Below, one piece after another: positions 1 through 32,000 of a DNA stretch of 32,000 nucleotides. The notes under the pieces are model-generated. The model worked only from the letters and a program-made list of their open reading frames with translations, made no database searches and was not told where the DNA came from. The stretch covers positions 94,053 through 126,052 of the forward strand of contig NZ_PGGB02000003.1 of the NCBI RefSeq assembly GCF_002803295.2, read 5' to 3'. This stretch comes from Caedibacter taeniospiralis (GTDB lineage Bacteria > Pseudomonadota > Gammaproteobacteria > Francisellales > Francisellaceae). Made by a program: the position numbers and the translations under genes. The stretch's first letter is position 1. Each line of letters starts with the position of its first letter.

Positions 1-502
1 TCATCCCTGTTATCTTAGGGACTGCAAAAAAAAACAGGAGGAGCTCATCAACGGATACCTTACTCTCCTTACTAACTCACTTGCAAGCATTTTCTTTGTA
101 CACGAAGAAAAAACTGCAAACTATAGTAGGTCATGAAAAAGAACCTCAAGCAGCTGACAGGTAGTTTAAAGGAAATTTTAACTGGCACAAATCAAGATTG
201 GATTGTTTTGCTAACCTTTTGGTTAGCTTAATCTCCAGGCAAGCGGCAAACCTTGCCCATTTAGCACCACATTTTGCGAGAGATACCAAAATTGCTGTGA
301 TGCAAAATTCTGTGATGTGATTGTAGTGAAATAGTAGCTGGGTAAAACAAGACGCCTTTGCGAGGCTTGGGCGCAGTGAGGCGAAAGTTTCATGCTGCGT
401 TCTTCGAGGAGCCACTCTCAATAGTGGGATTGGCTTACTCTACGATAGCCAGCAATGGTCATTGCTTATCCGACGGTAGTATAATGCACTTGCTGCTACA
501 AA

Positions 503-1339
503 TTAGAGCACCATAAACATGCTAAGCAAGGTAATGTTGACGATAGACAATATAAACATTTTACGCGCCCACTGGCTAGCGTTATCTGTTTTAAAGCCTT
601 TGATACTTAGACCAAGCCAATAAATACCCAAGATAAGCGCAACTGCTAGATACAAAATATGCACGCGAGCCACCATGGCAAGCATTAAAGTTGCAGCCAC
701 GTAGAGCAATATAAATATCAGCATATTGACTTGAGTGTACAGCATACTGCGCTTTAAGGGTAAAACGGGAATATTAGCCGCCGCATAATCATCTTTGCGG
801 TAAATAGCAATGGCGAAAAAATGTGGCATTTGCCAACAAAACAGAATGATAAACAGGGTAAGCGCTGCCAGGTCAAATTGATTGCTCACTGCCGTATAAC
901 CAATTACTGGAGGAACCGCCCCTGAAATAGCCCCGATAACTGTACCAAAAATTGAGCTGCGCTTAAACCATATGGTATACGCCACCACATAGGCAAATAA
1001 ACCAATGGCGGCAATGCTTAGTGTAAGTAGATTAGTGCCAAGGTATAAAGTAGCAAAACCAATTATACCGAGAATAAAGGCATAACTTAGCGCAAATTTC
1101 AATGAAACAAGACCACATGCGGAGGGTCTTTTTTGCGTACGCGTCATCAGCTGGTCAATATCGCGATCGATGTAATTGTTAAGCACACAACCACAGGCTA
1201 TAACCAACGCCATGCCAACGAGTGCACTTAAGAATGTGATCCAGGAAAAATCACCTTGAAGCGCGACAAAAAAGCCACCACACAGAGTCACAATATTGCC
1301 AAAAATAATACCAGGCTTAATTAGTTTGATTAGTTTCAT
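503..1339 (-). CDS. cyoE: Protoheme IX farnesyltransferase (heme O synthase)
   Basis: 278-aa polytopic membrane protein of the UbiA prenyltransferase type (NYIDRDID motif). It is the last gene of the cyoABCDE order, directly downstream of cyoD. Confidence 0.9.
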   Translation of the reverse strand: MKLIKLIKPGIIFGNIVTLCGGFFVALQGDFSWITFLSALVGMALVIACGCVLNNYIDRDIDQLMTRTQKRPSACGLVSLKFALSYAFILGIIGFATLYLGTNLLTLSIAAIGLFAYVVAYTIWFKRSSIFGTVIGAISGAVPPVIGYTAVSNQFDLAALTLFIILFCWQMPHFFAIAIYRKDDYAAANIPVLPLKRSMLYTQVNMLIFILLYVAATLMLAMVARVHILYLAVALILGIYWLGLSIKGFKTDNASQWARKMFILSIVNITLLSMFMVL

Positions 1340-1344
1340 TAACG

Positions 1345-1683
1345 CTACATGATCATCATCATGCTATAAAGATTGAACATAATCCATAAAGTGCCAATGA
1401 CAAGAATTAAGACAACAATGACGGCAAATACAAAGCTGATCATATTCCAGCGTGCTTTTGAATCTGTGCTTAAGTGCAAGAAAAACACCAGCTGCACATA
1501 AAGCTGAATAAGTGCCAAGACCACAACAGAAACATATAAGCCAATGGGCGGGAACGCCTTACAACCCACCAATGTAAATGCAATGACTGTAATAATGACT
1601 GACAGCACAAACCCCGTTATATATGTCCTGTACGTACCATAAGCTGCACCTGTTTCGTGATCGTATAAATGTTCTTTAGCCAT
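1345..1683 (-). CDS. cyoD: Cytochrome o ubiquinol oxidase subunit IV
   Basis: 112-aa protein with 3 TM segments. Size and position between cyoC and cyoE match E. coli CyoD (109 aa). Confidence 0.85.
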   Translation of the reverse strand: MAKEHLYDHETGAAYGTYRTYITGFVLSVIITVIAFTLVGCKAFPPIGLYVSVVVLALIQLYVQLVFFLHLSTDSKARWNMISFVFAVIVVLILVIGTLWIMFNLYSMMMIM

Positions 1684-1684
1684 A

Positions 1685-2290
1685 TTAGATTGCTCCCATT
1701 AAGTAAACAACAGAGAATACGAAAATCCACACAATATCCAGGAAATGCCAGAACAAACCAAGATAGGTGAGTTTTGTTTTACTCATTGGCGTAATGCCAT
1801 ACTTATGGATTTGAAAAATCATGCTTAGAATCCAGATCAAACCAATGCTGACGTGTAGTCCATGTGTTCCAACAAGCGTAAAGAAAGAAGACAAAAATGC
1901 GCTTTGTGCCCATGAATGCCCTTCCATATACAGGTGATGAAACTCATAAAGCTCCATGATAATAAAGCCTAAGCCTAAAATAAAAGTTACCCATAACCAG
2001 TTCGTGACCGTCTTTACGTTTCCTGAATTACGCGACAGCATGGCTAAACCGAAGGTAAAGCTACTGATCAAGAGTAACATTGTTTCAATAAATACAAATG
2101 GCAGACTAAACAGTTCTTTGGCACTTGGTCCACCAAAGGTGTGTGTATTAAAGACTGCGTAAACTGCAAACAGCGTTGCAAACAACACGCAGTCACTCAT
2201 AATATATATCCAAAAGCCAAACACGCTCTTGGAGCCATCATAATGGTGATGGTGTTCACCGTGATGGTTTTTTACTGCTGTAGCACTCAT
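1685..2290 (-). CDS. cyoC: Cytochrome o ubiquinol oxidase subunit III
   Basis: 201 aa of the heme-copper oxidase subunit III family ([13 protein letters not shown] motif). There is a 4-nt overlap with the cyoB stop. Confidence 0.9.
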
Positions 2291-4317
2291 GCGCCCACCT
2301 TCTTCATGTTTTCAATTTCACTTTCTGTTTCTTCTACTTCTTTTGCTTTGACGAAGTAGTCGATATCGTAGTTAAACCCGCGCGTAATCACAGAAGCAAT
2401 GATGCCAACCAAACCAACCACGGCAAGCCACCAGATATGCCATATCATGGCAAAGCCAAACGCTAAAGCAAATGCGCCAATTACAAAAGCAACCCCTGTA
2501 TTTCTCGGCATATGAATATCTTCATAAGGGCGTTTTTCAGAGGCGGGTCTGTTTTCAATATTTAAGCCCTTTTTCTTATGCTCCCAGAAGCCATCCAGTG
2601 AATCGACCACAGGATCACGTGCAAAATTATAAAAAGGCGCTGGCGATGCCGTTGCCCATTCAAGGGTGCGCCCATTCCAAGGATCACCCGTTAAATCACG
2701 GTTTTTGTGACGGTCTTTGATACTGACAATAATCTGAATGACTTGTAAAAGCACGCCAATGGCAATCAACATTGAACCGACCCACGCTACGACCAACCAA
2801 GGTTGGAAACCGGTTGAGGCGTCATAATTATACAAGCGACGCGTCATGCCAATAGCGCCAAGATAATAAAGCGGCATAAAGGCTACAAAGAAACCAATAA
2901 TCCAGAACCAGAATGACCACTTGCCCAGACGTTCGTTAAGCTTAAAGCCAAACATTTTCGGAAACCAGTAGATAAGACCCGCAAAGTAACCAAAGACGAC
3001 ACCGCCAATAATAACGTTATGAAAATGCGCAATCAAGAACACGCTGTTGTGCATCTGAAAATCGACACCTGGCACTGACAGCAATACCCCCGTCATCCCA
3101 CCAATCGTAAAGGTCACCAAAAAGCCCATCAGCCAATACATTGGCGAGGTAAAGGTAATTCGCCCACGAAACATGGTGAACAACCAGTTGAAAATCTTAA
3201 CCCCCGTTGGAATCGCAATAATCATCGTCATAATACCAAAGAAGGCGTTTACATTGGCACCTGCCCCCATCGTAAAGAAGTGGTGCAGCCATACTGAGAA
3301 GGAAAGAACGGTGATGACAATGCTCGCCCCCACCATCGTTGCATAACCAAATAATTTTTTCTTGGCAAATACTGAAGTGATTTCTGAGAAGATCCCAAAC
3401 GCAGGTAAAATCAAAATATAAACTTCAGGGTGCCCCCAGATCCAGATCAGATTGACATACATCATCTGATCTCCGCCGCCACTAACGGTGAAGAAATTCG
3501 TACCAAGATAACGATCCAAGGTTAATAGCGCCAAGGTTACTGTTAACACGGGGAAGGCAGCGATCACTAGAATAATTGAACACAATGAAGTCCAGGTAAA
3601 TACGGGCATTTTCATCAAGGTCATGCCTTTACAGCGCATTTTGATGATGGTGACAAAAAAGTTTACTCCCGTCATCAGCGACCCGATACCCGATATCTGA
3701 AGCGCCCATATCCAATAATCCACCCCGACACTGGGACTATAAGCCGTCTCCGAATAAGGAGGATATGCCAACCAGCCCGTGTGCGCAAAGTCACCTATGA
3801 GCAAAGACATATTAACCAACACCACACCGACAACGAAAAGCCAGAAACTTAGCGAATTCAGATAGGGGAATGCCACATCACGCGCGCCAATTTGCAGTGG
3901 AATCGCGATATTCATCAAGCCAAACATCAAAGGCATTGCCACAAAGAAAATCATGATAACACCATGAGCAGTGAATATCTGATCAAAATGCTCAGGAATC
4001 AGATAACCCGTACTATCCCCTGATGCCAGTGCCTGTTGCGTACGCATCATTGCGGCATCGACGAATCCACGAAATAACATCACCAAGGCGACAAGGATGT
4101 ACATGATGCCAATTTTTTTATGATCTACCGTGGTAAACCACTCGCGCCACAAGTATCCCCATTTTTTATAATACGTGACGCCACCAACTAATGCTAAGCC
4201 GCCAACCACGATGAAGATAAACATTCCAAGAATGATCAGCTGCTGGCTTACGGGTTCCCATAAGTACGGAAAAACCTCATGTGGATCACTCAGTCTTCCA
4301 ATTAATGCTTCTAACAT
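2287..4317 (-). CDS. cyoB: Cytochrome o ubiquinol oxidase subunit I
   Basis: 676 aa with strong similarity to E. coli CyoB ([28 protein letters not shown] and HFHNVIIGG heme/CuB ligand regions). Confidence 0.95.
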
Positions 4318-4334
4318 ATTTTTTCCCTATTCAT

Positions 4335-5333
4335 TCACATTTTAAGACTTGTTTCTGACATATGGTGCATATGTCCCATCATGCCTGGTTTATAGTTTGG
4401 CATCATGTAGTACATAACAATGTCGTTAAATAGATTTTTATCCACTTGACCATAATAAGTTACAGGATTGTTCACTGAGCGTATGACTAAATGATCCCAG
4501 AAATAATCCCATGTCAGATTCTTTTTATCTGATTTGACTTCTGTCACCCACTGATCAAAGTCTGCCTTAGCGGTTGCATCCGCATAAAATTGCATATGCG
4601 CAAACCCTTGCCCTGTATAATTTGCAGAGAAACCACGATATGTGCCCGGACGCTCAGCCAACAAGTGCAACTTAGTAATCATGCCAGTCATTGCATAAAT
4701 CTGCCCTCCTAGCTGCGGAATGAAAAATGAATTCATTGGCGCCGCGGAAGTAATCCTAAAATTAACGGGCTGCCCCACAGGAATAACGATTTTATTCACG
4801 GTTGCAATATCGTATTGCGGATAGATAAACATCCATTTCCAATCTAAGGCAACCACCTCAATTTCAACAGGTTGCTGATCTGACTTTAATGGCTTGTATG
4901 GATTTAATGAGTGTGTTGTTACCCACGTGACAATAGCCAGTATCAAAATAATAACACAGGGGATTGCCCACCATACGATCTCAAGCGCCGTGCTGTGAGA
5001 CCACTCTGGACGATATTTTGACTTGGTCGCGCCATCTCTATAGCGCCACGCAAACCAGAACGTCAAAAAAATAACGGGAATAACGACAATTAGCATCAAC
5101 AAAATAGCAAATACCAATAGCCTTAATTCGTGATGTGCAACAGGTCCTTGTGGATCGAGCACGCCTGAGCTGCAACCACCCAGTAACATTACTGGGATCA
5201 AAACCATTAATGCACCTGACGGCTTAGCTAAAGGCTGTTTGCGTTTTGGTTTTCTGTACCCAGAACCAAACAAGACCGACAAATTCGCCAGCCTTTTTAG
5301 TGCAGATACGAAAAAGTGCAAATACTTCATCAT
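4335..5333 (-). CDS. cyoA: Cytochrome o ubiquinol oxidase subunit II (lipoprotein)
   Basis: Lipobox LLGGC followed by SSGVLDPQGP, compared with E. coli SGCNSALLDPKG. Two TM helices and a cupredoxin-like domain follow. The start is placed at ATGATG (5333/5330), preceded by AAGGAA 6 nt upstream. The ORF-track start at 5390 abuts a predicted -10 box. The exact start is uncertain. Confidence 0.88.
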   Translation of the reverse strand: MMKYLHFFVSALKRLANLSVLFGSGYRKPKRKQPLAKPSGALMVLIPVMLLGGCSSGVLDPQGPVAHHELRLLVFAILLMLIVVIPVIFLTFWFAWRYRDGATKSKYRPEWSHSTALEIVWWAIPCVIILILAIVTWVTTHSLNPYKPLKSDQQPVEIEVVALDWKWMFIYPQYDIATVNKIVIPVGQPVNFRITSAAPMNSFFIPQLGGQIYAMTGMITKLHLLAERPGTYRGFSANYTGQGFAHMQFYADATAKADFDQWVTEVKSDKKNLTWDYFWDHLVIRSVNNPVTYYGQVDKNLFNDIVMYYMMPNYKPGMMGHMHHMSETSLKM

Positions 5334-5390
5334 ATTGATTTCCTTAGTTCCTCTATATCTGGCTAAGTTATTGAAAATAACTTCGGGCAT

Positions 5391-5419
5391 AGTATAACTA
5401 TTTTTTTGCTAATTAAAAC
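5391..5419 (-). promoter_or_regulatory. Candidate sigma70 promoter of the cyo operon (-10 TATACT, weak -35 GTTTTA, 17-bp spacer)
   Basis: Read on the minus strand: GTTTTA-N17-TATACT, about 60 nt upstream of the cyoA start. The -35 is weak, so this is tentative. Confidence 0.25.
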
Positions 5420-5512
5420 CGTGACTGCTGACTTTGTACCGAAAAGCTTTTCTAATCTCAATGTCAGATGAACAGTGCTTGGCTGGAGTGAGAAATATCG
5501 GCTCTGAGTATC

Positions 5513-5612
5513 TTTCCGCCCACCGTTACCCTGCGCGAAGTCGTTAGGGTTATTTGAAAGCTGGATTCCCGCCTTCGCGGGAATGACCGTGTCTCTTTTG
5601 TTTGGGCGGAAA
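5513..5612. repeat. Structured intergenic element with 10-bp terminal inverted repeat and nested hairpins
   Basis: TTTCCGCCCA (5513-5522) pairs with TGGGCGGAAA (5603-5612). Nested inside are TAACCCT...AGGGTTA and the perfect hairpin ATTCCCGC-CTTC-GCGGGAAT (5565-5584). It lies between the arn cluster end and the cyo promoter. Confidence 0.7.
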
Positions 5613-5705
5613 TTTTGTCTAAGCCGAATATTGAGTGCCAATGGAAGACCAGGCATTCAAGAAAGGCACCAGTAGCCAACAACCCCCTATTTCTTTCGAA
5701 CTTCA

Positions 5706-6725
5706 TCATTGAAGCAAATGGTAATCAAAGGTTCTTCTTAAGGCATCTTGCATGGAAACCTTTGGCTCCCAATTTAAATAACGTTTGGCATTTTCAATCG
5801 ATGGCACACGGCGATCAACATCCTGATAACCTGCTCCATAATAATCCCCGGCCGTCGTTGCGATGATCCTGGTGTTTTCAGCGCGTGCTCTATATTCAGG
5901 ATAACGCTTCATTGCTTGAAGGGTGAGCTCTGCCAGCTCTTTAATCGAGTATTCATTATCTGGGTTGCCAATATTAAAAATCCGCTGATACGCTTCCTTA
6001 TCACGTTTTTTAACAATCTTAATTAAGGCATCAATCCCATCATCAATGTAAGTAAAGCAGCGCTGTTGCGTACCACCATCAACCAATTGTAAATCTTTGC
6101 CATCGATTATATTGGAGACAAATTGCGCCAGCACTCTCGCACTGCCTTTTTTAGATGACTTGATTTCGTCCTGCTTTGGACCAATCCAGTTAAACGGTCT
6201 AAAAAGCGTATAACTCAAGCCTTCTTGCATACCATAAGCATGAATCACCCGATCTAAAAGCTGCTTAGAGCATGAATAAATCCAGCGTGGCTTGTTAATG
6301 GGACCTGTCACTAAAGCGCTTGTTTCCTCATCAAAAGGAATATCTTTACTCATACCATACACTTCTGAGGTTGAAGGGAACACCAGATGTTTTTTGTGTT
6401 TTACACAAAGTTTGACGATGTCGATGTTTGACTCGTAATCCAGTTTATAGACAAAAAGCGGATCAGAGACATAAAGTGCTGGATTAGCAACTGCCACTAA
6501 AGGGAAAACAACATCACATTTTTGGATATGCTCCTCAATCCAAGCGGTACTCTCAAGTACATTACCTTTGACAAAATGCAAACGTGGGTGACCTAAAAAC
6601 TCAGTAATCTTGTGATCTGACAAATCCATGCCATAGATTTCCCAGTTGGTTTCGCTCAAAATCTTTTCAACCATACTGCTGCCAATAAAGCCATTGACAC
6701 CTAAAACTAATAATTTTACCGACAT
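5706..6725 (-). CDS. Stand-alone UDP-glucuronate oxidative decarboxylase (ArnA C-terminal domain type; SDR epimerase/dehydratase fold)
   Basis: LVLGVNGFIGSSMVEKIL Rossmann motif. CDVVFPLVAVANP...FPSTSEVYGM aligns closely with the E. coli ArnA dehydrogenase domain (residues about 315-660). No N-terminal formyltransferase domain is present. The start is moved to the ATG at 6725, preceded by TAAGGTAAG. Confidence 0.85.
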   Translation of the reverse strand: MSVKLLVLGVNGFIGSSMVEKILSETNWEIYGMDLSDHKITEFLGHPRLHFVKGNVLESTAWIEEHIQKCDVVFPLVAVANPALYVSDPLFVYKLDYESNIDIVKLCVKHKKHLVFPSTSEVYGMSKDIPFDEETSALVTGPINKPRWIYSCSKQLLDRVIHAYGMQEGLSYTLFRPFNWIGPKQDEIKSSKKGSARVLAQFVSNIIDGKDLQLVDGGTQQRCFTYIDDGIDALIKIVKKRDKEAYQRIFNIGNPDNEYSIKELAELTLQAMKRYPEYRARAENTRIIATTAGDYYGAGYQDVDRRVPSIENAKRYLNWEPKVSMQDALRRTFDYHLLQ

Positions 6726-6757
6726 TTTTCTTACCTTAGTTATTGTGGGATTACGCA

Positions 6758-6983
6758 CTAATGCACTACCTTAAGCAGTCTTATGAAAAACTACCCCGTC
6801 AGCCTGCGGCTGCCACCCCTTCGCTAACGAAGGGGAATTACACATACGCCACAATTCCCCTTCACTCGTGAAGGGGTGCCGAGCTTGCCTGCCCACTCTC
6901 GAGTGGTCAGGCTTGCGAGGCGGGGTAGTGAGTGCTTAAGGTAGTGCCATTAGGATTAGGTACTTTTGCGCAACTTCAGTTAG
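6758..6983. repeat. Composite palindromic repeat element (GGGGAATT / CCCCTTC..GAAGGGG hairpin family), copy 1
   Basis: Nested inverted repeats: CTAATGCACTACCTTAAGCA (6758-6777) with TGCTTAAGGTAGTGCCATTAG (6933-6953), and CTACCCCG (6791-6798) with CGGGGTAG (6921-6928). Internal hairpins lie at 6816-6835, 6857-6876 and 6892-6905. It belongs to the same family as 20570-20805. Confidence 0.85.
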
Positions 6984-7967
6984 TTACTTATTTTCTTTTA
7001 TATCTGCTGTATTACCCTCAGACTTTGACGATAAGCCCGTCGCTAAATAGTCCCTGATAATAAAGCGTGGACGTTTGCGTACCTCTTCATAAATTCGCCC
7101 GATATACTCCCCAACGATGCCAAGCCCCATCAGGAGCATACCGATAAGGAAATACATAATGGCAAACAAGGTAAAAACGCCATCGGCATCAGGTCCCCAA
7201 AAAATGCGTTTTACGATCAAAAAGACAAATAGCAAAATACTTAAAAATGACACAATAAGCCCAGACATCGTAAAGAATTCCAGTGGGGCTTTTGAAAAAT
7301 TAGCGAAGAAGTCAAAATTGTACCGAATAAGCTTATACAGGTTATAGCTTGATTTGCCCTGTTCGCGTGCCGCGTGCCTGACCCCGACATCCGTGGGATT
7401 TGATGAAAAACTATGCGCTAACGCAGGCAAAAAGGTGGAGTTTTCGCCCGTTGCCACCACGCGATCAATCACCTCACGCGTATACGCCCTTAACATGCAG
7501 CCTTCATCGACCATATCAATTCCCGTGAGTTTCAATCGCAAGGAGTTATGAAGTTTGGATACTAACAAACGCCATTTTTTATCCTGGCGATCCATACGAT
7601 AACCACCAACGACATCGTGCCCTTGTTCAATTTTTTCCAATAATAAGGGAATATCTTCAGGATAGTTCTGTAAATCAGCATCCATGGTGACAACAACATC
7701 ACCATCGACGTGTTCAAAACCCGCCATAATCGCCATATGCTGCCCAAAGTTACGGTTAAAGTTAATGACTTTGACCTCGGTTGGACGCTCTTCATAAATC
7801 TTACGCAGAAGATCAATGGACTTGTCTTTGCTGCCATCATTGGTAAAAACTACCTCATAGGGTTTGTTAATCGCGTCTAAAGCAGGGAAAAGACGAGAGA
7901 ATAGCGTTGGTAGCACTTCTTCTTCGTTGTAAACTGGAATTACTACACTTAAATAGGGTTTGGTCAT
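6984..7967 (-). CDS. arnC: Undecaprenyl-phosphate 4-deoxy-4-(formamido/amino)-L-arabinose transferase-like GT2 glycosyltransferase
   Basis: Aligns along its length with E. coli ArnC (SVVIPVYNEE, DADLQN, GCMLRAY, GEYIGRIY...RPRF, two C-terminal TM helices). Confidence 0.85.
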   Translation of the reverse strand: MTKPYLSVVIPVYNEEEVLPTLFSRLFPALDAINKPYEVVFTNDGSKDKSIDLLRKIYEERPTEVKVINFNRNFGQHMAIMAGFEHVDGDVVVTMDADLQNYPEDIPLLLEKIEQGHDVVGGYRMDRQDKKWRLLVSKLHNSLRLKLTGIDMVDEGCMLRAYTREVIDRVVATGENSTFLPALAHSFSSNPTDVGVRHAAREQGKSSYNLYKLIRYNFDFFANFSKAPLEFFTMSGLIVSFLSILLFVFLIVKRIFWGPDADGVFTLFAIMYFLIGMLLMGLGIVGEYIGRIYEEVRKRPRFIIRDYLATGLSSKSEGNTADIKENK

Positions 7968-7976
7968 TTTTGATCC

Positions 7977-9131
7977 TTAAACTTTTAATATTTTATGTAA
8001 CGCCTCTAACACATCGTCTTGATCTTTAATCGTCATGTCAGGGAAAAGCGGTAAACTAATGACGTTCGCGCCAATTTCTTCAGCATTGGGGAAGTCACCT
8101 TTTTTAAAACCATATTTATTAACGTAATAAGGGTACAAATGCGCCGCTTCATAGTGCACTCCGCAGCCGATATTCATCTCTTTGAGTCGACTCATGAGCT
8201 CATCACGCGTTATTTGTGCAACTTGAGCATTCAATGTTGGCGCAAACAAATGCCAGGCGTGCTTGTGCTCAAAACCTGGCGCCTTTGGCAATATGAGCGC
8301 ATCAAAATCAGCAAACTTTTCATAGTACCGTTTAACAAGCCTGGTACGTTTTTCAATAAAGCCGTCTAATGCGGGCAGCTGATGCACGCCCAATGCTGCC
8401 TGCAAATCCATCATATTATATTTAAAGCCAGGGTAAATGATCTGATAATGTGCACTACCCTCTTTGCCAAAACGATTCCACGCCTCGCGATCCATGCCGT
8501 GAAAGCGCGTCAATGAGATATGCCTGGCAGTCGCCTCATCCCGTGTAACAACGCACCCTCCTTCACCCGTGGTCATATTTTTGTTCGGATGAAAACTAAA
8601 AACCTGAATATCACCGAATGTCCCAAGTTTTTTGCCTTTATATTCAGCACCGATGGAGTGCGCAGCATCTTCAACAACGGTTAAATGATATTTTCTAGCC
8701 AAAGCGTAAATAGGATCCAGATCAACCGAGAGTCCCGCAAAGTGGACAGGCATAATAACCCTGGTGTTTTTGGTAATCGCTGCCTCAATTTTATTAACAT
8801 CAATATTGTAAGTGCCGCGATCAACATCGACTAGTTTCAATTTCGCGCCAACAATCTCAATAACATTTAACGTTGCTGCAAAGGTCATCGGTGTCGTAAT
8901 CACCTCATCTTCAGGTTTCAGATCAAGTGCCAAAAGCGCTAAATGCAATCCTGCCGTAGCTGAGCTTAAACAAAGCGCATGAGGCGCTTGATGATATTCC
9001 TGCAGCATGCTTTCAAATTTCTTAAGCTTGGGACCTGTAGTCAGCCAGCCTGAACGTAAACTATCCACAACATCAGCAATCGCTTCTTCTGATATACTCG
9101 GTTTGGCAAAAGGTAAAAATGTGTCTCTCAT
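7977..9131 (-). CDS. arnB: UDP-4-amino-4-deoxy-L-arabinose--oxoglutarate aminotransferase (DegT/DnrJ/EryC1 family)
   Basis: FLPFAKPSI...SGWLTTGPK...SSATAGLHLAL...DEVITTPMT...VEDAAHSIG...FSFHPNKN (PLP lysine) closely parallels E. coli ArnB. Confidence 0.9.
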   Translation of the reverse strand: MRDTFLPFAKPSISEEAIADVVDSLRSGWLTTGPKLKKFESMLQEYHQAPHALCLSSATAGLHLALLALDLKPEDEVITTPMTFAATLNVIEIVGAKLKLVDVDRGTYNIDVNKIEAAITKNTRVIMPVHFAGLSVDLDPIYALARKYHLTVVEDAAHSIGAEYKGKKLGTFGDIQVFSFHPNKNMTTGEGGCVVTRDEATARHISLTRFHGMDREAWNRFGKEGSAHYQIIYPGFKYNMMDLQAALGVHQLPALDGFIEKRTRLVKRYYEKFADFDALILPKAPGFEHKHAWHLFAPTLNAQVAQITRDELMSRLKEMNIGCGVHYEAAHLYPYYVNKYGFKKGDFPNAEEIGANVISLPLFPDMTIKDQDDVLEALHKILKV

Positions 9132-9164
9132 TGATTTATCTCTATAAAGTTAATTGATTTTGGT

Positions 9165-9536
9165 TTATGGCTTGGCAACTAAGTAAACCCCTAAAATAAT
9201 CACAAAAATGCCTGCAATTCGCGTTGCTGTTAAGGTTTCCCCCAGCATAAAATAGCCTGCAACCGCCGTCACAATATAGCCAATAGATACCATGGGATAC
9301 GCCAAGCCAACAGGTACGCGCGACAATACCAGAAGCCACACAACAACACTGATGACGTAGCACATAAGCCCAAGAATCACAAAATAACTGGTCGCCACTT
9401 TCCAACCAATTGGCCAGATGTTGGCAAAGCTAAAACTAAACTCGCCGATTCGATCCATCCCAAACTTTAAAAACAGCTGTGCTGAGGCGTTTAATAACAC
9501 GCCAAATAGCAGCAGACACCAAACGACCAGGGTCAT
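9165..9536 (-). CDS. Small multidrug-resistance/EamA-like 4-TM protein, ArnE/ArnF-type undecaprenyl-phosphate-aminoarabinose flippase subunit candidate
   Basis: 123 aa with 4 predicted TM helices. It is the first gene of the arn-like cluster, and its size matches ArnE (111 aa) and ArnF (128 aa). Only one copy is present. Confidence 0.65.
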   Translation of the reverse strand: MTLVVWCLLLFGVLLNASAQLFLKFGMDRIGEFSFSFANIWPIGWKVATSYFVILGLMCYVISVVVWLLVLSRVPVGLAYPMVSIGYIVTAVAGYFMLGETLTATRIAGIFVIILGVYLVAKP

Positions 9537-10049
9537 TTTATTTTATCCTCCTATGACTTAAAACCGCCAGATAACGGACTTAAGTTTGAATCACATTCAG
9601 TAGACTGGCATTGTAATGACTTTGGCTATCAAAAACAAACAAAGTCTGGTGGTCACCATAGCTTTGCCCACTTTAGTACCAGGCGAGGCAATCCATAAAA
9701 CAGCGCTGGATTGCCGCGTCGCTCCCCCTTTTTATCATTCCAACGACATGAAGCTGAAGCTTAGAGTTTCAAACATTAAAGCTTTGACCACTTTGCTGCA
9801 GTTACTATAAATGCTATGCCCTATAAAGTTTAAGTGCGCAAAAAAAGACTTAAAAATCATCATTTTGTTGAATTTACTTAGATTACTTAAACTACTGTGA
9901 CTATCAGTGATAATATAAGCTCAGATATACAACAAAATATAGCCTATTACAACACATGCTTATGAGAACCCTAAGCAGCTTCGCTTAAGGGAATCCATAT
10001 TCACCTGGTTGAACGAGGTCAAAACCATAGTAAAAAACGTGGAGAAAAA

Positions 10050-10766
10050 ATGGGAACGGCATTAGAAACCCTGCATGAAAAGATTAAAGGCGAATATAGT
10101 AATAAGCTGAAAAACAAGGAAACACTGCAGGATGAGAAAACACTGGCAGATACAGAGCAATATAAGCTAATTGTAGAAAGATTACATTCCACTGAATTTG
10201 AAACTAAGCTTGTCGAGTATTTTAAGCCATCTGAGAATAAAACGTCAGATAATCTCACCACCAAGACCAAAAAGTCTCAGCAACCGACGACTACACCGTT
10301 AGATAACTTTTACACCTCGCTAGAGCAACTTGCTCAAAATTTTTCTTTACTGGAAAAAATACTTGATGAGGATAATTTCAAGCCTGAGTATAAATTTACA
10401 AATCCAGAGGTTCAATCAACGTGGCTAGGAAAATGCAAGAACAATCCCAAACTATATCTGGATAACCGTCACATACCAATGATTGAAGCATGTACTTGGG
10501 AGGGAGAAAGAAAAAACAACCATCCTCAACCTTTTAAAAAGCTTGATAATAAGATTGCCAAGCAGCTAGTGGAGAGCAAGGTTACCGATTTAATGGTAAA
10601 TGCTACTTTTCCAAGTGCAACGAAGGATCCACAATTGGCAAGGTTATTTTATGATTTTCAGCATAGATTTTCCCAACTAACGCCTGAATATTTTGACCAG
10701 ATTATTGGATTGCCAGTCAGAACGATAGATAGCAAAATTCCTGAGAATAATTTCACATTCAGATAA
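10050..10766 (+). CDS. Hypothetical protein, probably the 5' part of a frameshift-split effector-like gene
   Basis: ATG at 10050 with GGAG 5 nt upstream. 238 aa, Lys/Glu/Thr-rich, with no signal peptide or TM segment. It ends at TAA 10764-10766 while the +1 frame is already open from 10729. Confidence 0.6.
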   Translation: MGTALETLHEKIKGEYSNKLKNKETLQDEKTLADTEQYKLIVERLHSTEFETKLVEYFKPSENKTSDNLTTKTKKSQQPTTTPLDNFYTSLEQLAQNFSLLEKILDEDNFKPEYKFTNPEVQSTWLGKCKNNPKLYLDNRHIPMIEACTWEGERKNNHPQPFKKLDNKIAKQLVESKVTDLMVNATFPSATKDPQLARLFYDFQHRFSQLTPEYFDQIIGLPVRTIDSKIPENNFTFR

Positions 10767-10812
10767 ATATACGTTTCGTAAGCTCAAAACGGATGATCGT
10801 GCGGGTTATATT

Positions 10813-12060
10813 TTGGGGCACTTAAGTTATTGCTGTCAAAGCATAGGAGCTGAGGGGGATAGCTGTGCGCGTTATGGGATGCAGGAAGAAAATAGCGGTT
10901 TTTATGTTGTTGAAGATAAGAAAGGCGATATTGTTGGTCAAGGCTGGGCAGTTTTGTACGAAGAAAAGGGGAAGCAAGTTTTAGCAATTGACTCCTGGGA
11001 AAACATACAGGATAGGTTGTCGGATAATGAGAGTAGCAAGCTGTTAGCGCACTTTGGCTATCTTTGTAAGGAGAATCAGAAGATTGACGAAATTAGGCTG
11101 GGTGTGGGCTCTGGATTTGGCGCAAGGATGGCGGATAATAAAGGACTTGTAAAAATAGAGCAGCCAACGTACCCAAACTCTGAAAAGTATAATGACGGTC
11201 AAAAGTTGTATCGTGATGGTGCAACTGCAGTAGCTATAGACTCTAAAAAGTTGGAATCTGCTAAAACAATGAACTCTGAAAGTCATACCAGACAGAATGA
11301 TAAATTGACTTTGAGTATCAACAATGTGGAGCAGGATTATGTTGCCTCCCAAATCAGTGCAATTACTAGTGCTGCAGATCTGTGTAAATTGATTTGTGGC
11401 TTGCCAAAAGAGTATGGTAATAAAGTAATAGATACAGTAGCCGATCAGCTTGGTGGTGACGATGGGTTGATCAGGGATGCCTATCAATTAGAGGCTTTAC
11501 TCAAAGTGGTAAGCTCAGAACAACAAACATTTGTTTTAAAGAAAGTAGCCGATCAGCTTGGTGGTGACGATGGGTTAATCGGGGATGCCTATCAGTTAGG
11601 GGCTTTACTCAAAGTGATAGGCTCAGAACAACAAACATTTGTTTTAAAGAAAGTAGCCGAGCAGCTTGTTGGGTTGATTGACCATAACTATTCGAATCAG
11701 TTAGAAGACTTACTCAAGGCGGTAGGTCCTGCACAACAAACACTTATTTTAGAGAAAGTAGCCGAGCAGCTTGTTGGTGAGAATGGATGGATTGGCTCTA
11801 GCCGCTCATTAATGAGTTTACTTGAAGCGGTGGGTTCAGAACAACAAACATTCATTTTAAACCTGGTTGCTGACAGTCTGTTGAATACAGCCTTGCTAGA
11901 GGGGATGCCTGACGAGCTAAAATCAGATGTTATGCGTAGACGCGCAGAAATGACAGAACATTCGTCTCCACCCGGTACATCTGGGAAAACTAATACACAT
12001 TATGAGGAAATTTTTATGCCGACTGAAAAGGGGTCACTCCATTGTGGACCTGGGGTATAA
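10813..12060 (+). CDS. Hypothetical repeat protein (36-aa tandem repeats), probably the 3' part of the same split gene
   Basis: The ORF-track start is TTG. No ATG occurs until 10879 and there is no Shine-Dalgarno sequence. The frame is open back to 10729 and reads through ...DKYTFRKLKTDDRAGYILGHLSYCCQSIG. Its C-terminal half carries 4-5 tandem 35-36-aa repeats. Confidence 0.6.
   Translation: MGHLSYCCQSIGAEGDSCARYGMQEENSGFYVVEDKKGDIVGQGWAVLYEEKGKQVLAIDSWENIQDRLSDNESSKLLAHFGYLCKENQKIDEIRLGVGSGFGARMADNKGLVKIEQPTYPNSEKYNDGQKLYRDGATAVAIDSKKLESAKTMNSESHTRQNDKLTLSINNVEQDYVASQISAITSAADLCKLICGLPKEYGNKVIDTVADQLGGDDGLIRDAYQLEALLKVVSSEQQTFVLKKVADQLGGDDGLIGDAYQLGALLKVIGSEQQTFVLKKVAEQLVGLIDHNYSNQLEDLLKAVGPAQQTLILEKVAEQLVGENGWIGSSRSLMSLLEAVGSEQQTFILNLVADSLLNTALLEGMPDELKSDVMRRRAEMTEHSSPPGTSGKTNTHYEEIFMPTEKGSLHCGPGV
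11437..11930 (+). repeat. In-frame tandem repeat array, 105-108 bp units (about 4.5 copies)
   Basis: Units start at 11437, 11545, 11653, 11758 and 11866. Units 1 and 2 differ at only 6 of 108 nt. The consensus peptide is VA(D/E)QLGGDDGLIxDAYQLxALLKVxGSEQQTFVLKK. Confidence 0.9.
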
Positions 12061-12062
12061 CT

Positions 12063-12082
12063 CCCCTTCACGTGTGAAGGGG
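12063..12082. terminator. GC-rich hairpin of the CCCCTTCAC-NN-GTGAAGGGG family, immediately after the stop of the repeat-protein gene
   Basis: CCCCTTCAC-GT-GTGAAGGGG has a 9-bp perfect stem and is followed by AATTT. There is no strong U-tract, so terminator function is inferred from position only. Confidence 0.4.
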
Positions 12083-12228
12083 AATTTAGCGCCCACAAAT
12101 TTGGAATGCGCCCTTTGAAAAGCCTAAAAAGTCTCAAAGTTATGGCGCTGAAGTCTGACTCAATTTTACTTGCTGAAAAATCATGTGGAGTAAGAGCTAA
12201 GGTCTCGTACCTGGGAAAAACCAGCTAT

Positions 12229-12705
12229 CTAGCTCCATAAAATGACTCCTATGAATTGCAGAGCATTGCATTTAATACTCCCAATCAATGCTGTATAGCT
12301 CACTTTTTCCTGCTCTAAACGCACATTTTTACCATACACGTTGCTGGTAAGCTTTTGATATAAGTCCAACTCATCATTTGTTAAACGTGAAAGCACTCGA
12401 TGTTCAGGTTTGGGTTCTTCTCCCCAAAACTCTTTGTGACTCAGCAGGGTTTTTTCATCCATCAAGAGACTTTTCACCTGCGGCAGTTTGGTGCGAAGCT
12501 GATCTAAAATCGCAAAACCATGGCTATCGATATCGCCCCAATAATAAATATTGACATTATGTAGCCAGGTAATTTGCGCTAAATTTTCAAATCCATAGCC
12601 AGCACCGAATATCACAAGACTATGCTTAAGCCTTGGGAAACAGAGAAAATTGATTTCATTTTCGGTAAAAAATACATTCTGCAGGTTTTGCTTTATTTGC
12701 GGCAA
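12229..12705 (-). pseudogene. jetD: Wadjet JetD (MksG-like, DUF2220/Toprim) C-terminal half only
   Basis: VFFTENEINF...VIFGAGYG...IYYWGDIDSHGFAILDQLR...SLLMDEKTLLSH...VRLEQEKV are hallmark JetD Toprim-domain motifs. Only about 160-175 codons remain (the frame is open to 12741 and preceded by TGATGA), with no ATG start. Confidence 0.75.
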
Positions 12706-12751
12706 AGTAATGAGCGTATCAAAATCGCGACTATTAACGCCTCATCAATTA

Positions 12752-12934
12752 CTACAAAACGAAATGTGCGAGATCGGGTATTTGTCCATTCCAAACCAAA
12801 CTGATACGCCAAACCTGCTTATCACAAGTCCCCCAGTTAAACACTTCAAGTCTTTCTAAACGAAAACCACTTAAGCGAATATCATCTAAATCATCAAAGT
12901 TTGCATCAATATTTAAGTCCAGTTGTTCAGCCAT
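12752..12934 (-). pseudogene. jetC: Wadjet JetC (MksF-like SMC ATPase) N-terminal stub
   Basis: [24 protein letters not shown] matches the conserved JetC N-terminus that precedes the Walker A loop. Similarity stops before any GxxGSGKST motif. The ATG overlaps the jetB stop (TAATG). Confidence 0.7.
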
Positions 12935-13587
12935 TATTTTTTATCCTGTAGATATTGCTTGTATTCCCCTAGCTTTTGCTCAAACTCAGACAACCACTGT
13001 GCATCGACAAACGCTTTAATAATCCGTTTGACTTCATATCGCGCCTCGGTAGCCTGAGAGCTTTGTTTTAGTTTGTACAAAAAGCCAAGCTCAACCACTT
13101 TATTGATATGCTTTTCGATTTGATCCGTAAGCTTCACCTCATTGCTTGATTCGGGTAAAAACACCTTCAAAAGTTCGACGATTTCAGCTCTGGTCAATAC
13201 CAATCGCGTATCCGATCCAGAGGCATCAAATTCAGCGAGCTTCTTTCTGAGCAGGGCTAACAACAGGCTCACAGGGAAAGACAGTGGTCTTCTAGCAAAT
13301 AATCTAAGCTCTGAGGCACTATTATTGTGATCAGTTTCTTCGCCATCTATCGGCATCTGTTTTGCGCGTAAAAAGGCGTAGCCTTCAGCTTCATCTAAAA
13401 TAAGCTCAAGCGCAAGCACCTCAATGTAATCGCAAACCTGGGCATGCAAACGAATCAAAGCATTCCAACGCTTAGGATCCGTATCCTGATAAATCACGCC
13501 TTTAAGCAGGGAGATCACAATGGGTGATAACCCAACTGAACTGTCAGCGTTTTCTTCTAAATCTAAACTCAATTGATCACTGTTCAT
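12934..13587 (-). CDS. jetB: Wadjet JetB (MksE-like, DUF4194)
   Basis: 217 aa and intact. [48 protein letters not shown] is the typical DUF4194 core. Confidence 0.8.
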
Positions 13588-13598
13588 CGTTATACTTC

Positions 13599-13626
13599 AT
13601 TTGATTTGATTTGATTTGATTGATTG
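13599..13626. repeat. Microsatellite (ATTTG)4(ATTG)2 in the jetA-jetB spacer
   Basis: Read directly from the sequence: ATTTGATTTGATTTGATTTGATTGATTG. Confidence 0.9.
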
Positions 13627-13627
13627 T

Positions 13628-15083
13628 TTACTTAAAATACAATATGCGAGGAAATGTGGCGCTTCTTGTTACATGCGGCAGGTCTTTTGCCTCAACTTGC
13701 CAGCTAATCGTATCTTCCTTGCTTTCATCCACGATTACACTAAAGCGATCTTTATACGTATCACTATCCATTTCCAGATAAGCCACAAGCTCAGCTAAAC
13801 CCTGTGTTAATGGACGCAAGTTGCATAATTCCACTAAAGTGGCTTGCGACTTCCGCTGCAAATGCTTACGAATATGCTGGGCAATAGCCTGTTTATCGAT
13901 AATGGTTTGTGAAAAAAAACGCTTGGATCAGCATCCTCAAGACCTTCTGTAATCTTGATATTTGCAAGCTTAACTTTCAATGGCGGTCGATAAAGGGTGC
14001 GCTCCATGGGTAAATCAATGACAGCACTGGCAGAATCAATTAACATAAATGGGGTTGCTGCGTCAACGCTAAAAAAGCGCTCTCTATCGGATAACGCAGA
14101 TGATTCAATACCATGAATAATCTCCATAATTCGTTTATTTTCCAGACATGCCTGATCATCTAAAAAGCGGCGTAGTTGTGATGATAATTGTGCTACAGTT
14201 CGTTGTGTATGTTCTCCTGCCTCCAACCAATCGTAGTGGATGCGATTAGTGCGTCTATCTGGATTCAGTGAAGCAACGGCTGATAACTTAAGTGTGTCAT
14301 TGAGCATTTTACTAAAATCTTCCTGGCGACTTGGCGACATCAAAAAATCCCAAAATGCCTGGAAACTTGTGCCTTGATCAGAATCGGCAATGGCATCTCG
14401 TTCTCCCATAATACCCTCAAGCAGCTCTCCTTTTTTGCCACCCCATAAGGCAATTCGCTCGCGCACACTTCTATCTAAGAGTGCGAAAGTTATGCTCAAC
14501 CTGACGAAAATCAGATAATAGCTCACGCGCTTGCTGACTAAATTGCATAAAGCGATCTTTAAGCGCAATATCATCTAACAGCGTCATATTGCCCTGCATG
14601 ACTTGTGCAATCTCTGCATCGATTATCTGGCGCTGTTTCTTAAGCTCTTGCAATCTCACTTCAGGGCCTATGGCACTGCCTTGAGTAATTTGTTTGAGTA
14701 GATCAAATAACATTAAAAGTCTGGACTCTGTGCCAACAAAACTGCGCTGCCCCAAAGAGGATAGCCACGAAATGGCTTTTTCAGTGGCAGGCATTAAATC
14801 AAAATAAGCCTCATCTGAATCCTGACGATAAAATCGCCGCCCAGTCATTCAAATAATCACGAGCTGGTTTGGGAAAGCTTCGTTCTCCCAATCTTTCTCT
14901 TAACTCGAACAAAACGTCTTCAAGAGCTTCAATCAGATCAGCTTCAGCAACAACGCGGACGTTCTCAGCAATAAAGACACGATTCAAAAAGCTTGCAATT
15001 AAAGGGGCATGCGGACTGACCAATAAGCGCCAGGCAGGATGATTTTGACGAAGTGATTCCAGGGTTTGATAATCAAGCTGCAT
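13628..15083 (-). pseudogene. jetA: Wadjet JetA (MksB-like kleisin, DUF3375) broken by three frameshifts
   Basis: Four consecutive minus-strand ORF pieces (14811-15083, 14471-14848, 13834-14574, 13628-13861) together give about 485 codons. They carry DUF3375 signatures in order: HPAWRLL...APLIASFL, YLNDW, FDLMPATEKAISWL, FVGTESRL, NFRTL/DRSVRERIALW, SFQAFWDFLMS, PLTQGLAELVAYL. Confidence 0.8.
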
Positions 15084-15403
15084 AAAGAATTTACCGCAAT
15101 CTCTTAAAAAGAAAGTATTTCAAAAACAAATCGGCATTGTAACGCGTGCTGGCTAACAGAAAAACCTGATTTTTTGTAACTGGCACAATTATTGTTTATG
15201 CAACTGTATTTAGTTGCAATAAAAGCAAATCAACTAGGCACTTCAGTTAATGATTTCATAAAATCAGCGATCAATAATCAACTCAACTCCAACATTCTGT
15301 AAGTTAATGGCACTAAGTTAAGCTGTTTTTAGGACCACCCCATCTGCCGCTTCGCATTGTCTTCTAGCTGCGCACAAAGCTTGCAGCGTTCAGCGTTGAG
15401 TGC

Positions 15404-15567
15404 ATAGGGATCTCAAATTTAATAAGATACCCATTTATTTTGACGGTAGTAGGGTGGATAAGCCGAAGGCACATCCATCAATACTCAACCTATTTGCTTT
15501 TCTGCGTGGATGCGCCTTCGGCTTATCCACCCCACACTGAGGTACGTTATTAACCTGGAGATCCTAT
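15404..15567. repeat. Long imperfect palindromic (MITE/REP-like) element
   Basis: The arms begin ATAGGGATCTC... on the left and ATAGGATCTCC... on the right (reverse complement). A 19-bp perfect inverted core GGGTGGATAAGCCGAAGGC (15452-15470) pairs with GCCTTCGGCTTATCCACCC (15514-15532). A half copy lies at 25486-25553. Confidence 0.8.
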
Positions 15568-15609
15568 AAAACAGTTAAACAGTAGCTGCACTCGTTCCTC
15601 CCCCATCTT

Positions 15610-15792
15610 CTAGCCCCCATCCAATGTTTTTGCCTCTTTTTTGTAAAAATCCTGGTAATCGTGGTTTATCCAAAACTCAAAAAGGCTTTGCATAGCCTTG
15701 TACTTGACTTCACCTATCTCACCATTGCTCTGCTTGCCGCCAAAAGTTTTTATAGCATGATTAAAATCCCTTGCAGAAGGGAAGAAGTCCAT
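15610..15792 (-). CDS. Small hypothetical protein (60 aa)
   Basis: An ATG-initiated ORF divergent from rpiA. I see no recognisable family and only a weak RBS. It may be a gene fragment or spurious. Confidence 0.25.
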
Positions 15793-15877
15793 ATATACCG
15801 CCCGTAAACCATTTTGTAATCGTTCCCGATTATGCCAAAATAACTCACCGCTAGAGTATTTGGATATTTACATACCT

Positions 15878-16555
15878 ATGTTTTTCAGCAAAAAAACAGA
15901 TCACAATGAGCTAAAAAAACTTGCTGCAAGGGCCGCACTTGAATACATCAAACCAGGCATGGTCGTTGGTGTTGGTACAGGATCAACCGTCAACTTTTTT
16001 ATTGATGAATTAATTAAGATAAAATCCAAAATTGAGCTCACGGTCTCAAGCTCTGAAGGAAGCACTAAGCGCCTTAAAGCACATGGCTTTGAAGTCGTCG
16101 ATTTGAATTACCCTGGCAAAGTAGACATCTATATTGATGGCGCTGATGAAGCGAATAAGCATCGCGAGCTTATCAAAGGAGGAGGAGCAGCTCTTACGCG
16201 TGAGAAAATTTGTCGTGTTGCCAGTGAAAAATTTGTTTGCATTATCGATCAAAGCAAGCTTGTGCCACAATTAGGCAGATTTCCTTTACCCGTTGAGGTC
16301 ATTCCAATGGCCAGAAGCTATGTTGCCAAAGAACTAATAAGGATTGGGGGGCAGCCTGTTTATCGTGAGGGAGTTGTGACCGATAATGGCAATATCATCA
16401 TTGATATTCATAATCTGATGATCGACAACCCATTAAAGCTTGAACAACAACTCAACCAAATTACAGGTGTTGTCTGTAATGGTCTGTTTGCGGTGAATCC
16501 TGCTGATGTGCTTCTGATCGCCAATGACAACGGAAAGATTGATACGATTTCATAA
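15878..16555 (+). CDS. rpiA: Ribose-5-phosphate isomerase A
   Basis: [31 protein letters not shown] and [10 protein letters not shown] motifs. The start is moved from the TTG at 15860 to the ATG at 15878, giving 225 aa. Confidence 0.9.
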
Positions 16556-16727
16556 AACATACCTATCATAGATCACGGCGTTGAAATTTATGCTTATGCT
16601 TAAGGTAGAAGATAGGACTCAATAAACTCTATCCATCGCTTTTTCTACCCATTTGTAACTGTAAAACGCTCTACAAGTGAGATACAATCTCCACACTTTT
16701 AATCCCTTCCTTTGGAACAATAAACCA

Positions 16728-18299
16728 ATGAGAACCATTAAACGCGCTTTAATTAGCGTTTCTGACAAAACGGGAATTGTCGACTTTGCCAAACAGCTAC
16801 ATCAACTTCACATAGAGATTTTATCCACAGGGGGTACTGCCAAACTACTTATGGAAGCTGGAGTTCCCGTCATTGAAGTTTCTGACTACACGGGTTTTCC
16901 CGAGATGATGGGTGGACGAGTTAAGACATTACACCCTAAAATTCATGGAGGTATTCTGGGGCGCCGCGATCGTGATCGAGAAATTATGCAAAAACACCAG
17001 ATTCCTGAAATTGATCTGATCATTGTTAATCTTTATCCTTTTAAGCAAACAGTTGAGAAGCCGAATGTAAGCTTTGCTGAAACGATTGAAAATATCGACA
17101 TTGGAGGTCCTGCGATGCTGCGTTCAGCTGCGAAAAATCATCAGGATGTTGCGGTTATTTGCGACCCTAACGATTACGCTGAAATCATACAGAAACTAAA
17201 CCACACCCAGGGTGCTTTAGACTTCGCAACGCGGTTTCGGCTGGCTTGTAAGGTCTTTGAACACACTGCACACTATGATGGCATGATTGCTAACCATCTT
17301 GGCGCATTCAATCCAGAAACTGGTAATAAAGGGCAACGATTTGCCAATACTATTAATTTGCAATATACGAAGGCACAAGAAATGCGCTACGGTGAAAACC
17401 CGCATCAGCAGGCTGCACTTTATATTGAGCCAAACTATCCCAACGCATCGGTGGCACGCGCCAAACAGCTGCAGGGCAAAGCGTTATCATATAACAATAT
17501 TGCTGACACGGATGCAGCCCTGCAGTGCGTTAAAAGCTTTGATTTACCCGCTTGCGTTATTGTTAAACACGCCAATCCTTGCGGTGTTGCGATTGGGAGC
17601 TCCTTAAATAAAGCCTATCAAAAGGCTTTTCAAACCGACCCAACCTCTGCCTTTGGTAGCATTATTGCTTTTAATCAAGTACTTGACGGCATAACTGCTA
17701 AAGCAATTATCGATCAGCAGTTTGTTGAAGTAATTATCGCCCCTGAAGTGACGGCGGATGCCTTGAAGGTTCTGGCCAATAAGCCTAATGTCCGCGTCCT
17801 TGCCTGCGGCTATGACAGAAAGCCAAATTTACCTGAGTTAGAACTGAAAAAAATTGATGGAGGTCTTCTTGTGCAGGATAAAGATGTCCATCAGCTAAAC
17901 GAGAATAAGCTTACTATCGTAACAAAGACAGCTCCTACTGTTAAGCAAGTACAAGATCTGCTATTTGCCTGGAAAGTAGTTAAGTTTGTTAAATCAAATG
18001 CAATTGTCTATGCCAAAAACCATATGACCATTGGCATAGGGGCTGGACAAATGAGTCGAGTATTTAGCTCTAAAATTGCTCTTGAGAAGGCTCAGGATGC
18101 TAAGCTTAATGTTCACGATTCAGTGATGGCATCTGATGCTTTTTTCCCTTTTAGAGATGGAGTGGATGCTGCGGCTAAATCAGGCATTAGCGCAATTATT
18201 CAACCAGGTGGCTCAATGCGCGATCAGGAAGTGATCGATGCAGCAAATGAGCATGGCATTGTCATGGTATTTACAGGGGTGAGACATTTTAGGCATTGA
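16728..18299 (+). CDS. purH: Bifunctional AICAR transformylase / IMP cyclohydrolase
   Basis: [37 protein letters not shown] and GAGQMSRV motifs. The start is moved from the GTG at 16677 to the ATG at 16728 ([14 protein letters not shown]). Confidence 0.93.
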
Positions 18300-19641
18300 T
18301 ATCCAGCGCATTCATTGCTTTTAGGATAATGACAGCTTCAGCCAGTTGCTTATCCTTTTGCAATAATTGCTGCATGGTTTGATACTCTTTTTTATATTTT
18401 GCCAGAGCTTCTTTGGTAGACTGATCCTTTTCTACACCACTATTTGATGCAATCGCATGCTGGAAACTACTCTCTTCAAACTCAAAATCTGCCGTTTTAT
18501 TTTCCTCTATAGCTTTACTTGCTTCTGTTATCAATACCCTTTCATCTTCCTCCACCACCACATCTGGAATCACTCCCTTTGCCTGAATAGCTGTACCATT
18601 TGGGGTGTAATATCTTGCGGTCGTAAGTTTGACGGCGTTAGTCTCAGAAATAGGGATAACAGTTTGCACCGACCCCTTGCCAAAAGTTTTAACCCCAACA
18701 AGCACCGCTCTGTGGTGATCTTGCAGTGCCCCTGCCACAATTTCAGATGCTGAAGCAGAGCCCTTATTCACCAGTACAACCATTGGTAAACCATGAATAT
18801 AATCATCACTGACGACATAGCTTGTGATTGACTCATGGGGATTTCGCGACTTAGTGAACACAATTTTCTTAGGGTTCCCAGGGCTGACTTGTAAAAAAGT
18901 ATCACTCACCGCAACGGCCGCATCCAGTAAACCACCTGGATTATTGCGTAAATCGAGCACGTAACCTCTCAGCTTGGGGTTTTTATGCGCCAATTGATCA
19001 ATGTTTTTCCTAAGCTCTTCTGCTGTATTTCCTTGAAACTGACTAATCCTTAAATAACCATAATCCTCGGCAATAAGTTCAGAGTTGACCGAGTTCAATT
19101 TTACGTTCTCACGCACGAGCGATAATGTGATCGGCTTTGGTGCTTTAGGACGCAAGATGGTAATTGAAACTTCCGTACCAGGTTTCCCGCGCATTTTTTT
19201 TACTGCTTCGTCTAACGTCATTCCCACAACGCTGACATCATCAATTTTAATAATATAATCACCTGCTTTCACCCCTGCTCGATGCGCTGGCGTATCATCG
19301 ATAGGGGAAATTACTTTGATCTTTTCATCAACTGAACTGACGTGCATTCCAAGACCTGCAAACTCGCCATGAATCGATAGCTGCAAATCGGCAAAATCCT
19401 CATCATCTAAGAAACGTGAATGCGGATCTAAAGATTGCAGCATGCCATCTATTGCTCCTTCTAAAATTTTCTCATCGCTTAACTCATCCACATATGCCTG
19501 CTTAACTAAGCCTATGCTACGGGATAATTTATCGATATGTTGTTGTGTTTCCTGATCTTGCATCTGACTCTCTTGAGCAAAAATTGATGTAGACGACAAG
19601 CTCAAAGTGAGCGCATATAGAAAATATTTAGATTTCATCAT
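18289..19641 (-). CDS. ctpA: Carboxyl-terminal processing protease (S41 family, PDZ domain)
   Basis: A signal peptide, a PDZ segment (GDYIIKIDD), then LDLRNNPGG and GSASASEI catalytic-Ser regions and TFGKGSVQ. The start is set at ATGATG 19641, preceded by GAGG. The ORF-track start at 19671 is less likely. Confidence 0.88.
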
Positions 19642-19825
19642 AACCAGTACCTCATGTAGCTCCAAAAACATCCATTTGTAATATTATTCTGCCTCAAGTG
19701 TAGGAGCTATTTATAGAATTTCAAACTCATTGAGAGTGATAAAATTATATTAACTTTTCCGCAATTAATGCACACGGGATGATTCTATGACATACTACGC
19801 CGAAAAATTTGATGCTTAGTTTGTA

Positions 19826-20569
19826 ATGAAACACACAGGACTTTTTGAACGAACCGCTATCCTTGTCAATGATCGTGGTATTGATCAGTTAAAAAACGCA
19901 CATATTCTCTTGGCTGGCATCGGGGGTGTTGGTTCTTTTGCCGCAGAAAGCTTAGCGCGCGCGGGTATTGGTAAAATAACGCTTATTGATCATGACGTGG
20001 TTTCAGCATCAAATCTGAATCGCCAATTAGTTGCGCTTAATTCAAATATTGGCATCAAAAAGGCGGTCATTATGCGTGAGCGTATTCTGGATATTAACCC
20101 TGATTGCAAGATTAATATTATTGACGATTTTGTCCGCAAAGAGGATATGGAACGGATTTTTGATAAGCCATATGACTTTGTGATTGATGCCATTGACAGC
20201 CTGGCTTGCAAGGTCGCCCTTATTGCTTATGCACATGGTAAAGGTTATAAGGTCATTTCAAGCATGGGCGCAGGGGGAAAGCTTGATCCAACACAAATTA
20301 AAGTCGCTGATATTTATCAAACCAGCATTTGTAAGCTTGCCAAGTTTATACGCGTCCGTTTACGCAGACTCAAGATCAAAAAAGGTATCCTTGCCGTTTA
20401 TTCAACAGAGAGCTCACTGCCTCCTTTGCCACCTGAACCTGTGGCAGGAAGTGGGCGTGACAGGGCAGTAAATGGAACGATAAGCTATATGCCTGCTTTA
20501 TTTGGTTTAACCATAGCGGGCATGGTGATTAAACAAATCATTGCGGAAAATTTAAATATTAATAACTAA
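19826..20569 (+). CDS. tcdA: tRNA threonylcarbamoyladenosine dehydratase (ThiF/HesA family)
   Basis: LLAGIGGVGSFAAESLARAGIGKITLIDHDVVSASNLNRQ Rossmann/E1-like motif. The 247-aa size and overall similarity fit TcdA/CsdL. Confidence 0.85.
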   Translation: MKHTGLFERTAILVNDRGIDQLKNAHILLAGIGGVGSFAAESLARAGIGKITLIDHDVVSASNLNRQLVALNSNIGIKKAVIMRERILDINPDCKINIIDDFVRKEDMERIFDKPYDFVIDAIDSLACKVALIAYAHGKGYKVISSMGAGGKLDPTQIKVADIYQTSICKLAKFIRVRLRRLKIKKGILAVYSTESSLPPLPPEPVAGSGRDRAVNGTISYMPALFGLTIAGMVIKQIIAENLNINN

Positions 20570-20805
20570 TCTAACTGAAGTTACGCGCTTTTGCTGGCTT
20601 TAAAGACTACCCCGTCAGCCTCACGCGCAGAGCTTGTGGCGTTCAAAGCTAAAGAAGCAAAACTGTTTGCTTCTTTCGGGCGCTTTTCACCCCCTTCGCG
20701 AACGAAGGGGAATTAACAAAAAGCTGCCAAACATTCCCCTTCACAAGTGAAGGGGTGCCAAGCCTGCGAGGCGGGGTAGTTCAGCAAAAGTGCATCTAAC
20801 AGCAG
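20570..20805. repeat. Composite palindromic repeat element (same family as 6758-6983), copy 2, with an extra internal hairpin
   Basis: CTACCCCG (20607-20614) pairs with CGGGGTAG (20772-20779). Hairpins lie at 20691-20710 and 20736-20755. The insert-specific hairpin AAGAAGCAAA-ACTG-TTTGCTTCTT lies at about 20652-20675. The element fills the whole spacer between convergent tcdA and pssA. Confidence 0.85.
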
Positions 20806-20807
20806 CG

Positions 20808-21569
20808 CTACTTCACACGACCTGGTTTACCCCTAAACAGGCGCGTAACCGCTCCAGATAAAGCGTAAGTCATAAAAACTACAAACAGCGTAATGGAAGG
20901 ATCGATAAAAATAATCGCTATGATAAAAACCACCAAAACGGTTTGGGTAAAAACCATTTTTCCTTTTAAATCATAGTCCTTAAAACTTCTAAACTTAATG
21001 TTGCTCACCATCATGGCGGACAGATACAGCGTAATGACAGTCGCAAAAAAAGTGACCCACCCCTCTGCCGAAGAATGTCCAAGCGTGTTACAAAACCATA
21101 CAAATCCAGCAATCGCCGCCGCAGCAGCAGGGCAGGGAATCCCCGTGAAGTATCGTTTACTCTCAGGGGTATTGTCATCAAGCTGTGTGTTAAAGCGCGC
21201 TAAACGTAACCCGACGCAAGCCAGATAAATAAATGCTACAGCCCAACCAAATTGTGCTAAGTGCTTTACTGCCCAAAAGTAGATAATCAAGGCAGGCGCT
21301 ACACCAAAAGAAACCATGTCGGCTAATGAATCATATTCCGCGCCAAAAGCACTCTGTGTGTTTGTCAAGCGTGCCACACGCCCATCTAAAGAATCCATGA
21401 TAGCCGCAATATAAATACACACTGATGCTAAAACAAAATGGCTATTAAATGCCGCGATGATCGAATAAAATCCTGCAAATAAACTCGCTGAAGTAAATAA
21501 ATTGGGCAATATATAAATGCCTCTGCTGCGTTGAGTTGCAGGGTTCTCTGGTGCTTGCTCATTTTTCAT
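20808..21569 (-). CDS. pssA: CDP-diacylglycerol--serine O-phosphatidyltransferase (CDP-alcohol phosphatidyltransferase family)
   Basis: DSLDGRVARLTNTQSAFGAEYDSLADMVSFG matches D-G-x2-A-R-x8-G-x3-D-x3-D. It is a multi-TM protein of 253 aa. Confidence 0.88.
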   Translation of the reverse strand: MKNEQAPENPATQRSRGIYILPNLFTSASLFAGFYSIIAAFNSHFVLASVCIYIAAIMDSLDGRVARLTNTQSAFGAEYDSLADMVSFGVAPALIIYFWAVKHLAQFGWAVAFIYLACVGLRLARFNTQLDDNTPESKRYFTGIPCPAAAAAIAGFVWFCNTLGHSSAEGWVTFFATVITLYLSAMMVSNIKFRSFKDYDLKGKMVFTQTVLVVFIIAIIFIDPSITLFVVFMTYALSGAVTRLFRGKPGRVK

Positions 21570-21579
21570 ATGACTTCCT

Positions 21580-22569
21580 TTATATCTTGGACTCTTTTGC
21601 TTCTTGATTATCTTGTGATTTCTTCAGCTTGGTCTGTTTAAGTAACTTTGGCAATGGGAAAGTGACTTCTTCCTTTACTCCCTCAAAATCAACAACTCCC
21701 GCCGCTGGAAAATTAGCTTGCAAGAAGCTTACCACTTGTTGCACTAGATATTCTGGCGCTGAAGCCCCTGCAGTAATTCCACAACTCTTCTTGCCAACAA
21801 ACCAGGTTAAATCAACATCATCTTTATTGTCAATCAGATAGGCATCCACGCCTTCTTTTTCAGCCAACTCACGTAAACGATTAGAATTTGAACTGTTTTT
21901 AGAGCCCACCACCAGCAGGATATCGACCTCCTTAGCCAGCTCTCTTATCGCATTTTGACGGTTCTGAGTCGCATAGCAAATATCTTCTCTTTTGGGTGAA
22001 CTGACTTCGGGATATTTTTCTTTTAAGGCATAAATAATATCTTTTGTTTCGTCAACCGAGAGCGTCGTTTGAGTCGCATAGATTAGTTGCTGCGGATTTT
22101 TTAGGTTCAAGGCATGTACATCAGCAACATTTTCGACTAAATAAATCTGGCTATATTTACTTCTATATTGCCCAAGAGTGCCTTCCACTTCGGGATGCCC
22201 CTTGTGCCCTATGAGCACACACTCAACACCTGTGCTACTTGCTTTTTGTACCTCTCTATGTACCTTCGTCACCAGTGGACAGGTTGCGTCATATATCTTT
22301 AGCGCCTTACGCTTTGCCTCTTCTTCAATGGCTTGCGAAACACCGTGCGCACTAAAAATACACACCGAACCATAGGGAACTTCATTTAGCTCTTTGACAA
22401 AGACCGCCCCTTTATCCTTTAAGTTCTCAACTACTGCTCGGTTATGAACGACTTCATGACGCACGTAAACAGGATGAGGCTCTATCGCTAAAACCTTTTC
22501 AACGACATCAACCGCACGCGAAACGCCCGCACAAAAGCCTCGCGGGTTAGCTAAAATGATCCTCATCAT
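21580..22569 (-). CDS. ispH: 4-hydroxy-3-methylbut-2-enyl diphosphate reductase
   Basis: ANPRGFCAGVSRAV, HGV, ATCPLVTKVH and ICYATQNRQ cluster-Cys motifs. It carries a Lys-rich C-terminal tail of about 15-20 aa beyond the usual IspH length. A 4-nt ATGA overlap joins it to fkpB. Confidence 0.93.
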   Translation of the reverse strand: MMRIILANPRGFCAGVSRAVDVVEKVLAIEPHPVYVRHEVVHNRAVVENLKDKGAVFVKELNEVPYGSVCIFSAHGVSQAIEEEAKRKALKIYDATCPLVTKVHREVQKASSTGVECVLIGHKGHPEVEGTLGQYRSKYSQIYLVENVADVHALNLKNPQQLIYATQTTLSVDETKDIIYALKEKYPEVSSPKREDICYATQNRQNAIRELAKEVDILLVVGSKNSSNSNRLRELAEKEGVDAYLIDNKDDVDLTWFVGKKSCGITAGASAPEYLVQQVVSFLQANFPAAGVVDFEGVKEEVTFPLPKLLKQTKLKKSQDNQEAKESKI

Positions 22570-23009
22570 TCAGGTTCCTTATCCAAGATCTCTAAAATAT
22601 CAACATCAAATAAAATCGCCTGTCCTGATAAAGGATGATTAAAATCGACGGTTACGTCATGTTCGTGGATTTCGGTGATAATGCCAGGAAGCTCGGTGCC
22701 ATCTTTTTGTGAAAACGCGACGATCAAGCCTTCTTCTAACGCGATATCCAACGGAAATCGCTTTTTAGGAACCTCGTAGATCATAGCAGGATGTTTGTTA
22801 CCAAAAGCCTCTTCTGGCATGAGCATCATTTTGCGATTAATCCCTGCTTCAAGACCCAGTAAGTCGGACTCAAGTTTCTCAGCAAAAGCTCCCTTGCCCA
22901 TTTGGAAAATATAGGGTTGATTGTAATTTCTTGTATCTTCTGCAATTGAACCATCTTTAAGGCGAATTTTAAAATGCATTTTTACAAAGCTGTCTCTTTG
23001 TATTTTCAT
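22566..23009 (-). CDS. fkpB: FKBP-type peptidyl-prolyl cis-trans isomerase
   Basis: Aligns with E. coli FkpB (HFKIRLKDGSIAEDTR..., LLGLEAG, ITEIHEHDVTVDFNHPLSGQAILFDVDILEI). The conserved fkpB-ispH gene order is kept. Confidence 0.88.
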   Translation of the reverse strand: MKIQRDSFVKMHFKIRLKDGSIAEDTRNYNQPYIFQMGKGAFAEKLESDLLGLEAGINRKMMLMPEEAFGNKHPAMIYEVPKKRFPLDIALEEGLIVAFSQKDGTELPGIITEIHEHDVTVDFNHPLSGQAILFDVDILEILDKEPE

Positions 23010-23106
23010 GGAATACCTTCATTGTGCTTTCTTTTGCTTTTCTCCAGTAACTAAGCTAGAGTTCCAACAGATTGGTAACGCGCACATTCTACGAGATTTA
23101 TAAAAA

Positions 23107-23898
23107 ATGCACAAATATTCGTTTGCAAAGATGCCAGCAACTTTAGTCAATAAGCTCATAGCAGCTTCTTTAAGTTTTTGTTTGACGCTGACGTTTCTTC
23201 CTCTCTCTAGTCACTCAGAGAGTTTACAACAACGGTATCATGTTTTTTTGAGTAACTATTATTTATCGGATACACCGTTATCTAGCGCAGGGAAAATTAT
23301 CGCCTCAACAAAGGGAAAAACGCTGATTTCAGTGGGTGACACTATTTATGTCTCACCGGCAAAAAAAAGTCCAATGTATTATGCTGTTGCCTATGTTCAA
23401 AGCATCCCTTATGGCAAGGGAAAAAAAGCAAACTATGATTATCTGTTAAAACGACTTGGAACAGCAAAATTAAGTGCTGATCGCCAAGATATATTAATTA
23501 TGCAGATGGCTGATGTTGTTCAGGAAATTAGCTTGGGTGATCACATGCTGCCAGCGGATCTGATCAATTCCAAACTCCCCGATCAAGAGCTTATTGCAGA
23601 TCAGAATATTTCAGGTATTGTCATGCAATTAGAGGATGCGACTAGTTTTGCAGGGACTTATCAATCTGTTTTACTCAACATGGGATACGCTTCTGGGTTA
23701 AAATTGGGCATGCGTGTCTATTTTGAATCGACACCACAAAAAATTGACGATTACAACCTTTCAGGAGGCTATTTAGGTCAGGGATTTATTTATCGTCTGG
23801 CAAGTCATCATGCCATAGCATTAGTGACACACGCCAAACAGGAAATTTTGGTTGGCAGTATTGCTCTTACACAGCTGCCAAAGCGCCATGTTAAATAG
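23107..23898 (+). CDS. Secreted/periplasmic hypothetical protein (positional equivalent of LysM/TsaP-type genes found upstream of dprA)
   Basis: An N-terminal signal peptide (LIAASLSFCLTLTFLPLSSHS). 263 aa. It is translationally coupled to dprA by an 11-nt overlap. I recognise no LysM motif, so the functional call is weak. Confidence 0.6.
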   Translation: MHKYSFAKMPATLVNKLIAASLSFCLTLTFLPLSSHSESLQQRYHVFLSNYYLSDTPLSSAGKIIASTKGKTLISVGDTIYVSPAKKSPMYYAVAYVQSIPYGKGKKANYDYLLKRLGTAKLSADRQDILIMQMADVVQEISLGDHMLPADLINSKLPDQELIADQNISGIVMQLEDATSFAGTYQSVLLNMGYASGLKLGMRVYFESTPQKIDDYNLSGGYLGQGFIYRLASHHAIALVTHAKQEILVGSIALTQLPKRHVK

Positions 23899-24976
23899 TA
23901 CTGATTTTGCAATATTGCACACCTTACCACATTTCACATTTGGACACTATCAAAAACTCATTGCTGCCAAGATAACGATTTCGGAGCTGCTTAAAAAACC
24001 TTGGCTTTACCAGAAGTTTTTGGGTTTAAATGCGCAGACCATCGATTTCATTCGGGATGAAAAATACACAGACTATCTTAGTAAAGTGGATTCCTGGCTA
24101 AAGCAATCATCAAATCATCACCTTATCCACCATATAGACACAGGTTTTCCATCTCAACTTAAACAGATTTCTGATCCACCGCTTAGCCTGTATGCCATTG
24201 GTGATATCGCGTTACTTGGCACGTTGCAGCTTGCCGTTGTGGGCACGCGTCACGCAAGCTTTTACGGTGCTGAAATAATCCATCATCTTATCCCAGAGCT
24301 TACTGAATCTAATCTCACCATTACCAGTGGCATGGCCTTGGGGATCGATGCCCTTGCACATGAAGAAGCCTTGAAAAACAATGGTAAAACCATCGCCATC
24401 TTGGGAACAGGGGTTAATATTTGTTATCCTCCACAAAATCGCAGACTCTACGCTGAGATACATTCCAAGGGTTTAGTTATTTCCGAGTTTTTACTCAATC
24501 AAGTCCCTAAGCGCTACCACTTCCCTAGGAGAAATCGAATTATCAGCGGTTTAAGTTTGGGTGTAGTTGTCGTTGAGGCTGCCGATAGAAGTGGCTCATT
24601 GATTACTGCCATGCACGCACTAGAACAAAATCGGGAAGTTTTTGCTGTGCCAGGGAATATTTTTCATAACGAAAGTCACGGATGTAATAAGCTCATCCAG
24701 ATGGGGGCTAAGCTCATTAGTTCTGCAGATGACATTATCAGTGAGCTTAACCTAAAGCAAACATTAAACAATTCAAAACTTAAACCATTTCAGCAATCAC
24801 TGCTACTTACGCAGGAACAACAGCTCGTATTTGAGAGTATCAGCTCAACCTGTACTACTATTGATAAAATCATCGACAATACCAACTTAACATACGCGAA
24901 AATTACTGGCATACTGTTTGAGCTTGAGATGGAAGCGCTTATTTGTGCGGTTCCAGGCGGATATAGACGAGTCTAA
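23888..24976 (+). CDS. dprA: DNA-processing protein A (Smf)
   Basis: LAVVGTRHASFYG, ITSGMALGIDALAHEEAL, IAILGTGVNICYPPQNRRLY, VISEF, FPRRNRIISGLS, VVVEAADRSGSLITA. The start is set at ATG 23888 (MLNSTDF). Confidence 0.9.
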   Translation: MLNSTDFAILHTLPHFTFGHYQKLIAAKITISELLKKPWLYQKFLGLNAQTIDFIRDEKYTDYLSKVDSWLKQSSNHHLIHHIDTGFPSQLKQISDPPLSLYAIGDIALLGTLQLAVVGTRHASFYGAEIIHHLIPELTESNLTITSGMALGIDALAHEEALKNNGKTIAILGTGVNICYPPQNRRLYAEIHSKGLVISEFLLNQVPKRYHFPRRNRIISGLSLGVVVVEAADRSGSLITAMHALEQNREVFAVPGNIFHNESHGCNKLIQMGAKLISSADDIISELNLKQTLNNSKLKPFQQSLLLTQEQQLVFESISSTCTTIDKIIDNTNLTYAKITGILFELEMEALICAVPGGYRRV

Positions 24977-24984
24977 AAGGTACC

Positions 24985-25467
24985 ATGAACGATCAACCCC
25001 AAATATTACAAATTTTGATGTCATTATTTAATGACTTACCGCATTTAGAAGAGGAAATCATTAGAGTCACTAATTCACAAGAACTCTTAAGTGAATTACA
25101 AAACAGCGGTCTAAAAGGTCAATCGCTTGAGCGGGCATTTGTATGGCTTGAGCAATTTACTAAACTGAATGAAAGGACCAAAATCAGTTATCAGCCCGGC
25201 ACAGCGCGTGTATTTACCAATGCGGAAAAAGCCGTTATCCCTTCGGAGTGCCTGAGCTTTTTGCTGGAGGCTCATCATATAGGAGAGATTCAATCTCATG
25301 AGCTGGAGTTTATTATCGAACAAATCATGACACTAAGCACACATGCCATCACTGAAGAACAGTTTCTATGGGTTTTTGACATGACCGTGACCAATCAAAT
25401 GGATGACTCAATGGATGTTGTCATCGGCATTCACGAATTACCAGGCACCTCTTTATATATTCACTAA
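24985..25467 (+). CDS. smg: Smg protein (DUF494)
   Basis: 160 aa, acidic. The conserved dprA-smg order and an N-terminus ILQILMSLFN resembling E. coli Smg MFDVLMYLFE support the call. Confidence 0.8.
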   Translation: MNDQPQILQILMSLFNDLPHLEEEIIRVTNSQELLSELQNSGLKGQSLERAFVWLEQFTKLNERTKISYQPGTARVFTNAEKAVIPSECLSFLLEAHHIGEIQSHELEFIIEQIMTLSTHAITEEQFLWVFDMTVTNQMDDSMDVVIGIHELPGTSLYIH

Positions 25468-25485
25468 TCGTCTTACGTTGCCAGT

Positions 25486-25553
25486 AAGGAATCTCAAGTT
25501 TAATAAGATGCCCATTTGTTTCGACGGGTAGTAGGGTGGATAAGCCAAAGGCG
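25486..25553. repeat. Half copy of the 15404-15567 palindromic element
   Basis: GGAATCTCAAGTTTAATAAGATGCCCATTTGTTTCGACGGGTAGTAGGGTGGATAAGCCAAAGGC is about 90% identical to 15407-15470. The right arm is absent. Confidence 0.8.
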
Positions 25554-25693
25554 ATATTTTTAATCGTAGCTTTTGGCAGGTTTGCAGCAACTTACATTTG
25601 CATTCAAACCACCTCATAAATCCATCTCAATTGCTGTAAATGACTGACTTGTCAGCAATTGCGGAAAGAAGATTTTTTTTTGGAAAAAAGCTA

Positions 25694-25722
25694 TTGACTC
25701 TAAAATGCTTCATCTATAGAAT
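25694..25722 (+). promoter_or_regulatory. Sigma70 promoter of tRNA-Asn (TTGACT-N17-TAGAAT) with upstream A/T tract
   Basis: -35 TTGACT at 25694-25699, a 17-bp spacer, and -10 TAGAAT at 25717-25722, 18 nt before the tRNA 5' end. The T9/A6 tract at 25672-25689 sits in UP-element position. Confidence 0.65.
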
Positions 25723-25740
25723 TGCCTTTCGTTAAGGCAT

Positions 25741-25816
<76 letters not shown>

Positions 25817-25882
25817 TCTAAAAGCCATATCTGGCAACGTATACGAGAATTTAAACAAAATCTGTAACTACCCAGAAGGTTG

Positions 25883-26311
25883 TTAATTGAACTGAGGTGT
25901 TTTGCCGTTAAATACATCCGCAATGGCATCAATAATCTTCCAGCCTTGTTTACGAGCAGTCGATAGTAAAGTACGAATACGCACAAATTTCTGGGCCCCA
26001 GCCTCACTACGAAAGCAACCCGAAACTTTTTGCTTTACCTTCATCATACGCAAGTCATTCTCCGCTTGACTATTGGTAAATGGCACCTTAGCATCATAAA
26101 TAAATCTCAATACCTCAGCTTTATAATCACCTAAGCGCAATAACAAGTTATGCCCTGTTCTTCGTTTCTTTCTGCCTCTTTTACCAGCATTTTCTAAAGG
26201 CATCAAAATCTCGTGATATGTAAGACCGTCCTTGACAATTCGATCATAAATTTTACCGATCAGGATTTGCTTATCAGGTAAGAGCACTGATTGCTCAGAT
26301 ATATTCACCAT
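25883..26311 (-). pseudogene. IS66-family transposase, C-terminal fragment
   Basis: VPFTNSQAENDLRMMKVKQKVSGCFRSEAGAQKFVRIRTLLSTARKQGW matches the conserved IS66 TnpC C-terminal region (vPfdNN.aER.lR..K...K..gg.rs..ga..fa.i.s...Ta.k.g). Only 142 codons remain. Confidence 0.8.
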
Positions 26312-26358
26312 TAGTAATTGTTGACTTAAGCTCGCCTTTTTCGCTTACGCTTTTGCTT

Positions 26359-26511
26359 TTATTTAGGACGTAACAAACCATCGCTTGAAGGCGGTTTTGA
26401 ACTGTTGCGACTATTCTTAGAAAGCCGCTTCTTAAGTTGCTCAATCTCCTCTTTTAGTCGAGCATTTTCACGCTCAAGCGCGTCGATTCTGGTTAATAGC
26501 TCTTGAATCAT
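26359..26511 (-). pseudogene. IS66-family transposase, N-terminal fragment (50 codons)
   Basis: My manual translation gives MIQELLTRIDALERENARLKEEIEQLKKRLSKNSRNSSKPPSSDGLLRPK then a stop. This is the coiled-coil plus KNS.NSSKPPSSD signature of IS66 TnpC N-termini. The catalytic middle of the protein is missing. Confidence 0.75.
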
Positions 26512-26650
26512 TTTTTTCTAGGGTCGTGTCCATTGGTAAGATTACGCCATACTTATTTGCAAATGAAAATACCTAATCTGGAAAAATGCCAAAATTCATC
26601 ATCTATCAAAGTTTAACCTGCTGGGTAGTTACAATAAGTCTTTAAAAAAA

Positions 26651-27325
26651 GTGTCACACCGTATAAACTCTAAAGCATTTGATTTTTCCAGTAACGATAT
26701 ATTTATGCAGGACGTATTTAAAATATATTTCGCCCATCGTACAGTCCAAGTACTGTGGTTTGTCTTCTTTGCCTTTTTAGCCTTGACCCTTGATCTAGGT
26801 GTTTTCAGAACGCACTGGTGGTGGTTGTTTTTACCCATTATTATTGCGCCTTTTTATGAATGGTATGCCCATAAATACTTGCTGCATGCGCAATTAAGTA
26901 AAAAACCAGGTAAATTTCGTGACTTCCAGATTCGCTTGCATCACGGACATCACCGACATCCACAAAATATTGACCTGCTCTTTGCACCATGGTTAGCTAT
27001 TATCCTACACCTAACGCAGACTTACGCGTTGTTTGCGTTAATCACATGGAGTTTTGATGTTGCCCTTATCCCATTTACCTTTGGCATTTTATATTATCTT
27101 TTTTACGAGTGGATGCATTTAGCACATCACACCCCTGCCTACCAACCTAAAACAATAATAGGACAAAAGCTGAAACGCGCGCACATGCGTCACCACTTTC
27201 ATAATGAAAACTATTGCTGGGGCATCACTAATTATTTGGGTGATTTATGCCTTGGAACGTTTAAAGAACGTAATGATGTCGCTAAAAGTACGACAGCTAC
27301 GCATATTTCAGGGTATAGCGAATAA
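26651..27325 (+). CDS. Fatty acid hydroxylase / sterol desaturase superfamily membrane di-iron enzyme
   Basis: His boxes HKYLLH, HHGHHRH, HLAHH and HMRHHFH are interleaved with TM segments. The ORF-track start is a GTG 18 nt from the IS end. An ATG at 26705 is an alternative start, and neither has a good Shine-Dalgarno sequence. Confidence 0.75.
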   Translation: MSHRINSKAFDFSSNDIFMQDVFKIYFAHRTVQVLWFVFFAFLALTLDLGVFRTHWWWLFLPIIIAPFYEWYAHKYLLHAQLSKKPGKFRDFQIRLHHGHHRHPQNIDLLFAPWLAIILHLTQTYALFALITWSFDVALIPFTFGILYYLFYEWMHLAHHTPAYQPKTIIGQKLKRAHMRHHFHNENYCWGITNYLGDLCLGTFKERNDVAKSTTATHISGYSE

Positions 27326-27450
27326 CCCAATTTTATCCCGATATAGCTAACCGTAATCCTCTGGTTACTAAAAAACTTTAATGAAGGTTTGCCTTATCTT
27401 AGGCAATTCTAGATAATGGCGAAATATTTATTCCTAAACGCCTGTGTAGC

Positions 27451-28788
27451 ATGTCCATCTTAGACAAAAAAGCCTATTTACAAGAAGTACTTGAATTTAC
27501 CTCAGCACAATTACACAAGAAAAACCTTGATGCTTTCGAGATCAGTTGCAGCTATGATCAAGGTCATGCCATCTCCGCTCGCGATCAGCTGACTGAAACA
27601 CTTGAATTTAACGTCACCCAGCAAATGAGTGTGACGGTATATCATCACGGAAAAACAGGCTATGCAGAGACTTCCGATCTAAGTGAAAAAAGCATCTTAG
27701 CTATTATTGACAATGCCAAAACCATTGCAACTTATACCGAAAATGATCCTTTTTGTGGAATTGTTGATAAAAAATTTCTGTGCACACCACAAGAGATGCC
27801 ATCGCTCTATAAACCAATAGCTGACTTTAGCATTAATCACCTTATTGAGCATGCCAAAAATTGCGAGCACATTGCGCTAAAACACAAAGGCATTGATCAT
27901 TCAGAGGGTGTTGATATCGATAGCTTTGAAATCCTGCATGGCTTTGCCAACAGTCATGGCTTTTTGCATGTTTATCCTGAAACACGACACAGTTTAGGTA
28001 TAGGACTCATTGCCAAAGATCAGCATGGCATGCAGCGAGATAGTGCTTATTTTAGTGCTCATGATTTTGCTGCTCTACCCAACATTCATGAAATTGCACA
28101 GCTTGCAATCAAACGCACGTTGGATAGAAGAAATCCGCGACGCATCAAAAGTCAAAAGCTGCCTATTCTGCTTAGCCCCTCTATCTCGCGTTCATTTTGG
28201 GGAGCGCTTATGTCAGCCATTAAAGGACAACGCCAATATCATAAAGACACTTTTCTACTCAATAAAGTGGGTCACCAAATCCTACCCACCAGTATTAGTT
28301 TGATTGAAAACCCTTATATTCCGAATGCACTCGGCAACCAGCTATTTGATGATGAAGGCGTCAATTTTGGCGAAAATCCCATCGTAATTGAAGGTGTTTT
28401 AAAACGCTATTTGTTGAGCAGTTATAGTGCACGCCAATTAAATCTTGAAACGACAGGCAACTCTGGCGGCATTAGTAATTTACTTGTGCAAAGTAAGACG
28501 GGGTTAATTGAGCACGATCAGCTTATTAAACAACTAGATAAAGGGATTCTTGTGCATGAAACGATGGGTCAGGGATTTAACCTGACCACAGGGAATTACT
28601 CACAAGGCGCTATGGGCTACTATGTTGAAAAGGGTGAAATACAATATCCCATTGACAATTTCACCATTGCTGGAAATTTAAACGCCATGTTTCAAAATAT
28701 TATTGCCATAGGAAATGATATAGAGCCATTCTCACGCATTAGAAGCGGCTCAGTTCTGATCAACCAATGCAGTATCAGTGGGGAATAA
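27451..28788 (+). CDS. pmbA: Metalloprotease PmbA (TldE; TldD/PmbA family)
   Basis: 445 aa. It has the typical PmbA N-terminus (...FEISCSYDQGHAISARDQLTETLEFN...VTVY..GKTGYAETSDLS) and C-terminal GNYSQGAMGYYVEKGEIQYPI and TIAGNL motifs. Confidence 0.88.
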   Translation: MSILDKKAYLQEVLEFTSAQLHKKNLDAFEISCSYDQGHAISARDQLTETLEFNVTQQMSVTVYHHGKTGYAETSDLSEKSILAIIDNAKTIATYTENDPFCGIVDKKFLCTPQEMPSLYKPIADFSINHLIEHAKNCEHIALKHKGIDHSEGVDIDSFEILHGFANSHGFLHVYPETRHSLGIGLIAKDQHGMQRDSAYFSAHDFAALPNIHEIAQLAIKRTLDRRNPRRIKSQKLPILLSPSISRSFWGALMSAIKGQRQYHKDTFLLNKVGHQILPTSISLIENPYIPNALGNQLFDDEGVNFGENPIVIEGVLKRYLLSSYSARQLNLETTGNSGGISNLLVQSKTGLIEHDQLIKQLDKGILVHETMGQGFNLTTGNYSQGAMGYYVEKGEIQYPIDNFTIAGNLNAMFQNIIAIGNDIEPFSRIRSGSVLINQCSISGE

Positions 28789-28800
28789 AGGACAGATATT

Positions 28801-29715
28801 ATGATCCAGGCAATCATTATTTTGTTCGCGCTTATCTTAGGCTATTTTATCGATCTGAAGTTTTTATCTAATCGCTTTATGAACAGACTACTATCTACGA
28901 TGATCAGCCTGATTATTGCGGTCATGGGGTATAACTTTGGGGAACTTATTTACAAACTGCAAAATGAGCTCTTCGCCATGCTTGGCATGATTTTAAGCTT
29001 TATTGTACTTTTATTTGTCATCAATATCGCCTGTGTACACTTATATTTAAAACTCATCCCTAAACGCGCCGTTAATCCTCAGCATAAGAATGGCAAAAGC
29101 AGCAACCCATTAAAACCGATTCTGACAAGCTGCAAGTATCTTCTCTATCTTATTGCTGGCACTCTATTGGGGCTTCTTATCAACAAACCGCTTGTGCATA
29201 TTGAACTCATTATTGATGCTGTCTTGGTTGTTAGCTTATTCATTATTGGCATGCAAATGCGCCGTGAAGGGCATGTGCTAACCCAAATTCTTAAAAATAA
29301 AACGGGAATCATGTCGGCACTTATCCTTATTGGCAGCTCCCTATTTGTTGGTGCGCTACTTGGCATTATTTTTGGTATTCCTATAAGCCATTCTTTAATG
29401 CTGACAAGTGGCTTTGGCTGGTATAGTTTGGCAAGTATTTTAAATGCGCAATTAATCAATGCACACTTTGGCACCATGACTTTTTTCATTGATTTTTCTC
29501 GTGAAATTATTGCCATTATTCTTATTCCGCTGCTTGCAAAACGTTTGCCTACCGAACTTGTAAGCTATAGTGGAGCTACAGCCATGGATTTCAGCCTGCC
29601 AGTCATTAAAGATCATATTGGCATACAGGCCGTCCCTGTAGCGATTAGTAGTGGTTTTATTCTAACACTTGCCACCCCTATTCTTATTCCATTGTTTAAC
29701 CTCATTCCATTTTAA
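28801..29715 (+). CDS. lysO: LysO/YbjE-family (DUF340) membrane exporter
   Basis: 304 aa with about 8 TM segments. SGFGWYSLASILNAQ...FFIDFSREIIAIILIPLLAKR resembles the conserved YbjE motifs. Substrate specificity is not inferable from the sequence. Confidence 0.7.
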   Translation: MIQAIIILFALILGYFIDLKFLSNRFMNRLLSTMISLIIAVMGYNFGELIYKLQNELFAMLGMILSFIVLLFVINIACVHLYLKLIPKRAVNPQHKNGKSSNPLKPILTSCKYLLYLIAGTLLGLLINKPLVHIELIIDAVLVVSLFIIGMQMRREGHVLTQILKNKTGIMSALILIGSSLFVGALLGIIFGIPISHSLMLTSGFGWYSLASILNAQLINAHFGTMTFFIDFSREIIAIILIPLLAKRLPTELVSYSGATAMDFSLPVIKDHIGIQAVPVAISSGFILTLATPILIPLFNLIPF

Positions 29716-29718
29716 TTT

Positions 29719-30078
29719 ATGCAAGATTCATCATTAACTCAAAAATCACAGATGCTGGGGCTTGGCAATATCAAACGCCATATTTTTTTGTGCTGTGATC
29801 AAAGCATCGATAAGTGCTGTAATAAAAAAGATTCCATGATTGCCTGGGACTACATTAAAAAACGCTTATCCGAGTTAAAGCTTTCACAAACAGGAGAGAT
29901 TTATCGCACCAAAGCCAATTGCCTGCGCATCTGCATGCAAGGACCTATTGCTGTTGTCTATCCAGAAGGAATCTGGTACCACTCATGCACACCAGAGGCA
30001 CTGGAAGAAATTATTCAATCGCATTTAATTAATGGCAAAGTGGTCACAAAATACCAAATTAGTACACCAACTCCTTAG
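29719..30078 (+). CDS. Thioredoxin-like [2Fe-2S] ferredoxin family protein
   Basis: [14 protein letters not shown] ... [34 protein letters not shown] follows the Cys pattern and the P..vvyPeg.wY signature of the TRX-like ferredoxin family. Confidence 0.75.
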
Positions 30079-30301
30079 TCATAACGCCCCCTGCATGAAA
30101 TCACCGTAATACCTGAAGGCTTGGACAAATAATTCACCCAAGCGTGTCGGTGTGAGTAATCAGTGTCACACTCACACTGACGACCCACACTTAGTAATGG
30201 GCAGAAATATAGTCACCGCCATTTGCTCTTGGTTGGTAATATTTAGGTACGTATCTGGGCTTCCTCAAAGCCAAATAATACTCTGGAGTGATCAAGTTAA
30301 T

Positions 30302-31093
30302 TTACAAAGATCTAGCCCCATGGAGACTGATTTCATGCAATTTTTCCTCCAGCAACACAATATGCTTTTGCACCTCTGGTGAGCGCTTATCCCTTAGCCG
30401 TGGAATATTGAGTGTGTGCTCATATGCTATTTTCCCTGGGTGACTGTCAAATATCACTACGCGATCTGCCATGATGACTGCCTCTTCAACACTGTGAGTT
30501 ACCAGCGCCATTGACTTAGTGGGTATTTGCCTGTTTAACCACAGATTTAATATGTCTGCGCGCAGGGTGTTGGCTGTTGTGATATCCAAGGATGAAAAGG
30601 GTTCATCTAAAAACAAAATTTCAGGCTCAACCATCAGTGCCCGAGCAAAACCAACGCGCTGTTTCATACCGCCTGAGAGCTCTTTAACATAAGCTTTCTC
30701 AAAGCTTTGTAACCCAATCTTCTGGATGAACTCATGTGCTTTAGGTTCACTGATTTTTCTAGAAATTCCCAAGGCATCACTGCCAAATAAAATATTGTCC
30801 ACAACATTTAGCCACGGTAAAAGTGCAAAATTCTGGAAGACCATACTCATATTCTCTAAGGGTTTAGTGACGACTTTATCTTTGTAAAACACATTGCCAT
30901 AGCTGGGTGCCAATAAACCTGATGCAATCCTTAAAAAGCTTGATTTACCCGCACCTGATTTACCTAAAATCGCCACAATTTCATTTTCATGCAGCTTAAA
31001 GTTAATGCGATCAAGCACCCTGAGTGATTGCTTTTTGTCTCTCTTGAAGTAAAGCTCTATATTTTGGCATTCGATTAGTACGTGCTTATTCAT
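30302..31093 (-). CDS. ABC transporter ATP-binding protein (NitT/TauT: nitrate/sulfonate/taurine/bicarbonate type)
   Basis: Walker A GKSGAGKSS, signature LSGGMKQRV, Walker B ILFLDEPFSSLD and an H-loop THS. Its size and the VFQNFALLPW motif are typical of the SsuB/TauB group. Confidence 0.88.
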   Translation of the reverse strand: MNKHVLIECQNIELYFKRDKKQSLRVLDRINFKLHENEIVAILGKSGAGKSSFLRIASGLLAPSYGNVFYKDKVVTKPLENMSMVFQNFALLPWLNVVDNILFGSDALGISRKISEPKAHEFIQKIGLQSFEKAYVKELSGGMKQRVGFARALMVEPEILFLDEPFSSLDITTANTLRADILNLWLNRQIPTKSMALVTHSVEEAVIMADRVVIFDSHPGKIAYEHTLNIPRLRDKRSPEVQKHIVLLEEKLHEISLHGARSL

Positions 31094-31287
31094 GTTTCAA
31101 TCCTCTTTCAAAGCAATAATTCTATATCTAAAAAAAATCAACAACCCCTCACTTTGCAGACCAAGTGAGTAACTCCAGTTACTATGTTTTGTTTTCAAGC
31201 CTTTTCACCAAAATAATCACCCATTCTGTCATTTGCGTTGGGATGTTGAAGTTGGCAAAAAGGCTATGGTCAACCTCGTTAAATTGG

Positions 31288-32000
31288 TTAAATTTTGTAT
31301 TTTGTTTCCGCAAGCTTATAAAGCGGCTTCCAAATAAAGATCACACAAAGTGCCACAAGCACACACATCGCACTGACTGCCAGAGCGGCTTCTGCGACTT
31401 GATTATTGCTTGTTGTTTGTGATACCAGCTCACCAATGCCACTGATTGAAATCGTTTTGCCACCCCAGGTGATAAGTTCTGCGGCAATTGCTGAATTCCA
31501 AGCACCTCCTGCCGCACTGATAATCCCGCATACGATATAAGGAAACACAGCAGGAATAGCAAACTTGAACCACCAGTTGATGCCTCTTAATTTAAAGGCG
31601 CGTGACATCTCAATTAAATCTGACGGTAAGGATGCAGCCCCAGCAACGACATTGAACAACACATACCAGGATGTACCTGTCATAATCAAAGGAATTGCCC
31701 AAATGCTCAAGCTACCGCCACCTAACATTAATAAAATCGCAACAATAGGGAAGAAAATCGGTTGTGGAATTGCTGCCATAATCTGAATAATTGGTTGCAG
31801 CATTTTAGTGCGTTTTGGTGAAATGCCAATCCAAATTCCAAGTGGCGTACAAATTAAAACACTCAAGCTCATGGCAATTGCCACGCGATATGTTGTTTCC
31901 CACATCAATGGCAATAAATAAACCATATTGCCATTGGGAAAGAAATGCCATAGCGAAACACCTGCCCAAAGCGCTAATGAAACGATACCTGAATACCATA
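31288..32000 (-). CDS. ABC transporter permease (NitT/TauT type), 5' end outside the window
   Basis: The multi-TM sequence carries an EAA-like loop (MSRAFKLRGINWWFKFAIPAVFPY). I checked that the reading frame stays open upstream of the ORF-track ATG (31926) to the window edge (...WYSGIVSLALWAGVSLWHFFPNGN-MVYLL). Confidence 0.85.
   Translation of the reverse strand, partial: WYSGIVSLALWAGVSLWHFFPNGNMVYLLPLMWETTYRVAIAMSLSVLICTPLGIWIGISPKRTKMLQPIIQIMAAIPQPIFFPIVAILLMLGGGSLSIWAIPLIMTGTSWYVLFNVVAGAASLPSDLIEMSRAFKLRGINWWFKFAIPAVFPYIVCGIISAAGGAWNSAIAAELITWGGKTISISGIGELVSQTTSNNQVAEAALAVSAMCVLVALCVIFIWKPLYKLAETKYKI

Follow-up and report, generated by a model that had tools for sequence, protein, structure and literature searches.

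Wadjet (JetABCD) is the main known defence that senses the shape and size of a plasmid, rather than its sequence. In the intact system, the SMC ATPase JetC, the kleisin JetA, and the KITE subunit JetB extrude DNA loops, and license the cleavage of small circular DNA by the Toprim nuclease JetD. All four subunits are needed, and the process is independent of sequence, with a size limit for circular DNA of approximately 100 kb (bioRxiv 10.1101/2022.10.04.510915; PMC10123090). In the type I Wadjet homolog MksBEFG of Corynebacterium glutamicum, for example, the deletion of MksB, MksF, or MksG relieves the restriction of plasmid copy number, and a mutation in the eptC gene of Mycobacterium smegmatis mc2155 permits plasmid transformation (PMC10123090). 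Because Wadjet acts on plasmid shape and size, its natural loss in plasmid-dependent bacteria is informative.

One such bacterium is Caedibacter taeniospiralis, an obligate endosymbiont of Paramecium with a genome of 1.32 Mb and a circular R-body plasmid, pKAP, that carries its killer trait (PMC5773718, PMC7297999). The window analysed here is a stretch of 32,000 nucleotides of this genome (assembly GCF_002803295.2, contig NZ_PGGB02000003.1, positions 94,053–126,052, forward strand), to which all the coordinates refer. Positions 12229–15083 contain what remains of a known defence system that destroys plasmids, a broken type I Wadjet/JetABCD, with its genes in the order jetA-jetB-jetC-jetD, all on the minus strand. 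A preliminary description had recognised Wadjet remnants in this canonical order, and all four genes were found where it had placed them. It had also proposed profile-HMM searches and a comparison with related genomes; in the former, the pieces and the corrected translation match JetA1, JetB1, JetC1, and JetD1 collinearly and with high significance, and the latter found the jetABCD operon of Cysteiniphilum sp. JM-1 to be intact and to occupy the orthologous site. The type I PADLOC models are the best matches for the jet pieces, with E-values as low as 3.9e-195. The locus is a pseudogenised representative of a family that is already well known, and reveals neither a new mechanism nor a new family. 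Given the intact operon at the same site in JM-1 and the decay series across the Caedibacter contigs, it is very probably what a reduced genome has left of a type I Wadjet operon that was inherited vertically and no longer functions.

The kleisin gene, jetA (DUF3375; 13628–15083, minus strand, from profile matches and alignment), is a pseudogene that survives as four reading-frame pieces (15083–14811, 14848–14471, 14574–13834, and 13861–13628). These pieces are collinear on both Pfam DUF3375 (PF11855) and PADLOC JetA1 (PDLC00457), where they cover positions 1–81, 88–208, 204–394, and 410–477 of 480, the first three with E-values between 3e-33 and 1e-73, and the last with one of 8.5e-14. Once corrected for frameshifts, the product of approximately 492 aa matches positions 1–477 of the 480 in the profile (3.9e-195), has 81% identity to the Cysteiniphilum JetA, and contains no stop codon created by substitution. 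The division of the gene into four, as first described, is borne out by these matches and by three frameshifts seen in the alignment, all on the minus strand. The first is a deletion of 23 bp (14838–14839), as judged against both intact references, which shifts the frame after codon ~82, and is common to the window and to contigs L001 and L088. A 1-bp insertion (at ~14480, within 14471–14483), also read directly in the sequence, puts the TAG at 14473–14471 in frame, and the third is a 1-bp deletion in a T8 run (13912–13919), where L001 and L088 show the same frame pattern. The spacer between jetA and jetB contains an (AATCA)n microsatellite (13600–13625, minus strand), whose length varies among the assemblies compared.

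The gene of the KITE subunit, jetB (DUF4194/MksE-like; 12934–13587, minus strand), is, as had been proposed, the only intact gene, with a full-length ORF of 217 aa that matches PADLOC JetB1 (PDLC00474; 6.9e-84), Pfam DUF4194 (PF13835; 6.1e-42, positions 2–165 of 165), and Pfam MksE (3.4e-16). Its product is identical to WP_100550466.1, and has 84% identity to the Cysteiniphilum JetB. The jetB stop codon and the jetC ATG overlap by one base, as they do in the intact Cysteiniphilum operon. A JetB search of 5.8 billion proteins recovered only the Caedibacter sequence itself (100%) and the Cysteiniphilum protein (82%), and no closer intact relative; a search of the contig collection with JetB found 80 distant Wadjet loci, of 53–65% identity, with no close relative among them.

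The SMC gene, jetC, retains 73 of its ~1134 codons (~94% lost), and lacks the Walker A motif, the coiled-coil arms, the hinge, the C-terminal head, and the last 78 codons. The 5′ remnant (12797–12934, minus strand; reference codons 1–46; JetC1 1e-10), placed by profile and mapping, stops short of the Walker A motif and corresponds to the ~50 codons noted initially, whereas a second piece had been overlooked. This is a Walker-B remnant (mapped to 12738–12805, minus strand; reference codons ~1030–1056), out of frame with the 5′ remnant, and the 27-codon piece (12818–12738) carries the motif FRFVVIDEA (JetC1 2.8e-11). The internal deletion junction identified in the alignment (12806–12814, minus strand) consists of one copy of GTTTGGCGT, which is found in two copies, 657 bp apart, in L088; approximately 2.95 kb is absent here in comparison with the intact reference.

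At a further junction (12735–12736, minus strand), nucleotide 3170 of jetC (codon 1057) is joined by mapping to nucleotide ~591 of jetD, with the loss of 826 bp. Its sequence, GATGAGGCGTTAATAGTCGC, shows 100% identity between the two Caedibacter lineages, and this deletion is considered ancestral because it is the same in every Caedibacter sequence found. A single jetC-jetD deletion is ruled out by the Walker-B piece that lies between the remnants, which implies two or three deletions instead.

The 3′ remnant of jetD (12229–12735, minus strand, from profile and mapping) is reduced to the C-terminal Toprim domain, and the N-terminal DUF3322 region is absent. The main piece (12726–12274) corresponds to reference codons 240–390, preceded by a probable scrap of six codons (12735–12719; codons 198–203) and separated from it by a probable in-frame gap of 117 bp (codons 204–239); the two pieces overlap over 12726–12719 because their boundary is ambiguous. 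The C-terminus (12705–12229) matches JetD_C (PF09983; 1.4e-47) and JetD1 (PDLC00530; 1.9e-63, positions 243–383 of 391), and the TENE glutamate and the DxD motif of DIDSHG are both kept. The gene had been described as retaining its C-terminal half; the Toprim domain is indeed kept, but the true extent is ~150 of the 398 codons plus the probable scrap, with the N-terminal 60% gone and reference codons 1–197 absent.

Each Caedibacter fragment was mapped onto the operon of Cysteiniphilum sp. JM-1 (GCA_008711525.1, VXKS01000016.1) by tblastn and blastn. In contrast with the decayed Caedibacter locus, this operon is intact, encoding proteins of 492, 223, 1134, and 398 aa, to which JetA and JetB have 81–84% identity, the JetC pieces 74–96%, and JetD_C 68%. 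It is located directly upstream of an EamA-DegT-GT2-epimerase group, a position shared with the Caedibacter remnant, which these genes also flank. On the other side, JM-1 has a CBS-domain gene and the leu operon, whereas Caedibacter has rpiA-purH; a tblastn search with the Cysteiniphilum CBS and GAF neighbours found no remnants of them in the window, which indicates that the upstream synteny is broken. JM-1 also lacks a 2.6-kb insertion that, from the comparison of the lineages, lies at the 3′ end of the jetD remnant (9649–12254, plus strand), and which is present in Caedibacter lineage A and found in neither lineage B nor Cysteiniphilum. The insertion carries an orphan tandem-repeat protein gene (10050–12060), split in the window by a 1-bp duplication at 10759. 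The accessory islet suggested in the preliminary description can be recognised in the Wadjet remnant plus this lineage-specific insertion with its repeat-protein gene, but the neighbours are core housekeeping genes. NCBIfam returned no match for JetB, JetD_C, or the inserted repeat-protein gene, the genes of the locus go unmentioned in the supplementary text to the Dual-Seq paper, and a blastn comparison of the locus with plasmids recovered only distant Wadjet genes on megaplasmids, which gives no sign of a plasmid origin.

Six other public contigs form a decay series with the window. Two of them, L001 (99.65% identical to the window) and L088 (99.4%), carry its three jetA frameshifts, and L088 represents an intermediate state, in which JetC codons 1–148 and 906–1056 are kept. 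The lineage B contigs L084–L086 have the ancestral jetC-jetD junction, which is the only lesion that is not lineage-specific: lineage A is characterised by the frameshifts and nested jetC deletions, and lineage B by the IS110-associated loss of jetA, jetB, and 5′ jetC. Their recovery in independent assemblies indicates that the lesions are real. The contrary reading, that the locus is truly intact and its lesions are errors of sequencing or assembly, might appeal to the draft status of the assembly of an uncultured symbiont, and to the T8 homopolymer at one of the three jetA frameshifts. It is effectively refuted, with a negligible probability, given that the other two frameshifts come from a deletion of 23 bp and an insertion outside any homopolymer, that all three, together with the junctions, recur in L001 and L088, which come from other samples and differ by SNPs and structure, that L084–L086 share the ancestral junction, and that sequencing errors do not produce deletions of kilobase scale with defined junctions.

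The decay of a genuine operon would have begun in the common Caedibacter ancestor, where a deletion of ~0.83 kb (plus the probable 117 bp) would have fused the Walker-B region of jetC to the middle of jetD, disabling the motor and the nuclease together. Erosion would then have proceeded separately in each lineage. Lineage A would have acquired the three jetA indels, the jetC gap of codons 148–906, and the 2.6-kb insertion, and, last of all, the 657-bp deletion between the two copies of the 9-bp repeat, while lineage B would have lost jetA, jetB, and jetC codons 1–791 in association with IS110. The simplest reading of the jetC lesions places the gap of codons 148–906 first and the 657-bp deletion second, and two independent large deletions are a conceivable alternative.

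The constraint on the jet remnants is relaxed. Within lineage A, they contain nine non-synonymous and five synonymous polymorphisms, a ratio that fits neutrality (P = 0.26), and not a constraint like that of the flanking genes (P = 0.001). Between the lineages, the dN of JetD_C is 0.042, in comparison with 0.001–0.012 in nine flanking genes (pooled omega 0.11), and the Jet proteins have 68–84% identity to Cysteiniphilum, versus 89–94% for the flanking proteins. In JetD_C, omega is 0.29 rather than ~1, although the P value of 0.025 in the neutral simulation rises to 0.057 after cleaning. The Toprim remnant has an open frame in both lineages, and its catalytic residues are kept.

These last features, that is, some 150 codons that remain open in both lineages despite a nucleotide divergence of 6%, the catalytic residues, the omega value, and the differences by codon position (10, 3, and 14), would favour a partial domestication, in which this fragment (in both lineages), or JetB (in lineage A), or both, would still work as a protein outside the Wadjet complex; the full-length JetB ORF and the conserved overlap of the jetB and jetC start and stop codons would point the same way. 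This is very unlikely, however, given that JetD_C lacks its N-terminal domains, its sole upstream start codon, a TTG, lacks an evident ribosome-binding site, its C-termini differ between the lineages through an indel and the insertion, and the selection statistics are marginal. Scans of the locus for promoters and terminators found sites no more frequently than expected by chance. Neither a KITE subunit nor a JetD Toprim fragment is known to act alone. Selection on jetB is unsupported, since the gene is wholly deleted in lineage B, the L088 protein has a Y209H change, and the probability of escaping an indel at the jetA rate is ~0.26; it is most likely still open in lineage A by chance. The retention of the conserved Toprim fragment for a new role is a conceivable, more exotic variant.

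The cause of the decay is a question separate from the identity of the locus. The locus had been thought to bear on the plasmid history of the lineage, which fits well with a host that carries circular pKAP (PMC7297999). Its form pKAP51 is a circle of 41.65 kb, and pKAP298 measures 49.11 kb (PMC7297999). An intact Wadjet would probably attack a circular killer plasmid of 42–49 kb, and the loss of the system is compatible with the stable carriage of pKAP, for which it may have been needed. The presumed accession of pKAP298, AY422720, had no entry in the plasmid collection.

A tentative possibility is that this loss was adaptive, and that inactivation was selected, or was an indispensable precondition, since pKAP would be cut by an active JetABCD, with the jetC-jetD deletion as the enabling mutation. 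The plasmid falls within the range of JetABCD, which acts on circular DNA of up to ~100 kb whatever its sequence (bioRxiv 10.1101/2022.10.04.510915), although its 42–49 kb is just below the suggested threshold of 50–100 kb, and the link is circumstantial. In published work, Clostridium cellulovorans without Wadjet takes up plasmids ~1e5-fold more, and small plasmids and jetABCD are almost mutually exclusive in the Bacillota, although a few plasmids of more than 40 kb do coexist with it; the eptC mutation of M. smegmatis mc2155 also allows transformation. The first lesion is common to all the Caedibacter sequences found, and, as a type I-C CRISPR-Cas system has reportedly been kept (PMC7297999), defence was not lost wholesale. 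There is a single difference in 170 bp between the lineages around the junction, in comparison with ~7% in the flanks, which could reflect the spread of the deletion allele, but this stretch coincides with conserved motifs. The dS values also form a gradient around the locus. Neutral loss under relaxed selection would be sufficient, given that the genome is around half the size of those of free-living relatives (2.61 Mb in Cysteiniphilum QT6929), and other Cysteiniphilum species likewise lack a Wadjet system. It is possible, if rather doubtful, that the inactivation of Wadjet was the enabling step for the Paramecium killer symbiosis, in which the jetC-jetD deletion would have ended the sequence-independent restriction of small circular DNA and so permitted the stable carriage of pKAP, and its allele may have spread between the Caedibacter lineages by recombination. 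The locus provides a concrete and testable hypothesis on the way in which a symbiont came to accept its key plasmid, and its chromosome keeps a dated series of inactivation, with one shared first event followed by separate erosion in each lineage, a clean illustration of how a defence locus decays by deletion as a genome is reduced.

Among the known systems, the type I Wadjet of Escherichia coli GF4-3 and Bacillus cereus Q1 (Doron 2018, Liu/Gruber 2022, Deep/Corbett 2022) has the same four families in the same order, and the likeness extends to the translational overlap of jetB and jetC, the E and DxD residues of the JetD Toprim domain, and a recognisable JetC Walker B motif. Unlike these functional systems, Caedibacter has jetB alone intact; extrusion and cleavage cannot occur, because ~94% of JetC and ~60% of JetD are lost and jetA is frameshifted. 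As all four subunits are needed, the Wadjet system at this locus is dead, and the restriction or cleavage of circular DNA by the remnant is predicted to be absent. The MksBEFG of C. glutamicum is a functional system in a free-living actinobacterium, whereas the Caedibacter locus is a remnant, and the effect of single Mks deletions there supports the inactivating nature of the lesions found here. The SMC-kleisin-KITE architecture is common to the MukBEF and MksBEF condensins, but the presence of a JetD-type Toprim gene and the best matches to Jet-specific models mark the locus as Wadjet, and not a housekeeping condensin. Parallels are found in the EptABCD of M. smegmatis (the eptC mutation of mc2155) and the jetABCD of C. 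cellulovorans, which was deleted spontaneously or by engineering; there, as in Caedibacter, a system of the Wadjet family is lost and the host takes up or keeps plasmids. Those losses were laboratory events with measured phenotypes, whereas that of Caedibacter is a natural, multi-step, and species-wide decay in an obligate endosymbiont.

The open reading frames listed for window positions 10000-18000, once scanned with Pfam and PADLOC profiles, included all of the minus-strand Jet pieces that the preliminary description had read as a decayed Wadjet locus. Four minus-strand pieces of jetA (15083-14811, 14848-14471, 14574-13834, and 13861-13628) match positions 1-81, 88-208, 204-394, and 410-477, respectively, of the 480-position DUF3375/JetA1 profile (E = 3e-33, 7e-56, 1e-73, and 8.5e-14). 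On the same strand lie a full-length jetB (13587-12934; DUF4194, 6e-42; PADLOC JetB1, 6.9e-84), an ORF opening with the JetC N-terminus (12934-12752; JetC1, 1e-10), and the C-terminal Toprim domain of JetD (12705-12229; JetD_C, 1.4e-47; JetD1, 1.9e-63, profile 243-383/391). Corrected for its frameshifts, as the preliminary description had suggested, JetA matches PDLC00457 over positions 1-477 of 480 (3.9e-195), is open over approximately 492 residues with zero stop codons from substitution, and shares 81% identity with the nearest intact JetA, while JetB is an exact-sequence match to WP_100550466.1; exact matching also assigns the neighboring DegT and CyoB to RefSeq proteins of Caedibacter taeniospiralis located on a 126-kb contig. 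The PADLOC type I models (JetA1, B1, C1, and D1) are the best for all four proteins, and homology, gene order, and orthology all place the locus among the type I Wadjets; the earlier annotation was correct and well observed.

The comparison with related genomes that had also been proposed located an intact jetABCD at the orthologous site in Cysteiniphilum sp. JM-1. Among 5.8 billion proteins searched, the JetB of this strain is the closest besides Caedibacter's own (82% identity), every other match having at most 69% identity. The JM-1 contig carries a complete jetABCD (492, 223, 1134, and 398 aa), followed directly by EamA (123 aa), DegT (384 aa), GT2 (326 aa), and an epimerase (338 aa). In the window, 9536-5706 contains this run in matching order and orientation, 3' of what remains of jetD, which makes the two sites orthologous at their jetD end. 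Synteny is lost on the jetA side, where Cysteiniphilum has a CBS gene followed by the leu operon and Caedibacter has rpiA-purH, and no CBS or GAF remnants were found in the window. In Cysteiniphilum sp. QT6929, a 157-aa GAF-domain gene (L087, 8989-9462) replaces jetABCD between the CBS-domain gene and EamA; the Wadjet system is thus accessory within the family, and the CBS-EamA slot is variable.

The lesions were placed by comparison with the JM-1 operon. Those of jetA (minus strand) comprise the loss of 23 bp between 14839 and 14838, one extra base at ~14480, which puts a TAG (14473-14471) in frame, and one base lost from a T8 run (13919-13912). The jetB gene is lesion-free, and its stop shares one base with the jetC ATG, as in the reference. 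The spacer between jetA and jetB contains an (AATCA)n microsatellite (13600-13625) whose length varies among the window and two similar contigs, L001 and L088. The 5' remnant of jetC (codons 1-46; 12934-12797, minus strand) is fused out of frame to the Walker-B segment (codons ~1030-1056; 12818-12738, minus strand), with ~2.95 kb missing and one copy of GTTTGGCGT (12814-12806) at the junction. A further junction, at 12736/12735, marks the loss of 826 bp and brings jetC nt 3170 up against jetD nt ~591. The 17 nt past this junction resemble jetD codons 198-203 (15/17 nt, including a collinear 9-nt exact match), and this scrap is probably followed by an in-frame gap of 117 bp; an alternative reading is one deletion of ~0.95 kb with 9 nt of filler. 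Next come codons 240-390 of jetD (12726-12274, minus strand), in which both the TENE glutamate and the DIDSHG DxD motif are preserved. Some 42% of the 6.77-kb operon survives.

Six further public contigs span the site. L001 (GCA_031972495.1) shares 99.65% identity with the window and all of its structural lesions, the differences being only SNPs and one microsatellite unit. L088 (JACCDZ011042321.1; 99.4% identity), located through a metagenome search with a 33-nt junction sequence, has the three jetA frameshifts, the jetC-jetD junction, and a 2.6-kb insertion found in the window, and retains JetC codons 1-148 and 906-1056. It holds 657 bp absent from the window, flanked by two copies of GTTTGGCGT, together with an extra 1-bp deletion near the jetA 3' end and Y209H in JetB. 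These two contigs and the window form lineage A. Lineage B comprises L084-L086 and a 34-kb contig for which the listing gives no DNA; it matches the window at 97-98.7% identity over the flanks, and its DegT (WP_395947250.1) is likewise named C. taeniospiralis. Its order is rpiA, a 94-aa ORF, an IS110 transposase, JetC codons 792-1057, JetD codons 240-387, and EamA, without jetA, jetB, or the 2.6-kb insertion. The IS110-family gene (L084, 130-1185; 34-kb contig, JGI sample 3300059473) exactly replaces the missing jetA, jetB, and 5' jetC, which points to a deletion associated with the IS; the 32-kb window itself has no copy of the element. Across the 60 nt that surround the jetC-jetD junction, the two lineages are 100% identical, and the lesions are genuine and can be ordered.

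In the most economical reading, an operon intact as in JM-1 would first have suffered, in an ancestral Caedibacter, the deletion between jetC and jetD, a single event that would have knocked out the SMC head as well as the nuclease, and would then have eroded separately in the two lineages. In lineage A, the inferred order would have the indels of jetA, the 148-906 gap of jetC, and the 2.6-kb insertion lead to the L088 state, and a later repeat-mediated deletion of 657 bp lead to the window/L001 state. Two independent large jetC deletions would be a formal alternative, compatible with the enclosure of the L088 gap by that of the window. Lineage B would have lost the 5' two-thirds of the operon in association with IS110.

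The remnant polymorphisms within lineage A (nine non-synonymous, five synonymous) fit neutrality (P = 0.26), and not the constraint of the flanking genes (P = 0.001), nine of which have a pooled omega of ~0.11 between lineages (dN 0.001-0.012). In the JetD_C remnant (window 12274-12726 versus L084 2160-2612; dN 0.042, dS 0.145, omega 0.29), constraint is clearly relaxed, yet omega falls short of 1. By codon position, the differences between lineages number 10, 3, and 14; they are clustered and spare both the junction and the core of the Toprim domain. Under neutral simulation, P is 0.025, and, without three indel-distorted codons, 8 synonymous and 10 non-synonymous differences remain (P = 0.057). 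This pattern may reflect residual constraint on the Toprim fragment, small-number noise, or a divergence older than the deletion, with recombinational spread of the deletion allele. The dprA gene of the window (DNA-processing protein A, 374 aa; 23852-24976, plus strand) is intact despite genome reduction, and bears on whether the lineages could recombine. The dS between lineages drops away from the remnant, from 0.145 to 0.11-0.12, 0.06, and 0.025-0.03, with the lowest values (~0.025) in the cyo operon, ~8 kb away (flanks compared to window 503), which suggests local recombination import or deeper coalescence around the locus. The intact jetB requires no special explanation, because a 654-bp gene stays indel-free with P ~0.26 at the jetA indel rate, and jetB is gone in lineage B.

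The 2.6-kb insertion (9649-12254, plus strand), located between the jetD remnant and EamA in the window, L001, and L088, is also missing from Cysteiniphilum. The product of its gene (10050-12060, plus strand) is an orphan of ~669 aa in which a repeat of ~36 aa occurs five times in tandem; it has zero Pfam or NCBIfam matches, and its sole distant relative is an ankyrin-repeat protein of 597 aa (36% identity over 26% of the query). In the window, the gene is split at 10759 by the duplication of a single T, and L001 calls a single 662-aa gene. The product is a candidate host-directed effector of this killer symbiont. Elsewhere in the window, a match to the Rfam group II intron RF00029 (367-443, plus strand; 45.9 bits versus a gathering score of 40) overlaps a 91-aa minus-strand ORF (146-421) near the window start, and tRNA-Asn (25741-25816) is directly followed by a 142-aa IS66-family transposase fragment (25883-26311, minus strand), probably a further decayed mobile element.

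In Wadjet systems, JetABC is an SMC loop-extruding motor, in which complete extrusion gauges the DNA and then licenses the JetD Toprim nuclease; circular DNA of up to ~100 kb is cut whatever its sequence, neither JetABC nor JetD is active by itself, and function in vivo depends on all four genes (bioRxiv 10.1101/2022.10.04.510915). In C. glutamicum, single deletion of mksB, mksF, or mksG ends plasmid control (PMC10123090). In the Caedibacter locus, JetA is not intact, JetD has lost its N-terminal region, and JetC is without its Walker A motif, arms, hinge, and C-terminal head; given these published requirements, the system would be dead. As JetC and JetD lack the integrity of a functional system, the appropriate label for the locus is Wadjet pseudogene cluster.

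[quoted passage not shown] The locus is mentioned in neither of these genome papers, and the literature searched contained no paper naming both 'Caedibacter taeniospiralis' and 'Wadjet'. There is no mechanistic novelty; what is new is the identification of the locus, absent from that literature, the decay series reconstructed across several lineages, and a Wadjet remnant in a host whose hallmark trait is plasmid-borne.

As a circle of 42-49 kb, pKAP would be an expected target of a live Wadjet, and a link between the loss of the system and pKAP carriage is a testable hypothesis, although pKAP is near the suggested threshold of 50-100 kb, and a few plasmids of >40 kb do coexist with jetABCD. 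Neutral loss is a sufficient explanation, given the strong reduction of the genome (1.32 Mb versus 2.61 Mb in Cysteiniphilum QT6929). In the Bacillota, jetABCD and small plasmids are nearly mutually exclusive. There are also precedents for plasmid acquisition following the loss of such a system, in that an eptC mutation permits plasmid transformation in M. smegmatis mc2155, and deletion of jetABCD increases plasmid uptake ~1e5-fold in C. cellulovorans.
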